64,000 nucleotides of DNA from a bacterium (GTDB taxonomy: Bacteria > RBG-13-61-14 > DATKZS01), in NCBI GenBank assembly GCA_963674965.2, contig CAXXFL010000005.1, positions 192,001 to 256,000 on the forward strand, written 5' to 3'. This document shows positions 1 to 64,000 of the stretch, in pieces. The translations under genes and the position numbers were made by a program. The notes below the pieces were generated by a model, which worked only from the letters and a program-made list of their open reading frames with translations, was not told where the DNA came from and searched no databases. The number at the start of each line of letters is the position of its first letter. Positions within the stretch are counted from its first letter, which is position 1.

Positions 1-2154
1 TCCAATGACCGTTTTTCAGCCTACACCGACTTGACCGACGAGGGGTGGCTGGACAATGACGGCAACCAATACGATCTTATGACGCGCGTTCAGCTTGACG
101 CGCGCTTCGCGGCGATAAGCCATACGCATGACGCCTCGGAGTTGATCTCGGGGACCTTAGCCTACGGCCGTTTTTCCGCCTATGAAGATTTGAGCGATGA
201 GGGGAGGCTGGACAACAACTCGGACAACGACATCCTCAGGCGCTTTCAGTCGGATGAGCGCTACGTTGAGATCACCGGGGACATTATGACCGGCGACCTG
301 GTCATCGACGGCGCCGACCTTCAGGTCAACGGCAATATCGGGATCAATCTGGCTCCTTCCTCCACGTACGGGATCAGTATCGGCAGTCCCTTCCCTAGCT
401 ACGGCGCCAACTTTCAGGGCACCCAGACCGGCGTCAGGGGCGAGGGCAACGGGACCGGCTCGACGACCGTTTACGGCGTTTACGGCTATGGATACAACGC
501 CGACACCGGGGCGGTATACGGCGGTTACTTCCAGTCGGCCACCAGCGGCGGCGGCGCGCATTACGGTATCCGGGCCTATGGCGACGACTGGGCGGCCTGG
601 CTCGAGGGCGGTCCGGTTCACGTTGGCAACTCGGGCAGCGTGAACTACGCCACCAGCGACGGCGACCTTTACGTGGAGGACGACCTCGAGGTGGATGGAG
701 ACATCGTGGCGCCGGGGGCCATCGACGTGGACGACGTGAACTTCTACTTCGCCGGCTCCAACTCGAAAGGCGGCTCGGCCATCGGTCTCGAGTGCTCGAA
801 CTGCGTGGACTCCTCCGAGGTCCAGTTCAATTACGCCGGCAGCTCGAGCGAGGGCGGGGCGGCCCAGGACCTTTCCTGTACCGACTGCGTGAGCGCCTCC
901 GAGGTTTCCTTCAACTACGCCGGGAGCGGAAGCCAGGGGGGGGCGGCCAACGACCTGAGCTGCACCACCTGCGTCAACTCGAACGAGGTCGATTTCACCT
1001 ACGCCTACTCCGCCAGCAAGGGCGGGGCGGCCACGGACCTTATGTGCACGGACTGTCTGGGCGCGACGCAAATCGACGACATCTACGTTTTCAACACCTC
1101 GGACTCCATGTCCGGTTCCCTGACCGTGGGCGGCGACCTGACCGTTACGGGGGCCAACATCGGAATAGGCATGTCTCCCAGCTCGAGCTGCGCCATCGTC
1201 AACGAGGACAACCCGGCCACCAGCTACGGCGCCTACATGTACGGGACCAGCTACGGCGTAAGGGGAAGCTGGGCCTCGGACTATAGCGACCACTACGCCT
1301 ACCTCGGCTCGCAAAGCTACGGCGTTTACAGCTATTGCGGCAACAACGACGAGTCGAGCACCAGGTACGGCGGGTCCTTTTATGGAGTCAGCACCAGTAG
1401 CGCCTACGGCGTATACGCCACGGGCTACGGATACGGAAGCGGGGCGGCTTACGGCATGAGAGGATACGGTTATAACCTCAGCACCGGCGCGGCTTACGGA
1501 GGATACTTCGTCTCCAACGCGGGAAGCTCGGGCACGGACTACGCCGTGTACGCCGACGGCGAGGACTACGGACTGTACGTCTCGAGCGGTACCAAGAGCT
1601 GGGTCAACCCCGACCCCGAGGACCCCACCAAGGCCGTCGTTTACGCCACCCTCGAGGGAGGCGAGAACGGGACTTACGTGAGGGGAACGGCAACCCTCGA
1701 GAACGGAAAGGCCACCGTGGTCCTGCCCGACCACTTCCGCAAGGTCACCAACCCGGAAGAAAATATCACCGTCCAGGTCACTCCCCGCTCGGCGGCTTCC
1801 CTCGGGCTGGCCGTGACCAGCCGCTCGAACTCCGAGATCGTGGTCGAGGAGCTTTCTAGCGGGACTGGAAATTACGAGTTCGATTACATAGTCCACGGGC
1901 TCCGGCTCGGGTACGAGGATTACGAGCCCATTATCGACAACGTGGATTACGTTCCTTTCCAGGGCAACCTCGAGGCCATGGACCCCTCGGATATGACGTC
2001 CCAGGAATGGTATGACTCGAAAAGGGACGGGCTTAAGAAAATATTCAAGAAAAACGGCACATTGGATGAAAACGGCAAGGTTAACGAAAAGCTCTTCCGG
2101 GAAAAAGCCTGGAAGAACGTGAAGGTCAAAGAGCAAAAGCCGGAAGAAAAATAG
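1..2154 (+). CDS. Secreted fibre/adhesin-like protein, 5'-truncated: YG-rich repeats, 28-aa CxxC repeats and a C-terminal domain resembling those on trimeric fibre proteins
   Basis: Frame is open from base 1 (SNDRFSAYTDLTDEGWLDN, echoing the later RFSAYEDLSDEGRLDN). Repeated GVYG/YGGYF motifs. C-terminal GTKSWVNPDP..YATLEGGENGTYVRGTATL..LPDHF..TVQVTP block. Confidence 0.6.
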   Translation, partial: SNDRFSAYTDLTDEGWLDNDGNQYDLMTRVQLDARFAAISHTHDASELISGTLAYGRFSAYEDLSDEGRLDNNSDNDILRRFQSDERYVEITGDIMTGDLVIDGADLQVNGNIGINLAPSSTYGISIGSPFPSYGANFQGTQTGVRGEGNGTGSTTVYGVYGYGYNADTGAVYGGYFQSATSGGGAHYGIRAYGDDWAAWLEGGPVHVGNSGSVNYATSDGDLYVEDDLEVDGDIVAPGAIDVDDVNFYFAGSNSKGGSAIGLECSNCVDSSEVQFNYAGSSSEGGAAQDLSCTDCVSASEVSFNYAGSGSQGGAANDLSCTTCVNSNEVDFTYAYSASKGGAATDLMCTDCLGATQIDDIYVFNTSDSMSGSLTVGGDLTVTGANIGIGMSPSSSCAIVNEDNPATSYGAYMYGTSYGVRGSWASDYSDHYAYLGSQSYGVYSYCGNNDESSTRYGGSFYGVSTSSAYGVYATGYGYGSGAAYGMRGYGYNLSTGAAYGGYFVSNAGSSGTDYAVYADGEDYGLYVSSGTKSWVNPDPEDPTKAVVYATLEGGENGTYVRGTATLENGKATVVLPDHFRKVTNPEENITVQVTPRSAASLGLAVTSRSNSEIVVEELSSGTGNYEFDYIVHGLRLGYEDYEPIIDNVDYVPFQGNLEAMDPSDMTSQEWYDSKRDGLKKIFKKNGTLDENGKVNEKLFREKAWKNVKVKEQKPEEK
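736..1060 (+). repeat. Four tandem 84-bp (28-aa) coding repeats, consensus F(N/T/Y)(Y/F)AxSxSxGGAAxDLxCxxCV
   Basis: Units start at about 742, 826, 910 and 994, and each contains a CxxC. Confidence 0.85.
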
Positions 2155-2180
2155 ACTTTTATCGTAAATTATTCATGGGC

Positions 2181-2220
2181 AAGCCCTTCGGTCCGAGGCT
2201 ACGGTCCGAGGGGCTTTTGT
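2181..2220 (+). terminator. Probable intrinsic terminator after the fibre-like gene
   Basis: AAGCCCTTCGG...CCGAGGGGCTT stem followed by TTGTCTT. Confidence 0.6.
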
Positions 2221-2256
2221 CTTAAATTTCAGAAAGTTAGTATAGGAGGCCCTCCC

Positions 2257-5200
2257 GTGAATCCAAGGTTTCTCGGTTTTGCCCTTGTCGCGCTTATGGC
2301 GCTCGTCTTTCCTCTTTCTTCCTTGGCCCAGGACTCGGACGGCGACGGAATGCCGGACTGGTGGGAAAACACCTACTTTTGCGTCAACGTCTCGGTGGCC
2401 GATTCCCTCGGGGACCCGGATATGGACGAGCTTGCCAACATGGGCGAGTACCTCCAGTCGACCAACCCCTGTTCCGCCGACTCGGACTTCGACCAGATGC
2501 CGGACGGATGGGAGGTCGATAACGGCCTCAACCCCAACGGCAACGACGCCTCGGGCGATCCGGACTCGGACCAGTTCACCAACCTTCAGGAATACAACGC
2601 CGGGTCCGACCCCCAGGACCCGGGTTCATTCCCCCTGCCGGTCATAACCTCGATCGTGCCCGAGACCATCGAGGCCGGAAGCACGGCCACGATCGATATC
2701 TATGGCGCCAACTTCAACGCCGGGGCCAGGATACTTTTCGGGGAAGGCGTTATTTTCGACGGCGACACGGTGCTCGGCTCCGGGCACATGCAAGCCCAGA
2801 TCGAGATCGAGGAAGACGCTCCCGTGGGTTTCATTACCGTCAAGGCGCTTAATGAGACCCCCTACCCGGCCATGGGGCCCGTTTATATCAACAAGCTCTA
2901 CGTCACCCGCCTGGGCATGAGCGTGACCCTTTCGCTAGAAGGGCCCGAGTCCGCGGGCGAGTGGGAGTTCGGCATGGTCGTATCCGATATCGGCAACGTG
3001 GACGGCGACTCTTATAGCGACGTGCTGGTGGGCAGGTCGCAGACGGCCTTCGCTTCGGTCTATTCCGGCGTTGACGGAAGCTTGATCTATTCACTTTCCG
3101 ATTATAACTGGGGTGAGGGCAAGGCCGCGGCGAGCCTGGGAGACATAGACGGCGACGGGCGGGACGACTTCGCGGTCGATGACGGCCAGACGGTGGTCGT
3201 GTACAGCGGGATCGACGGCGACACGATAAACGCCTTCCAGTTGGAGGACGCCAACCACCATTTTCTCAGCCTCGAGTCCATCGAGGACATGAACTCGGAC
3301 GGCAAGAGGGACCTTCTGGTGGGTAACTACGCCTGGAATTTTCCATACCAGAGCTACTTATACGGCAAGGTTTACGCCTACGACGTGGACCCTTCAAACG
3401 GCGACACCCTGCTCGATTCCTATCGCCCATGGTACGGCGGCGTGGAGTTTTTCGGTTGGGACGTAACCTCCATCTCCCGCGCCGGCAGGGACGACGTGGT
3501 CGTCGGGGCGATCCACGACCAGCAGGACACAAAGATGGACCAGTGTGGGGCCATACACGTCATGGCGGGCCTGGACGGAGCGACCCTTTTGGAAATGGCC
3601 GGCGACACGGCCTACCGGCTGCTGGGGTATTCCGTCGCGGGCATCGAGGACCTTGACGGAGACTCGGTGGGCGACTTTATCGCGGGCGGCCCGGGGAATT
3701 ACGACTTAAGCAACCTCGAGTCCCACGTCTACGTGTTTTCCGGCGCCGACGGCTCGACCATTCTCGATATAGTGGGCGAGGGAGGACAGGGGTCCTTCGG
3801 CATGGCGGTCGACGCCATCGGAGACTTGAACGGCGACGGCAAACAAGATATCGCCGTGGGATGCCGTTTTTGCCAGACGCCCCAAAAAGAGCCGGCCGGG
3901 GGAGTGTATTTTTACTCCGGCGCCGACGGGTCGCTTCTTTACGCGTCCTACGGCCTGAGCGACGAGAGCTGGTTCGGATACGACGTGGCCAACGGCGGAG
4001 ACATTGACGGCGACGGCAATGACGACCTCATCGTGGGCGCGCCGAGAGACGCTCCCGGCGGCAAGGTCCACGTGCTGGCCAAGGACACCGACGGCGACGG
4101 ACTCACCGACGGAAAAGAGAGTCTTTTCGGCACGAACGCCAACCATCCGGACACGGACCACGACGGCATGACCGACTATTACGAGTACGTCTCGGGCCTG
4201 AACCCGCTGGTTGACGACGCGGCCCTGGACCTCGACGGGGACTCGATCACGAACCTTGACGAGTTTCTTTTCGGGTCCAACGCCTCGATGGTGGACACCG
4301 ACTCGGACGGAATATCCGACCTGGTCGAGTATACCTGGAGCCGATGGGGAGCGGGCGGAAGTCCCGCGACTCGGGACTCGGACGGCGACGGGATTATTGA
4401 CCCGATCGACAACTGCTCCAATTACAACCCCGACCAGGCTGACGCGGACGACGACGGGATCGGCGACCTCTGCGACGAGGGGGGCTATTATTACTCGAAA
4501 AGCGGCGCGGCCTTCGGTGACTGGTTCGGATACTGCATCGGCGGGGGTGGAGACGTAAACAAGGACGGCGTGAACGATTATATTATTTCGGCCCAAAAGG
4601 CCCGAATCGTGGACCAGGACTCGGGCCGGGCCTACGTTTTCTCCGGCCTGGACGGCGAGACCTTATTTCAGATAGACGGGGACACCGCTTTCGCTCGGGC
4701 GGGTTTTTTCGAGAGCGCCGCCATTCTCGGCGACCTTAACGGCGACGGATACGACGACTTCGCCGTGGGTCACGGCTCGATAGGAGCGGGGCCGGCGGAG
4801 CAAGGATACTCCGTTTTTTACTCCGGGTTTGACGGCTCGACCCTTGATATTAACGGCCAATCGGGAGATTATTTCGGGAGCCAGATCACGCCCCTGGGCG
4901 ACGTGGATGGGGACGGGATTCCCGACGCCGTCATTGGCACGCGTTCCGCCTATATCCATTTTTTTTCCGGTTACGACCGCGTCAACTATTGGCTCATGCA
5001 GTTTCTCGACGGCAGGCGCTTCGGGTGGGACATGGCCAACGCCGGCGACGTGGACGGGGACGACTTTAACGACTTCGTCATCAGCTACCAGGACAAGCTC
5101 TACGTCAATGATTACCTGGCGGCTTACTCGACGGGCGACTACTCCCAGATATTCCTCAAGGAGTTCACCGACCTCGATCTGGTCCACGTGGACGGCCTGG

Positions 5201-8200
5201 GCGACGTGGACGGCGACGGCCGTTCCGATTTGTTGGCCGACCTCGAGTCTTATATCAACGCCTACTCCGGCAGGGACGGCTCGACCATATTCTCGATCGA
5301 CTCGACCCCCTCGAGTACCCACTACACCATCGGCGTGGGCGACCTGAACCACGACGGCTACAAGGACATAGCCCACGTGAACGGCGACAACGGCCACATC
5401 TTCATTTACTCCGGCCTTGACGGCGAGACCCTGGACATGAAAACCGTGGGCGCCATCGACCACGACACCGTCTCGATCGGCGCGCCGGGCGACCTTAACG
5501 GCGACGGCAAGAGCGACTTCATCGTGGGGGCCGCGGGCCCGCAGATCGGCAAGGCCTACGTCTTCCTGGCCGACGCCCTGGACGTGGACCAGGACGGAAT
5601 GCCCAACGGGTACGAGGACCGAAACGGCCTGGACAAAAACGACCCGGGCGACCGCCTCCTGGACCCTGACGGCGACGGCTTCGCGAACGTGCAGGAATTT
5701 TTCATGTTCACGCCGGCGGGCGTCGCCAACGATTCGCTTCCCGACTCGGACGGCGACGGTCTTCCCGACGTCTGGGAGCTTCACCTGGGCACGGGCATGA
5801 CGGCCTACGACGCTCTTTCCGACCCGGACGGCGACGGCATCGTCAACCTGGCCGAGTACGCGAACGGCACTTATCCGCGCGTTTCCAACTACGACATGAA
5901 CGACAAGGACGCCGACGGGTTGGCGGACCTTTGGGAAATCCTCATGGGCATCGACCCCTCGACCTCGAACGCCTTTAACGACCACGACGGCGACGGACAG
6001 CCCAACGTCATCGAGTACCAGCGCGGCTCCGACCCCCTGGCGGCCGAGCCGGTCCCCGCCTCGGAGTGCTGGTGCCAGGGCTGCGCGTTCCACCAGGGCG
6101 CCCTTTACTCGAGCACGATCTCCCTCGAGTTCGGCTATAGCGTGGACAACCCCTTCGCCGAGCTTGTCCTTTACGCCTCCTATAACCAGGGCGTCTACTC
6201 CCCGAGCTACATAGTGCCCAGCGCCGACCCCGACGGTCTGGGAGGGACCTTCTCCTTTGTCTCCGGCTACGGAGACGGACGCCACGACTTCTATACCTCG
6301 GCGGCCCTTTCCTTTTTCCTGATGGAACTGCCGCCGCCTACGCCCGACCTGACGGTCATTATCGACCGCCAGGCGCCGGACGCGAGCGTGGTCTCGCCCA
6401 CGCCCCTTTTCTCCGACGGCGCGACCGTTTCGATTTACTTTACCTCGGTTGACGCCAACGACGGCGATCCCTCGAACCGCCTCTGGTACCGATACGAGGG
6501 AGGGGCCTGGCAGGACACGGGCATGACGCTGGGCGGAACTTCCGGCTCGTTCCAGTTCGACCCCGGCGACGGTGACGGGGACTACGACTTCACCCTTACC
6601 GCGACCGATTTCCTGGGCAACGCCGACCCGTCGCCCAACTCGAGTCCTCCCGCCTCCTTCTGGACCATGACCGTCGACACCAGCGCGCCGGCGTCTTTCG
6701 CGGTATTCGACGGCCTGGTCCCCGGCGCGGACCAGGATTACTCGGTGGACTCGAGCGCCCTGGCCGCCAACTGGACGGCCTCGAGTCCCCCTCCTCCCGC
6801 CGGCCTGGACCGCTACGACTGGGCCCTGGGCACGGCTCCTTACCCGTCGTCCGGCTGGGACGAGGTCATGGGCTGGACCGACGACTACGTGGTCGACGGC
6901 GGGAGTTACCTTTACGTTTCCTGCAACCAGATCACCTGTCCCGGCGTCCAGTTCCTGGAGGGCGAGACCTATTACTTCAGCGTGAGGGCCGTGAGCGGGT
7001 CGGGCGTCGAGACGTTGGCGCTCAGCGACGGGATCAAGATCGACTCCGAGGCCCCGGTCATCGACTACTCGTCTCCGGCCCACCGCGAGCTGATTTTCGG
7101 CCAGCTCGTGGGCAGCGACGTGATCCTGTCGGCCCTCTCCGCCTCGGTCCATCTGGACGACGGCTCCGGCTCGGGCCTTGACTGGGACACCCTCGAGATC
7201 ACGCTGGATTTCGACTCGGTCTCGGGGACCACCGTGGGCGACACGGTGAGCTTTTCCGGCTCGGACCTGTATCAGGGCAACCACGTGATCAACGTCCAGG
7301 TCTCGGACCTGGCCGGCAACGATCTAAACCGCAACGTCATCTTCACCGTCGAGGACCCCAGGCGCGTGATTGTCAACCCGACCCTGGCCGAGTGGGTCCC
7401 GGGCGACGGGCCCATCGCCTTCACGGCCGACGGCGGCACGGGAGGCTACAGGTGGGTGGCCACCGGCGGCTCTCTCGACTCGGTCACGGCCGAGGAGGTT
7501 TCCTATACCCCGGGCGGCGACCCGGGCGCCTACCTGGTGGCGGTTTCCGACTCGAGGCTGACCAGCGCCCAGGCGACGGTGGTGCTGCGCGGCGAGGTCT
7601 CGGTCTCTCCGGCCCTGGCCCGTCTGAATCATGGAGACACGCTTACCTTCCTGGCCGACGGCGGGACCGGAGTCTTCCAGTGGACCGCGGCCGGGGGCTC
7701 CTGCTACCTTAGCGGGGACCGGAACGAGGCCTGCCTCTTCACCGCCGGCGTGACGGACGGAGAATACTCGATCCGGGCCCAGGAGCAAGGGGGCAACTCC
7801 TTTACCAGCCGCCTGGTGATAGTCGGGTCGGTGGGCCGGGCCGTCATCGTGGTGGGCGGCGGGCTGGCCGACTCGAACGGCCAGGTCGAGGCCTCCAACC
7901 AGATGGGACACTACGTCTACGAGACGCTTCTCGCGAGGGGTTTCTCTCCCGAGCAGATCATGTACCTGAACCCCGACCCCACCCAGTTATACGACGGGAA
8001 TGGGGACGGCTTCTCCGACGACGTGGACGGCGAGCCCACGCCGGCTTCCCTCCAAAACGCCATCGTGACCTGGGCCTCGACCGCCCAGGGACCAAACGCT
8101 CCCCCCGTCGGGCCCGGCGCGCCTCTTGTCCTTTACATGCTCGACCACGGGGCCGACGACTCCTTTTTAATCAACTTCGACGCCTCCGGCATGGGTCAGG

Positions 8201-10938
8201 AGGTGACCGCCTCGCAGCTCGATTCCTGGCTCGATCAGCTGCAGGGAGGAGACACGACCAACCCGAACGGCGTCGAGGCGCTGGTGGTTATCGACGCCTG
8301 CCACTCCGGGTCCTTCCTGGACGAGGTGGGTGGAGGCGGAAAGGACCGGATAATCGTCGCCTCGGCCGGGGCGGCAGAGACCTCATACTTCGCCGTGAAC
8401 GGGTCCATCAGCTTCAGCCAGTTCTTCTGGCAGCACGCCCGGTCGGGAAAGAGCGTGGGCGAGAGCTTCGCCAACGCTTCCCTTGCCCTGGCTTCCTGGT
8501 CCGACCAGACGCCCCAACTCGACGACAACGGCGACGGCGTCTATTCCACGTCCGGCGATAAGGACGGTGACGCGGCGGACGACTTCTATATTGGCGCTGA
8601 CTTCGTGACCGGCGCTCTTTTACCCGAGCTAATACCACCGGAGGACCTGGTCCTCTCGGGGGACAGCCTTTACCTTTCGGCCGAGGTTATTTACGTCCAG
8701 GACTATGAGGTGGCGGGCGTGTTCGCCATTGTCGCTCCACCCGGCTTCTCGCCGCCGCAAAGCCAGGGCTACTACGACAGCCCCCGCCTGGAGGACAACG
8801 ACGGGGCGCCCATCCCCCGCGTCTACCTCGAGGAGGGCCTGACCTCGGGCGTATGGGGCCACGAGTTCACCTCCTCCGAGATCGGGAACGTCTTCACCGT
8901 GAACGGCCGGTACACGGCCACCCTCTTCGCCATCGACCGGGACGGAAACGTGACCGCCTCGGCCGACGTGACTATTACCGTCTTCGGGCCGGACCAGTAT
9001 GAGGACGACGACGATCCGGCCTCGGGCTCGACCATCGTTTCCTACGCCGACTCGGCCCAGGCCCACAACTTCCACGACGCCGGGGACTCGGACTGGGCCA
9101 GGTTCGCGCTCGAGGCCGGAGAGGAAGGATACCATACCATCCTGACCGATAACCTGGCCGACAGGTGCGACACCGTGCTCGAGCTGTACGGAGACTCGGG
9201 CGGAGCGCCGGGGTCCATGCTGGCCTTTGACGACGACTCGGGATCGGCCGGGGGCGCCAGCCAGATTTATATCAATCTCGAAGCGGGTCTTTATTACGTC
9301 CACGTCTATCAGTACGGGAACACCGTCCACGGGGAGGACACGGAGTACGATCTGCGCGTGGACGACCCGGGCAAGGATTACGGAAGCATCGCCGGATACG
9401 TGACCGACTCGGTCACGGGCTTCGGCGTCCAGGGCGCCAACGTGATCGTGGTACTGGGAGGGCCTCCTCGCGTGACCACCACCGGCATGGGCGGATACTA
9501 CTCGATGCAAAACGTGCTGGCGGGGACCGGATACCCCTTCTACGTTCAAGCGGCCAATTTCGAGAACCACGCGAGCACCGTAACGGTCAATACCAACCAG
9601 ACCACCACCAAGAACGTGGTTTTGACCGCCAAGTCCAGCACCTCGGGCGTCCTGATGGGGACCCTCCACGAGAACGGAGTTCCCCGGCAGGGCGTGGACA
9701 TGGAAGTGAGCGGAAAATCCATCCGCTCCGAGCAAGGCGGGCATTACTCGATCCGGCTGGCGCCGGGAACCAACCATTACGTGTACGTCAACTGGCCCGG
9801 CAATGAGCCCTACCTGCAAGAGAACATCGCGGTGACGGCGGGAGACACCACGGTCCACGACGTGTACCTCGCCTCGGCCGACTCGGACGGCGACGGACTC
9901 GCGGACGCCGACGAGGACGCGGCCTGCACCGACGCGGCCCTTCCCGACACCGACGGCGACGGGCTTTGCGACGGAAATACAACCGTGCAGGAAGGCTCCA
10001 CCGTTTATTGCCTGGCCGGCGAGGACATGGACCTAAACGGAGAGGTGGGCGCCGGCGAGAGCGATCCCTGCCTGGCCGACACCGACTCCGACGGCGTGGA
10101 CGACGGGGACGAGGTCCTTATTCATGGCTCGGACCCCTCATACTGGGACAGCGACGGCGACGGCCTGCCCGACGGTTTCGAGCTCGATAACTCGACCGGC
10201 CACGCCGACAACCTGGACCTGATGGACTCATCGGACGGCTGCCCGGCGGACTTCGACGGCGACGGCAACGAGAACTGCCACGAGTATTACAACGGCGGAG
10301 ATATCTGGGAGGAGGACGTCCTGGGCGGGGCCGCCTGCTTTAGCTGGGCCGACTCGGGCAACACCACCACCGCCGACGGGCTGGTGTCTCCTCTCGATCT
10401 CAGCGCCCTCACCTCCAGGATTGCATTGAAGCCGGTCAGCTATACCGGCGTCCTACCGCCCAACGGCGACACCCAGGAACTGGATATGGACCAGGTGTGC
10501 TCGGCGCTGGACCTCGCCATCCTCAAGCAGATGGTCAACAACCTGGCCATAGCGAGCAACCCCAGCGAGCCCGACAACCTCGAGCTGGTGGGAGACTCGG
10601 TTATAAGCGCCGAGGTGGGCTCCACCGTCCGGATCGAGGTGGGCGTGGCCAATTCCTATCCCAGCTACACCGCCGGCATTGGGATCGTCTTCTCCATTAA
10701 CGCCCCGTCCTCCACCGGGTCCGCTCGCCTGATGGGGGGTGAGGGCCAATATGGAGAAGGTCGGTACGACGTGTCCGGGGCCATCGCCTCGGGAGGAAGG
10801 TCAAGCGTGGTGGTCCTCATCGACTCCGCCGGGACCGTCGTGATCGACGCTCTCCTGCCCGAGTGCGGGACCGGCGGACATGGCCGCGCCTGTCCGGAGA
10901 TAAACGTAACGCCGCTCGTCACCATCGTCGGCGAGTAG
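2257..10938 (+). CDS. Giant secreted multidomain protein A: signal peptide, TSP3-like DxDGDG repeats, IPT/TIG, two FG-GAP propellers, Ig/Fn3-like domains, C13/caspase-like cysteine peptidase, PPC-like, CarboxypepD_reg-like, dockerin-like C-terminus
   Basis: 2893-aa ORF with a GGAGG RBS before GTG. Hydrophobic N-terminus ending SLA-Q. Many GDxNGDGxxDxxVG motifs. LYMLDHG (His codon about 8146) and IDACHSGSF (Cys codon about 8299). Confidence 0.85.
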   Translation: MNPRFLGFALVALMALVFPLSSLAQDSDGDGMPDWWENTYFCVNVSVADSLGDPDMDELANMGEYLQSTNPCSADSDFDQMPDGWEVDNGLNPNGNDASGDPDSDQFTNLQEYNAGSDPQDPGSFPLPVITSIVPETIEAGSTATIDIYGANFNAGARILFGEGVIFDGDTVLGSGHMQAQIEIEEDAPVGFITVKALNETPYPAMGPVYINKLYVTRLGMSVTLSLEGPESAGEWEFGMVVSDIGNVDGDSYSDVLVGRSQTAFASVYSGVDGSLIYSLSDYNWGEGKAAASLGDIDGDGRDDFAVDDGQTVVVYSGIDGDTINAFQLEDANHHFLSLESIEDMNSDGKRDLLVGNYAWNFPYQSYLYGKVYAYDVDPSNGDTLLDSYRPWYGGVEFFGWDVTSISRAGRDDVVVGAIHDQQDTKMDQCGAIHVMAGLDGATLLEMAGDTAYRLLGYSVAGIEDLDGDSVGDFIAGGPGNYDLSNLESHVYVFSGADGSTILDIVGEGGQGSFGMAVDAIGDLNGDGKQDIAVGCRFCQTPQKEPAGGVYFYSGADGSLLYASYGLSDESWFGYDVANGGDIDGDGNDDLIVGAPRDAPGGKVHVLAKDTDGDGLTDGKESLFGTNANHPDTDHDGMTDYYEYVSGLNPLVDDAALDLDGDSITNLDEFLFGSNASMVDTDSDGISDLVEYTWSRWGAGGSPATRDSDGDGIIDPIDNCSNYNPDQADADDDGIGDLCDEGGYYYSKSGAAFGDWFGYCIGGGGDVNKDGVNDYIISAQKARIVDQDSGRAYVFSGLDGETLFQIDGDTAFARAGFFESAAILGDLNGDGYDDFAVGHGSIGAGPAEQGYSVFYSGFDGSTLDINGQSGDYFGSQITPLGDVDGDGIPDAVIGTRSAYIHFFSGYDRVNYWLMQFLDGRRFGWDMANAGDVDGDDFNDFVISYQDKLYVNDYLAAYSTGDYSQIFLKEFTDLDLVHVDGLGDVDGDGRSDLLADLESYINAYSGRDGSTIFSIDSTPSSTHYTIGVGDLNHDGYKDIAHVNGDNGHIFIYSGLDGETLDMKTVGAIDHDTVSIGAPGDLNGDGKSDFIVGAAGPQIGKAYVFLADALDVDQDGMPNGYEDRNGLDKNDPGDRLLDPDGDGFANVQEFFMFTPAGVANDSLPDSDGDGLPDVWELHLGTGMTAYDALSDPDGDGIVNLAEYANGTYPRVSNYDMNDKDADGLADLWEILMGIDPSTSNAFNDHDGDGQPNVIEYQRGSDPLAAEPVPASECWCQGCAFHQGALYSSTISLEFGYSVDNPFAELVLYASYNQGVYSPSYIVPSADPDGLGGTFSFVSGYGDGRHDFYTSAALSFFLMELPPPTPDLTVIIDRQAPDASVVSPTPLFSDGATVSIYFTSVDANDGDPSNRLWYRYEGGAWQDTGMTLGGTSGSFQFDPGDGDGDYDFTLTATDFLGNADPSPNSSPPASFWTMTVDTSAPASFAVFDGLVPGADQDYSVDSSALAANWTASSPPPPAGLDRYDWALGTAPYPSSGWDEVMGWTDDYVVDGGSYLYVSCNQITCPGVQFLEGETYYFSVRAVSGSGVETLALSDGIKIDSEAPVIDYSSPAHRELIFGQLVGSDVILSALSASVHLDDGSGSGLDWDTLEITLDFDSVSGTTVGDTVSFSGSDLYQGNHVINVQVSDLAGNDLNRNVIFTVEDPRRVIVNPTLAEWVPGDGPIAFTADGGTGGYRWVATGGSLDSVTAEEVSYTPGGDPGAYLVAVSDSRLTSAQATVVLRGEVSVSPALARLNHGDTLTFLADGGTGVFQWTAAGGSCYLSGDRNEACLFTAGVTDGEYSIRAQEQGGNSFTSRLVIVGSVGRAVIVVGGGLADSNGQVEASNQMGHYVYETLLARGFSPEQIMYLNPDPTQLYDGNGDGFSDDVDGEPTPASLQNAIVTWASTAQGPNAPPVGPGAPLVLYMLDHGADDSFLINFDASGMGQEVTASQLDSWLDQLQGGDTTNPNGVEALVVIDACHSGSFLDEVGGGGKDRIIVASAGAAETSYFAVNGSISFSQFFWQHARSGKSVGESFANASLALASWSDQTPQLDDNGDGVYSTSGDKDGDAADDFYIGADFVTGALLPELIPPEDLVLSGDSLYLSAEVIYVQDYEVAGVFAIVAPPGFSPPQSQGYYDSPRLEDNDGAPIPRVYLEEGLTSGVWGHEFTSSEIGNVFTVNGRYTATLFAIDRDGNVTASADVTITVFGPDQYEDDDDPASGSTIVSYADSAQAHNFHDAGDSDWARFALEAGEEGYHTILTDNLADRCDTVLELYGDSGGAPGSMLAFDDDSGSAGGASQIYINLEAGLYYVHVYQYGNTVHGEDTEYDLRVDDPGKDYGSIAGYVTDSVTGFGVQGANVIVVLGGPPRVTTTGMGGYYSMQNVLAGTGYPFYVQAANFENHASTVTVNTNQTTTKNVVLTAKSSTSGVLMGTLHENGVPRQGVDMEVSGKSIRSEQGGHYSIRLAPGTNHYVYVNWPGNEPYLQENIAVTAGDTTVHDVYLASADSDGDGLADADEDAACTDAALPDTDGDGLCDGNTTVQEGSTVYCLAGEDMDLNGEVGAGESDPCLADTDSDGVDDGDEVLIHGSDPSYWDSDGDGLPDGFELDNSTGHADNLDLMDSSDGCPADFDGDGNENCHEYYNGGDIWEEDVLGGAACFSWADSGNTTTADGLVSPLDLSALTSRIALKPVSYTGVLPPNGDTQELDMDQVCSALDLAILKQMVNNLAIASNPSEPDNLELVGDSVISAEVGSTVRIEVGVANSYPSYTAGIGIVFSINAPSSTGSARLMGGEGQYGEGRYDVSGAIASGGRSSVVVLIDSAGTVVIDALLPECGTGGHGRACPEINVTPLVTIVGE

Positions 10939-11114
10939 CTTATTAAATAGGAATGAGCGGAAAAGGCGCTTCATATCGAGGCGCCTTACGCCGCTTGCGC
11001 CGGGGGAGCCAGGCTGTATATTCATATTATCGGCCGGCGATACCTCATTAATTGAAGATATGAAAGCAGGGTAATCTGGGCAATCACTGATATGCAGCCA
11101 TAAAGGGGCCTGTC

Positions 11115-14100
11115 ATGAAATTCCGCACCGTTCGTATGTTGGCGCTTATTCTCCTCGTTAGCTCGTCCATCGGATGCCTCGAGATCATCGGCGTGGACCA
11201 GCCGGAACAAGTCGCCATGTACGGGGCCTTCGAGGTCACCGTGTCCTTCAGCTCCACCATAAGCGCCAATGGTACCAAGTTCGGCGCCGTCAAGGTCCCC
11301 AACCAGTTCTACGTGAACCAGGTGACTTATTGCGGGGGCGTGACCCTTGCCTACAGTTCCTCCATCGAGTCCATGCTCGAGGCCGGCTATCCCTCCGGAG
11401 ACGATTATTTCTGGTGGGCCGGGGTGTCCTACGCCGAAACCGCCACCGGTCCCTGCGACGCCGTCATCGAGATATTCTCCGGTGACACCGTGGCGGACTA
11501 CGAGCTCGATTACCGCGTGGGTTACTATCGAACGGGACTGGTCGTCACGGACTCCGAGCTCGAGGTGCCCGTCCACGTCTTCCGCGACAACGACTACGAC
11601 GGCATGGACGACGAGTGGGAAGACCTGCACTGGTGCGTCTACTCCACTTATGACGACTCCATGAGCGATCCCGATTGGGACGACCTGACCAATATCGAGG
11701 AGTTCATGGTCTCATACTCGATGGACCCCTGCTTTTACGACACCGACGGCGACGGACTCGACGACGGGGACGAGGTTGACATGTACTTCACCAATCCCGT
11801 CGATCCCGACACCGACGGCGACGGACTCGAGGACGGCTACGAGATATTTTCCTCCTATACCTATCCCGACGATCCCGACTCGGACGACGACTCCATGACC
11901 GACGGCTGGGAGGACGCCTACTACTGCGTCAATCCCATGTACTCCGACTCGACCATGAACCCCGACGGCGACGGGGCGCTGAACGGGGCCGAGTACAGGC
12001 ACGGCACCAACCCCTGCGTCTACGACGACGCCGACGGCGACGGAATGCCCGACGATTACGAGAACGCCCACGCCTGCCTCAACGTCAATATACCGGACGC
12101 CGCCTGGGACATGGACGGCGACGGCCTTACCAACGGCGAGGAATACGGACTAAGCACCAACCCCTGCTCTCCCGACACCGACGGAGACGGGCTCCAGGAC
12201 CTCTTCGAGGTGTACATCTATCAGACCAACCCCAACGATATCGACACCGACGGGGAGGGACTGACCGACCTGGTCGAGATATATATCAGCGACAGCGAGC
12301 CCACCATGCCCGACTCCGACGGCGACGGGCTATCCGACGCCTTCGAGGTCGGCGTCATTGTCGGGACCGGACCCAACCGCGTCCTCGATACCGTCCCCGC
12401 CGGAGACGATGAATCCGAGTACGAAGCCATCTGGGTCGGGACCGACCTCAGCCCCGGCACCACCGCCGCCGCAGACGACCTCCAGATAATCCCCAGGTTC
12501 CCCTCTTATCCGAGACTGTTCATCACCGACCCCATGGACCCCGACTCCGACGGCGATGGCATCGACGACAGGATCGAGGTGGAATGGGGGGCCAATCCCA
12601 ACGACGACTCCATCACCCCGGCCCTCGGCATGGTAGGAGGATCGGACAAGGTCGTCACGGTGGCATCCTCGCTGTACGACAATGACCCCGTACGACTCGA
12701 GTGGACCGGCTCCGAGTACGGAATGGCCTTCGGAAATTATTTCTACCGACTCGATGAGGAAGGAAACGATATCCAAAGCGTCTGGATTTCGGGCGAGAGG
12801 CTCGACGTCGCGTGGACCGGAAGCGAGTTCGGAATAATATACTCCGACGATTATTACGACGAGCTATCATTCATCAGGGTCACGGCCGGAGGAACCGAGC
12901 TTTGGCCCGAGACCAGGCTCTCCTACAACGGATACACCGAATACGACCCCAAAATTGAATGGAACGGGTCCGAGTTCGGCGTCATCTGGCTCGAGGGAAA
13001 TTTTGAAGGACTCTTCTTCACGAGAGTTAGTTATGACGGAAGCCAGATCGGCGGAGCCGTTAAAGTCGTTGACGATTACTCGGATGTTTTCGATATCGAG
13101 TGGGCCGACTCGGTATACGGCGTGGCCTGGGAGGACTTCAGACACGATAGCGACGGAAGTTGCGGAGGGCAAAGCCCGGACTGTAACAACGAAATTTATT
13201 TCCGCAAAATTACCGCCCAAGGAGACACCATAGGAAGCGAGACAAGGTTGTCCTTCAGCGTCGAGAACTCCATGGGCCCGGACCTGGTCTGGAACGGGAC
13301 CGACTTCGGCGTGGCCTTCGAGGAGGAACTGGGAGACTCGGAGATCATGTTCGCCAGGGTCCAGATGGACGGAGGGACACTGGGGCAGCCTGAAAGAATT
13401 ACCTACGTTAACGACTATTCAACCAGGCCCAGGCTGGAATGGAACGGCAGCGTCTACGGCCTCTCCTGGCAGGATACCAGAAGCTCGGTCAACGAAATTT
13501 ATTTCAATTACCTCTCGCCCGCCGGCGACGCCATCGGGATGGACGCCAGGATTTCCTTTACCGGCGCCATGTCGAACCCATCCGGAATCGCCTGGAACGG
13601 GAACAAGTTCGCCATGGCCTGGAAGGACTCTTATACCGAGTTCTACTACGCCGTCGTGCCCGAGGAATCCGACGGCGACGGCATATTGGACTCCATCGAG
13701 GAGGGGACATGCACCGACGTCCTCAATTTCGACTCCGACTTCGACGGCATATCAGACGGCATCGAGGACGCCAATCATGACGGCGTTAAACAAAGCTCGG
13801 AAATAGACCCCTGCGACCCCGACACCGACGGCGACGGCCTCTGCGACGGCAACATGACCATCGCCGGCGTATGCGACGCCGGAGAGGACCAAAATGGCAA
13901 CGGAATAGTCGACTCCGGCGAGACCGACCCCAACGACCCCGACACCGACGGCGACGGAATCGACGACTGGGAGGAAATATTCCCCGGCGACGACGGCTAC
14001 GTCACCAACCCCCTATCCACCGATACCGACGGCGATTCCTATTCCGACGACCTCGAGATCGATAAGGGGTCCAGCCCCAGCGACCCGGACAGCCATCCTC

Positions 14101-17100
14101 GCTTCGGTAAAATACTGGATAATATCGAGGTCGTGGACACGGTCATGGGCAATCACGCTCTTGCCTATGGAACCACATCCTTCGCCCTCGTCTGGAATAA
14201 CGGGCTGGCCCTTTACATGGATATTCTCGATCCCGCCGGAGTTACTCTGGACCCGAATAATCTGATCACCAGCGATTCCTGCGCCGGCCCCGATATCGTC
14301 TGGACGGGGTCCAAGTACGGAGTCGCCTATCAAAACTATGACTCGACCAATTCGATTGTTTTGATGAAAGCACTGAATCCGGATGGCTCGGGAGGGGGCG
14401 GAAAGGGTTTCACCGTGTCCTCCGTGGGCAGCTACTATAACTTGCCGACCCTGGACTGGAGCGGGTCCGAATACGGCGTCACCTGGCCCGACGACAGATA
14501 TGCAAATAACGAAATATTTTTCCAGCGCATGACCGCTTCCCTTACAAAAACCGGGGCCGCCGTGAGGATATCTTCCAACTCGGAGGACTCGAAAAGACCC
14601 GATATCGCATGGAGCGGCTCCGAGTATGGCGTCGCCTGGGACGACTACAGGGACGGAAACGCGGAAATCTACTTCAGGATCGTCGGACCCGCGGGAAGCC
14701 TCGTTACGCCTGAAACGAGACTTACCTTCAACTCCAGCTATTCCTACAGGCCCAAGGTAGCCTGGAACGGCTCCGAATACGGCATTACCTGGTACGACTA
14801 TCGTGACGTCGGGACCTGCAGCGAGACTTACTTCACCAGGGTAAGCGCGGGCGGGACCCAACTCCAGGCCAATCAAAGGATTTCCTACAACGGCGGCTGC
14901 TCGTGGGGACAGGATATCGTCTGGAGCGGAAGCGAATATGGGCTCGCCTGGTACCAGCCCATGGACGGTTACGATGAAATCTTCTTCACCCGGATATCCG
15001 AGGACGGCGATACCATCATTCCCGAGTTCAGGGTCACCTACTCTAACGAGGTCCATCAAATCAACCCGAAAATATCCTATGGAGCCGGCGTGTACGGCGT
15101 CGCCTGGATGATCAACACGGGAAAAGGATATTCAACCATCTTTTATACCGCCATCGGACCCGACGACGACGGCGACGGAATATATAACATACTCGAGGAC
15201 GGCTTCTCCACCGACGTGAACGACTGGGACACCGACGACGACGGTCTGTCCGACCAGGAGGAAATATGTTACGACGACGACTGCGACTCGTTCAATCCCG
15301 CCATCGAGCCGAACCCGACGCTGTACGACACCGACTCCGACGGCATATCGGACTACGATGAGGTAACCCTGTACTTCACAAGCCCAACAAGAGTTGACAC
15401 CGACGGCGACGGAATGCCCGACCTATGGGAAATTCAAAACAACCTCTCGCCTATCGCGCCCAACGGTGGAGGAGACGCCGACATTGACGGGCTGTCCAAC
15501 CTGAACGAATACCTAGCCGGGACCGATCCCAACGACCCCGACACCGACGGCGACGGCATGGACGACGATTGGGAAGTGCTCTACGGCGGGACCGCCGGAT
15601 GCATGATGGCCACCACCGTCGACGACGGACTCGACTATGATGGCGACGGCCTCATCAACCAGTTCGAGCACGACCAGGATCGCGACCCGTGCACCTATGA
15701 AACTCTGCCCTCATCGTCGTGCTACTCCGGCGTCTCCATGACCAACGCCGACACCATCGGGCTGGACTTCACCTGCACCGATCCCTATTCCATCACCTTC
15801 CTGAAGGTATCCTATGAAGGAGGACCATTCCTCAACGCCGGACTTTACGCCGAGAATCAAACCTCGGGCCGCTTCGTCTACACCTTTAATCAAGGCGACG
15901 GAAGATACCGCTTCTATACCATCGCCTCCATTACCGTCTTCCTCACCGAGGAACCGCCCGTTCTTCCTCCATACGACGTCATGGTGACCGTCGACAAAAC
16001 CACGCCCATTTCCTACGTGAGCGCGGCTCCTTCTTTCGCGCCGGACGAGACCTTTCCGATCGAGTTCCTGTGCGACGACCTCGAGGCCCAGTCGCGCCTG
16101 TATTACCGCAAGGACGGCGGGGGGTGGACGAACTCGGGTCTGGGGCTGTTGGCGGGGGACTCGGGGACTTTCAGCTTCACGCCGGCGGGCGAGGGGACTT
16201 ACGATTTTTATACCATCGCCGGCGACCCGGCGGGGAACATCGAGGACCCGCCCACCTTCCCCGACAAGGACGCCACCACCGTGGTCGACGACTCGCCGCC
16301 CGCCGTTCCGGTCGTGACCGACGACGGGACTTATACGGGTTACACCGACCGCTTCCACGCGACGTGGACGTGCGGGGGCGACAGCGTTTCGGGCGTTGTC
16401 CAGTATGACTACGCGATCGGTTCGTCGGCGGGGGCGACGGACGTGGTGGGGTGGACGGACAACGCCACGCTGACGGAGGTGACCAGGTTCGGGCTCGAGC
16501 TCGAGGACGGGTCGAGTTACTTTATCGGGGTGAGGGCCGTTAACGGGGCGGGTCTCGTGAGCGTGGGGTGGTCCGATGGGATACTGGTGGACTCGAGGGG
16601 GCCGGAGATCGCCTGGTCGTCGCCGGCGCATCGGGAGATCGTGAACGACGACATGCCGCCCGTGGACTTGCCGGTCAGTATAAACTTCATCGACCCGGGC
16701 GGGGCGGGGATCGACTGGGCGAGCCTCGAGATGGTGCTCGACTTCAGCACCGTGCAGAGCTTCAGCCAGGACGGGGACACGGTGAGCTTCGACGCGCTGG
16801 CCCTCGACCTGGGCAACCACGTGGTGAACGTGCAGGTCGCGGACCTGGCGGGGAACGGTCTTAACCGGAACGTCATCTTCGTGGTCGAGGACCCGCGGCG
16901 GGTGATAATCAATCCGGTATACGTGGAATGGGGACCGGGCGACGGGGACGTGACCTTCGTGGCCGACGGCGGCACCGGCGCTTATCGGTGGGCGGCGACT
17001 GGCGGGGCGCTCGATTCCTTCACCGGGACCGAGGTGGTCTTCACGCCGGGCCCCGAGGCGGGGGCCTACGTGGTGGCGGTTTCTGACGCCAAGCTGGTGA

Positions 17101-20100
17101 GCGCGCAGGCGACGATCATCATCTCTGGCGAGGTCGAGGTGGCCCCGGCGGTGGTCCGCCTGAGCGCGGGCTCGGCGGCGACCTTCACCGCCTCGGGCGG
17201 TAGCGGCGACTTCAGTTGGACGGTCAACGGCGGCTCGTGCGTATTGTCGGGCGAGCGCGATGAAACGTGTTCGTATACGGCCTTCGAGTCGAGCGGGCAG
17301 TACTCGGTGAAGGCGCAGGCGGGCTCGGGCGAGAGCTTCACCAGCCGCGTGATCGTCACCGATCCGGTGGGCCGGGCCATCGTGGTGGTGGGCGGCGGCC
17401 TGGTGGACTCGAACCGTCAGGTCGAGGCTCTGAACTCCCTTGGCCACCTCGCCTACGAGACCCTTTTGGCTCGCGGCTTCGAGCCGGACCAGATCATGTA
17501 CCTCAATCCCGACGCGACCCAGGCCTACGACGGCGACGGCGACGGCTACGCCGACGACGTGGACGGCGCGCCCACCCCGGCCGCTCTGCAGGCGGCCATC
17601 CTGGATTGGGCCACCGCCGACCTGGGGGTGGACAACCCGGGCGTGGGTCCGGGCGTGCCTTTAATAATTTATATGGTCGATCACGGGGGCGACGACTCGT
17701 TCCTCATCAACTTCACGGCCGCGGGCGCGGGCCAGGAGGTGACCCCCACCCAGCTCGACTCGTGGATCGACGCGGTGCAGGGGGGCGACACCTCGAACCC
17801 GAACGGGGTAGACGTGGTGGTGATTTACGACGCCTGCCGGTCGGGCAGCTTCCTGGACGAGGTGGGCGGCGGCGGTTCCGACCGTATCGTGATCACCAGC
17901 TCGGCGTCCTCGGAGAGCGCATACTTTGGCGTATCGGGCACGATCAGCTTCAGCCAGTTTTTCTGGCAGCGGGTCCGGACGGGCGCCACTCTCAAGTCGG
18001 CCTTCAACGACGCGGCGGCGGCGCTGGCCACCTGGGCCACGCAGACGCCGTGGCTGGACGACAACGGGAGCGGGACTTACGCGGCCACCGGCGACGGCAA
18101 GGACGGCGACGTTGCGGACCTTTTCGTGGTGGGCGCGGACTTCGTGACCGGCGCGGTGCTTCCCGAGCTGACACCTCGCGGCGACGCGCTGCTCGAGGGC
18201 GACAGCCTGGATATTTACTCGGGCATACTTTACGCCAGCTCGAGCGAGATATCGGCCATGTTCGCCATTTTGACGCCGCCTGGCTTCTCACCTCCCCAGT
18301 CGGAGGGCAACTTCGACACGCCCTGGCTGGAGGACGAGGAGGGCAATCCCCTGCCTCGCGTTTACCTCGAGTACTCGAGCGCGACGGACGACTGGCGGCG
18401 TCGGCTGGACTCGGCCGAGCTGGCCGAGCTGTTCACGGTCAACGGCCGATATACTGCCACGTTATACGCGATCGATCTCGAGGGCCGGGTGACGGCGGCG
18501 GCGGAGTTCTCGATCACGGTGTTCGGCCCGGACCCTTACGAGGACGACGACTGGTGGAGCTCCGGCTCGAGCGTCGAGGTTAACTCGAGCTCGGCGCAGG
18601 CCCACAACTTCCACGACTCGGGCGACCGTGACTGGGTGAAGTTCTCCGTGGCCTTTGGGGACACGGGATATTACTCGGTGTATACGGAAAACCTGGCGGA
18701 CCGCTGCGACACGGTGATCGAGCTTTACGGCTACTCGGTGGCCGGCTCGACGGTGGTCCCCATCGCGTTCGACGACGACTCGGGCCAGGACGGCGGCGGC
18801 TCGAGCCGTATTTTCATGTACCTGTCCGAGGGTCTTTATTACGCTGAAGTATATCAATACGGCGACACTATCGGGGGCCAGGACACGGAGTACGACCTCC
18901 GGGTGGACCACGACGAGGGCGACTACGGCTCGGTCGAGGGCTACGTGACGGACTCGGTGACGGGCTTCGGGGTGCAGGGCGCGAACGTTATCGTGATATT
19001 GGGCGGTCCTCCCCGCGTGGCCACCACCGGGGCGGGCGGCTACTACAAGCTCTCGAGCCTTCTGGCGGGCTCGGGATATCCCATGCAGGTGCAGGCGGCG
19101 AACTTCACCACCTGGTCGGGGACGGTGAACGTTGGCGTGAACCAGACCACCAGGAAGGACGTGGTGCTGGCGGCGAAGACCGGCACCTCGGGCGTGCTGA
19201 TGGGCCACGTTTACGGTCACGGCGGCGCGCCGCTTGTCGGCGTTGGGCTCGAGGTCTCGGGCAAGTCCGTTGTGAGCGAGGCGGGCGGCCTGTACTCGAT
19301 CCGCCTGGCCCCGGGCGCGGCCTACGTTTATTCGAGCTGGCCGGGCTACGAGCCGTATCTCGAGGAGGGTCTTATGGTGGCGGCCGGCGATACCACGGTG
19401 CATGAGGTGTCGCTCGAGCCGGTGGACACTGACGGCGACGGCCTTCCGGACTGGATCGAGACCTCGGGCTGCACTGACGAGACCGAGGCGGACTCGGACG
19501 GCGACGGCTTATGCGACGGCGATACCGCGGTGTATGACGGCGCGACTCTCGTCTGCTCGGCGGGCGAGGACCTCGATCTTGACGGCGAGGTCGGGGCCTC
19601 GGAGACCGACCCCTGCGACGACGACTCGGACGGCGACCTCCTCGGCGACGGCGACGAGGCGCTGACTTACGGCACGGACCCTCTCGAGACGGACACGGAC
19701 TCGGACGGCCTCGGCGACCGCCTCGAGGCGGTGGTCGTAAGCTGCCTCGATCCGACTGACGACGACACGGACGACGACGGCCTTCTGGACGGAACGTCGA
19801 GCGGCGAGGACAAGGACGGCGACGGGGTTGTTGACGCGACGGAGACGAGCCCTTGCCTTTTTGATACGGACACGGATACGCTGGGCGACGGCGCCGAGGT
19901 GACGGTATACGGCACGGACCCGCTCGAGGTTGACACGGACTCGGACGGCCTGAGCGACGGGCTCGAGGTACCCTGGTGCACGTCGCCCACGGACGAGGAC
20001 AGCGACGGTGACGGGCTTCTGGACGGCACGCCGAGCGGGGAGGACAAGGACGGCGACGGGGTGGTGGACGCCACCGAGACCAACCCCTGCGCCTTTGACA

Positions 20101-21191
20101 GCGACTCGGACGGCATCGGCGACGGGCTCGAGCTTGGGACTTACGGCACCAACCCGCTTAGGCAGGATACTGATTCGGATGGGATCGGCGACTACGTCGA
20201 GGCGGTCTCGAGCGCCTGTCTCGACGCTACGGAGGCGGACACCGACGGCGACGGCCTTCTCGACGGGACCATATTCGGCGAGGACAAGGACGGCGACGGC
20301 GTGGTGGACCCGGGCGAGACCAACCCCTGCCTCGAGGACAGCGACGAGGACGGGCTCGGTGACGACGAGGAGCCGGGGCTGGGCCTGGACCCCCTCGAGT
20401 GGGACACGGACGGCGACGCTCTTCCCGACGGCTACGAGGTGGCGAACTCGAGCGGCCATGCCTTGAACCTCGATCCGCTCGACCCGGGCGACGGCTGCGC
20501 GTCGGACTTTGACGGCGACGGCAACGCCAACTGCCACGAGTATTACAACGGCACGGACATTTGGTCGGAGAACGTGACGGGCGGCTCGGCCTGCTTCAGT
20601 TGGGCGGACTCGGGGAGCACGGTCAGCGCCGACGGCCTGGTTTCGCCTCTGGACCTCGGCGCCTTGAACGCCCGCGCGTCGCTGAAGGACGCGTCCTACA
20701 CGGGCGTGCTCCCACCCAACGGCGACTCGCAGGAACTCGATATGGACGAGATTATCTCGGCGCTCGACCTGGCGGTCCTGCGCCAGATGGTTGCCAACCT
20801 CTCCACCTCCGGCAACCCCAGCCGTCCGGTCGCCCTCGAGGTTTACGGCGACACGGCGGTCACGGCCGAGGTGGGAAGCACGGTGCGGATCGAGCTGGGC
20901 GCCCTCAACCAGGGCGGCAAGCACACCTCGAGCCTGGGGATCATCTTCACCATCGACCCCTCCTCGACCGCCTCAGCCACCCTCCTCGGCGGCGACGGCT
21001 CGGCCTCGAGCGGCCGCTACGACGTGACCGGCCCCATCGCCACCGGCGGCCGCTCCGCCATCGTCCTCCTCCCCACCGCCCCCGGTACCCTCCTCCTCAA
21101 CGCCCACCTCCCCCCATGCGGCGTTGACGGAAAAGGCCGCTACTGCGAAGAGCTGATCAAACAGCCCCTGGTAACGGTAACGGTGGAGTAG
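11115..21191 (+). CDS. Giant secreted multidomain protein B (paralogue of A): signal peptide, DxDGDG repeats, two blocks of W(N/T/S)GSE(Y/F)GVAW repeats, Ig/Fn3-like domains, C13/caspase-like peptidase, PPC-like, CarboxypepD_reg-like, dockerin-like C-terminus
   Basis: 3358-aa ORF. IYMVDHG (His about 17682) and YDACRSGSF (Cys about 17835). The C-terminal half aligns by eye with protein A (e.g. SSPAHRE, QIMYLNPD, ISFSQFFWQ, AHNFHD, YTGVLPPNGD). Confidence 0.85.
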   Translation: MKFRTVRMLALILLVSSSIGCLEIIGVDQPEQVAMYGAFEVTVSFSSTISANGTKFGAVKVPNQFYVNQVTYCGGVTLAYSSSIESMLEAGYPSGDDYFWWAGVSYAETATGPCDAVIEIFSGDTVADYELDYRVGYYRTGLVVTDSELEVPVHVFRDNDYDGMDDEWEDLHWCVYSTYDDSMSDPDWDDLTNIEEFMVSYSMDPCFYDTDGDGLDDGDEVDMYFTNPVDPDTDGDGLEDGYEIFSSYTYPDDPDSDDDSMTDGWEDAYYCVNPMYSDSTMNPDGDGALNGAEYRHGTNPCVYDDADGDGMPDDYENAHACLNVNIPDAAWDMDGDGLTNGEEYGLSTNPCSPDTDGDGLQDLFEVYIYQTNPNDIDTDGEGLTDLVEIYISDSEPTMPDSDGDGLSDAFEVGVIVGTGPNRVLDTVPAGDDESEYEAIWVGTDLSPGTTAAADDLQIIPRFPSYPRLFITDPMDPDSDGDGIDDRIEVEWGANPNDDSITPALGMVGGSDKVVTVASSLYDNDPVRLEWTGSEYGMAFGNYFYRLDEEGNDIQSVWISGERLDVAWTGSEFGIIYSDDYYDELSFIRVTAGGTELWPETRLSYNGYTEYDPKIEWNGSEFGVIWLEGNFEGLFFTRVSYDGSQIGGAVKVVDDYSDVFDIEWADSVYGVAWEDFRHDSDGSCGGQSPDCNNEIYFRKITAQGDTIGSETRLSFSVENSMGPDLVWNGTDFGVAFEEELGDSEIMFARVQMDGGTLGQPERITYVNDYSTRPRLEWNGSVYGLSWQDTRSSVNEIYFNYLSPAGDAIGMDARISFTGAMSNPSGIAWNGNKFAMAWKDSYTEFYYAVVPEESDGDGILDSIEEGTCTDVLNFDSDFDGISDGIEDANHDGVKQSSEIDPCDPDTDGDGLCDGNMTIAGVCDAGEDQNGNGIVDSGETDPNDPDTDGDGIDDWEEIFPGDDGYVTNPLSTDTDGDSYSDDLEIDKGSSPSDPDSHPRFGKILDNIEVVDTVMGNHALAYGTTSFALVWNNGLALYMDILDPAGVTLDPNNLITSDSCAGPDIVWTGSKYGVAYQNYDSTNSIVLMKALNPDGSGGGGKGFTVSSVGSYYNLPTLDWSGSEYGVTWPDDRYANNEIFFQRMTASLTKTGAAVRISSNSEDSKRPDIAWSGSEYGVAWDDYRDGNAEIYFRIVGPAGSLVTPETRLTFNSSYSYRPKVAWNGSEYGITWYDYRDVGTCSETYFTRVSAGGTQLQANQRISYNGGCSWGQDIVWSGSEYGLAWYQPMDGYDEIFFTRISEDGDTIIPEFRVTYSNEVHQINPKISYGAGVYGVAWMINTGKGYSTIFYTAIGPDDDGDGIYNILEDGFSTDVNDWDTDDDGLSDQEEICYDDDCDSFNPAIEPNPTLYDTDSDGISDYDEVTLYFTSPTRVDTDGDGMPDLWEIQNNLSPIAPNGGGDADIDGLSNLNEYLAGTDPNDPDTDGDGMDDDWEVLYGGTAGCMMATTVDDGLDYDGDGLINQFEHDQDRDPCTYETLPSSSCYSGVSMTNADTIGLDFTCTDPYSITFLKVSYEGGPFLNAGLYAENQTSGRFVYTFNQGDGRYRFYTIASITVFLTEEPPVLPPYDVMVTVDKTTPISYVSAAPSFAPDETFPIEFLCDDLEAQSRLYYRKDGGGWTNSGLGLLAGDSGTFSFTPAGEGTYDFYTIAGDPAGNIEDPPTFPDKDATTVVDDSPPAVPVVTDDGTYTGYTDRFHATWTCGGDSVSGVVQYDYAIGSSAGATDVVGWTDNATLTEVTRFGLELEDGSSYFIGVRAVNGAGLVSVGWSDGILVDSRGPEIAWSSPAHREIVNDDMPPVDLPVSINFIDPGGAGIDWASLEMVLDFSTVQSFSQDGDTVSFDALALDLGNHVVNVQVADLAGNGLNRNVIFVVEDPRRVIINPVYVEWGPGDGDVTFVADGGTGAYRWAATGGALDSFTGTEVVFTPGPEAGAYVVAVSDAKLVSAQATIIISGEVEVAPAVVRLSAGSAATFTASGGSGDFSWTVNGGSCVLSGERDETCSYTAFESSGQYSVKAQAGSGESFTSRVIVTDPVGRAIVVVGGGLVDSNRQVEALNSLGHLAYETLLARGFEPDQIMYLNPDATQAYDGDGDGYADDVDGAPTPAALQAAILDWATADLGVDNPGVGPGVPLIIYMVDHGGDDSFLINFTAAGAGQEVTPTQLDSWIDAVQGGDTSNPNGVDVVVIYDACRSGSFLDEVGGGGSDRIVITSSASSESAYFGVSGTISFSQFFWQRVRTGATLKSAFNDAAAALATWATQTPWLDDNGSGTYAATGDGKDGDVADLFVVGADFVTGAVLPELTPRGDALLEGDSLDIYSGILYASSSEISAMFAILTPPGFSPPQSEGNFDTPWLEDEEGNPLPRVYLEYSSATDDWRRRLDSAELAELFTVNGRYTATLYAIDLEGRVTAAAEFSITVFGPDPYEDDDWWSSGSSVEVNSSSAQAHNFHDSGDRDWVKFSVAFGDTGYYSVYTENLADRCDTVIELYGYSVAGSTVVPIAFDDDSGQDGGGSSRIFMYLSEGLYYAEVYQYGDTIGGQDTEYDLRVDHDEGDYGSVEGYVTDSVTGFGVQGANVIVILGGPPRVATTGAGGYYKLSSLLAGSGYPMQVQAANFTTWSGTVNVGVNQTTRKDVVLAAKTGTSGVLMGHVYGHGGAPLVGVGLEVSGKSVVSEAGGLYSIRLAPGAAYVYSSWPGYEPYLEEGLMVAAGDTTVHEVSLEPVDTDGDGLPDWIETSGCTDETEADSDGDGLCDGDTAVYDGATLVCSAGEDLDLDGEVGASETDPCDDDSDGDLLGDGDEALTYGTDPLETDTDSDGLGDRLEAVVVSCLDPTDDDTDDDGLLDGTSSGEDKDGDGVVDATETSPCLFDTDTDTLGDGAEVTVYGTDPLEVDTDSDGLSDGLEVPWCTSPTDEDSDGDGLLDGTPSGEDKDGDGVVDATETNPCAFDSDSDGIGDGLELGTYGTNPLRQDTDSDGIGDYVEAVSSACLDATEADTDGDGLLDGTIFGEDKDGDGVVDPGETNPCLEDSDEDGLGDDEEPGLGLDPLEWDTDGDALPDGYEVANSSGHALNLDPLDPGDGCASDFDGDGNANCHEYYNGTDIWSENVTGGSACFSWADSGSTVSADGLVSPLDLGALNARASLKDASYTGVLPPNGDSQELDMDEIISALDLAVLRQMVANLSTSGNPSRPVALEVYGDTAVTAEVGSTVRIELGALNQGGKHTSSLGIIFTIDPSSTASATLLGGDGSASSGRYDVTGPIATGGRSAIVLLPTAPGTLLLNAHLPPCGVDGKGRYCEELIKQPLVTVTVE
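19640..20375 (+). repeat. Three tandem 78-80-aa acidic coding repeats (DGLLDGTxxGEDKDGDGVVDxxETxPC) in protein B
   Basis: GAGGACAAGGACGGCGACGG recurs at about 19806, 20040 and 20280. Confidence 0.85.
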
Positions 21192-21212
21192 AGGAGTTAG
21201 GTAATGGCTGAT

Positions 21213-22379
21213 TCATCGAGGAGATTGGATAAAAGATCGCGCTCGAAAATATTGCAGAGTTTCGTGGAAACTCGTCGAATGGAGAGGATTGCCCTTTGAA
21301 AAGAACAAGTGCGTCGGGCATGAGCAATCGGAGGCGCCGAACCCTTTTGGTCCGGAGATAAACCGATGGCCGACGGCGCCGGCGATCTCGCATTCTATTT
21401 TAGCGGAAGAGCGAATGGGGAGGGGCACGACCCTGTCGGCCTTATCCCGAAGCCAGTCCACGTGCCAGTGCATTTTCTTGCGGCGACGCTCGTGTCTTTC
21501 AATCCTGGCGGTTAGGTTGGCCATGGCCGATCCCACGTAGATATACCATCCTTTTTTAAAGTCGATCATGCCAAGGCCTCCGACCTTGATGGTTTGGGGC
21601 GTCTTCATTTCCATCAAAAGTAAATAGGCCCCCCGGTCGGCGACCTCGGTTATCAGCGCGTCCCAGGGAATGGCGACGCTTCGAACTTCACGGTTCAGGC
21701 TGAGATCATCGTTCCACTCGATCGCCGCGGCGATCATGGGCACTTTATCCTTTACTTCAATCATGGTCCGGCTGAAGTCAAGGTCCGTGTGATAATCGGG
21801 CGAGAACATGGTCACGTCCGGATAATGGATTAAGAAGAGGACGGCCACCTCGGCGCCTTGGGCCGGGAGCCGCGCCAGTTCCTCGAGGTGCTTTTTCCCC
21901 CTGGCGGTGACGGCGTCGGGAAACATGGCGACGCCCGCTCCGAACAGGGTGCATGATTTCACTTCCAGAAAAACGTTTTTTCCGTCGCGCTCGAGCAGGA
22001 AGTCGAACCTGCTTCTTCCAACGGGGACCTCGGACCTGATTATGCGGTGGCCCGAGAGTTCGGGAATTGAGTCAAGCTCGATCAATTTTCTCGCCACTAA
22101 ATTATTGAGGCTGGTATGGAGAAAAATCTGGCGGCCATTTCTTTGCACGGCCATGACGACGTGGCTGGTTGACTTGCCCTCTCCTCGATTGGGCGCCAGG
22201 ATGAGCCTCGCTCCGGGCAAAAGCAGTTCATGAAGTCTACCCGGGTTGGGAAGATAGGCCCTTACCAATTTTCCGCCTCCGGTATCAGCCATGCAGACGA
22301 AACGGTTCGGCCGTTCCCAGAATTGGGCCCTGACAAATTCGGACGAGTTAAAAAGCCGAATGGTTTGACGTTCGTTCAT
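21213..22379 (-). CDS. sfsA: DNA/RNA nuclease SfsA fused to a C-terminal DUF123/GIY-YIG-like domain
   Basis: RPNRF, LPNPGRL, SRFDFLL, LEVKSCTL and FPDAVTARGKKHL motifs. C-terminal GWYIYVGSA..HWHVDWL..GFGASDCSCPTHL. Confidence 0.85.
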   Translation of the reverse strand: MNERQTIRLFNSSEFVRAQFWERPNRFVCMADTGGGKLVRAYLPNPGRLHELLLPGARLILAPNRGEGKSTSHVVMAVQRNGRQIFLHTSLNNLVARKLIELDSIPELSGHRIIRSEVPVGRSRFDFLLERDGKNVFLEVKSCTLFGAGVAMFPDAVTARGKKHLEELARLPAQGAEVAVLFLIHYPDVTMFSPDYHTDLDFSRTMIEVKDKVPMIAAAIEWNDDLSLNREVRSVAIPWDALITEVADRGAYLLLMEMKTPQTIKVGGLGMIDFKKGWYIYVGSAMANLTARIERHERRRKKMHWHVDWLRDKADRVVPLPIRSSAKIECEIAGAVGHRFISGPKGFGASDCSCPTHLFFSKGNPLHSTSFHETLQYFRARSFIQSPR

Positions 22380-23608
22380 GAGGAAAACGGCCCGTCAGGC
22401 CCCGCCGGTGGAAGGCGTTTCTTTTTTTCCCACTCATGCCTTCCGCGTCTTCCTCGAACGGCGTTATAGGCGGTCTCGGAAAGATACGCTGGCAACTCGG
22501 CGTAAACCCTGGCCTTCAAAGTATGATAGCTTTGAAAGCCCGACATCATGTCGCCGGCCAGTCGCCTGGCGGCTGTGCTGTAGGCGAGTCCGACTTTCAG
22601 GAGCCATTGGTTTCTGGGTTTATAAAATCGAGGCTCTCGCGAGCTGGCCCATCCGATTTCCCGCCGAGCCATGTCTCGCCAGGCGGCGCCGTACCCTTCG
22701 ACCCCGTCCGCGTTAATCGCGTCGGCCAGCATGTCGGCGGTCTTGAAGGCGTAGTAAAGGCCTTCCCCCGTAATGGGGTCCACGGAGCCCGACGCGTCTC
22801 CCAACAGGGCCCAGCCTTTGCCCTGGAGTGGAGGGTCGATAAAATTTTCAGGCCGGTAATGCGGCAACAGACGGGAATAAAGAGTCAGGGGTCCTGGCGG
22901 CCCCAGTCCGGCTTTCTTCCAGGTCTTGTCGACGAAGTTCCTGAGTAACGGGTCCATGTAGTTGGCGGCTTTTCCGTTTCCTTCAACGGCTATTCCGACG
23001 GAGGTCGCGTCCCGGCGCGGGAAAACCCAGGCGTATCCTCTTTGGTCCTGGAAGAATTTAATAATGACGGGTAACTCGGTCCTCTGGTGAATCAGCGCGC
23101 CTCTTGTCAGGCAGAGGTCCTCCCTGGGAAATGGACTCGCGAAGGTTTTTCTCACGACGCCGGCCACTCCGTCGGCCCCGACTATCAATTGGCTTTGATA
23201 TTCGCGGTCCCCGGCGCGAATGATATTCACGCCGTCCCGGCGTTCAATCACTTTGACTTTTTCCTTGACGAACAGAGCCCCCTTCATAATGGCCGCGTTA
23301 AGGAGCGCCTCGTTAAGTTCGAGCCTGGAGACGATGATTAAAGGAAAGCCCAGACCAAGCTCCACCTCGTCGTCGTCGGCGAAAATCACCCTTATGACGT
23401 AATGCTCCCGGACCTCGAGGCCTAGACCGCCAAGTTCGGGAAAATCGACGAAGACCTTGGGAGTGAGTCCTCCCCCGCACGGTTTTTCCCAGGGCGCGCG
23501 GCAATCGAAGAGGGTCACCGCTCGCCCGGCCTGGGCCAGCTTTCCTGCCAGCCACGACCCAGCCGGTCCCGCGCCCACGATGGCGATGTTTTCCAGGTTC
23601 TCCGTCAT
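22376..23608 (-). CDS. Geranylgeranyl-reductase-family FAD-dependent oxidoreductase
   Basis: IVGAGPAG, KPCGGG, IVGADG, GYAWVFP and GDASGSVDPITGEGL motifs. Confidence 0.85.
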   Translation of the reverse strand: MTENLENIAIVGAGPAGSWLAGKLAQAGRAVTLFDCRAPWEKPCGGGLTPKVFVDFPELGGLGLEVREHYVIRVIFADDDEVELGLGFPLIIVSRLELNEALLNAAIMKGALFVKEKVKVIERRDGVNIIRAGDREYQSQLIVGADGVAGVVRKTFASPFPREDLCLTRGALIHQRTELPVIIKFFQDQRGYAWVFPRRDATSVGIAVEGNGKAANYMDPLLRNFVDKTWKKAGLGPPGPLTLYSRLLPHYRPENFIDPPLQGKGWALLGDASGSVDPITGEGLYYAFKTADMLADAINADGVEGYGAAWRDMARREIGWASSREPRFYKPRNQWLLKVGLAYSTAARRLAGDMMSGFQSYHTLKARVYAELPAYLSETAYNAVRGRRGRHEWEKKKRLPPAGPDGPFSS

Positions 23609-23656
23609 GATCCGATTAAACAGGCCTTACCGCCGTTTCACTGGTAAGCAAGCGGC

Positions 23657-24130
23657 TCACCTGTATTTCTTCATGGCCCTTTCCATCTCCCTGTCCTGCG
23701 TTTTCCTTTTCAGTTCCTCTCTTTTGTCATGGGTCTTTTTGCCCTTTGCCAGCCCTATCTCCAGCTTGGCCCTTCCTTCCTTGAAATAGAGCTTGGTGGG
23801 AACCAGCGAGAAGCCCCTCTCGGCGACCTTGCTTTGCAGGCGCTGCAATTCTCTTCTATGCAAGAGCAGCTTTCTTGGTCGCTCGGGCTCGTGGTTGACG
23901 TGGGTGCCGAAAGGATAGGGCGAGATATGCAGGCCCACGATATAGAGCTCGCTATCCTTAAACCTGCAATAGCTGTCCTTCAAGTTGGCCCGGCCGTCGC
24001 GCAGGGACTTGACTTCCGTGCCCATAAGGGCCAATCCCGCCTCGTAGGTTTCGGACACGTCCCATTTAAAACGCAGATCCTTGGCCCGGGTGACCAGCTT
24101 TTCGCCCGGCTTTTTTTCGTTTTTACTCAT
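23657..24130 (-). CDS. smpB: SsrA-binding protein SmpB
   Basis: YEAGLALMGTEVKSLRDG, RPRKLLLHRREL and LAKGKKTHDKRE motifs. Confidence 0.97.
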   Translation of the reverse strand: MSKNEKKPGEKLVTRAKDLRFKWDVSETYEAGLALMGTEVKSLRDGRANLKDSYCRFKDSELYIVGLHISPYPFGTHVNHEPERPRKLLLHRRELQRLQSKVAERGFSLVPTKLYFKEGRAKLEIGLAKGKKTHDKREELKRKTQDREMERAMKKYR

Positions 24131-24423
24131 CGTTTAAGGTCACCGGCCTCGGCGCGCGCCAAGGCATTTTTTGTTTTATTAATCAGGGCGGCGGAAAGCG
24201 CGGTCCCGACGGCCAGTCCGACCATTCCACCAAGCAGGGCGAAGTTATCGACGTTGGCGGCGGGGACAAGAAAACCCAGCGATACGGACTCGAGAAATGA
24301 CTTTACCGGCAGGAGTCTTCTCGCCGAGAAACCCGCGGCTACTCCCATGACGATCATGGCGAGCGGCGCCATGGCGATTATCTTCCCGGCCGTTCCCGCG
24401 CGGCATCCGACCTCATCTTCCAT
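24127..24423 (-). CDS. Small hypothetical membrane protein
   Basis: Two hydrophobic segments. It overlaps the cinA stop and the smpB start (ATGA coupling). Start placed at MEDEV. Confidence 0.55.
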   Translation of the reverse strand: MEDEVGCRAGTAGKIIAMAPLAMIVMGVAAGFSARRLLPVKSFLESVSLGFLVPAANVDNFALLGGMVGLAVGTALSAALINKTKNALARAEAGDLKR

Positions 24424-25708
24424 GGTTATTTCTCGTTGTAACTTTATTATCTTCCCAGCGGATATATTCTCCAAGTCCCAGTATCCTTCTTCTTAAAATC
24501 TCCAGCGCGGCCTGGGCGGTAAGCTCGCGGACCCAGTTTCTGTCTGGTCGGAGGAAGTTGAAGCGCCGGCTCCAGGTCCCCTCCTCGTCGGCCAGGGCCA
24601 TAAAGACGGTCCCCACCGGCTTGTCCCTGGTCCCTCCGGTTGGTCCGGCCACTCCGCTGATGGCAAGGGCTACGTTCGCGCTCGAGCGCTCGAGGGCCCC
24701 GGCGGCCATGGCGAGGACGCACTCGTCGCTGACGGCCCCGAATTTTTCGATCACCTCGGGCGGGACGCCCAGCAGGTCGATCTTCGACTGGTTGGAGTAG
24801 GTGACGAACCCTCGCTCGAGCACGTCCGAGCTTCCGGGCACGTCGGTAATTCTCTTGGCCACGAGTCCGCCGGTGCAGCTTTCGGCCAGCGCGATTTTTT
24901 TGCCGGCTTCGCGGTACTCATCGAGCACGACTTGCTCGAGGGACCTGCCGTCGTCACTGTAGATGGCCTGCCCCACTTTTTTTACGACCGCCTCTCCGGC
25001 GGCCACGATGGCCTGATCGGCCGCGGTCTCGTCCCCGGCCTCGGCCATGAGCTTTAGTTGAATTTCCGGGAAGACGGCCCGAAAGCCCAGGCGCACTCCC
25101 GGCGGCATTCTTACTTCCAGGAGTTCCTGATCAAGCTGGCTCTCGGTCATGCCGAAGGTACGGTAGACCTTAATCCTGAAGACCTTGTTGTCCGCGTTCT
25201 TTGCCAGGGCGGGCAACACGGAGGCCTCCATCATTATTTTGCACTCGCGGGGAACGCCGGGCAGAAAATAGTAGGTGGTCCCCTTCACCTCCATGAAGAA
25301 CCCGGGCGCGGTGCCGACGGGGTTGGGTATTATGGCCGAGCCTTGGGGAATGTGGGCCTGCCGCCGGTTGTTTTCCGACATCTCCCGGCCGATGGCCTTG
25401 AAGATATTCTTCATCTGCTCGATGGCCTCGGTATTCTCGACGGTACCCACGCCGGCGAACTTGCAGAAGGCGTCCCGAGTGAGGTCGTCCTCGGTGGGTC
25501 CGAGTCCGCCGGTGACGATGACGGTCCGGGCGCGTTCTCCGGCCAGGTGGAAGGCGTCGACTATGCGCTCGAGGTCGTCGTCAACGGTAAGGTGCAGAAC
25601 GGTCCGGGCTCCGAGGCCCACGAGTTTGTCGGATATCCAGGCGGAGTTTTCGTCCACCACGGCCCCCGTGGTCAGTTCGTCGCCAATGGCCATGATCGCG
25701 CAATGCAT
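24413..25708 (-). CDS. cinA: Competence/damage-inducible protein CinA (MoCF-like domain plus PncC domain)
   Basis: IGDEL, TGGLGPTEDDLT, GTAPG, LPGVPRE, AESCTGG, TYSNQSK and SGVAGPTGG..KPVGTV motifs. Confidence 0.95.
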   Translation of the reverse strand: MHCAIMAIGDELTTGAVVDENSAWISDKLVGLGARTVLHLTVDDDLERIVDAFHLAGERARTVIVTGGLGPTEDDLTRDAFCKFAGVGTVENTEAIEQMKNIFKAIGREMSENNRRQAHIPQGSAIIPNPVGTAPGFFMEVKGTTYYFLPGVPRECKIMMEASVLPALAKNADNKVFRIKVYRTFGMTESQLDQELLEVRMPPGVRLGFRAVFPEIQLKLMAEAGDETAADQAIVAAGEAVVKKVGQAIYSDDGRSLEQVVLDEYREAGKKIALAESCTGGLVAKRITDVPGSSDVLERGFVTYSNQSKIDLLGVPPEVIEKFGAVSDECVLAMAAGALERSSANVALAISGVAGPTGGTRDKPVGTVFMALADEEGTWSRRFNFLRPDRNWVRELTAQAALEILRRRILGLGEYIRWEDNKVTTRNNHGR

Positions 25709-25711
25709 TTT

Positions 25712-26188
25712 TTATCCCCAGAAATGCCTATAGAGTTGCAGGGCCATGCAGGCGTAAATACCGGCCACCACGTCGTCGAGCACGATTCCGAACCCGTTTT
25801 GTACTTTTTTATCGAAGTAGCTGGCGGGCCATGGCTTGGTAATATCCAGCAGCCTGAAGAGAAAGAACCCGGCGATCACGTATCCGGCTCCGAGGGGCAG
25901 CATGAACATGGTGGCCAGGTATCCCATGACCTCGTCGATGACGACGATGCCGGGGTCCTCCTCCCCGAGGGAGTCGGCCACTTGTTGGGAAACGAAGAAC
26001 GACAGGGCGAGCAATATGACGAAGGCCGCCGAGTAAAGGGGCCATCCAAGCCCGTAAAGGGCGAGGTATATTACTATCGCGCCGAGGGTCCCCACCGTGC
26101 CGGAGGCGACGGGCGCGTATCCCAGCCCGAACACCGTGGCTAAGGCCAGCGCGGGCCAATCGGCTTTTCTTTTCTCGTTCTCGCTCAA
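25712..26188 (-). CDS. pgpA: Phosphatidylglycerophosphatase A
   Basis: GYAPVASGTVGT, DPGIVVIDEVMG, FRLLDITKPWP and GIVLDDVVAG motifs. Confidence 0.95.
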   Translation of the reverse strand: MSENEKRKADWPALALATVFGLGYAPVASGTVGTLGAIVIYLALYGLGWPLYSAAFVILLALSFFVSQQVADSLGEEDPGIVVIDEVMGYLATMFMLPLGAGYVIAGFFLFRLLDITKPWPASYFDKKVQNGFGIVLDDVVAGIYACMALQLYRHFWG

Positions 26189-26289
26189 TGTATTTCCCCC
26201 TTGGGTATCCTCGTCGGATAAAGGCCAAGGCTTAGTGTATGCCCGGCGGGGGCCGATATCAAGAACGGCGGAGCGCGGCCATGTTCGCG

Positions 26290-27876
26290 TTATTCCGAAG
26301 CTTGGCCGGGGAAGAGGGCGGCCGCGGCCTGGGGGGGCGCGTTAAAGATTATCGCCGTTTCCGGACAAGGATTTATGGTCTCGACGCCGTCCAGGTTGGC
26401 CAGGGCGTCATGGATGGGCTTCATCATGGCGCCCTCCGGGTTTGGTACCACTATGGCCGTGGGCAGGCCAAGTCGGAAGGCGCGGTCGACTTCATCGACG
26501 TATTCTTGCCGGCGATCGATCGGCGAGCGAGATCGGGCCTTGATCTTGCCTCGGCTCTCGAAGATGAGGTTCCATTTAAAGTCCATGTCCGCGACGAAGA
26601 CGTGGCTTACTCCCCTTGCCTCGAGGGCCGAGATGGTATCGCGCGCGCAGGCCCGGCTCATCTTGTAGCCGACTCCGGGGTTATGGAAAGTCGGCCGGCT
26701 AAGGGCCTGGGCCGTGACGAGCAGTCCCGATCCCGCGAGAAGGAAAAGGACCGCGCCGAACGCTCGGGGATGGCTTGGCCATAAAAGTCCGATAACCGCC
26801 GCCCCTCCCACGCAGGCGAAGGGGTAGGCGGCCAGAAGGTGTCTCGGGGCAAGAGCCGAGTCGGGAACCAGCCAGAGCGCCGCGAAGGTGGACGGAATGG
26901 GCAGCGCGATAAGTCCGGCCACGATTAGACCCGGCCCTCGAGCGGCGAGGCGAGCGTTTTTCAAGGCCGCGACGGCGACGTATATAAAGGCCAGGGCCCA
27001 TATCGAGGCGGCGGCTTTCTCGATGGTATCGAGCTCGAACGCTATGGGGTCGAGATAAGGAGTGAATATTCCCGTGACGGCCCTCGTGATCGACTCGCTC
27101 GAGGCCCGGCTTCCCAGGTCGGAGATTATGGGGGAGGACCAGGCCGATCGGCCCGCGGGCGTGAGCAGCGTTAACGCTCCCACCAGAGCGGGTCCGCCTA
27201 AAAGCACAAATGACCACTTGCGGTCCTGGAGTAAAATGGCGATGAACGCGAGGAGCCATATGGAGGCCGCCGCCGGAGCGGCCGAGGGCTGGCACCACGC
27301 GGCCAGGGCCGCCGCGAGCCCGGCGAGAAAATATCCACCCCGCGATTGCGTATCGGCGCCGGCTTCCCGCCTCGCCGACCTTGCCGCGAAGAGGGCCGCC
27401 GCGAGGAGCAGGACAAGGGCGGGCAGATGGCCGCCGCGCGTCTTCATGGACCATTCGGCCGCGCAGGGGGCGGAGCCCGCCAGGATAAGGGCCGTGAGAC
27501 CGGCCGTTTTTCCGTAAGTCCTCCAGGCGAGCGCGCCGGCGAGAGTTAAGGCCGATATCCAGAACAAAAGCCCCACGGCTTTAAGGACAACCCCTGATGG
27601 AGAGAAAAGCTTAAAGGCGGCGGCCGCCAGATGGGCCTCGAGTCCGGCCCCCGCCCCGTAATTTTGTCCGTAAAAGTAGACCGGATGTTCCTGGCCCGAG
27701 GCCACGTTGAGGGCCATGATCCCGACCACGCACTCGTCCGCGTCGGGAACGGTCCTTCCCGCCGCCATGGCCCACAGCCTTATGGCCAGGGCGACCAGGA
27801 GAACGATCGCCGCGAAATAAAAAAGTATGGGGCGAGTCGAACTCCCGGTGCTTTTTATACGGTCGCCGTTTTTCAC
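26290..27876 (-). CDS. GT-C fold (ArnT/PMT-like) integral membrane glycosyltransferase
   Basis: DADECVVGIMA after the first TM segment, YFYGQNYG, and many TM segments. Confidence 0.65.
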   Translation of the reverse strand: MKNGDRIKSTGSSTRPILFYFAAIVLLVALAIRLWAMAAGRTVPDADECVVGIMALNVASGQEHPVYFYGQNYGAGAGLEAHLAAAAFKLFSPSGVVLKAVGLLFWISALTLAGALAWRTYGKTAGLTALILAGSAPCAAEWSMKTRGGHLPALVLLLAAALFAARSARREAGADTQSRGGYFLAGLAAALAAWCQPSAAPAAASIWLLAFIAILLQDRKWSFVLLGGPALVGALTLLTPAGRSAWSSPIISDLGSRASSESITRAVTGIFTPYLDPIAFELDTIEKAAASIWALAFIYVAVAALKNARLAARGPGLIVAGLIALPIPSTFAALWLVPDSALAPRHLLAAYPFACVGGAAVIGLLWPSHPRAFGAVLFLLAGSGLLVTAQALSRPTFHNPGVGYKMSRACARDTISALEARGVSHVFVADMDFKWNLIFESRGKIKARSRSPIDRRQEYVDEVDRAFRLGLPTAIVVPNPEGAMMKPIHDALANLDGVETINPCPETAIIFNAPPQAAAALFPGQASE

Positions 27877-27938
27877 GCTATTAATCTACCAGATAAAAAT
27901 TGAGGAATAAAAGGAATTTATGGATTTCAAAATAGTCC

Positions 27939-27968
27939 TTGACATGTCTCGGGGGTCGTTAATATAAT
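27939..27968 (+). promoter_or_regulatory. Sigma70-type promoter for the 28-32 kb operon
   Basis: TTGACA-N18-TATAAT ending 23 bp before the TTG start at 27992. Confidence 0.7.
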
Positions 27969-27991
27969 CTGGCATACGCTTTGGAGAACGT

Positions 27992-29020
27992 TTGTTATCT
28001 GGAAAAGTAAATATCTTCGGCGCCGCCCTGGACTTCCTGGACGACCCGGAAAGGATCGGCGTGAAAAACGCCTATCTTGCCGCGCTGAAGCGGGGACTCG
28101 ATTCGTCCGCGCTTCCCGCCGACCCTTATGACGCCATCGCTCCTTTGGCGCTCGAGCTGCTGGACGGACCGGCCCGGGCCGCGGGCAAGGTCAAGACTCC
28201 GGGCAGGTTCACGCCCAGGCCGCCGGCCAAGGAGGCGGGCAAGGTCACGGCCGAGGCCTGCCGCGAGTTCATGGACTCGGGAGGACCGGCCAAAGCGGTG
28301 GCGGCGTGCGCCGATTATTTCGCGTCCCTCCTTCCTTCCATACCGGTGATGATCGGAGTTGACCACATGCTGACGGCGGGTCCCATCACGGCGCTCAGCC
28401 GGTCGAGAAGGACAAAGGACCTGGCGGTGGTGGTGATCGACTCACACTTTGACGCGGTCCCACCCGCGGCCAGGGCCCCCGCCGGGGTGGACGCGAGTTT
28501 CGGAGGCGGCGAGCTTTGCGGCGACTTCCTGGCCGCGCTGATGGAAAGCGGCAGGCTTTCCCCCGACCGTCTTTTCGTGGTCGGTCCTTCCGACCACCCG
28601 GGCGGCATGGGCGAGGGGTCCAGATACGCCAGGGCCTACCATTACTGGATCGAGAACGGAGTAAGGGTCTACCCCAAGAGCAGGGCCCTGGAGCCAGGCT
28701 TCGAGGAATTCCTGGCGGACGAGATCGGACAATGCGGGGCGGACTCGATTTACGTCAGCCTTGACGCCGACGCGGGCTCGGTCGAGTGCATGAACGCGGT
28801 CCGCTTTATGGACTGCGTGGGTCTTCCCGAGGAAAAGATTATGGGGATCGCCGCCTCGCTGAACGGGCTGATAAGAGATGGAGACGCGGCCCTGGCCGGT
28901 CTCGACGTTTGCGAGGTTGACGTTCATTTATTGGACCTGGTCGGGCCGGACGGCAAGCCCGACCGCACCGCCGGCGTTTGCGCCAGGTTTATCGCGACGC
29001 TGCTGGGAGGAAGCGCATGA
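27992..29020 (+). CDS. Arginase/ureohydrolase-family protein (divergent)
   Basis: GVDHML, IDSHFD and SLDAD correspond to the GGDH, DAHxD and SxDxD metal motifs. Confidence 0.7.
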   Translation: MLSGKVNIFGAALDFLDDPERIGVKNAYLAALKRGLDSSALPADPYDAIAPLALELLDGPARAAGKVKTPGRFTPRPPAKEAGKVTAEACREFMDSGGPAKAVAACADYFASLLPSIPVMIGVDHMLTAGPITALSRSRRTKDLAVVVIDSHFDAVPPAARAPAGVDASFGGGELCGDFLAALMESGRLSPDRLFVVGPSDHPGGMGEGSRYARAYHYWIENGVRVYPKSRALEPGFEEFLADEIGQCGADSIYVSLDADAGSVECMNAVRFMDCVGLPEEKIMGIAASLNGLIRDGDAALAGLDVCEVDVHLLDLVGPDGKPDRTAGVCARFIATLLGGSA

Positions 29021-30729
29021 TTCAATCCAGGTTCAGGGCCGGGGACAAGACCCGGAAGGAAATTTTAAAGGCCCTGGTCGACGCGGTCGGGGAAGGGGCG
29101 GCCACCGACAACCCGGGGGTGTTGTACTCGTACTCGGGCACGAGCATGGCCTTTCCCAAGGCCCTTCCCGACTTCGTGGTTCGGCCGAGGACGGTTGAGG
29201 ACGTCCAGCGCGTGGTCAAGATCGCGGGCAAGTACCAGGTACCGGTTACGCCCGTGGCCAGCGGCACCCAGGAGCCGGGCACCTACCCATGGTTCGGCGG
29301 CGTCGTGATCGACACCATGGCCATGGACAGGATTCACGAGATCAACCTCGAGGGCGGCTACGCCGTGATCGAGCCCGGCGTGGCCATCGGAAGACTGGCG
29401 AACGAGCTCGAGCCCCTCGGGTACCGGATAACCACCGGCAGCTTCCCGCCAGGCGTCAGCGCCCTGGGCAACTACCTCATGACCGCGGTCAACAGCCATC
29501 GAGGCTCGGGACCCATGGACGACATACTCGGGCTCGAGGTGGTGCTGGCCGACGGGACCGTCTTCAGGACCGGAAGCGCCGCCTGGTCGGCCACCTACAA
29601 GAACACCGGCTGGCACGCGCCCACCAACGGCTTCCCCAATATCAAGAACATGTTCATCGACTCCGCCGGCACCCTGGGCGTGGTGACGAGGGGAGCGGTC
29701 AGGATTTACAGCCTGGGCGAGACCCGGGCCCTGCCGCTGGCCGCCTTCGACGACTTTCCCTCCACTCTCAAGTACATGATGGCCCTGGCCCGGAACAACG
29801 TGGTCCAGCACGCCTGCTGCTGGCACTGGACGCTCTACACCATCATCGACCATTTGGGACGATACGGAAGGGGAGCCCCCGCCGACGTCCTGGTTTACGA
29901 GCCCTGGATCAAGCCCGACGACAGGCCCTATTTGATCGCCGTGCCCACCATCGCCGGGTTCAAGGAAAACGTGGAGGGATCGGTCAAGGCCGCCGAGCGC
30001 CTGGCCAGGGAGCACGGCGGCAGGCCCTTCGTGGACGAGTGCAAGGAAAAGTGGAGCGGGGCCTGGAAGTTCTTCGCCGACCACTACCGGGACCACAAGG
30101 CCACCTCCCAGTTCATGGGGGGATACGGCGAGGGTTTCCCCATGATGCCCATCGTCATCGCCGATCCCAGGAAAATTACCGGACTCGAGGAATGGGGCCT
30201 CAAGTTCCTTCGCAAAAAAGGTCTCAACCTGGGACTCACCTACTACAGCCACGTCATGGACCAGGGAAGGGCCGTGTTCCTGCGCATGACTCCATTTATC
30301 AGCGGAGAGTCAACCGAGAAGGAAAAACAAAAGGCCGCCGAAACGAGAAAGCAGTACATGGAGCAGGCCTACCAGCGCTACGGCGCCGTGCCCATCCGGT
30401 TCGATCCCAGCTACGAGGACGGAGAGCTCTTGGCCAAGGGCGGCGGACTTAAAAAGGCCCTCCAAAAAATCAAGTACGGGCTCGACCCGGAAAACATTAT
30501 GAACTCGGGCATGAGCGTCCAGATGTACGGGACCCCTCCCAAAAAGACCGCGCCCGCCCGAAAGAAGGCAACCGCCGCGAGGAAAAAAACCGCCCCCGCC
30601 AAAAAAGCGGCGTCCGTTAAAAAAGCGGCCAAGACCAAAAAAGCGGTCAAGATAAAAAAGACGGCGGCCAGGAGCGCGAGGAAGACGGCGGCCAAGCGCC
30701 GCAAGTCGACCGCGGGAAAGAGAGGATAA
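29017..30729 (+). CDS. FAD-binding oxidoreductase (GlcD/VAO family) with a Lys/Ala-rich histone-H1-like C-terminal tail
   Basis: PDFVVRP, IEPGV, GLEVVLADG, GTLGVVT and LDPENIMNSG motifs. ATGA overlap with the upstream stop. Confidence 0.85.
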   Translation: MIQSRFRAGDKTRKEILKALVDAVGEGAATDNPGVLYSYSGTSMAFPKALPDFVVRPRTVEDVQRVVKIAGKYQVPVTPVASGTQEPGTYPWFGGVVIDTMAMDRIHEINLEGGYAVIEPGVAIGRLANELEPLGYRITTGSFPPGVSALGNYLMTAVNSHRGSGPMDDILGLEVVLADGTVFRTGSAAWSATYKNTGWHAPTNGFPNIKNMFIDSAGTLGVVTRGAVRIYSLGETRALPLAAFDDFPSTLKYMMALARNNVVQHACCWHWTLYTIIDHLGRYGRGAPADVLVYEPWIKPDDRPYLIAVPTIAGFKENVEGSVKAAERLAREHGGRPFVDECKEKWSGAWKFFADHYRDHKATSQFMGGYGEGFPMMPIVIADPRKITGLEEWGLKFLRKKGLNLGLTYYSHVMDQGRAVFLRMTPFISGESTEKEKQKAAETRKQYMEQAYQRYGAVPIRFDPSYEDGELLAKGGGLKKALQKIKYGLDPENIMNSGMSVQMYGTPPKKTAPARKKATAARKKTAPAKKAASVKKAAKTKKAVKIKKTAARSARKTAAKRRKSTAGKRG

Positions 30730-30733
30730 AGAC

Positions 30734-31900
30734 ATGCCGCTCTCGAGAGACAACGATTACTCGATGTACCTTTATACCTGCAACCGCTGCCGGGGCTGCA
30801 CGGTCTTGCCCTCCCCCTCGATGAAGCCCTTTTGCCCGGCCTACTCGATGTTCGGCTTTTTCGCCTACTCGGGGGGAGGCAAGGGCTACGTGGCCCAGGG
30901 CATACTCGAGGGCAAGGTCGAGCCCTCCGCCGAGGTGGCCCAGGTGGCGGCCAACTGCCTTCTCTGCGGCGCCTGCGCCCAGGCCTGTCCCCCCGGCTTC
31001 GACACCATGGCCTTCATCCGCGACCTCCGCGACCACATGGGACAAAAGGGCATTTACGCCAACGCCGCGCAGGAGAGGCTCATCGAAAATACTCACAAAT
31101 ACGACAACCCCTGGGGAAAGTCCCGGGCCGTTCCACGGGCCCCCCTCTTCTCGGGCGAAAAGGAAATCCTCGTCTGGCTGGGATGCAGGGAGAGGATGAG
31201 AGCGGAGCTTCTGCCCGGCCTGAAAAAGATACTCGAGGCGGCCGGCGTGAGTTGGGGCGTTCTGGCCGACGAGTACTGCTGCGGCGCGCCCCTTATCGAC
31301 CTGGGCGACCGGAAGGGGTTCATGAAGAAGGCGGCCGACGTCATCGAGGCCGTTAACGCCTCCGGCGCCGAGCGGGTCCTCGTCCTGTGCCCCCATTGCG
31401 CGGCCACCATGATGGTGGACTACATGGAGGCCGGCGACCTCGAGGTCGATCCCGTAACCCTCCCCTCCTTCCTTGCCGAGTTGATCGCCGATGAGAGGAT
31501 ATCGCTTGGCGAGGCCGAAGAGACGGTGACCTTCCACGACCCGTGCCGCCTGGCCAAGCGGCTCGAGGAGCAGGACCCGGCGCGGGAAATCCTGGAGGCC
31601 GCCCCCGGCCTCGAGCTCCGCGAGATGGAAAGGAGAGGAGAATGGGGATGGTGCTGCGGCTCCGGGGCCTGGGCCCCCTTGGTCGCGCCCAAGCTCAGCA
31701 GGTACGCGGCCCGGGAAAGGATAAAGGAGGCCGGGGAAACGGGGGCCGACAAGATAGTCACCGCCTGTTCCTATTGCACCGAGCTCCTCGGCCGCCAGGC
31801 CAAGGGGACCGGCAAGGTCGAGCATATCGTGTCCCTGGTGGCCGGCCGCGTAAGGCCGGGAAGACCGGAGGAAGAGGATGGAGAGTCGGGCGGAGAATAG
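30734..31900 (+). CDS. Fe-S oxidoreductase (GlpC/HdrD-like; two ferredoxin motifs and CCG domains)
   Basis: CNRCRGC..CP, CLLCGACAQACP, YCCG, CPHC, HDPCRL, CCGSG and TACSYC motifs. Confidence 0.9.
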   Translation: MPLSRDNDYSMYLYTCNRCRGCTVLPSPSMKPFCPAYSMFGFFAYSGGGKGYVAQGILEGKVEPSAEVAQVAANCLLCGACAQACPPGFDTMAFIRDLRDHMGQKGIYANAAQERLIENTHKYDNPWGKSRAVPRAPLFSGEKEILVWLGCRERMRAELLPGLKKILEAAGVSWGVLADEYCCGAPLIDLGDRKGFMKKAADVIEAVNASGAERVLVLCPHCAATMMVDYMEAGDLEVDPVTLPSFLAELIADERISLGEAEETVTFHDPCRLAKRLEEQDPAREILEAAPGLELREMERRGEWGWCCGSGAWAPLVAPKLSRYAARERIKEAGETGADKIVTACSYCTELLGRQAKGTGKVEHIVSLVAGRVRPGRPEEEDGESGGE

Positions 31901-31927
31901 CTCAAACAAGCCGCGGGAGGAATTGAA

Positions 31928-32380
31928 ATGACCGAGGAACTTTACCAAAGGATGAACGACTTTTATAACAACAGCTCGCTTGCCCAAAAGATAGCCGCGC
32001 CCCTCAAGGAGGGCGCCGTGGCCGAGGTCGAGTTCGAGGACGACGACGACACCTATATGATGATCAAGGAGGGGGGCAGAAGCGTCTTCAAACAGGGCAA
32101 GCCCAAGAAGCCGCACGTGTACATGAAATTCAGCAAGGCCGCGGTGGATTATCTTCTGGACATCAAGGGAGACGACGTCGAGCAGATCGAGGAATACGTC
32201 TCGCGCTTCGGCGAGTGCATCCTTAGCCCGACCAAGGAAAGGTGGGTCAAGTTCAAGCTCTGCACCAACGTGGTCACCGGCGCCCGCTACGGCTATTTCG
32301 GCATGATGAAACTGGGCGGCAAAAAGGCCTTCGACCTCGTGGTCCAGCTCGGGATCAAAATCCCCAGCAAGTTCAGGTGA
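31928..32380 (+). CDS. Hypothetical protein, possibly SCP2 (sterol-carrier)-like fold
   Basis: 150-aa ORF with a GGGAGG RBS. Alpha/beta pattern with K-P-x-V-x-M-K-F-S resembles SCP2, a weak assignment. Confidence 0.45.
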   Translation: MTEELYQRMNDFYNNSSLAQKIAAPLKEGAVAEVEFEDDDDTYMMIKEGGRSVFKQGKPKKPHVYMKFSKAAVDYLLDIKGDDVEQIEEYVSRFGECILSPTKERWVKFKLCTNVVTGARYGYFGMMKLGGKKAFDLVVQLGIKIPSKFR

Positions 32381-32429
32381 TCCTCGGGACGGCCCGGATT
32401 TCCGGCGCCCCAAGGCGGACGGCCAACGT

Positions 32430-32460
32430 GTGACCCGGATAGCTTGCCTATCGGGGCCAC
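32430..32460. repeat. REP-like palindrome, same family as the 35.3-35.8 kb element
   Basis: GTGACCCGGATAG-CTTGC-CTATCGGGGCCAC. Confidence 0.7.
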
Positions 32461-32710
32461 CCACGACCGATGGGGTGACCCGTCCGGTTTCGCAAGAAAC
32501 CGCGCGGGTCCCGCGAAGCGGGATGGGTACGGGGCCGGGGAATTCAAAAAAACCTTTTCCACCGCCCTCCTGAAAATTCACGGGAGGATAACGCCCCGGT
32601 TTTTTTAGGGAAACAATAACTAGACTCCGATGTCAGTATATTTGACACAAATCTTTTAAGTTCCGCGGCGGGTTATACAACACCTCAACTCGATAAAAGG
32701 AGGAAGGCGC

Positions 32711-34111
32711 ATGGATGCAAAATTTGCCCCGAGGCCGGCGCGAGCGAGTTTCGTCAGACGACTTTTCCAAGAAGTCGACTACTGGGTCCAGGAGGGACTG
32801 ATCGGCCAAGAGGCCTCCGCCGCCATCCGTTCCAGGTATCGCGAGCCGTCGCCCGTGGATTGGAGGGGCAGGGTGGTAACCGTTCTTACCATCATGGCCG
32901 CCTCTTTTCTGGGTTTGGGCGTGATCCTTTTTTTCGCCTCCAATTGGGAGGCCATCCCTCGCTTGGCCAAGTTCATTCTGGTTTCATCGGTCATGTCCGG
33001 AGTTTATATCGCCGGATACTCCCTGCGTTACGAGCGAGGCTACGAGCGCCTTGGGGAGGCGTTGATCATTTTGGGGACCATACTTTTCGGCTCGGCCATT
33101 TTCCTGGTGGCCCAGGCCTTCAATATGAGGGAGCATTTTCCAAACGGCTTACTGCTATGGTCACTGGGTATCCTGTCCGTCGCGCTCTTCACCCGAAGCC
33201 CGTTTGTTTTCGCTTTATTCAATCTGGCTTTTATCGCCTGGTCCTGGACCGAGACCTATTACTTTCACAACTGGGGACCCACTACTTTATTGGTTACGTT
33301 GGGCGTCATCATACCGGCGGCTTACAAGCTTGAAAACAGATATCTGGTGGCCCTCGGTTTCGCGACGCTTGGCTTTTGCGCCATCGAGGGCGCGTTTTTC
33401 GATTCCACTTCCATCTACGGCCATACTCCGGACATAGTCTACATTGCCATGGCGTCCACCTTCGGCGGGATGATTTACGCGGCGGGAGCGTTTCAAGACC
33501 GATTGCCTGAATATAAAAAATACCGATACATCTTTCAGGTTTTCGGCCTCGTCTTCATCCTGGTCCCGCTTTTCTTGCTGTCATCACCAGGTTTGATCCA
33601 TGATTTTTCACGAGAAGCCTCGTCCTCTAGCCTCCGGTTCGCGCCGATCTCTTTTTTCGAAACCATCGCCATGGTCCTTATTATTCTGGCCATGCTCGTT
33701 TTATCGAGGGTAAAGAAATTTGATCGAGCCTGTACTGAAGAGATAGGAGCCTGTGCAGTAGTGGTTATACTTATCGCTCTGCTCGGAATTATTATACTTT
33801 ACGCGGGTAAAGGCATAAGGCACTCCGACTCCTTCGCGATCCTTATCGCGATCATCGTCAACGTAGTTCTGCTTGTATTGCTGGCGGCGATAATTTTCCA
33901 CGGCTACAGGCAGGGCAACAAGCTGCTCGTAAACGCGGCTCTTATCACGTTCGTGGCCGCGGCCATTACCAGATATTTCGAAACGTTTTGGGATATGATG
34001 CCGCGCTCCGTGTTTTTCATCGGAGGCGGAGCGCTTCTGCTCGTTGGCGGAGTTCTGCTGGAAAAACAACGGCGAAAATTAATGGGCTCTCCAAAGGAGG
34101 CGCGGACATGA
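32711..34111 (+). CDS. DUF2157-domain membrane protein
   Basis: WVQEGLI, GLGVILFFASNW, FGSAIFLVAQAFN and C-terminal SVFFIGGGALLL..LEKQRR. Confidence 0.85.
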   Translation: MDAKFAPRPARASFVRRLFQEVDYWVQEGLIGQEASAAIRSRYREPSPVDWRGRVVTVLTIMAASFLGLGVILFFASNWEAIPRLAKFILVSSVMSGVYIAGYSLRYERGYERLGEALIILGTILFGSAIFLVAQAFNMREHFPNGLLLWSLGILSVALFTRSPFVFALFNLAFIAWSWTETYYFHNWGPTTLLVTLGVIIPAAYKLENRYLVALGFATLGFCAIEGAFFDSTSIYGHTPDIVYIAMASTFGGMIYAAGAFQDRLPEYKKYRYIFQVFGLVFILVPLFLLSSPGLIHDFSREASSSSLRFAPISFFETIAMVLIILAMLVLSRVKKFDRACTEEIGACAVVVILIALLGIIILYAGKGIRHSDSFAILIAIIVNVVLLVLLAAIIFHGYRQGNKLLVNAALITFVAAAITRYFETFWDMMPRSVFFIGGGALLLVGGVLLEKQRRKLMGSPKEART

Positions 34112-34605
34112 ACCGGAAAAAGATTTACTACGCCATCGTGGCCCTGCAGGTCCTTGCCCTGGCCGGCATGATCGGTTTCAAGTACTCGACCGTGCTGACC
34201 GGCAAAACCGTGGTGCTCCGCGTTAACTCACACTATCCAAGACACCATGTAAGAGGAGAGCGCGTGCGGATTAACTTCGAAATCGATTTTCTTGAAACAA
34301 AGGGGCTTGGGGGCGATGAAGGACCTTTTAAAAAAGGCGACGATCTCTATGTTGTTTTAGTCGAGGATAATACGCATTGGAAGGCGAATAGTATATTTAA
34401 GGAAAAGCCTGAGATAGGAATTGATGAGGCCGTTATAAAAGGTAAAATCCTTTCCGTAAATCCCTCGTACCTAAAGGTGGATTATGGAGTCGACAGCTTC
34501 TATGTGCCAGAGGGAAAAGGCCGAAAACTCATGTACAAGCAATTTTGGGAGGTTGCCCTTGACCGTAGTGGCCACGCGCTGATTAAAGGGCCGGTCGATC
34601 GTTAA
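34108..34605 (+). CDS. GDYXXLXY-family protein with a degenerate signature
   Basis: ATGA-coupled to the DUF2157 gene. GKTVVLR and YGVDSFYVPEGKG motifs present. The signature reads YPRHHVRGERVRINF. Confidence 0.75.
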   Translation: MNRKKIYYAIVALQVLALAGMIGFKYSTVLTGKTVVLRVNSHYPRHHVRGERVRINFEIDFLETKGLGGDEGPFKKGDDLYVVLVEDNTHWKANSIFKEKPEIGIDEAVIKGKILSVNPSYLKVDYGVDSFYVPEGKGRKLMYKQFWEVALDRSGHALIKGPVDR

Positions 34606-34684
34606 GCTCTTGTGGATAACGCCCCGTTTTTTCGATTTGTATTAATAGTCAAACTGTAAATCAACTAATTTAGGTGCATATAAA

Positions 34685-35185
34685 ATGACCAAAATGACAA
34701 TGATGATTGTTATTGTTTTACTCGCGTCGCCAATTCTCTCTTGCTCTCATTTCATCGCCAGAAAGGGAGATGTTAATATGTTCAAAGGCGATACTTTCAA
34801 ACAAGAGGTTGATAAAGTTATGGAGGCGGTATTATTAATAGATTTTCATATGTCTGAACGGGAAATTCTAAATTTGCTAGGCCTTGATTCGTGGGGGAAT
34901 AAATACCATGTTGTTGTTGGCGATGAAAAGACATTAGTTGCACCAGGATACAAACTTGAAGGCGCCAAAATGATATTTATCATCACGGGAGGAGAGGATG
35001 GCAAAATATCTTTCGATTATTCTCAAGAAAGTGCCCCGACATTTTATTGGGGATTCGACGATATTAAATTTGAGTTAAGATACGGTTTTCACAATTTAGA
35101 ATCATGCCTTTTCTATTACAATCCAGTATACTATGACAATACGGTATATAATATCCAAGGCGGCATGCCTTTTCCGTCTCATTAA
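34685..35185 (+). CDS. Hypothetical lipoprotein (AT-rich)
   Basis: 166-aa ORF with a hydrophobic N-terminus and ILSC lipobox. Confidence 0.6.
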   Translation: MTKMTMMIVIVLLASPILSCSHFIARKGDVNMFKGDTFKQEVDKVMEAVLLIDFHMSEREILNLLGLDSWGNKYHVVVGDEKTLVAPGYKLEGAKMIFIITGGEDGKISFDYSQESAPTFYWGFDDIKFELRYGFHNLESCLFYYNPVYYDNTVYNIQGGMPFPSH

Positions 35186-35280
35186 GATATGCGCCGAGAC
35201 GGATGAGTCGAGGGCCTCCCTCGGTATTCGATTTTCAAAGAGCTGGGCGGGTCGCGCCGCCGGGGCCTGACTTGGATCAG

Positions 35281-35761
35281 GGGTGGCGCGGATAGATCGA
35301 CTATTCGCGAGGCCTAAGCCGCAGGATGGGAAAAACATATGGCCAGTAAACCTTTGGTTCTCCCTTCCCGCGCCTTCGGCGCCCAGATAGCGGAGCTATC
35401 CGGGCTACCCCTCGCAAAAATGCCCTTCTATATATGGCGAAACGGGTGCATTTTTGTGGAGCGCCGGTTGACGAAATGCTGGGTTTTCGCGCCCGCGATG
35501 ATATACCTTCATGGTTAATTGTATAATTCCGGCAGGTAAGGGCCGCCGATAAAAATATCGTCCATCCCCAATTTACGACTTCAATTCCATCTCCGCTCGA
35601 CGGCTAAACCTGGGTGACCCAAAAGCGATAGACCTGGTGGCCCGGATAGCACCGCTATCTGGGCGCCGAAGGCGCGGGAAAGGGGGCGATGGTCCGCCGG
35701 GCGCGTACATAAGAGTCCAACGGCTTACGCCGCGCGGATAGGCGAGCTATCCGCGCCACCC
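35281..35761. mobile_element. Non-autonomous composite REP/REPIN- or MITE-like element: four REP palindromes forming long inverted arms
   Basis: 35281-35321 matches the reverse complement of 35721-35761 at 36/41 bases. 35365-35409 matches the reverse complement of 35636-35680 at 43/45. Each REP is GTRG plus a 9-bp stem with a 5-nt loop. Confidence 0.7.
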
Positions 35762-35968
35762 ACTCATTTTGCGTGGGTGAGCGCGGCGAACGGGCTGAGC
35801 GTCTCCGACGCCGATAGCCACATAAACACACCGTTCAAATGGAATAAAATAACATATTGCGTGCTTACTTCTGAATGAAATACTACTCAGCCCGCGGCTA
35901 GGCCGCCCATGTATTTTTTAGAAAAAGCAGGGGCCACCATGCGGTATAAAATAACCGGCGAATACGGC

Positions 35969-36199
35969 TTAATCGTCCCACGACGAGTTAGCGTCAACCC
36001 ATTTGATTGCATAGTAGTACCATCCGGCGGCAAGGAACAATCCGATCCCGGCGAAAGCTCTGGGGTCTATGAATCCGTAAATCGTCCCGACTATTCCCGC
36101 GACGACGCATAACCAGCAGAACACAAGCGCGACCCCCCGCGAGTTAATACCCCACAATCCCCAGTAAACAAGCTCCGGCATGCCTTTCTTTCTTTGCAT
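35969..36199 (-). CDS. Small Trp-rich membrane protein
   Basis: 76-aa ORF with a strong AAGGAGGT RBS and two TM segments. Confidence 0.7.
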   Translation of the reverse strand: MQRKKGMPELVYWGLWGINSRGVALVFCWLCVVAGIVGTIYGFIDPRAFAGIGLFLAAGWYYYAIKWVDANSSWDD

Positions 36200-36455
36200 T
36201 GCGATACCTCCTTGCTTTGGATGCCTTGTATCTTTACCTTTTGTGCCTTTATTAAATATATTCTACTGTCTCGGTCGTTTATAATCATTCCGTTTCCCAT
36301 AAAAGTTGCTCGCTAGTATTAGCTTCCTACATGCCGACCTGCTCCCCGCGGTCGCCCATATAGAGCTATAGTTTATCCTTTCGGCTAAAATAGAGCATTC
36401 TGAAACGCGAGACATTCCCGGAATATCAAACTCGCCGACCCGCTCGCTATGCTCG

Positions 36456-36482
36456 CCCATATAGCGTAGCTATATGGGTTAC
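36456..36482 (-). repeat. Variant REP-like palindrome
   Basis: On the minus strand: GTAA-CCCATATAG-CTACG-CTATATGGG. Confidence 0.6.
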
Positions 36483-36865
36483 TTATAATTCAAGACCCGT
36501 CAGTGGGTTACCTGTTGGAGAAGCAGTTGACAAATACAAGCATCAGCGGCAACGTAAGAGCTTGAGCGTTCATCAGCGTTCACTCCCGCGTTATGAGGGC
36601 CGATCACGCCTCTCATTATACGGGAAAAACTAGTGAACGCTATTTTTACATGGTGGAACATGGCTAAAAAGTTCTAAAGTTCAGTAAACATTATTATCAA
36701 TACATTATCTTTAACGGTTTCAATCGGGACTTGCCTTCAAAGACGTTGTAGTAAAAGAAGCGCGGCCCTGTTCCAGTACCGTAACGCGACACCCGCGCGG
36801 TTGGACGGGTCATCGCCCAGTGATCGGTCGGGCTTGAAGATGTTTTCGGGGGGACAAACAGCCGG

Positions 36866-37939
36866 TCAATAGGACCAGGGCTTGGGCATGAACAGTTCCT
36901 CGAAGACGTGGATGGCGTAGTCGTCGCTCATGCTGGCGATGAAGTCCACGGCCTCGCGCTCGACGTCGCAGGTCAGTTTTTCCTTTCCGGAAAGGGCGAG
37001 CAGGTCCTCGGGCTTGGACACGAAGCTTTCGTAGAGCTGGTGGATGATCCCGCGGGCCTTTCTGAACTCCCTCAGCACTTCCTCCCTCTCGTAGACGGTG
37101 TCGAAGAGGAAGTCCCGCATCCCCTCCATGGCGCCGAGAACGTCGGCGGACATGGCCACGGCGTTGGTCCCGAGCTTGGCCGTCTCGAGGATGATGTCCG
37201 TCACCATGGTGTTGATGCGGCTGGAGTTGGCGTGGCCCAGCACCTCGAGGAAACGGGAGGGCACGTCCTCAGCGCCGATCAGGCCAGCCTGGATGGCGTC
37301 CTGCAAATCGTGGTTGGTATAAGCCACGATGTCGGCCACCCTCACGATCTTGCCCTCCATGGTTTGGGGAAGCCCTTTTAGCTTGTCGCCCACGATGGGG
37401 TTTTTCCGGCCCTTCGAGTGCTTGAAGATGCCGTCCCGGACCTCCCAGGTCAGGTTGAGGCCCCGGCCGCCGAGGGCCAGCTTGTCCACCACCCTTAGGC
37501 TTTGCTCCCAGTGCTTGAAGCCCTTGCCGTAGACCTCGTTGAGGGCGAACTCGCCGGCGTGCCCGAAGGGCGTGTGGCCCAGGTCGTGGCCCAGGGCGAT
37601 GGCCTCGGTCAGGTCCTCGTTGAGGAAGAGGGCCTTGGAAATGGTGCGGGCTATCTGGCTGACCTCGATGGTATGGGTGAGCCGGGTGCGGTAATGGTCT
37701 CCCTTCGGGGCGAGGAAAACCTGGGTTTTGTGCTTGAGGCGGCGGAAGGCCTTCGAGTGAATGACGCGGTCGCGGTCGTGCTGGAAGTCGGGCCTCACGT
37801 GGCAGGGCGCCTCGGGGACTTTCCTTCCCCGGGACTGGTCGCTCTTGCAGGCCAACTCGGAAAGGGTCTCGTGCTCGAGGGCCTCGAGCCTTCGTCTGAT
37901 CTCCCCGTTTTTAACGTCCAACCTGGCGACTTTTTTCAT
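36866..37939 (-). CDS. dgt: Deoxyguanosinetriphosphate triphosphohydrolase (HD family)
   Basis: FQHDRDRVIHSKAFRRLKHKTQV, RTRLTHT and GHDLGHTPFGHAGE motifs. Confidence 0.95.
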   Translation of the reverse strand: MKKVARLDVKNGEIRRRLEALEHETLSELACKSDQSRGRKVPEAPCHVRPDFQHDRDRVIHSKAFRRLKHKTQVFLAPKGDHYRTRLTHTIEVSQIARTISKALFLNEDLTEAIALGHDLGHTPFGHAGEFALNEVYGKGFKHWEQSLRVVDKLALGGRGLNLTWEVRDGIFKHSKGRKNPIVGDKLKGLPQTMEGKIVRVADIVAYTNHDLQDAIQAGLIGAEDVPSRFLEVLGHANSSRINTMVTDIILETAKLGTNAVAMSADVLGAMEGMRDFLFDTVYEREEVLREFRKARGIIHQLYESFVSKPEDLLALSGKEKLTCDVEREAVDFIASMSDDYAIHVFEELFMPKPWSY

Positions 37940-38138
37940 GAGGTCCCTTATTTCTCTCGGGCGCGAGGCGCAAGGTTATGGCCATCCCCGCGTCCGGTTG
38001 ACCGATATTGTATACGCGGCGGTTGGCGAGGTCAAAGGGGAAACGGGAGATGGCCGGGGCAAATAGCGCGCGCCGCGGCGAGAAATTAAAAGCGGCCCGT
38101 CGTGAGCCGCTTTGTTTTCGATCTTCCTGATGGATTCG

Positions 38139-38588
38139 TCACGAGCCCTCCTCGAGGGCGCTTTTGAGCTTGTAATGGAGGTCTCGTCCGACCTCGACGT
38201 CCGTGCCGGGGACCCATTTCTCGCCCAGCCCGCCTTGCTCGAGTATCTCGCACTGGGCCTTGGACTTGATCGAGCGCCGGTCGGGCGCGAACTGGACGAT
38301 GGCCCGGCAGCGGTAATCTAGCCTTTCCTCTCCCGTGGCCTCATAGTTCCAGTCGGTCTCGATATAGCCCCGCTCCTTTTCGGCTTGCTCGTAGAAGTAG
38401 CGGTTGGAGTCCAACACGTCGTTTACGATGGCCCAGGCCTGGTCGTAGGTCATTTCGTCCGCCAGCAGGATTTCCATTTGCCCTCCGGTCGTTATGGGAA
38501 CGTAACCTTCCGGCTTTTGGGTGGACTCGCATTGGCAGACTATGGCCGCGAGCAGTATTACGGGTATGGCAAGTAATTTCCCTCGCAT
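38139..38588 (-). CDS. Hypothetical lipoprotein
   Basis: AGGAGG RBS. Signal peptide MRGKLLAIPVILLAAIVCQC. GYIETDW motif. Confidence 0.65.
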   Translation of the reverse strand: MRGKLLAIPVILLAAIVCQCESTQKPEGYVPITTGGQMEILLADEMTYDQAWAIVNDVLDSNRYFYEQAEKERGYIETDWNYEATGEERLDYRCRAIVQFAPDRRSIKSKAQCEILEQGGLGEKWVPGTDVEVGRDLHYKLKSALEEGS

Positions 38589-38737
38589 GGGTTGCCTCCT
38601 TTTAAAATTGGACAACTGGCGGCATGCCCCGGTTTCGATCGAGACTTCTTTATATCCCCCACTAAAGAGTAGGATAACATTTTTTTGTGATTTCTCCAGT
38701 CCAGGGCCAAGGAGCCTGAAAGATGGGGATTATTCCG

Positions 38738-40486
38738 TCAGCGCCTTCTTGGGCCGCCTCGATCTTTGGCCTTGAAAACCCAGATCGAGTGGCCGATTAC
38801 GCGGTCGGGATTATCGCGCAAGTAATTGGAATAGCTGGATGCGTCACTCCAATAGATTTCTTCTTTATCGCTCACGAAATAGGGGAGTCCAAGCAACAGG
38901 CTGGCGCTGACGGCCACGACGTCGCAGTTCCCGTCTTCTCGCGGCAACCGGTGTTGGATACCGTAAACCGCGGGATGGACCCGGCCGAAATAGGCCAGGC
39001 AAATCTCGTCCACCCCCTCGTCCTCCATGTATTTTTTCAGGCCGATCAGGTCCTGGCCCCAGTCCAGGTTGGAGTCGGCCAGGATTTTATATCCGTTCGC
39101 CGAGCCTCCGGCGAAGAGATTAAAATAAGGGATGTAATGAGGATATGCCAGCAGGTTGGATGCTCCGTGACAAACGACCAGGGCCGCCACCGCCGCTCTC
39201 GCCGCCTTGCGCGGGGGGGATATGGCCCAAAGCGTTCTCGAGCACAGGATGAAAAGGAATGGGAACGCGGGCATAACGTAGCGGACGCCTATATTGATGT
39301 GGGTGAAAAAGGTTATGCCCGCGACGAGAACGAGGGGCGGCGCGATAATGAATATCTCGTCGGGCGCGGGCCTGAGTTTTTTGGAGAAGAAGGTCGCGAT
39401 CGAGAAAAGTAGCAGTAAGATGGAGGGAGCGGTCATTTTCACGGCCATGGCCAGGGGATAGTAATATACGCGTTCTTGCCTCGAGACTTCGCCGAGAAGG
39501 TAAACGGGGTAATTCCCCTCGTTCTCCTGGCTTTGAAGGTCGAACCCCCTCACGTAGTCGTAAGAAGCGGGAAGGGGAAGCCGGTCGGGAAGCAAGGCGG
39601 CGATCCCGGTCATGAAGGCGCTTTTAAATTGATAGTCGCCCATGGCGGTCCCGAAGCCATGCCATAAATAGCCGGAGTTCAGCGTGATGAAGGCCGCGGC
39701 CAGAAAGGCGGCTATCTTGGGCAGGGCTTTCTTGAAAGGGGGCTTGGGAGACCCCATCAAGTAATCGGTGATGGACAGGGCGGGCAGAAGCCCCAGCAGG
39801 ATGATGGAGGTGAACTTGACCAGAAGGGCAAGGCCCAGGGCGGTCCCCGCCGCCAGGGCGCGGGGCCAGGTGACGTTTCTGCAAAAGCGCCAGAATAAAA
39901 ATACGGCCAGGGACAAAAAGAAGGCCTCGCCCACGTCGGTGGTGACCAGCCGGGCGTGGGCCATCATGGTGGGACAAAGGGCCGTGAGCAAGGCGGCGGT
40001 TAAGCCGGCCGCGGCGCCGTAAAGCCCTCTTGCCCACCACCACGCAAGAAGCGCCAGGGCGGCCCCGAAAAGCACGGTCATGAGGCGGGCCTTGACGAAA
40101 ATCTCCTGATAGAGACCCTGGTTGTCCGCCATGAACTCGTAACCCATGAGCCAGTGGTTGCCTTCCCGCCAGCCGGAACGCAGCGGGACTTTGACCTCCC
40201 CTACCATTAAGGGCAAGGCGCAGATGGCCCTCATCAGGGGAGGGTTGTGCGGATAGAGCCTGAAGTCGCCGGTCTTTAAATAGGACGCGCCGGCGGGAAG
40301 GTGGGCGAACTCGTCGATGGTGACCGACTTTCCCGCCAGGCTGGAGACGGCGAGAAAAAAATAAAGGGCCAGTAAAAATATTAAGGCCGCCAGTTCCAGC
40401 CTCGTCGGCCGAGGGGGGCTATTCCTATTATCTCGCTCATTTGCTTCCTTGTTGGTCTTCATCTTTCCTTTTTCACCTTCGCTCAT
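38738..40486 (-). CDS. Glycosyltransferase family 39 (ArnT/PMT-like) membrane protein
   Basis: TIDEFAHLPAG, HNPPL, HARLVTTD, NIGVRY and DSNLDWGQDL motifs. Confidence 0.85.
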   Translation of the reverse strand: MSEGEKGKMKTNKEANERDNRNSPPRPTRLELAALIFLLALYFFLAVSSLAGKSVTIDEFAHLPAGASYLKTGDFRLYPHNPPLMRAICALPLMVGEVKVPLRSGWREGNHWLMGYEFMADNQGLYQEIFVKARLMTVLFGAALALLAWWWARGLYGAAAGLTAALLTALCPTMMAHARLVTTDVGEAFFLSLAVFLFWRFCRNVTWPRALAAGTALGLALLVKFTSIILLGLLPALSITDYLMGSPKPPFKKALPKIAAFLAAAFITLNSGYLWHGFGTAMGDYQFKSAFMTGIAALLPDRLPLPASYDYVRGFDLQSQENEGNYPVYLLGEVSRQERVYYYPLAMAVKMTAPSILLLLFSIATFFSKKLRPAPDEIFIIAPPLVLVAGITFFTHINIGVRYVMPAFPFLFILCSRTLWAISPPRKAARAAVAALVVCHGASNLLAYPHYIPYFNLFAGGSANGYKILADSNLDWGQDLIGLKKYMEDEGVDEICLAYFGRVHPAVYGIQHRLPREDGNCDVVAVSASLLLGLPYFVSDKEEIYWSDASSYSNYLRDNPDRVIGHSIWVFKAKDRGGPRRR

Positions 40487-40630
40487 GTCCTGAATCTATA
40501 ACACCCCCGCGCCCGCGATGCCACTTCCATCCGGAGCATCGTTGAAATTCAATTCCAGACGCGTTAGTTTGAATGAGTTGGCTGGGAAAGACCGCGGCCG
40601 GAAATGGACCGGCCGCAAGGAGGAGGACCA

Positions 40631-42766
40631 ATGGCGGATCAACCCGGGCAAAGCGCGATAAAAAGCTTCATTACCTTGCTCAGTTTTTTAATTGCCCTGG
40701 CGCTGGCGACGTACAAGCTTTACGACGCCGTTGGCCGCTTGAATCCCAGGGAAGACGCTTGGAGTAAATACGCGATGGCAAACGGTCCTTACGTTCTGGA
40801 CGTGAACTCGACCCTTGGCCGCCTCCTTTCGGAGGAGGACACGGACCACGACGACAAGATAACCATTGACGACGAGGAAAAGGGGGACGGGAGCAAAGGT
40901 GACAAGGTCTTCGTCATGAAAGACAAGAGCGGTTCCGAGCTGAGGGTAAGGGGGACCTACGCGTTGTCCGTCCTCCTCCAGGAATTGTCGCTCGCTCGGG
41001 ACTCGGGCAAGGACATGCTCGCGTTGCCGCGGAGCATTCTCGAGGAGGACCCGGTCGCCAGGATATCAAGGCTCATCCGGACCATGTACTGGGACAACCT
41101 CACCCGGCGGGTGGACGCCGGCGGGCTCTTGCTTTTGTCCCGCGACGAAAAGTCGGTTTCCCGGGACGGGGCCATCCGGGTCTACGTTCCGCCGGACGAT
41201 CCCGGGGCGATAGCTTATTTCCAGTCGGCCGCCGCCGGGGACCCGGAACTGGAGGTAAAGGTCGAGATACTGCCGGAGAAAATAACACCCGAGTACGTCC
41301 GGTCCCTTGACGGAAAGCACGGCGTCTTGACGCTTCGGCTGGAGGAGGGACCCGATGGCAAGGGCCTTCGGGGAACTCCCTTCGTGGCCCCGGGCGGACG
41401 CTTTAACGAGATGTACGGCTGGGACAGCTATTTCGAGGCCCTGGGACTGATCCAGGACGGACGGCTCGATCTGGCCCAGGCCATGGTGGACAACTTCGTC
41501 TACCAGATAAACCATTACGGCAAGATATTGAACGCCAACCGCACCTATTACCTTACCCGCTCTCAGCCCCCCTTTTTGACCTCGATGGCCATGGCCGTTT
41601 ACAGGGCCGGCGTTGACAAGTCGGGCGATTCCCCGGCCAAAAGGGAATGGCTGGCGACTGCCCTTCTCGCGGCCATTAAGGAATACGACCAGGTCTGGAT
41701 ATCCTCGCCCCGGGCCATGAAAATGGGATTGTCGCGCTATTACGGGGAGGGCCAGGGGCCGTGTCCCGAGGTCGAGCCCGGCCATTACGACGAGATACTG
41801 AAGCCCTACGCGGACAAGGTGGGCGTCTCGCCGGCGGAGTACCTCGAAGGATACCTGGCGGGAACGTATCGGGACAAAACACTCGAGGAATTCTTCGTCC
41901 ACGACCGCTCGGTCCGGGAGTCCGGGCACGACACCACCTACCGGTTCGACGACCGGACGGCGGACTTCGCCACCGTTGATTTGAATTCACTTCTCTACAA
42001 GTACGAGACGGACCTGGCCTGGGCCATCGCGAATATCTTCCAAGACGGAGACTCCCTGGGCCCGGCCGGCGCGGCCCTGGCGCTGGAATCGGCGGAAAAA
42101 TGGGAGGAGAGGGCGAAGGACCGAAGGCTGGCCGCGGACCGGTACCTGTGGGACGGGGAGAAGGGCATGTACTTCGACTACGACGCGTCGAGGAGGCGGA
42201 CCTCGGACTACGTCAGCGCGGCGGCGTTTTATCCGCTCTGGGCCGGGCTGGCGAGCGAGGAGCAGGCGAGGAGAGTGGTGGAGAACGCCCTGCCCCTTTT
42301 GGAGGAGCCCGGCGGCGTCGCCGCCTCCACCGAGGACTCGAGGGGACCCATAACCGCCGAGCGTCCCCAGCGCCAATGGGACTACCCTTACGGATGGGCC
42401 CCTCACCAGATGCTGGTATGGGAGGGGCTGAGAAAACACGGTTACGGCCGGGAGGCCGACCGGCTGACCTACAAGTGGCTTTACATGATCACCCGAAACG
42501 CCGCCGACTATAACGGGACCATCCCCGAGAAATACGACGTGGTGAGCATGACCCATCGGATTTTCGCCGAGTACGGCAACGTGGGGACCAAGTTCAGCTA
42601 CGTTACCAAGGAGGGTTTCGGCTGGATGAACGCCTCTTATCAGGTGGGCCTTGCCTCCCTGCCGGATGAATTGAAGGACAAATTGAAAAAACTGACGCCG
42701 CCGGAGGAGGCGCTAAGCCAGGACCAAGCCGAGTCTAAGGCGGGGCTTCCAGAACGTCGAGAATGA
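40631..42766 (+). CDS. Alpha,alpha-trehalase (GH37) with an N-terminal anchor and Ca-binding motif
   Basis: PGGRFNEMYGWDSY, NANRTYYLTRSQPP, RESGHD and QWDYPYGWAPHQ motifs, plus EDTDHDDKITIDD. AGGAGG RBS before 40631. Confidence 0.92.
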   Translation: MADQPGQSAIKSFITLLSFLIALALATYKLYDAVGRLNPREDAWSKYAMANGPYVLDVNSTLGRLLSEEDTDHDDKITIDDEEKGDGSKGDKVFVMKDKSGSELRVRGTYALSVLLQELSLARDSGKDMLALPRSILEEDPVARISRLIRTMYWDNLTRRVDAGGLLLLSRDEKSVSRDGAIRVYVPPDDPGAIAYFQSAAAGDPELEVKVEILPEKITPEYVRSLDGKHGVLTLRLEEGPDGKGLRGTPFVAPGGRFNEMYGWDSYFEALGLIQDGRLDLAQAMVDNFVYQINHYGKILNANRTYYLTRSQPPFLTSMAMAVYRAGVDKSGDSPAKREWLATALLAAIKEYDQVWISSPRAMKMGLSRYYGEGQGPCPEVEPGHYDEILKPYADKVGVSPAEYLEGYLAGTYRDKTLEEFFVHDRSVRESGHDTTYRFDDRTADFATVDLNSLLYKYETDLAWAIANIFQDGDSLGPAGAALALESAEKWEERAKDRRLAADRYLWDGEKGMYFDYDASRRRTSDYVSAAAFYPLWAGLASEEQARRVVENALPLLEEPGGVAASTEDSRGPITAERPQRQWDYPYGWAPHQMLVWEGLRKHGYGREADRLTYKWLYMITRNAADYNGTIPEKYDVVSMTHRIFAEYGNVGTKFSYVTKEGFGWMNASYQVGLASLPDELKDKLKKLTPPEEALSQDQAESKAGLPERRE

Positions 42767-45218
42767 AGTAGAACTCGCTTCCTCTTCCCGGCTCGCTTTC
42801 CGCTCCGATCTCGCCCTTGTGATAGTCGATGATCTCCTTGGCAAGGGCCAGGCCAAGACCGCTTCCCTCGCCCTTGTCCCTTTGCTCCTTGTGGGCCTGG
42901 TGGAACTTGTCGAACACGAAGGGAAGTTCCTCCGCGGGGATGCCCTTGCCGTTGTCCCTTACGAAGACCTTGACCCTGTGGCCGCCGTCCGGTCCCGGGA
43001 TTATTTTGGTCCCGACGGCGACGCTTCCGCCCTGGGGGGTAAACTTGACGGCGTTCGAGGCCAGGTTGGAAAGCACCTGGGCCAGTCGGTCTCGATGTCC
43101 CTTGACCATGACCGGGCCCGTGGGGGCGATCTCGCCTAGCTCGACGTTCTTGGCCTCGGCGGCGGCCGTGAAGACGTTGACGCAATCCAGGGTCAGTTCG
43201 GTCACGTCAACCTCCTCGAACTCGAGCGAGATTCTGCCCGCCTCGAAGCGCTGGAGATCGAGCAGGTCGTTAATGAGCCTGGTGAGTCTCTCGCCCTCCT
43301 TGATGATGATGGAAAGGTACTCCTTTTGCGCCTCCGGCTTCAGTTGTTCGAGCCGGTCGAAGAGCACGTAGGCGTAACCCATGATGCCGGTCATGGGCGT
43401 GCGCAGGTCGTGGGAGACCATGTGGAGAAGGTTGTCCTTCAACTCGTTTACCCTCTGCAGTTCCCGATAGGAGGTCTCGAGCTCGATCATGCTTTTGAGT
43501 TCCTCGACTTTTCTGGCGTTCTCGATGGACACCGCCGTCTGAAGCATCAGGGTCTCGAGCAGCTCAATGTCCTCGCTCGAGTAAAGGCCCCCCGACTTTT
43601 TCTCGCCCAGGAAAAGGGCCCCGATGATTTTGTCCTCATACGGGACGGGCACGGCCAGCGCGGCCTTGTAGTCGTTCATGGCCTCGATGCATTTCAATAT
43701 GTCATCTCTTTGCTCCCCGTCCTCGCTCCCGTATCGAAGCTGAAAGGGGCGCCGCTTGCTTTCCAGCCTGGCGGGCAGGGGGTGGTCCGGCGCGAGATCG
43801 GGCAAGCCCGCGTCCGTTCCATGGCCCAGGGAGGCGACGGGTTTTAAAACGCCCTCGATGGGATCGAGCAGCATAATAAGGCCCCGCTCGATTTTCATGG
43901 ACTCGATCGTCACCTCGAGTATCCGGTCGAGAAGCGGCTGAAGCTCGACGATGCTGACGAGGACGGCGCTGGCCTTGCGGATGGTTTGCTGGTACTCGTG
44001 GGCGTCGCGGAAAAAGCGCCGGTCCAGGAAGCCGTCGATCCTGTTGTGCATGGGCCGGAAAAGGGCCATGACCACGATGGTGGAGACGATGGCCGCGAGC
44101 TGGGAGGACTGGCCGGTGAATTTATTGAGCAGGACGCTCAGGGCCCCGATGAGAAGGAAGAATATGGCCGCCACCAGGCCGCTGACGATGATATAGCCCG
44201 CGCTCCGGCGGATGAAGACGTCCACGTCGAAAAGGTTGTTGGCCACGATGGCGTAGCCCATGGAAAAGGGTATCGCCGCCAGGAAGGGCAGGCCCCAGAA
44301 AAAGCTTATCTTGCTGAAAAGGACCGTGCCCACGATTATGGTCGCGCCGGCCAGGAAGGCCGTCACCAACCCGTAGATGACCATCTTGGACTTCTGCCGG
44401 GCCGCCGCGTCGGCCGATGAGTTGAACGACCGGACCATGAGGTACGTGCCGATCGAGCCGGTTATAACCATGTTGCCGTTGTGGACGGCGTCGAGGACGC
44501 GAAACAGCGCCGGGTCCATGAAGAAGTAGTTGTAAAGGAAAATGATCGCCCCGGACGAAACGGCCGCGTAGGCCAAAAGGTATCGCCTGATCGAACTGAC
44601 CACGGGGAAATAGCATCCCACCAGTAAAAAGGAGGGACCGATGAGGGGTAGGGTCTTGAGCATGAGCGAATTGGCGTGGTTGGTACAGTGCTCGGGAGCG
44701 GCGGCGAAACTTATTCCCCCCGCGAGGCAAAGAAAAAGAAAGGACCGGCTCGCGGCCAGGTTGGGCCTTAAATAAAACACGATGAGGCCCACGATGAAAA
44801 AGGCCCCTCCCGCGGCGATGCATATTATAAAGATGATGAAATAGTCGGCCCCGCTGAACCTGTCCACCGGTATGGACAGTTCCATTTCCCTGCCACCCCG
44901 GTTGATGGAGTAATTGACCGGAGTTCCCGGCTCGAGGGACGAAACCATGGCGTTGATCTCGTCCCCATTCGAGACGGGCGTTCCGTTGACCCGCTCGACG
45001 ACGTCGCCGAACTTGATCCCCCGCTGGAAGCCCTCCCACTCGGGAAGCCAGAGAACGGCGACGAACCGGTTCTGCATGACCAGGAAGCCGGGAAAAGGAC
45101 GGCCGAGCCATGAGGTGGTGGCGGCGAAGCTGAAAACGATCAGCGCCACGAAGCCCGAGGCCAGGGTGAAGACGATGGCGTTCCTGATCGCGTTTGATAT
45201 CCTGATCGGGTTAGTCAT
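42735..45218 (-). CDS. Membrane sensor histidine kinase (PDZ, multi-TM, GAF, HisKA, HATPase)
   Basis: GDVVERVNG (PDZ), GEKKSGGLYSSEDIELL (GAF), SHDLRTP, NAVKFT, DNGKGI and GSGLGL motifs. Confidence 0.9.
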   Translation of the reverse strand: MTNPIRISNAIRNAIVFTLASGFVALIVFSFAATTSWLGRPFPGFLVMQNRFVAVLWLPEWEGFQRGIKFGDVVERVNGTPVSNGDEINAMVSSLEPGTPVNYSINRGGREMELSIPVDRFSGADYFIIFIICIAAGGAFFIVGLIVFYLRPNLAASRSFLFLCLAGGISFAAAPEHCTNHANSLMLKTLPLIGPSFLLVGCYFPVVSSIRRYLLAYAAVSSGAIIFLYNYFFMDPALFRVLDAVHNGNMVITGSIGTYLMVRSFNSSADAAARQKSKMVIYGLVTAFLAGATIIVGTVLFSKISFFWGLPFLAAIPFSMGYAIVANNLFDVDVFIRRSAGYIIVSGLVAAIFFLLIGALSVLLNKFTGQSSQLAAIVSTIVVMALFRPMHNRIDGFLDRRFFRDAHEYQQTIRKASAVLVSIVELQPLLDRILEVTIESMKIERGLIMLLDPIEGVLKPVASLGHGTDAGLPDLAPDHPLPARLESKRRPFQLRYGSEDGEQRDDILKCIEAMNDYKAALAVPVPYEDKIIGALFLGEKKSGGLYSSEDIELLETLMLQTAVSIENARKVEELKSMIELETSYRELQRVNELKDNLLHMVSHDLRTPMTGIMGYAYVLFDRLEQLKPEAQKEYLSIIIKEGERLTRLINDLLDLQRFEAGRISLEFEEVDVTELTLDCVNVFTAAAEAKNVELGEIAPTGPVMVKGHRDRLAQVLSNLASNAVKFTPQGGSVAVGTKIIPGPDGGHRVKVFVRDNGKGIPAEELPFVFDKFHQAHKEQRDKGEGSGLGLALAKEIIDYHKGEIGAESEPGRGSEFYFILDVLEAPP

Positions 45219-45320
45219 GTGATTCGGCCCGAAACGGCTTTTTGCCGACGGTCAAAATAAGATAGCTCGCGCCCATCAAGATCGCAATTATGGGCTTTCT
45301 TAAATTTTCGGGACGCCGTC

Positions 45321-45734
45321 TCAGGCCTGGGCTTTTATTTGCTTCGCCCTCGAGCCGGCCGCCCCTCCCCTTTGCAGCATGGATTTAACCTTGCTCTCCA
45401 GCTCCGAGGGGTTGAAAGGCTTGTTCATAATATCGTCGGCGCCGGCCTTGCTCATGGCCGTCTGGGCCGTTATGCCCGTGCGCGAGGTCAGGAAAAGCAC
45501 CTTGATGCTTTCCCCGAAAGGGTTGGCCTTGATGTTCTTGCACACCTCGTAGCCCGTGAGCTTGGGCATCATAACGTCGAGGATGACCAGATCGGGCTTC
45601 TTGGAAATGGCCTCCTCCAGGGCGTCCCGCCCGTTGTCGGCCTCGAAAAGCTCGTAGTCCGAGCCCTCCAGGCTGAGCCTGACCAATCGCCTGATGTCCT
45701 CGTTGTCCTCGGCGATTAAAATTTTCTTCGCCAT
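45321..45734 (-). CDS. Single-domain response regulator (receiver)
   Basis: ILIAEDN, LDVMMP and KPF motifs. Confidence 0.92.
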   Translation of the reverse strand: MAKKILIAEDNEDIRRLVRLSLEGSDYELFEADNGRDALEEAISKKPDLVILDVMMPKLTGYEVCKNIKANPFGESIKVLFLTSRTGITAQTAMSKAGADDIMNKPFNPSELESKVKSMLQRGGAAGSRAKQIKAQA

Positions 45735-45943
45735 CTCAATTCCCCCTTGAAGCGGCGGCTGAACCGATTTATCAGGAAGCTCCCGTCAAAAAAGGTGCAA
45801 AAAGCGATTTCCCCTCATCACTTAGTCGACCTTTACGACCACGCCTGATAACGATTATTTTCCTCCGGAAAGGAAGCTCGTTTAGGATGGTTCTCGCGGG
45901 TTGCCTGAACCTTTTCGAAAAAATGCCCCGTATCGAAGAAAAG

Positions 45944-45972
45944 ATTCTTGCACTATTGCATCATTTTGTCAA
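45944..45972 (-). promoter_or_regulatory. Putative sigma70 promoter for the response regulator/kinase pair
   Basis: Minus strand TTGACA-N17-AAGAAT with TG upstream of the -10. Confidence 0.45.
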
Positions 45973-46265
45973 GATCGGAGAAGTCAAGGCGTAATCCTCG
46001 AGCCCGAAAAAGAACAAGAAGGCGCGCCGGTAATTAAAAACGTCGCGCCCCTTTCATAAAGATAACGAGCGTGATATATTGGTAAAGAGAGAGAAGGACT
46101 GGGGAAGGGACGCCCCATTTATCTTGCCATTTAAATAAACGCCCGGCCGGGAACCCAAACGCTTTCGATCGTTTTTCGATCCTTCGCGTCGGGCGCGTTT
46201 GCTCGCCTTGATTTTACGACCGGCGCCCCTGGCCGGCGATCAAGGCCGTGAGGACATGGGCCCTA

Positions 46266-47789
46266 ATGAAAATCCTTGGTATCAATCCAAAGGACTTCTA
46301 CACCGGCTGGCCGGTGCAGAGCGACTTTGGAAGAGAATTGTACCGTTGCCCGTCTTTGACTTTTCCCGTTCTTGACGCGCTTCTGGACGATGGCCACGAG
46401 ACGCGTTTCTTCGACGGCTTCTTCGACGACCGGCCCTTTAAGACCTACATGGAACTCATCAAGTGGGCCGACGTGGTGGGCATGAACATAGCCTCGAACT
46501 ACGGCGCTCTCAATTACGCCATCCTTATCCGGCAAATAAAGCGCCTTAACCCGGGGGCCTTCATCATGGCCGGCGGGCACCACGCCAACATGTTTCCCCA
46601 GCGCTGGCTGGACATGGGCGTGAACCTCATCGCCACCGGCGAGTCCGAGCTCATGTACGCCGACCTCATCCGGGAGATCGAGGGGAAAAGACGCTTCGAC
46701 AAGGTGCCCGGCGTGGCCTGGAAGGAGGATGGAGAGTTCGTCCGTACCCCTTCCCCTCCCCAGCTCGAGTTTCTTGACGAGTCGCCCTATCCGAACTGGG
46801 ACATGGTCAACTTCGAGGCCCATCCCTGCCGCGTGAGCGGAAAGAAAGGATACGTGGGCGCCATCGAGACCTCGAGGGGATGCCAGTTCCGCTGTAAGTT
46901 CTGCGCCACTCCCGTCTACTGGAAGGGGACCCAGCGCTACAAGTCCATATCCCGAGTATTGAGGGAGGCCGAGAACCTGCTCGAGAGGAAAGTCAGCCAG
47001 ATTAACGTGGTCGACGACGGGTTCGGAAACGACGTCGAGTACGCCATCGAGCTGGCCGACGCCTTCCGCCGCATGGACCGGGACTTCATATGGAACGCCT
47101 TCCTGCGGGTTGACACCGTTCTCAAGCGGCCCGACCTCATCGACAAGCTGGGCCGGTCCGGCTTTACCGCCACCCTCCTCGGTTTCGAGTCCCTGAACGA
47201 GGAGGTCCTGGCCCGGACCATGGGCAAGGGGATGCGAGTCAAGCCCACCATCAGGGACCTCCAGGAGCTCTATAAGCGGTTCCGCAAAAACAATATCCTC
47301 GTGGTGGGGGTCTTCATTTCCGGCCATCCGGACATTAAAAAGGAGCAGGAAAGCTCCTACCTCGAGGCGAGGACCGTGTGCGACGATCCCCGATTGGCGG
47401 ATTATATGCCCACGCCCGGGACCATCGGGTTCGACGAGTTGGCCAGCCGCCACGAGATGAAGGACATGTTCTTTCACGACGTCAAGCTGCCGGTTTTCGA
47501 CAGGCAATCCCCCGAGGCCTTCAGGTTCAACGTCATGAATATCCTTGACGTCCCCCGCTCCATCCGCATGCTGGCCGGCTCGCCCATGCACAGGATGTAT
47601 TTCCTCCGAAGTCATAAGCGGCTGTGGACCAAGCTTTTTCGCGTCAACCGGCGAAAACTCCAGGACTTGGCCCTGCTTAAAAATTGCGCCAAGACCGCGG
47701 ACCAGAGGCAGGAGGAATTATTCCAGAGGTATCTTAACCCCGAGTTCGACGCGTGGCTCGACTCCCAAGCCGACAGGGTCTGGTGCTGA
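46266..47789 (+). CDS. B12-binding domain radical SAM protein
   Basis: AGGHHA..GESE cobalamin-binding region, ETSRGCQFRCKFC, VDDGF and GFES motifs. Confidence 0.9.
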   Translation: MKILGINPKDFYTGWPVQSDFGRELYRCPSLTFPVLDALLDDGHETRFFDGFFDDRPFKTYMELIKWADVVGMNIASNYGALNYAILIRQIKRLNPGAFIMAGGHHANMFPQRWLDMGVNLIATGESELMYADLIREIEGKRRFDKVPGVAWKEDGEFVRTPSPPQLEFLDESPYPNWDMVNFEAHPCRVSGKKGYVGAIETSRGCQFRCKFCATPVYWKGTQRYKSISRVLREAENLLERKVSQINVVDDGFGNDVEYAIELADAFRRMDRDFIWNAFLRVDTVLKRPDLIDKLGRSGFTATLLGFESLNEEVLARTMGKGMRVKPTIRDLQELYKRFRKNNILVVGVFISGHPDIKKEQESSYLEARTVCDDPRLADYMPTPGTIGFDELASRHEMKDMFFHDVKLPVFDRQSPEAFRFNVMNILDVPRSIRMLAGSPMHRMYFLRSHKRLWTKLFRVNRRKLQDLALLKNCAKTADQRQEELFQRYLNPEFDAWLDSQADRVWC

Positions 47790-47838
47790 GAGGGTTATTC
47801 TCCATCCGCGAAGGGAAGCAAGTTAATTCGGTCAGCGG

Positions 47839-48065
47839 TTACTCGAGGTCCCATTTAATCTGGAACTCGATCTCCTCCTCCTTTTTGCCTCGCTCGTGCT
47901 CGACGTTAACGGCCGCGTCGGCCGGCACGTACACGCGCTCTCCCGCGATCTGGATATTGAGGCGCTTTCCTTCCTCGAGGCAGTCCGCCAGCCGGCGAAG
48001 CTTGGCGATAAACTGCTTTTAGGGTAGGTCTTCTCAAGGTCTCGTTTCTTTTTCGTGACCGCCAT
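47839..48065 (-). pseudogene. Amphi-Trp domain protein gene with a 1-bp frameshift
   Basis: MAVTKKKRDLEKTYPK continues in the -1 frame as KQFIAKLRRLADCLEEGKRLNIQIAGERVYVP..EHER..EEIEFQIKWDLE. The span is 227 bp, one base short at the A4 run 48017-48020. Confidence 0.75.
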
Positions 48066-48261
48066 TTCTTCTCCTTTCAGTCCGATTTCCCCGCGGGGCG
48101 CGAGGTCTTTGCCATTTTAGACCAAAAGCGGAAAGAGCCGTAAAGCCAGGATATGCTATCAAGCTAATAAGGGAACGGGAAAGCGTCCACGCCTCTCATG
48201 ATCGAGGTTAAATCCCGGCGACGCAACCCGCCTCAATCTTTGAAAATATTACGCGCTCTTC

Positions 48262-49059
48262 TTAGTCGTCGTCCTTCTTGACCCTGGTCCAATACTCCCG
48301 GTTGAGGGAAAGAAGGAGCTTGGCGGGGTTGCCCGCGGGCGAGAAGTGCATCTGGCTGGCGTGGGCCAGGCAGGCCATGCGTTTGAGTCGCTTCACGTCC
48401 TTGATGCCAACGTCGAAGTCCGGCTTGGCCGGGACCGCCTTCCTGTCGGGTCTTTTAACGGCCATGACTATTTTATAGATGGGACCGGGCAAGGTCGGGT
48501 AGAAAAGCAGTTGGGCCCGGCTTTGCCGAAATGCCTCGGTCACGATCCTCGAGCAGGCGATATGGTCGGGATGGCCCGTGATTCCCGCGGGGTCGTGGGT
48601 GATGATTATCTCCGCTCCCACTTCATCGATCACGTCCAGGACGTCGGCCCTGAGCTGGTCCTGGTCCTGGTCGGGTATGGTCATATCGTCATAAGTCCAG
48701 TTGATCACGCGCTCCGCCTGAAGCACGGCCGCCGCCGTCTCGAGTTCCTTCATCCGGATGGCCGCGAGATGATCCACGCCGATGCCCAGGTCCCCGGCCT
48801 GCTCGATCCAGTCGCCCCGGCAAAGGCAAAGAACGTATACCCGGACGCGGGGGTCCTTCTTCAGCTTGATGACCGTGCCCCCGCCGTAAAGGCTCTCGTC
48901 GTCCTGGTGGGCGAAAACGAGAAGCACGTCTATCTTGCCGTCCGGTCCCGGCTTCACGCCCTCCAGCATGTCGCCCTCCGGGACCAGGGCCAGCGCGTTA
49001 AAGCTGAGTAGCAAAGTTGACGCGAAGGCGATGAGCGTTTTAACTATCTTCAAAACCAT
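48262..49059 (-). CDS. Secreted PIG-L/LmbE-family deacetylase
   Basis: Signal peptide, AHQDDE, GHPDH and HASQ motifs. Confidence 0.88.
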   Translation of the reverse strand: MVLKIVKTLIAFASTLLLSFNALALVPEGDMLEGVKPGPDGKIDVLLVFAHQDDESLYGGGTVIKLKKDPRVRVYVLCLCRGDWIEQAGDLGIGVDHLAAIRMKELETAAAVLQAERVINWTYDDMTIPDQDQDQLRADVLDVIDEVGAEIIITHDPAGITGHPDHIACSRIVTEAFRQSRAQLLFYPTLPGPIYKIVMAVKRPDRKAVPAKPDFDVGIKDVKRLKRMACLAHASQMHFSPAGNPAKLLLSLNREYWTRVKKDDD

Positions 49060-50089
49060 CCTCCTTTTCCCTTGTCTCTTCCGGAGAATCCATGGCGTCC
49101 GGGCCGGCGCGGCGGAAGTCGTCCATGGCCCAGTGCAGGCAGGCCACTCCCGTCGTCGCCCGAAGGAACTTGGTGGAAACGGTCCAGAGCAGGCTGAAGG
49201 CGATAAGGGTCCCGTCCGGGACCAGCCCGTGGAAGAAATACAGCCAGGCCGCCTGGGTCGTGCCCAGTCTCATCACCGTGATGGGAAGGGCCCCTATTAG
49301 ATAGATAAGCGGAAGATACGCCAGTATCCTGGACAACTCGACCTCGACGCCGAAGGCCATGAGTCCGAGCCAGGTCCCAAGGACGTCGAACGTGAAGGCG
49401 CCCAACTTTATGCCCAGCACCTGGGCGATGTATGAGGCCCTTAGTTTCGAGAACGTGACGAATGGTCCCTTGAACAGCCAGGAGAAAATCCTCGCCTCGG
49501 GCTTTACGGACCAGATTACGTTCAAGCCCATGAAGACGAGGAAGGTCAGCGTCACGAGCCGGACGGCGTGGCCCGCGGGACTCGAGATGAAGAAGTCGGC
49601 CGCTCCTATCTCCGGCGTGAGCGCCAGCCCCGCCAGGCTCACCGTGAAGATGGTGAACAAGTCCATGTAAAAGAGGAAGAAGACCGGACCGGTCGCTGTC
49701 TTGACTCCGATCTTTTTCTTTTTCGCCAGCCAATAGCCCATGCCTCCCACGCCGAGGGCGAAGTTGAGCATGTTGAGGATAAAGGTGGCGCCCTTTGGAA
49801 CCAGCACCTCGATGAAGCCGGTCCTGGCCGCCATCCAGTTGAAGACCAGGTAATGGCAAAGAACGTCGGCCAGAAAGTAGGCGGTGAAGTCCGCCGCCAG
49901 GATGGGTACCCACCAGGCGAGGTTGACCGAGGCGATAGCGTCCTTGCACTCGGAAAGGGGGACCTTCTTGAAAATGAGATAAAAGATCGCCGCCGTCGCG
50001 GCCCAGGGGACGATAGTCTTCACCAACCGCCAGGCCAAGGCGCCGGTGGAAGACCTCCCGGTTTTCTCGTCTCTTATCGTCTCATCCAT
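49040..50089 (-). CDS. Lysylphosphatidylglycerol-synthase TM/flippase-like membrane protein
   Basis: Multi-TM protein with LPITVMRLGTTQAAW resembling the family LPxTxxGLG motif. Confidence 0.7.
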   Translation of the reverse strand: MDETIRDEKTGRSSTGALAWRLVKTIVPWAATAAIFYLIFKKVPLSECKDAIASVNLAWWVPILAADFTAYFLADVLCHYLVFNWMAARTGFIEVLVPKGATFILNMLNFALGVGGMGYWLAKKKKIGVKTATGPVFFLFYMDLFTIFTVSLAGLALTPEIGAADFFISSPAGHAVRLVTLTFLVFMGLNVIWSVKPEARIFSWLFKGPFVTFSKLRASYIAQVLGIKLGAFTFDVLGTWLGLMAFGVEVELSRILAYLPLIYLIGALPITVMRLGTTQAAWLYFFHGLVPDGTLIAFSLLWTVSTKFLRATTGVACLHWAMDDFRRAGPDAMDSPEETREKEDGFEDS

Positions 50090-50205
50090 GCCTTATTCTC
50101 GGTTTACCGCATAGTCCGGACGGCAATTGCGCCGCCCCTTGAGGCAGTATACGTCCCCTGTGCGATTAAGGGGAAATGGGAGAGTCAACCCTCCTCGAGG
50201 CTTGG

Positions 50206-50796
50206 CTATTTTATCTTCTTCACCGACCGTATCGAGGCCATCTCTCTTTTTTGGTGCATGGGGAAGAAACCTTCCTTGACGGCCTTAATGTCCCCGACTG
50301 AATAAAAGGCGTTGGGGTTGTATTGTTTAATAATCCAGACTACTTCCTCCAGGTCTCGTCGTTTGATAATAGTGAAAATTATTCTGACCTTTCCTTTCGT
50401 GCCCCGGGCCGCCACGCTGGTGACGCCAAATTCCTCATCCCGCAGATGGTTGATAAGTTTCGTGGCGTCTCGTTGGGTGATGACGTTCACAACCAGGTGG
50501 CCCATGGCTATCTTGTTCTCGAGCGCGATGCCCACATAGTTGCCCATGGCGAACCCTCCGGCGTAAGCTATGTACATGAGACAATTGGATAGGTTCTGCA
50601 TGATCTGGGTAATGGCGATCAGCCAGATGAGTACCTCGAAGAAGCCGCAGATCCCGGCTAAAATCTTCATGCCCTTGGCCACGTATATAATCCTGATGGT
50701 GCCGATGGTCACGTCGATCACCCTGGCCAGGAATATCAAAAGGGGCAGGACCACCCAGGTGAAGGTGGCGTCGCTGAATAATGAATGAAGGTCCAA
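50206..50796 (-). CDS. UPF0316/DUF2179-family membrane protein
   Basis: IFLARVIDVTIGTIR, GFFEVLIW and YAGGFAMGNYVG motifs. AGGAGG RBS before TTG. Confidence 0.85.
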   Translation of the reverse strand: MDLHSLFSDATFTWVVLPLLIFLARVIDVTIGTIRIIYVAKGMKILAGICGFFEVLIWLIAITQIMQNLSNCLMYIAYAGGFAMGNYVGIALENKIAMGHLVVNVITQRDATKLINHLRDEEFGVTSVAARGTKGKVRIIFTIIKRRDLEEVVWIIKQYNPNAFYSVGDIKAVKEGFFPMHQKREMASIRSVKKIK

Positions 50797-50828
50797 GCGC
50801 TTAGCCTCCTTTAACGTTTATTTTTCCC

Positions 50829-51683
50829 TCAAGCCGCGGTCTCGGGACCGGGGCCGCCCTCGCCGATGGTTACCCGCCTTAGCTCGCCCTTGTTCGAGGT
50901 CTTGACCGCGTACATTAAGTTATCGGCTTCCTTGATCGCGTCTTGAGGGGAAGATGGAGCAGAAAGATAAGTCACCAGACCCACGCTGAAGGTCACCGGC
51001 CAGCCGCCTCGGCTCATGGCGTCCTCCAGTTTGGACCTTAGCCTTTGCATCGCCTCCATCGATTCTTCCTCCCCGGTCTCCGGAAGAAGAAGGGCAAACT
51101 CGTCGCCGCCCATCCGGGCGCCAAGGTCGGTGGACCGGATATCGCCCCGGATCGTTCCTCCCACCGCCGCCAGGAGCCTGTCGCCCTCGGGATGGCCGAA
51201 CTTGTCGTTAACGCTCTTGAAGTTATCCAGGTCGATATAGGACAGGGAAAGGGGACGCGAGTAGCGCCTGGCCCGCTCCAGCTCGAGATCGAGCCGCTCG
51301 GTGAAACCCACCCGGTTGGATATGCCCGTCAGGGGGTCCATCCTCGAGAGAAGGTACTCCCGGTCCAGGGCCTGCCTGATACGGGAAAGGGAGAAAACCA
51401 CGATCACGAAAAAACCGAACCTGACCCCCGCGTTCCAATAAAGAATGACCGCCGCGTCGTACTCGTGGCCGCTGAGGCGGTCCACCAGCGCCCAGGAGAA
51501 CATGCCTAAGATCGACATGAAGAACCCCGGCCACCGACCCACCAGCCAGGTCACCAGCGCGATGGGGATCAAATAGAAAATCGAGAAACTGAGTTGGTAA
51601 CCCGTGATATAGTCCAGAAGTCCCACCAGCCCCGTGAGTAAAATCCCGAGCGCCGAATATATTACGACTTTCCAATCCATCAT
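50829..51683 (-). CDS. Membrane-bound diguanylate cyclase (GGDEF)
   Basis: N-terminal TM segments, DPLTG, DLDNFKSVND and RSTD..ARMGGDEF motifs. Confidence 0.92.
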   Translation of the reverse strand: MMDWKVVIYSALGILLTGLVGLLDYITGYQLSFSIFYLIPIALVTWLVGRWPGFFMSILGMFSWALVDRLSGHEYDAAVILYWNAGVRFGFFVIVVFSLSRIRQALDREYLLSRMDPLTGISNRVGFTERLDLELERARRYSRPLSLSYIDLDNFKSVNDKFGHPEGDRLLAAVGGTIRGDIRSTDLGARMGGDEFALLLPETGEEESMEAMQRLRSKLEDAMSRGGWPVTFSVGLVTYLSAPSSPQDAIKEADNLMYAVKTSNKGELRRVTIGEGGPGPETAA

Positions 51684-51821
51684 GAAACCGCCCCTAAAAA
51701 TGCCCCCTCGGGCCAAGAGCCTCTTTAGAGCCGAGGCCGACGAGAAAGCCTAAAAATTTTAGCACGAACGGGCAATATATGGTAGATAATGGACACCTCC
51801 CTATTAGAACGTCCTTTCGGC

Positions 51822-51850
51822 TTGACACTATAAGGCCCGCGTCCTAAAGT
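51822..51850 (+). promoter_or_regulatory. Putative sigma70 promoter, near-leaderless for the V4R gene
   Basis: TTGACA-N17-TAAAGT, 10 bp before ATG 51861. Confidence 0.5.
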
Positions 51851-51860
51851 CATCGGTGAA

Positions 51861-52601
51861 ATGGAACGGGGCAAGCGTTTACAGGTTAAGATACTCACTC
51901 CGGTAATGGAATTCCTCGAGAGGCGTCCGTTCCCGGTCACTTCCATTTTGAGGCTCCTGGCCAACGCGCCTTTCCTCTCGAGGAGACTGATGGTGCTGCC
52001 GCGGGCCTATATGGGGGCCTCGGCCTTCGAGATTCACGACGCGGACATGAAAACCGGGCGAATAGGCATCGGGGACGTCGAGGAGATCATGGCCGGCTCG
52101 AAGATCATCCATCTCCTGCACCAGACCCTGGCCGGCCGCGTGGGGGAAGAGGAAAAGAACCGGGCACTCTACGAGATGGGCGCGAGCCTTTGCAAGTGGG
52201 AGGTGAGCCAGGCCCTGGAGGGCGGCAAGTGGGCCCCCTCCGTCCTCGTTCCCCTCATCTTCAGCGGGAGGGTCCTGGACGAAATCGAGACCGACCCTCT
52301 TATGAGGCGCTTTTTCCAGAGCGTGATGAACATGATGAGCAGGCTGATCACCGACGAGGGGGGATGGGGTCACCTGGACTTCGATTTTTCCTCCCTTCCC
52401 TTCAAGGTCATGCTTTCCAACTCCCAGGAGGCCCGGTGGCTGGGAGGGTCCGACCGGCCCGTTTGCCATTTCTACGCGGGCATAGTGGCGGGCTACGCCT
52501 CGACCATCTCGGGCAAGCCCTTCCTCTCCCGTGAGGTCGCCTGCAAGGCCATGGGCGCCCCCAAGTGCGTTTTCGAGCTGACGCCGGCGGAAGATGAATA
52601 A
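51861..52601 (+). CDS. V4R (4-vinyl reductase)-domain protein
   Basis: GWG, NSQEA, PVCHFYAG and EVACKAMGAPKCVF motifs. Confidence 0.85.
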   Translation: MERGKRLQVKILTPVMEFLERRPFPVTSILRLLANAPFLSRRLMVLPRAYMGASAFEIHDADMKTGRIGIGDVEEIMAGSKIIHLLHQTLAGRVGEEEKNRALYEMGASLCKWEVSQALEGGKWAPSVLVPLIFSGRVLDEIETDPLMRRFFQSVMNMMSRLITDEGGWGHLDFDFSSLPFKVMLSNSQEARWLGGSDRPVCHFYAGIVAGYASTISGKPFLSREVACKAMGAPKCVFELTPAEDE

Positions 52602-54057
52602 CGGGTCCGTCTCACCGCGTAGGAATACCCCCGGGGTATGGGGTTTCCACCCGGCCTCGACGGTGCTTCTCGCCTTCATGGCTTTTTTTCTTACCTCATG
52701 GGGCGGCCGTCCTCGTCCCGACCATATCCAGGGCGAGATGGCGGGCGAGGTCACGGCCTCGAGCGTCATACTTCAGACCCGGCTTACGGCGTCCTCGCCG
52801 CTGCCCGACAAAGACGTGCCCGGCGTCGAGGGTGAGGTCAGGTTCGAGATCGACACGGACCCGGCCTTTCCCGACCCGATAAGGACCGAATGGATGAAGG
52901 CCGTCGAGGAAAGAGACCACGTGGTCAAAAAGAAGATCGAGGACCTGAAGCCGGACGTCCTTTATTACTACCGGATCGAGTTCGGTCCCGGCCGTTCCGA
53001 CGCTAAGAAGGGACCGGCGCGGAGGTTCCGGACCTTGCCGGGCCCGGCTACCTCTCGTCCTTACCGCCTGGCGGTGGTCACGTGAATGAACTGGGACAAG
53101 TTCCAGTTCGGGACCAGGGCTTACAAGGGGGCGGACAAGGACCTGGGCTTTCCCGCCCTGGCGGCCCTGCGCGAGGCCCGGCCCGAGTTCATCGCCTTCA
53201 CGGGCGACAACGTCTATTACGACCACGGCGTTCCCGCCTTCACCGAGCGCTCGATGCGCCGCAAATGGCGCCGGACCTTTTCCTTTCCCCGCATGGTCGA
53301 GTTGATGGCCGAGGTCCCGGCCTACTGGCAAAAGGACGATCACGATTACCGCTATAACGACTGCGACAATACGGGAACCATGCCGCCTTCTCCGAGGCTG
53401 GGGCAAAGGATTTTTCTCGAACAGGTCCCGGTCATGGACCCGGCCCTTCCCCCGGCCCGGCCCTACCGGACCCACCGGGTGACAAGGGAACTCCAAATCT
53501 GGCTTCTCGAGGGAAGGGACTATCGAAGCCCCAACCGGCAAAAGGACGGACCAGACAAGACCATGTGGGGACTCGAGCAGAGAAAGTGGCTCACCGAATC
53601 CCTGTCCGAGTCCGACGCGGCCATCAAGCTAATCGTCTCGCCCACTCCCCTGATCGGGCCAGACGACGCCTATAAGCGCGACAACCACGTCAGCCCCGAG
53701 GGTTTTGGCCACGAGCGCGACCTGTTTTTCGCCTGGGCCAAGCAAAAGGGACTCGATAAAAAGGGGATGTACATAATCAATGGAGACCGGCACTGGCAGT
53801 ACCATTCCCGCCACCCGCTGGGCTTCGAGGAGTTTTCTGTCGGGACCCTCCACGACGCCAACGCCAGGATGGGCGTTGCCCCGGGCGATAAAAAGGGAAC
53901 TGACCCCGAGGCCGAAATCGAGCAATTCTACTCTTCCCCCGAGCCGTCGGGCGGGTTCTTGCTGGCGACGGTCATTCCCGACGGGACGGGCCAGGCCTCG
54001 CTCCTCCTCGAGTTCATGGACGAGCGGGGCAAGCTCATGTATAGGGTCGAGCGCTGA
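52594..54057 (+). CDS. Alkaline phosphatase D (PhoD)-family protein interrupted by one in-frame TGA at 53083-53085 (selenocysteine candidate or pseudogene)
   Basis: The PhoD_N part (GEVTASSVILQTRL, YYYR, RFRTLP) is in frame with the catalytic part (GDNVYYD, DDHD, GRDYRS, Q..WL, NGDRHW). The junction reads AVVT-TGA-MNW. Confidence 0.8.
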
Positions 54058-54173
54058 GTTAGCCGGAGAAGCGTGGCCATACTTATTATTCACCCGACGA
54101 GCCGGCCTCCCCGCATGTTCTCCTCTTTCTTTCCCATGGCCGCGCCTTTTCGAGAAGTTGAAAAAGGCCCCGG

Positions 54174-55976
54174 CTATTTCTCGAGTTTGCATCCCTTGGG
54201 AACGCGCCTGGTCGCCGGCTTCTTTTTGCCTTTCTTCCCGGCGGCCTGGCTGTTCTCGGGCCGCCACCATCCCAGTCGCTTGGTAATGGGAAGGCGAAGG
54301 TCGGAAAGGGCCCTTTCCGAGACGGTGGGACCGATGGGACACTGCCGCCTCTTGAACTCTGCCTTCATCAGCATCCTCATAATCGTATAAACCATGGCCG
54401 GGTCCTCGCCCCCCGCCACCATCTCCTCGACCGACATGCCCTTCTCGAGAAAACCCTCGAGCACTCGGTCCAGGTCGTCGTAGGGAGGGAGGGTGTCCTG
54501 GTCCTTCTGGTTCGGCCGGAGCTCGGCGGTGGGCGCCCGCTCGATGACGCTTTGGGGTATAACGTCCTTGCCGGCCTTGGCGTTATACCATTTCGCCACC
54601 TCGTAGACCTGCCTCTTATACAGGTCGACCAGGGGAGAGAAGGCCCCGCAGGTGTCGCCGTAAAGCGTCGAGTAGCCCACCGCCGCCTCGCTTTTGTTGC
54701 CCGTGGCCAGGACCATGGCTCCCAGCTTGTTAGAAAGCGACGTCAGGGTAAGCCCTCTCAGCCGGGCCTGAAGGTTTTCCTCCGTCACGTCCGCCTCCCT
54801 GCCGGCGAAGGCCTTGGCGAAACTTTTCACCGCCGCGTTGTAACACGGCTTGATGGGTACCTCGAGGAACTGAAGGCCCAGGTTTTTCGCCGTCTTTTTC
54901 GCGTCGGCCCTGGTCTCGCCCGAGGTGTAAGGGCCGGGCATGGACACGGCGGTCACGTTCTCGGGCCCGAGGGCCTCCCGAGCCACGGCGGCGGTAAGCG
55001 CCGAGTCGATCCCCCCAGATAATCCCAGGATGACGCGCTCGAATCCGTTCTTGCAAGCGAAATCGCGGGTGGCCAGGACGAGAGCGGAAAAGAGTTCCCT
55101 TTGTCCCTTGTGAAGCGGCTCGATGCGGGTATCGAGCGCGGCCGGCTTCTTCTTTTCCCTCGGCGCGAAGTCCAGCGTAATCCGGTCGGCCTTGCCCACT
55201 CTTCTCGGGGCCCTCCTGCTCGAGTGATAGGTCCTTTTTCTGTGCGACCTTAGCTCATCGAGGTCGAGGTCGGCCATGACCAGGTCCTCCGCGAAGGACT
55301 TGCCTCGGGCGATCACCTCGCCCCAACCGTCAACTATGGTGCTCGAGCCCTCGAAGATCGCGTCGTCCTGTCCCCCGACCGGGCCGACCATGACCACGGC
55401 CGCCGCGTCCTCCCTGGACCGCTCGATCATCAGGCCCTCCCTGACCGGCCGGTGGCCGAAATGGTAGGGCTCGTTCCAGAGGTTGACCAAAAGGTCTATC
55501 TCCGTGGGCCAAAGAGGATAGCCCGCGTCGTCGCCCACCGTCACCGCGGCCCGGAACCAATCCGTCTCGATCAACAGCGGCCTCTCCCCCGCCGAGAAAT
55601 AGCGCGTCTCGTCAAAGCGGCCGCAACAGAAAAGGTAGCGCTTCCTGGCCCATCCCAGAGACTTGCCTTTATAGAGCACGGCGGCCGCGTCGTGGAGGGC
55701 GTCGCCCGTCTCGATGCCTCCGACTATGACCAGCATGTCGGTCCTGGCCAGGCCTCGGGCTATCTTGTCCATGGACTCGGCGCACTCCCGCAAAAAGGAA
55801 CCCCGGAAGGCCAGGTCCTCGACCATGTACCCCGAGACGCACATCTCGGGAAAAACCAGAAGCTCGACGCCATGGGAGCGGGCCCGGCTTGCCACCTCGA
55901 GGATTTTTTCCACGTTGCCCTCGAAGTCGCCCGCTCGGGAGTTTATCTGTCCTATTCCTATCCTTAAAGACGTCAC
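54174..55976 (-). CDS. nadE: NAD+ synthase with an N-terminal nitrilase-like domain
   Basis: FPEM, GLSGGIDSA, ENLQARLRG, TGNKSE, GYSTLYGD and PTAELRPNQKD motifs. GTG start at 55976 chosen from the RBS. Confidence 0.93.
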   Translation of the reverse strand: MTSLRIGIGQINSRAGDFEGNVEKILEVASRARSHGVELLVFPEMCVSGYMVEDLAFRGSFLRECAESMDKIARGLARTDMLVIVGGIETGDALHDAAAVLYKGKSLGWARKRYLFCCGRFDETRYFSAGERPLLIETDWFRAAVTVGDDAGYPLWPTEIDLLVNLWNEPYHFGHRPVREGLMIERSREDAAAVVMVGPVGGQDDAIFEGSSTIVDGWGEVIARGKSFAEDLVMADLDLDELRSHRKRTYHSSRRAPRRVGKADRITLDFAPREKKKPAALDTRIEPLHKGQRELFSALVLATRDFACKNGFERVILGLSGGIDSALTAAVAREALGPENVTAVSMPGPYTSGETRADAKKTAKNLGLQFLEVPIKPCYNAAVKSFAKAFAGREADVTEENLQARLRGLTLTSLSNKLGAMVLATGNKSEAAVGYSTLYGDTCGAFSPLVDLYKRQVYEVAKWYNAKAGKDVIPQSVIERAPTAELRPNQKDQDTLPPYDDLDRVLEGFLEKGMSVEEMVAGGEDPAMVYTIMRMLMKAEFKRRQCPIGPTVSERALSDLRLPITKRLGWWRPENSQAAGKKGKKKPATRRVPKGCKLEK

Positions 55977-56249
55977 TTTAGACGACCCCCTTTTTGCGTT
56001 TACCAATTTTGCCCGGCTTGCCTCGGGACGCGGCGCTCCCGACTTGAGAAAAGCGGCATATACAATGTACTATGGACTTGGCTCGGCGGTCAAGAATTTC
56101 CCGGCCCCGGACTCGATTTGCCTCGCGTCGGGATAACGGGTATACAGGATTTAATGGACTGAAAACGGCCTCGCCGCGGACGGGACCGGCCGCGATCAAG
56201 GCGCTCTTCTTTCAGGGATGGCCGCTCGGTGGACGACTCGGACTTTTAA

Positions 56250-58346
56250 ATGGGACTTGGAAGCCGCATAAAGAACGACACTTTTCTCCGCTTTACCCTG
56301 GCCCAACTGGGTATAACCGCCAGTGGAGTAGTAGTGCTTGCCGTCATCGGCCGGCTGGCCGTGCCGGGCATTACGGACTTCTGGCTCGAGTTCATTCCCC
56401 GCGCCGCGGCGGTGGCGTTCGTGCTCGGCGTCTTCGCCGTGGCCATGGTCTTTAAACAGAACCAGATACTTCGAGTCCTGTCTCGGCATGGGGCCTCGGG
56501 CAAGCTCTCAGATAAAACGTGGGAGGAAATCAAGAAGGCCGCCTGCGACCTTCCCCAGCGGCTCATGGTCCTGACCCTCATTGTATGGCCCTTATTCGCG
56601 GGACTGACTGGATTATGGACCTGGGCCTCGGGTTTCATCACCCTTGACGAGGCGATAAGGACCGGCCTTTGCGGGCTATTATATTGCCCCATCCAGGCCA
56701 CTCTCCTGTTTTATTTCTCCCGCTACAGCCTGCGGTCGATGATCGGCGCCTTTTCCGGACAGGGCGTGTCATGGTTCTCCGAGCGAAGGGGGTTCATGGG
56801 CCTTAAGCCCAAACTCATCATGAGTTACGCCACTCTGGCCGTTTGTCCTCTTTTCGCGGGCATACTGTTGAGCGAGGTGCAGACGGAAAGGCTCGAGCTG
56901 CAAAGGGGCCTCGAGGGAGCGGGCAAGGCCCTGGACTACATGGCCGAGCAGGGGGCCACCAGGTCCCTGATGGGCAGGTGGGAGGGCGCGGTGGCGGGCG
57001 CGGCCTACGAGCTTAAGCTGGGGGAGGGCACGAGGTTCCAGCTTTCCCGTCCGCCCGACAAGCTTCTGGCCGGCGAGGTCAAGGATGACGAGAAGGACAA
57101 GTGGCTGGGGGTGATATCGAGGGAGCCGGTGGATGGATACGTATCCGTCCGGGTACCGGGTTCGAGGCGGTACATGGTGTTCAAGTATTTCCCGGAGGAC
57201 GAGGTATGGCTTAGCGTCTCGACCGACCCTTTTCCTTCCCGGGCCAATATCTTTAAGCGTCAGGGGGCGACCTTTTTATTGGCGGTGATCATCTTCGTCA
57301 TTTCCATCGCCATGGGATACCTGGCGGCGGAGGACGTGGTGACCCCGGTGCGTCTTCTGGCCTCGGCGGCGGGCAAGGCCTCGCGAGGAGATTACGAGGA
57401 GGTCGAGGGTTTCCTTTCCGACGACGAGCTTAGCGACCTGGCCATGGGCTATAACGTCCTGGTCGCCTCCATCAGGCGGGAGTTGAAAAGGGCGAACCAG
57501 GTTTCCGTGAGCATAAGGAAAGTGGTGTCGGGACTCTCGGAGCAGGCGGACCGGATCAGGGGACTGGCCGACCAGGAAAGACAGGTCATCGACGAGCAGA
57601 ACGCCCTGGCGGAGGGCGCCGAGTCGCGGGCGGAGCTTATCTCCCAGGCGTCCGAGTCCATAAGCGACGGGGCCCGCGCCACCAAGATTAAGATGGACGA
57701 GGTTGACGAGGCCTGCCTGGCGGCGGCGGTGGACCTGGCCAAGCTTTCCGAGGCGGCCCGGGGGGCGGCCGAGGCCAACCAGACGATCCACGAGGAGATG
57801 GAGGACCTCGAGCGCAACTACGAGACCATGGAGGACGTGGTGGGCCTGATCGAGGAGATCGCCGACCAGGCCGAGCTTCTGGCCCTGAACGCCGAGCTCG
57901 AGGCGGCGGGAGCGGGAGAGGGCGCGTCGCGCTTCATGGTGGTGGCCACCGAGATGAGGCGCCTGGCGATAAGGACCTCCGAGCAGACGAGCTGGATTCG
58001 GGAGCTTTTTGAGGCGCTCCGGGAGTCCAACTTCAAGATGGTCCAGTCCATCGAGACGGGCAGAAAAAAATCGGCCATGGCGCCCCAGCGGGCGGAGGGA
58101 CTCAAGGAGGGCTTGAAAAAAATCCAGGAACGCTCGAGCCTGGCCTCGGACTCGATGATCGACATCGTCGAGATGACGGACAAGCAAAGCGGCTCCCTAG
58201 GCGAGATGAAGAGCATCGTCATCGAGATAAGGACCGCCGCCAAGATAATGGACGAGGTTGGCCTGGGCGCGGAAAAAGCGGTCAAGAAGCTTAACGAGCT
58301 CTCGGACAACCTGAACCTTCTCGTCTCGAGGTCGGAGGATGAATAA
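56250..58346 (+). CDS. Methyl-accepting chemotaxis protein (multi-TM N-terminus, HAMP)
   Basis: DDELSDLAMGYN (HAMP) and IADQAELLALNAELEAAGAGE..RFMVVATEMRRLA signalling tip. Confidence 0.88.
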   Translation: MGLGSRIKNDTFLRFTLAQLGITASGVVVLAVIGRLAVPGITDFWLEFIPRAAAVAFVLGVFAVAMVFKQNQILRVLSRHGASGKLSDKTWEEIKKAACDLPQRLMVLTLIVWPLFAGLTGLWTWASGFITLDEAIRTGLCGLLYCPIQATLLFYFSRYSLRSMIGAFSGQGVSWFSERRGFMGLKPKLIMSYATLAVCPLFAGILLSEVQTERLELQRGLEGAGKALDYMAEQGATRSLMGRWEGAVAGAAYELKLGEGTRFQLSRPPDKLLAGEVKDDEKDKWLGVISREPVDGYVSVRVPGSRRYMVFKYFPEDEVWLSVSTDPFPSRANIFKRQGATFLLAVIIFVISIAMGYLAAEDVVTPVRLLASAAGKASRGDYEEVEGFLSDDELSDLAMGYNVLVASIRRELKRANQVSVSIRKVVSGLSEQADRIRGLADQERQVIDEQNALAEGAESRAELISQASESISDGARATKIKMDEVDEACLAAAVDLAKLSEAARGAAEANQTIHEEMEDLERNYETMEDVVGLIEEIADQAELLALNAELEAAGAGEGASRFMVVATEMRRLAIRTSEQTSWIRELFEALRESNFKMVQSIETGRKKSAMAPQRAEGLKEGLKKIQERSSLASDSMIDIVEMTDKQSGSLGEMKSIVIEIRTAAKIMDEVGLGAEKAVKKLNELSDNLNLLVSRSEDE

Positions 58347-58369
58347 ACCGGAGCGACAAGGAGAGAGGC

Positions 58370-58849
58370 ATGAATAAGATCACTTTAATGGCCATATGCG
58401 TTATTTTTATCGCCGGATGCGCGACCAGGACCTGGGAAATGGACGCCGGTGATCCAGGCTATAAAATCCATGGGGTTTCCGTTGATCCCACTTACGGCTA
58501 TACCGCCGAGAACCCAATAAACGTGGGAATATTCAGCGTGAGCGGAGTCCGGCCCGAGTATGATTATCTTAAGGCGTTGCGCGGACCAAATGGAGAGGCG
58601 CTCAAGTATCGTCGGCTGGGGTCATGCTGCCATTTCGAAACCGAGAATTCCCCTTTTGGAGGCGGGTTTCTGGATATATGGGAGGTCTCCTGCAAAGGCA
58701 TTGAAGGGCCCGTCCACATTTACCTTAACGCCTATGAGTATGAAGAGCCAAAAGCGCCGATGGGTTTCACGTTCGTGGGTTACGACCGCTCCTGGTCTCG
58801 TGCCCAGCCGGCCGGGACGGCGCTGTATGCCGGACTTGAAAGTCTTTAG
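58370..58849 (+). CDS. Conserved hypothetical lipoprotein
   Basis: IAGC lipobox, YGYTAENPINVG and LRGPNGE..YRRLGSCCHF motifs. GGAG RBS. Confidence 0.75.
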   Translation: MNKITLMAICVIFIAGCATRTWEMDAGDPGYKIHGVSVDPTYGYTAENPINVGIFSVSGVRPEYDYLKALRGPNGEALKYRRLGSCCHFETENSPFGGGFLDIWEVSCKGIEGPVHIYLNAYEYEEPKAPMGFTFVGYDRSWSRAQPAGTALYAGLESL

Positions 58850-58887
58850 ACTCCAAAAGAAAGCGAAAGGGACCCGCGTCGGCAAAA

Positions 58888-59523
58888 TCATTCGCGCGTG
58901 AGCATCATTCTTTTCCCGTCCCTTTCGATCTCCACCTGCAAGAAGGGTTCCTCGGACATGCCTTGAATTTTGGGTACGCCCTCGTCCTGGTCCGAAACCC
59001 TCTCGCCGTTGATATTCAGGATTACGTCGCCCGCGATTATGCCCAACTCCTCGTAGAAGCTGCGGGGGGCCACGCGCTTGAACATGAAGCCTTTAATCTC
59101 TCCGCAAAGCTCCTCGTCGAAATATACCGGCGTGACGCTGGTGCCGCCCCCTGAGTCCGCGCCGTCCGCGCCGTTTTGCCGGGCCCCTTTTGGGCCGGGA
59201 GCCTGGTTTGCGTCCGCGTCCTTGTTTATATCGGTAGGATGGTGATGGATGACCACCAGCTCGGTCCGGCTCCGGGGCGGGGGACCGCTCTCGATCTCGT
59301 CCCTGAACATGGCCACGCGCTTGCCGCACTCGGCGAGGTCCGCCTTGAGCGTCGCGACCTTTATAGTAAGGTTCCGGTTGGCCCTGACGATAAAAAAGCC
59401 GCCCACCCCGATGACGAGGACCAGGACGACCGAGGAAAGGGTCCCCGCAATTTTCAAGGCGGCCAGGCGCCGCTCGAGCTTGTCGATCCTGGCCCGGTAA
59501 ACGTCCACGTTAGGCTCGCTCAT
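58888..59523 (-). CDS. Membrane-anchored PDZ-domain protein (GspC-like C-terminus)
   Basis: One TM segment, a coiled coil, and LGIIAGDVILNING..VEIERDGK. Confidence 0.65.
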   Translation of the reverse strand: MSEPNVDVYRARIDKLERRLAALKIAGTLSSVVLVLVIGVGGFFIVRANRNLTIKVATLKADLAECGKRVAMFRDEIESGPPPRSRTELVVIHHHPTDINKDADANQAPGPKGARQNGADGADSGGGTSVTPVYFDEELCGEIKGFMFKRVAPRSFYEELGIIAGDVILNINGERVSDQDEGVPKIQGMSEEPFLQVEIERDGKRMMLTRE

Positions 59524-59532
59524 TTTTCCCTC

Positions 59533-60351
59533 CTACGCGAGAAGCTCGTGTATGCTCTCGCCCTTGATGAGGGCGGCGAAGGCCTCGGCCAGAAAGACCA
59601 TGGCCTCCTGGTCGAGGTAATCGAGGGCGCCCTTGTCCAGCAGAATGGAGGCCCGGGCCTCGAAGTCCTCGTCCGAGTCCCAGAAAAGAAGATAGAGCCT
59701 GACGCGGGGAAGGGCCTGAAAGATGAAGGCCAGGTCGGCCGAGCCCGACTCGTCCGGCGCTCCCCCCAGGCGGGCGGCGGCCGCCGCCAGGTCGCCCGAG
59801 CGTCCGTCGTAGGCCCTGGCCAGGCCGGCGGCGCTTGCCTCGAACTGTTTGGCCTTGCTCACGGTGTTGGGAAACTCCCGGAAGGCGGCCCATTCCCCGG
59901 CCGGCTTGGCGCCCGAGGCCCGAGTGAGGTAGATAAGCAGGAAGACCTTTACCGTCACGCCGGGAGAGCCGCCGTCCTCGGCCTTCACCCCTTCCCCGGA
60001 CGCGAGATAGGGCTCGCCGAAAAGCTCGAGCCTGACCGCATCGGGAGGGCCCGGAATATACTCGGAACCGGACTTGCGAGCCAGCTCAGCCAGGTCCGCC
60101 TCACCTACCTTGCCCATTAAAAACTCGAGGGCCTGCTCGACGGCCTGGCCGCCTCCCTTTGACTCGCGCTTTTGCGCCTCGAGCTTTTGTCTTATCTCCT
60201 CGGCCTTCTCCGGAGTGAGCTGGGTGCAGGCCGAAAGGGGAGCGTCACCCAAATACACGGCCATGGCGAAGGGCAGGCAGCCCGGCCGGCCGCAGTAGCC
60301 GCAGTTGGTCTTGGGCAGGTCCTGAAATATGTCCAGGGGCTTGTAAGGCAT
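59533..60351 (-). CDS. DUF3786-domain protein with an N-terminal 4Fe-4S (FeS) domain
   Basis: LPKTNCGYCGRPGC..AC. WAAFREFP and ALPRVRLYLLFWDSDEDFEARASILLD motifs. Confidence 0.85.
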   Translation of the reverse strand: MPYKPLDIFQDLPKTNCGYCGRPGCLPFAMAVYLGDAPLSACTQLTPEKAEEIRQKLEAQKRESKGGGQAVEQALEFLMGKVGEADLAELARKSGSEYIPGPPDAVRLELFGEPYLASGEGVKAEDGGSPGVTVKVFLLIYLTRASGAKPAGEWAAFREFPNTVSKAKQFEASAAGLARAYDGRSGDLAAAAARLGGAPDESGSADLAFIFQALPRVRLYLLFWDSDEDFEARASILLDKGALDYLDQEAMVFLAEAFAALIKGESIHELLA

Positions 60352-60599
60352 ATTCCTTATTCCGTCCGATCGCTCAAAGCGAGGTCAAATGAAAGACCCG
60401 CCGACGCGCCTCGATGGTGGCGCCGGCGGGCCGCTCGCGAGGACCCGATCATTTACCCTGGACGGCCGCGAACTCGGCCATGGTTTTTCCGATCTCGACT
60501 TTGGCCATGTCCGATAAGCCAATCTGAGGCTTGGCGATCTGGCTTACGCCCACTTTGATCCAGTAACCGACGCTGTACTCCATAATTATCTCCTTTTTA

Positions 60600-62180
60600 T
60601 TAACCGGGACATTCCTTCTTCGAGTCCCTTGCCATCTTCCGTATCATTTTAGCCGTTCTGGCCAGAGCGGCAAGTCTTTTCACCGGATTTCTCGAATACA
60701 CGGCCACAAGCGCGTCCCTGGCCACCCGGTCGCCCTCCTCGGGAAGAGGATACCAGTAGGGGTCCTTTTTCAGGGCCCAGGAAAACTCGGTTATGGACTT
60801 TACGTCCGTAAAGGCCCGGATACCCACCTCCGAGTGATACCTGCCCACGCCCGATTTCTTCATGCCCCCGAAGGGAAGGGTCGGCATGACGTAGGTGACG
60901 AGCACGTCGTTGATATTGACCGAGCCGGTCTTGAGGCGGGCCGCTATTCTTCTTCCCTCCTCCATGTCGCGGGTAAACACGGCGCCCGAGAGGCCGTACT
61001 CGGTCGAGTTGGCCATCTCGACGGCCTCGTCGATCGAGTCGTAGGGCACGATGGGCAGGAGGGGTCCGAAGGTCTCTTCCTTTCTGACCAGCATGTCGGC
61101 GGTGGTGTCGGCCAGGATGGTGGGGGGAAAGAACATGCCCTTGCCCTCCGGCGCTCGGCCGCCGGTAAGCGCCCTGGCGCCCTTGTCCAGCGCGTCCTGC
61201 AATTGCCGCTCGACTATCTCGAGTTGGGACCGCATGGTCATGGACCCGACCTGGCCCGGCTTTTTGCCCGTCTCGAGGCAATTGGTCAGGGCGACGACCT
61301 TTTTCAGGAACGGCTCGTAAACTCGTCGGTCCACCAGCGCGATCTCGGTGCCGATGCAGGTCTGGCCGCAGTTGGTAAAGCCGCCGAAGACCACGCCGTG
61401 GGCGGCCCGGTCCAGGTCGGCGTTGCTCGTGACCACGGCCACGTCCTTGCCCCCCAGTTCCATCACCGCCGGGATAAGGCGCTCGGCGGCCTTGAGGTTG
61501 ACCATGCGCCCTATCTCGGTCGAGCCGGTGAAGAACAGCATGTCCAGACCCTCGTTCTCGATCAGGGCCTGGCCCGTGACCGAGCCCTTGCCGGTCACCA
61601 CCTCGACCACTCCCTGGGGAAGCCCCGCCCGCTCCATGATCTCCTGGAAGATAAGCCCGCTCTCCGTCGTCTGCTCCGACGGCTTGAGCACGACCGCGTT
61701 GCCCGCGGCGACGGCGGCGATGGACGGCCCCGCGCTCAAGGTAAAGGGATAGTTCCACGGTGATATGACGCCAACCACGCCCTTGGGCTCGAAGACGTAA
61801 TAGCCCTTCCTGCCCGGAAGAAGAAAGTTGCCCTTGACCCGTACCGGCGACAAATGGCCCTTCGCCGTCCTGGCGTAATAGCGAAGCATCTCGCAAACGC
61901 TGGCCACGTCGGCCAGGAGGGCGTCCATTTCCGTCTTGCCATTCTCGAGGGCGATCTTTCTCGCGTACAAGCCCGAGTCCTCGGCCAGGACCGAGGCGGC
62001 CCGGCGGAGAACGCGGGAGCGCTCCTTGAAGCTCGAGCGACGCCAAATCTCGAACTTTGCCCGCGCCCGTTTTACGGCCGCGTCAACGTCCGAGGCGTCC
62101 ATCAGCTTGTAAGTGGCCAGGTCCTCGCCCGTGGCCGGGTCCCTCACCGTGTATCGAGCGGGACTTTGTTTTTCGTTCAT
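60600..62180 (-). CDS. Aldehyde dehydrogenase family protein
   Basis: ISPWNYP, LKPSE, FTGST, MELGGKD, GQTC, EETFGP and PFGGMKKSG motifs. Confidence 0.95.
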   Translation of the reverse strand: MNEKQSPARYTVRDPATGEDLATYKLMDASDVDAAVKRARAKFEIWRRSSFKERSRVLRRAASVLAEDSGLYARKIALENGKTEMDALLADVASVCEMLRYYARTAKGHLSPVRVKGNFLLPGRKGYYVFEPKGVVGVISPWNYPFTLSAGPSIAAVAAGNAVVLKPSEQTTESGLIFQEIMERAGLPQGVVEVVTGKGSVTGQALIENEGLDMLFFTGSTEIGRMVNLKAAERLIPAVMELGGKDVAVVTSNADLDRAAHGVVFGGFTNCGQTCIGTEIALVDRRVYEPFLKKVVALTNCLETGKKPGQVGSMTMRSQLEIVERQLQDALDKGARALTGGRAPEGKGMFFPPTILADTTADMLVRKEETFGPLLPIVPYDSIDEAVEMANSTEYGLSGAVFTRDMEEGRRIAARLKTGSVNINDVLVTYVMPTLPFGGMKKSGVGRYHSEVGIRAFTDVKSITEFSWALKKDPYWYPLPEEGDRVARDALVAVYSRNPVKRLAALARTAKMIRKMARDSKKECPG

Positions 62181-62303
62181 ATTGTTTTTCCCCCGCTTAA
62201 GAAAAAAATACCGGGCTCGTCATAACGACGAGGATTGAATTCTCCGAAGCCCTCGGCCCCCGGATAGCTATCCGGACCATACGAGGCCTCCGGTATGATT
62301 TTT

Positions 62304-62332
62304 AATATGGTCACACATCCGGTCCCTGTCAA
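62304..62332 (-). promoter_or_regulatory. Putative sigma70 promoter for the aldehyde dehydrogenase
   Basis: Minus strand TTGACA-N17-CATATT. Confidence 0.5.
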
Positions 62333-62370
62333 GCAAGAGGAAGCCGGGATGAGGCCGGAAAGCCCGTCGC

Positions 62371-63924
62371 TTAATCTTCCTCGATGAACTCGATAACGTC
62401 GAGGAGAAAGAAGAACTCGCTTCCTTTTCCGGGCTCGGTGTTAAAGTCGACCCGGCCCCCGTGGTACTCGATGATCTCCTTGACCAGGGCCAGGCCCAGG
62501 CCGCTTCCCTGCCTAGTTTCCCTGACGGAGGCGCCGGCTTGTCGGAACTTGTCAAAGAGGCCGGCCTGAAAGTCGATGGGTATGCCCGAGCCGGTGTCTT
62601 TGACCGATACCCTGACCTTTTCGGCGCCGCCCTGGCCGGGCAGTTTTTCCACCGCGACGGTGATCTCGCCGCCGGGCCCGGTGAACTTGATGGCGTTGGA
62701 CAGGAGGTTGGTCACCACTTGCTTAAGCCTGTCGTTATGTCCCATAACGAAGATTTTTCCCGCGGGCGCGACGAGGTGGAATGACAGGTCCCGGTCCCCG
62801 GTCACGCTGAGGAACACCTCGAGGGAGGCCTTGACGGTTTCGACTATATCGATCTCGATGAAGTCGAGTTCCATTTTTTTCGCCTCGAAGCGCTGGAGGT
62901 CGAGGAGGTCGCTTATCAGCCTGTTAAGTCTTCCGCACTCGTCGGTGATGACGGTCAGGTATCTCTTCTGTTTTTCCTTTTCCAGGTCGTCGATCCTCTC
63001 GAGCAGGAGATGGGCGTATCCGGTTATTCCGGTCATGGGCGTGCGCAGGTCGTGAGAGACCATGTGGAGCAGGTTGTCCTTCATGGCGTCCATCCTTTGC
63101 AGTTCCTTATAGGACCTCTCGAGCTCGACCTGGGCCTTGATCTTGCCCACCATCCGGTTGAAGCCCGCGGCCAGCTCGCCCAGCTCGTCTTTTCCCCAGA
63201 CCTCGACCGCGTGGTACAGATCGCCCTCCCCGACCTTTTGCATGCCCTCGGCGAGCTTTTTCACGCGCCGATGCACGAACGCCCAGAGGAAGAGGCCCGA
63301 GAGAATCTCGATGGTTACAACGGCCAGGGCCGCGAGGACAAAAAGCGTCCCGGCGCTCCGATCCATGATCGCGTCCACGTCCGCCAGGGATATCCGGGTC
63401 TCGATCATGCCCAGGACCTTTTTTCGCGAGGGGTCCGGATGACAACCGGCCGCGGAGCATGCCCTCTCGTTCATGACGGGATCGATCCTGGTCAGGGTCC
63501 TTCCGCCGCCCGGCCGGGACTCGATATAAAAGGAGTTTTGGGCGGAAGGCTTCTGGAGGGGCGGCTCGACCAAGTGGCAGGCGAGACATCCGGCGGAGGT
63601 TTTCTCGACCCTTGTCCCGATCTCCTTTTCGTCGGCGCTGAAGGATATCCCTTGCTTGCCATAGACGCGGATCGATTCCAGCCGAGGCGCCCCGAGGAAG
63701 GACGCTATCATGCCTTGCGTGGCGGCCCGGTCGTTCTCGATCATGTTCTCGCGGGTCTGGGCGATCAGTATATTATTGACGTTGCCGGTGGTCTCGAAAA
63801 TCTGGTACTCGAGGTGTCTTTTATTTTCGCGCAGAATGAGGACGCTCATGGGCAGGAAGATAAGCCCCCCTATCATGAGCAGAAAAAAGAACAGCCGAAA
63901 AGCCAGCGACCTGTAAATCCTCAA
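62371..63924 (-). CDS. Sensor histidine kinase with a periplasmic c-type heme-binding sensor, HAMP, HisKA and HATPase
   Basis: CLACH and CSAAGCH between two TM segments. DELGELAAGFNRM, SHDLRTP, NAIKFT and GSGLGL motifs. Confidence 0.9.
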   Translation of the reverse strand: MRIYRSLAFRLFFFLLMIGGLIFLPMSVLILRENKRHLEYQIFETTGNVNNILIAQTRENMIENDRAATQGMIASFLGAPRLESIRVYGKQGISFSADEKEIGTRVEKTSAGCLACHLVEPPLQKPSAQNSFYIESRPGGGRTLTRIDPVMNERACSAAGCHPDPSRKKVLGMIETRISLADVDAIMDRSAGTLFVLAALAVVTIEILSGLFLWAFVHRRVKKLAEGMQKVGEGDLYHAVEVWGKDELGELAAGFNRMVGKIKAQVELERSYKELQRMDAMKDNLLHMVSHDLRTPMTGITGYAHLLLERIDDLEKEKQKRYLTVITDECGRLNRLISDLLDLQRFEAKKMELDFIEIDIVETVKASLEVFLSVTGDRDLSFHLVAPAGKIFVMGHNDRLKQVVTNLLSNAIKFTGPGGEITVAVEKLPGQGGAEKVRVSVKDTGSGIPIDFQAGLFDKFRQAGASVRETRQGSGLGLALVKEIIEYHGGRVDFNTEPGKGSEFFFLLDVIEFIEED

Positions 63925-64000
63925 TACTCCCGTCTTCCCCCACCGAGCCGGGACCGGCTCTTATGGATTATAGTATAGTCAGATACAAGTGAATATGTAA

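Follow-up and report, generated by a model that had tools for sequence, protein, structure and literature searches.

On the forward (+) strand of the window (the whole stretch of DNA that was analysed, 64,000 nucleotides long), positions 52594..54057 constitute one PhoD-like phosphatase gene, of 487 codons when an internal TGA is read through. According to the list of open reading frames (ORFs) and the translation, this TGA, at 53083-53085, is the sole interruption: an upstream ORF (52594-53085) of 163 aa with the C-terminal end ...RLAVVT is followed, in the same frame, by a downstream ORF (53086-54057) of 323 aa with the first residues MNWDKF, and the frame is otherwise free of stops and frameshifts. 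The protein-database annotation splits the phosphatase gene into the ORFs P0122 and P0002, on which basis an intact PhoD-family gene would be counted as missing from the organism; the TGA-interrupted gene is the only PhoD-family gene of the source genome. The terminal stop codon (54055..54057, + strand, from the translation) is likewise TGA, a codon that therefore serves this genome as an ordinary stop. Upstream lies a V4R-domain gene (51861..52601, + strand), whose 3' end overlaps the start of the phosphatase gene by 8 nt and which is probably co-transcribed with it; a promoter-like site (51822-51850) is found upstream of the V4R-domain gene. No V4R or NAD synthase neighbours adjoining the fetched homologues were found in a synteny comparison.

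The N-terminus of the protein carries a predicted export signal region (52594..52707, + strand; aa 1-38), recognized by inspection and consisting of a basic SPRRN followed by the hydrophobic STVLLAFMAFFLTSW; residues 20-35 of this region are a helix in the AlphaFold model, and hydrophobic leaders also open the homologue proteins. The leader is followed by a PhoD_N domain (52738..53034, + strand; aa 49-147; Pfam PF16655, E 1.6e-12, 48.2 bits, cut-off 30) and by the PhoD catalytic (metallophosphatase) domain (53068..53835, + strand; aa 159-414; Pfam PF09423, E 1.1e-17, 64.7 bits, cut-off 27), both cut-offs being gathering scores that the read-through product exceeds. The preliminary description had claimed a single frame broken only by the TGA, and this is borne out by the two ORFs and by the Pfam PhoD match to the read-through product, which crosses the TGA. 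The AlphaFold model of the phosphatase (mean pLDDT 86.5, pTM 0.85) has its best PDB match in the PhoD structure 2yeq_A (E 7.8e-27, TMq 0.68), with purple acid phosphatases next; in this model the strand RLAVVT (aa 157-163) is the first of the catalytic domain, and the TGA lies at the strand's end.

A single base separates TGA from TGC and from GGA, either of which would be the true codon if the interruption were an error of sequencing or assembly. Contigs from two Logan runs (X1 and X2) answer the read check that had been proposed for the TGA: assembled separately, they extend over the gene from end to end and show 0 differences at a word depth of 15-18. A one-off assembly slip is thereby excluded as the origin of the TGA, although the agreement is not independent, both runs representing one sample, probably the source of the assembly. 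Two further Logan runs (X3 and X4) give no coverage of codon 53083-53085. The same break is moreover present in other data sets, and we regard such an error as extremely improbable.

The source genome encodes the complete system for selenocysteine (Sec), and each of the four genes named for checking in the preliminary description was located: selA (C4:210275-211363), selB (recognized by a SelB winged-helix domain in a 651-aa frame with its end at about C4:213352), the gene for tRNA-Sec with anticodon tca (C4:213395-213490), and selD, which has an in-frame TGA of its own. SelA was found in all five of the five genomes of the taxonomic family. In-frame TGA codons occur in at least eight other genes of known selenoprotein families in the source genome, among them fdhA, three of seven AhpC-TSA matches, a CMD/AhpD-like gene (C1:10695-11357, with the motif HCVGU), an FlpD/MvhD gene and an Rdx/SelW-like gene.

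The internal TGA (53083..53085, + strand), which we propose to encode Sec164, had been placed by the preliminary description at a metal-ligating cysteine position, and the alignments agree: codon 164 is aligned with the Cys of FAFASCQQ in 2yeq_A (Cys124, precursor residue 180) and with the Cys of VVSCANW in 9uya_A. In Bacillus subtilis PhoD, Cys-180 is a ligand of Fe3+, and the mutation C180A leads to loss of activity, according to PMC4223295. Among the 146 fetched loci aligned over the column (a subset drawn from metagenome_contigs (66), genome_contigs (74) and genome-search loci, with some duplicate loci included in the count), Cys is found in 102, Gly in 38, Ala in 2, Ser in 2 and a gap in 1; the one remaining locus, with TGA, is the phosphatase gene itself, and TGA occurs in none of the others. 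The caveat that some PhoD-like proteins may have Gly here proved apt for the near subfamily, in which 144 of 150 full-length homologue proteins have Gly at the column and 6 have Cys. In the proposed comparison of orthologues, Cys is common at the column and, as described below, four diverged ORFs stop there, but the nearest stop-free relatives have Gly, including L007 (GGG) and L008 (GGC) from the same taxonomic family, and in the relative L091 the Gly codon is GGA. In the tree, the stop-bearing sequences sit within a group of Gly rows (98* set of 9). Because the nearest stop-free relatives have Gly and TGA is one change from GGA, the classic close pairing of Cys and Sec forms is absent. No further TGA forms were found in a search of all 13 genomes of the phylum, and a search for residues co-varying with Cys versus Gly yielded none that were useful, with a weak signal at column 257 only. 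The large Gly-type clade is itself a puzzle, since C180A abolishes the activity of B. subtilis PhoD.

The same break recurs elsewhere. When the 163-aa N-terminal ORF was used as query, the best four of 9 non-self matches were P0123-P0126, which are 50-66% identical to it and all end cleanly one residue before the column (...LAVTT, ...LAVVT, ...LAVVT and ...LAVIT); these are known as protein ORFs, and the conserved stop is read from the ORF ends, so that it may differ from TGA. The phosphatase gene and P0123-P0126 group as a single clade (SH-aLRT 92). The JGI contig that encodes P0124 is 7819 nt long, and one matching it in length and source carries P0010, a 321-aa ORF that is 73% identical to the downstream ORF and has the identical start MNWDKFQFGTRAYKG; this contig of P0010 was absent from the loci obtained when metagenome_contigs (66 loci) and genome_contigs (74 loci) were scanned with P0010. 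Over 471 columns the read-through protein is 67% identical to P0124 and P0010 combined, and all 81 of the 81 columns that are invariant in an alignment of 27 sequences are kept in both. Residues 165-179 are identical between the two at 15 of 15 positions, a level reached by only 5 of 429 segments of this length, the other 4 of which lie in a family-wide motif; of the 28 segments with at least 14 of 15 residues identical, that at 165-179 is the least conserved in the family. There is, in other words, extra constraint directly after the UGA. From its recurrence at the same column in diverged metagenomic ORFs, the internal stop is judged to be old.

These observations bear on whether the gene is a pseudogene, or a Gly-type PhoD in which GGA has recently mutated to the nonsense codon TGA. 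One base change is all that this requires, the closest stop-free relatives have Gly, and the L091 codon is GGA; yet the recurrence of the stop at this column in four sequences 50-66% identical, which form one clade with the gene studied here, the retention of all family-invariant residues in both halves at an overall identity of 67%, the absence of any further stop or frameshift, and the position of the gene as the sole PhoD-family gene of its genome all argue against decay, and make this account very unlikely.

Two kinds of candidate came up in the same comparisons and were set aside. ORFs starting exactly at M165 (P0141, P0146, P0154 and P0157) were not counted as stop-bearing, full-length Gly forms being present in their 90% clusters; any disruption in the Met-free stretch upstream of M165 also makes a gene caller start there. 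P0203, from a Cys-type lineage, breaks off directly ahead of the Cys column, but was rejected because NCBI labels it a 'partial' CDS and its contig is 1087 nt long; with 97 short fragments inspected, one ending in this way is expected by chance.

A conserved stop is explained equally well by a stably split gene as by Sec. Translation would then stop at the UGA and re-initiate at the adjacent AUG, and the two pieces would assemble without residue 164. The weak GGTGG that had been pointed out before ATG 53086 is present, as GGUGG 8 nt upstream of the AUG, and together with the UGA-AUG junction it could support such coupling; moreover, relatives have Gly at 164, and since Gly has no side chain, loss of the residue might be tolerated. 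Set against this, M165 does not vary among unsplit relatives, which marks the AUG as ancestral rather than newly acquired as a start, and in the structural model the break comes where the first core strand of the catalytic domain ends. In addition, the export leader is on the upstream ORF only and, by eye, the leaders of P0123 and P0126 have no twin arginine, from which it would follow that the leaderless catalytic piece is cytoplasmic. Splitting also leaves unexplained both the coincidence of the break with the column of the metal-ligand Cys and a hairpin shared with the AhpD-like selenoprotein gene (see below), and we consider it unlikely.

Two competing hairpins can form behind the UGA. Hairpin A (53088..53109, + strand), with a 9-bp stem GAACUGGGA/UUCCAGUUC and the loop CAAG, was reported in the preliminary description and does exist as the minimum-energy fold (-11.8 kcal/mol), with an energy within the range of chance (z -1.08; 30 of 200 shuffles were equally stable). 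As a SECIS element it fails: in the bSECIS model, for which the loop, stem, spacing and energy (threshold -7.5) were taken from PMC13188914, it has no fit, the loop starting 11 nt past the UGA and having no G in loop positions 1-2. The alternative fold that had also been suggested, hairpin B (53100..53114, + strand; GUUCC-AGUUC-GGGAC), is a candidate SECIS apical stem-loop: its 5 bp, its AGUUC loop and its UGA-to-loop distance of 19 nt agree with the bSECIS model in loop, stem and spacing, and 53091-53093 may pair with 53115-53117 as a lower stem. Its energy is -5.1 kcal/mol alone and -7.0 kcal/mol with the lower stem, just short of the model threshold, and in free RNA hairpin A beats it (pair probability of hairpin B about 1e-4).

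Other selenoprotein genes of the genome offer a comparison for hairpin B. A SECIS-type hairpin follows the UGA in all 8 of the 8 others, versus 19% of 1500 random genome positions. The hairpin of the AhpD-like gene (CUCCC-AGUUC-GGGAG, with a spacing of 16 nt) has in common with hairpin B an 11-nt core, CCAGUUCGGGA, made up of the loop and closing pairs; its loop is of the form xGUUy in the 4 orthologues examined, and in the orthologues from G003, G007 and G011 the stem is kept, with the loops AGUUU, AGUUU and GGUUC, respectively. The prx3 hairpin has the loop AGUU and is identical in the G003 orthologue. The loop type of hairpin B is common to two other selenoprotein genes of the genome. The shared 11-mer occurs 6 times in the genome versus about 4.4 expected. 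Coding for the peptide FQFG also gives rise to it. Rfam SECIS models gave no match at the phosphatase site, a blank that is uninformative, given that only one of six known selenoprotein genes was matched in a control (fdhA, at 29.9 bits versus a gathering score of 63).

UGA is the leakiest of the bacterial stop codons. Read-through by a near-cognate tRNA (Trp, Cys or Arg), with no Sec and possibly as a means of keeping expression low, draws on this leakiness and on hairpin A, which stands right behind the codon and could promote it. The presence of a complete Sec system and of a SECIS-type hairpin at the right distance speaks for a different kind of decoding, and Trp or Arg would be hard to fit at a column otherwise occupied by Cys, Gly, Ala and Ser only; we accord this mechanism very little probability.

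We hypothesize instead, from sequence comparisons, that these genes probably represent a genuine Sec-containing PhoD clade, in which a secreted PhoD-type phosphoesterase has the UGA at 53083-53085 decoded as selenocysteine by SelA, SelB, tRNA-Sec and SelD. A ribosome standing at the UGA would have unwound the 5' arm of hairpin A, which would leave 53100-53114 free to form hairpin B, and the AGUUC loop of hairpin B, 19 nt downstream, may be the binding site of SelB. As the residue would stand at the end of the first catalytic strand, where B. subtilis has Cys-180, Sec164 is most likely a selenolate ligand of the active-site metal.

To our knowledge, nearly all known selenoproteins are oxidoreductases. 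The Sec-containing PhoD is probably a new selenoprotein family that uses the standard machinery, and the statement that PhoD is not known as a selenoprotein family has held in the sources consulted: the terms phosphatase, PhoD and phosphoesterase have no match in the main text and family table of a 2026 review of prokaryotic selenoproteins (PMC13188914) or in the main text of PMC12013277, PMC2398784 mentions only a PP2C fusion, and no Sec-PhoD was found in an NCBIfam scan or in the titles and abstract starts of the literature matches listed; supplements of selenoproteome screens could name one. Going further, we lean slightly toward regarding it as the founding selenoprotein family of the metallophosphatase superfamily: a secreted non-redox hydrolase with an Fe3+-selenolate bond, arisen in a lineage that had gone from Cys to Gly, with the ligand restored and phosphorus scavenging made selenium-dependent. 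If true, this would bring selenium, as a ligand of redox-inactive Fe3+, into a hydrolase that scavenges phosphate, and would provide a natural series of Sec, Cys and Gly (selenolate, thiolate and no ligand) at one metal site.

B. subtilis PhoD (PDB 2YEQ), an Fe3+/2Ca2+ enzyme with phosphodiesterase and phosphomonoesterase activity, has the same architecture of PhoD_N and PhoD domains, but its identity to the protein described here is only 18% in the structural alignment, and the match to 2YEQ stops well short of that chain's C-terminus. The protein retains the metallophosphatase motifs GDxxY, DDH and GDxH: no variation is seen among the 27 aligned sequences at GD205xxY208, D248-D249-H250, N255 and GD398xH400, whose match to the metal-binding residues of B. 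subtilis PhoD besides the Cys (D207, Y210, D265, D266, N272 and D436) is drawn from the motifs, as the phmmer alignment is unreliable around GDxxY. Tyr-210 of B. subtilis PhoD is, we presume, a tyrosine metal ligand. With 45.7 bits against a cut-off of 1000 for the NCBIfam PhoD equivalog NF058638, the protein is, on its sequence, a member of the wider PhoD family outside the B. subtilis-type equivalog, and it falls in a separate 'MN(Y/W)' subfamily, most members of which have Gly in the ligand column where B. subtilis PhoD has Cys-180. A PhoD-like enzyme is expected to offer Fe3+ a thiolate (Cys-180) or a carboxylate (Asp) where strand 1 ends; here the codon is TGA, and the ligand would be a selenolate if Sec is inserted.

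The AhpD-like selenoprotein belongs to an unrelated family with a redox CxxU motif and has the hairpin core in common with the PhoD-like gene; its hairpin appears in the minimum-energy fold, while hairpin B faces competition from hairpin A, which is more stable. Parallels for the metal site are FdhA (Mo/W) and [NiFeSe] hydrogenase, in which Sec takes the place of a Cys ligand of the catalytic metal by way of UGA, a downstream hairpin and SelB, as is proposed here. Those are redox enzymes and PhoD is a hydrolase, the Fe3+ of which is described as redox-inactive in PMC4223295; a metal-ligand Sec site is present in the source genome's own fdhA.

The PhoD-like phosphatase gene runs on the forward strand from 52594 to 54057 as a single frame whose sole interruption is the TGA at 53083-53085 (codon 164); as the preliminary description had claimed and the window sequence confirms, an upstream ORF of 163 codons ending in RLAVVT and a downstream ORF of 323 codons beginning with MNWDKF are parted by this codon alone. 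The read-through product matches Pfam PhoD_N (residues 49-147) and PhoD (residues 159-414), both above the gathering score, and the PhoD match runs across the TGA. An AlphaFold model of this product, with 27 homologues as input (pLDDT 86.5, pTM 0.85), has residue 164 immediately after strand 157-163, which is the catalytic domain's first; among solved structures it comes closest to B. subtilis PhoD (2yeq_A, E 7.8e-27, TMq 0.68), with purple acid phosphatases next. No other PhoD-family gene is present in the genome, where TGA, also this gene's terminal stop, is otherwise an ordinary stop codon. A sequencing error at the TGA is very unlikely: two runs of one sample, assembled separately, give contigs that span the whole gene at a depth of 15-18 with 0 differences, TGA included. 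Their agreement excludes an assembly slip; the runs are probably the source of the assembly and hence no independent confirmation of the codon.

By phmmer, codon 164 pairs with a Cys in two solved chains, that of FAFASCQQ in 2yeq_A and that of VVSCANW in 9uya_A. The 2yeq_A chain starts at precursor residue 57, and its residue 124 is therefore Cys-180, the Fe3+ ligand, whose change to alanine (C180A) abolishes activity, as described in PMC4223295; the TGA thus does stand at the metal-ligating Cys position, as had been proposed. Across 146 fetched loci aligned over codon 164, some of which duplicate one another, the column holds Cys in 102, Gly in 38, Ala in 2, Ser in 2, a gap in 1 and TGA in 1, namely the phosphatase gene itself. 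The caveat that some PhoD-like proteins have Gly here was well placed, since the near 'MN(Y/W)' subfamily has Gly in 144 and Cys in 6 of 150 full-length proteins, and Cys and Gly have interchanged several times on the tree.

The Gly-type proteins form a large PhoD-like clade (homologues P0003-P0173, loci L007-L148) with an invariant Gly (VVTGMNY) in 144/150 full-length proteins examined, in contrast to Cys-180, which the B. subtilis enzyme requires for activity, and this raises the question of how they bind metal, and even of whether they are phosphatases. Four metagenomic proteins of Gly-type lineages (P0141, P0146, P0154 and P0157) have ORFs that begin precisely with the Met following the column, and full-length, near-identical forms of them also exist; these M165 starts may stem from sequencing breaks farther upstream or mark additional stop variants. 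A PhoD homologue on a delta-proteobacterial MAG contig (L091, ~2400-3200), with GGA for Gly at the column, switches frame at least twice across its N-terminal domain, a pattern that suggests either an error of long-read assembly or gene decay.

Searching with the N-terminal ORF under a size filter of 89-286 residues, we obtained 10 proteins, one of them the window's own, and inspected the ORF ends of P0123-P0128 (P0129-P0131 lay outside that set). The four best non-self matches, P0123-P0126 (50-66% identical), all finish cleanly one residue before the column; P0127 continues past it through VVTGMNY, and P0128 finishes in unrelated residues. We read the four clean ends as stops at the column, whether TGA or another stop codon, because a frameshift would be followed by garbled residues, and for three contigs to end at the very same codon is not credible. 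P0124 stems from a JGI contig of 7819 nt, as does P0010, an ORF of 321 residues that shares 73% identity with the downstream ORF and begins with the same 15 residues. A tree was built from 55 hand-picked rows (IQ-TREE quick, LG+G4); in it, all five rows with the stop fall into a single clade (SH-aLRT 92), nested in a group (support 98) with Gly-type genes from two genomes in the organism's taxonomic family. The two full-length stop-bearing members are 67% identical, and both retain each of the 81 columns that show no variation in the 27-sequence alignment, which rules out recent decay; a pseudogene is contradicted by this conserved clade, and the stop, judged from sequence conservation, is old and maintained.

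The genome encodes the selenocysteine machinery in full, selA, selB and tRNA-Sec being clustered on contig 4 (C4:210275-213490) and selD, itself with an in-frame TGA, also being found. In-frame TGA codons further occur in fdhA, an FlpD/MvhD gene, three peroxiredoxin genes, an Rdx/SelW-like gene and an AhpD-like gene, so that at least 8 genes of known selenoprotein families carry one (the remaining sites listed for this genome, G000, are C1:1052858, C3:524265, C1:1608108, C3:241590, C4:98843, C4:167771, C7:956044 and C1:10695); none of its six thioredoxin matches does. SelA is present in 8/13 genomes of the phylum and 5/5 of the family. One relative's genome has two selA matches of equal score on two contigs (G001:C41:14185-15279 and G001:C42:18298-19392), possibly a contig duplicated in assembly.

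The bacterial SECIS model, as given in a 2026 review (PMC13188914), has a stem of 4-16 bp, a loop of 3-9 nt in which the first or second base is G, a UGA-loop distance of 16-37 nt and a folding energy no higher than -7.5 kcal/mol. The 9-bp hairpin first favoured as a SECIS (hairpin A, 53088-53109), though the minimum-energy fold, fails on its CAAG loop and 11-nt spacing, and its folding energy is ordinary for such base composition. The alternative fold (hairpin B, 53100-53114, GUUCC-AGUUC-GGGAC) is present and fits in loop and spacing, with GU in a loop 19 nt after the UGA, but it reaches -5.1 kcal/mol by itself, or -7.0 when a lower stem is added, against the threshold of -7.5. Qualifying hairpins follow the UGA in 8/8 other selenoprotein genes of this genome vs 19% of 1500 random positions, with GGUC-like loops in fdhA, two peroxiredoxins and Rdx, and AGUU-like loops in one peroxiredoxin and the AhpD-like gene. 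The AhpD-like hairpin, CUCCC-AGUUC-GGGAG, lies 16 nt after its UGA and has in common with hairpin B an 11-nt core, CCAGUUCGGGA, which is the most telling clue that hairpin B may be a SECIS. Among the three AhpD-like orthologues found by pattern in other genomes (two further ones were missed by it), the stem is retained with loops AGUUU, AGUUU and GGUUC, and one peroxiredoxin gene keeps its AGUU loop unchanged in an orthologue with only 56% protein identity. The 11-mer core occurs 6 times in the genome vs ~4.4 expected; preferred codons for the peptide FQFG spell it, as they do in a CydA-like gene, and an in-frame TGA precedes only 2/6 copies. Residues 165-179, which code both hairpins, are 15/15 identical in the two full-length members and variable across the family, as an overlapping RNA signal would predict, two sequences being too few for certainty.

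Upstream, a V4R-domain gene (51861-52601, forward strand; PF02830, 60.9 bits), preceded by a promoter-like site at 51822-51850, reaches 8 nt into the phosphatase gene (overlap ATGAATAA), and the two probably form one operon, which would link a V4R small-molecule-binding protein to a PhoD enzyme. The window neighbours, namely genes for a GGDEF diguanylate cyclase (50829-51716, reverse), a glutamine-dependent NAD+ synthase (54174-56006, reverse) and a methyl-accepting chemotaxis protein (56250-58346, forward), include no phosphate-regulon gene adjoining the phosphatase gene.

We propose that the phosphatase gene would be cotranscribed with the upstream V4R gene, whose end overlaps its start, and that the nascent chain would carry an export leader. 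By the time the ribosome arrived at the UGA it would have unwound hairpin A on the 5' side, so that hairpin B could fold next, just outside the mRNA channel, and bind SelB with Sec-tRNA; Sec164 would then be inserted, and in the folded enzyme its selenolate would serve at the Fe3+ site in place of the thiolate of Cys-180. The sequence would allow a split gene, with re-initiation at the AUG adjoining the UGA, but such a split would cut through the core strand and leave the catalytic part with no export signal, and it would not explain the ligand column or the hairpin shared with the AhpD-like gene. Near-cognate read-through of the UGA is unlikely.

In the literature searched, neither a Sec-containing PhoD nor any selenoprotein phosphatase came up. 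The words phosphatase, PhoD and phosphoesterase are absent from the main text and family table of the 2026 review (PMC13188914) and from the main text of the deep-Sep paper, and in NCBIfam, which holds many selenoprotein models, the gene gives a sub-threshold PhoD match only. Its decoding machinery is standard; what is unusual is that a hydrolase would be the host of Sec, and that the putative Sec clade is nested among Gly-type, not Cys-type, relatives.
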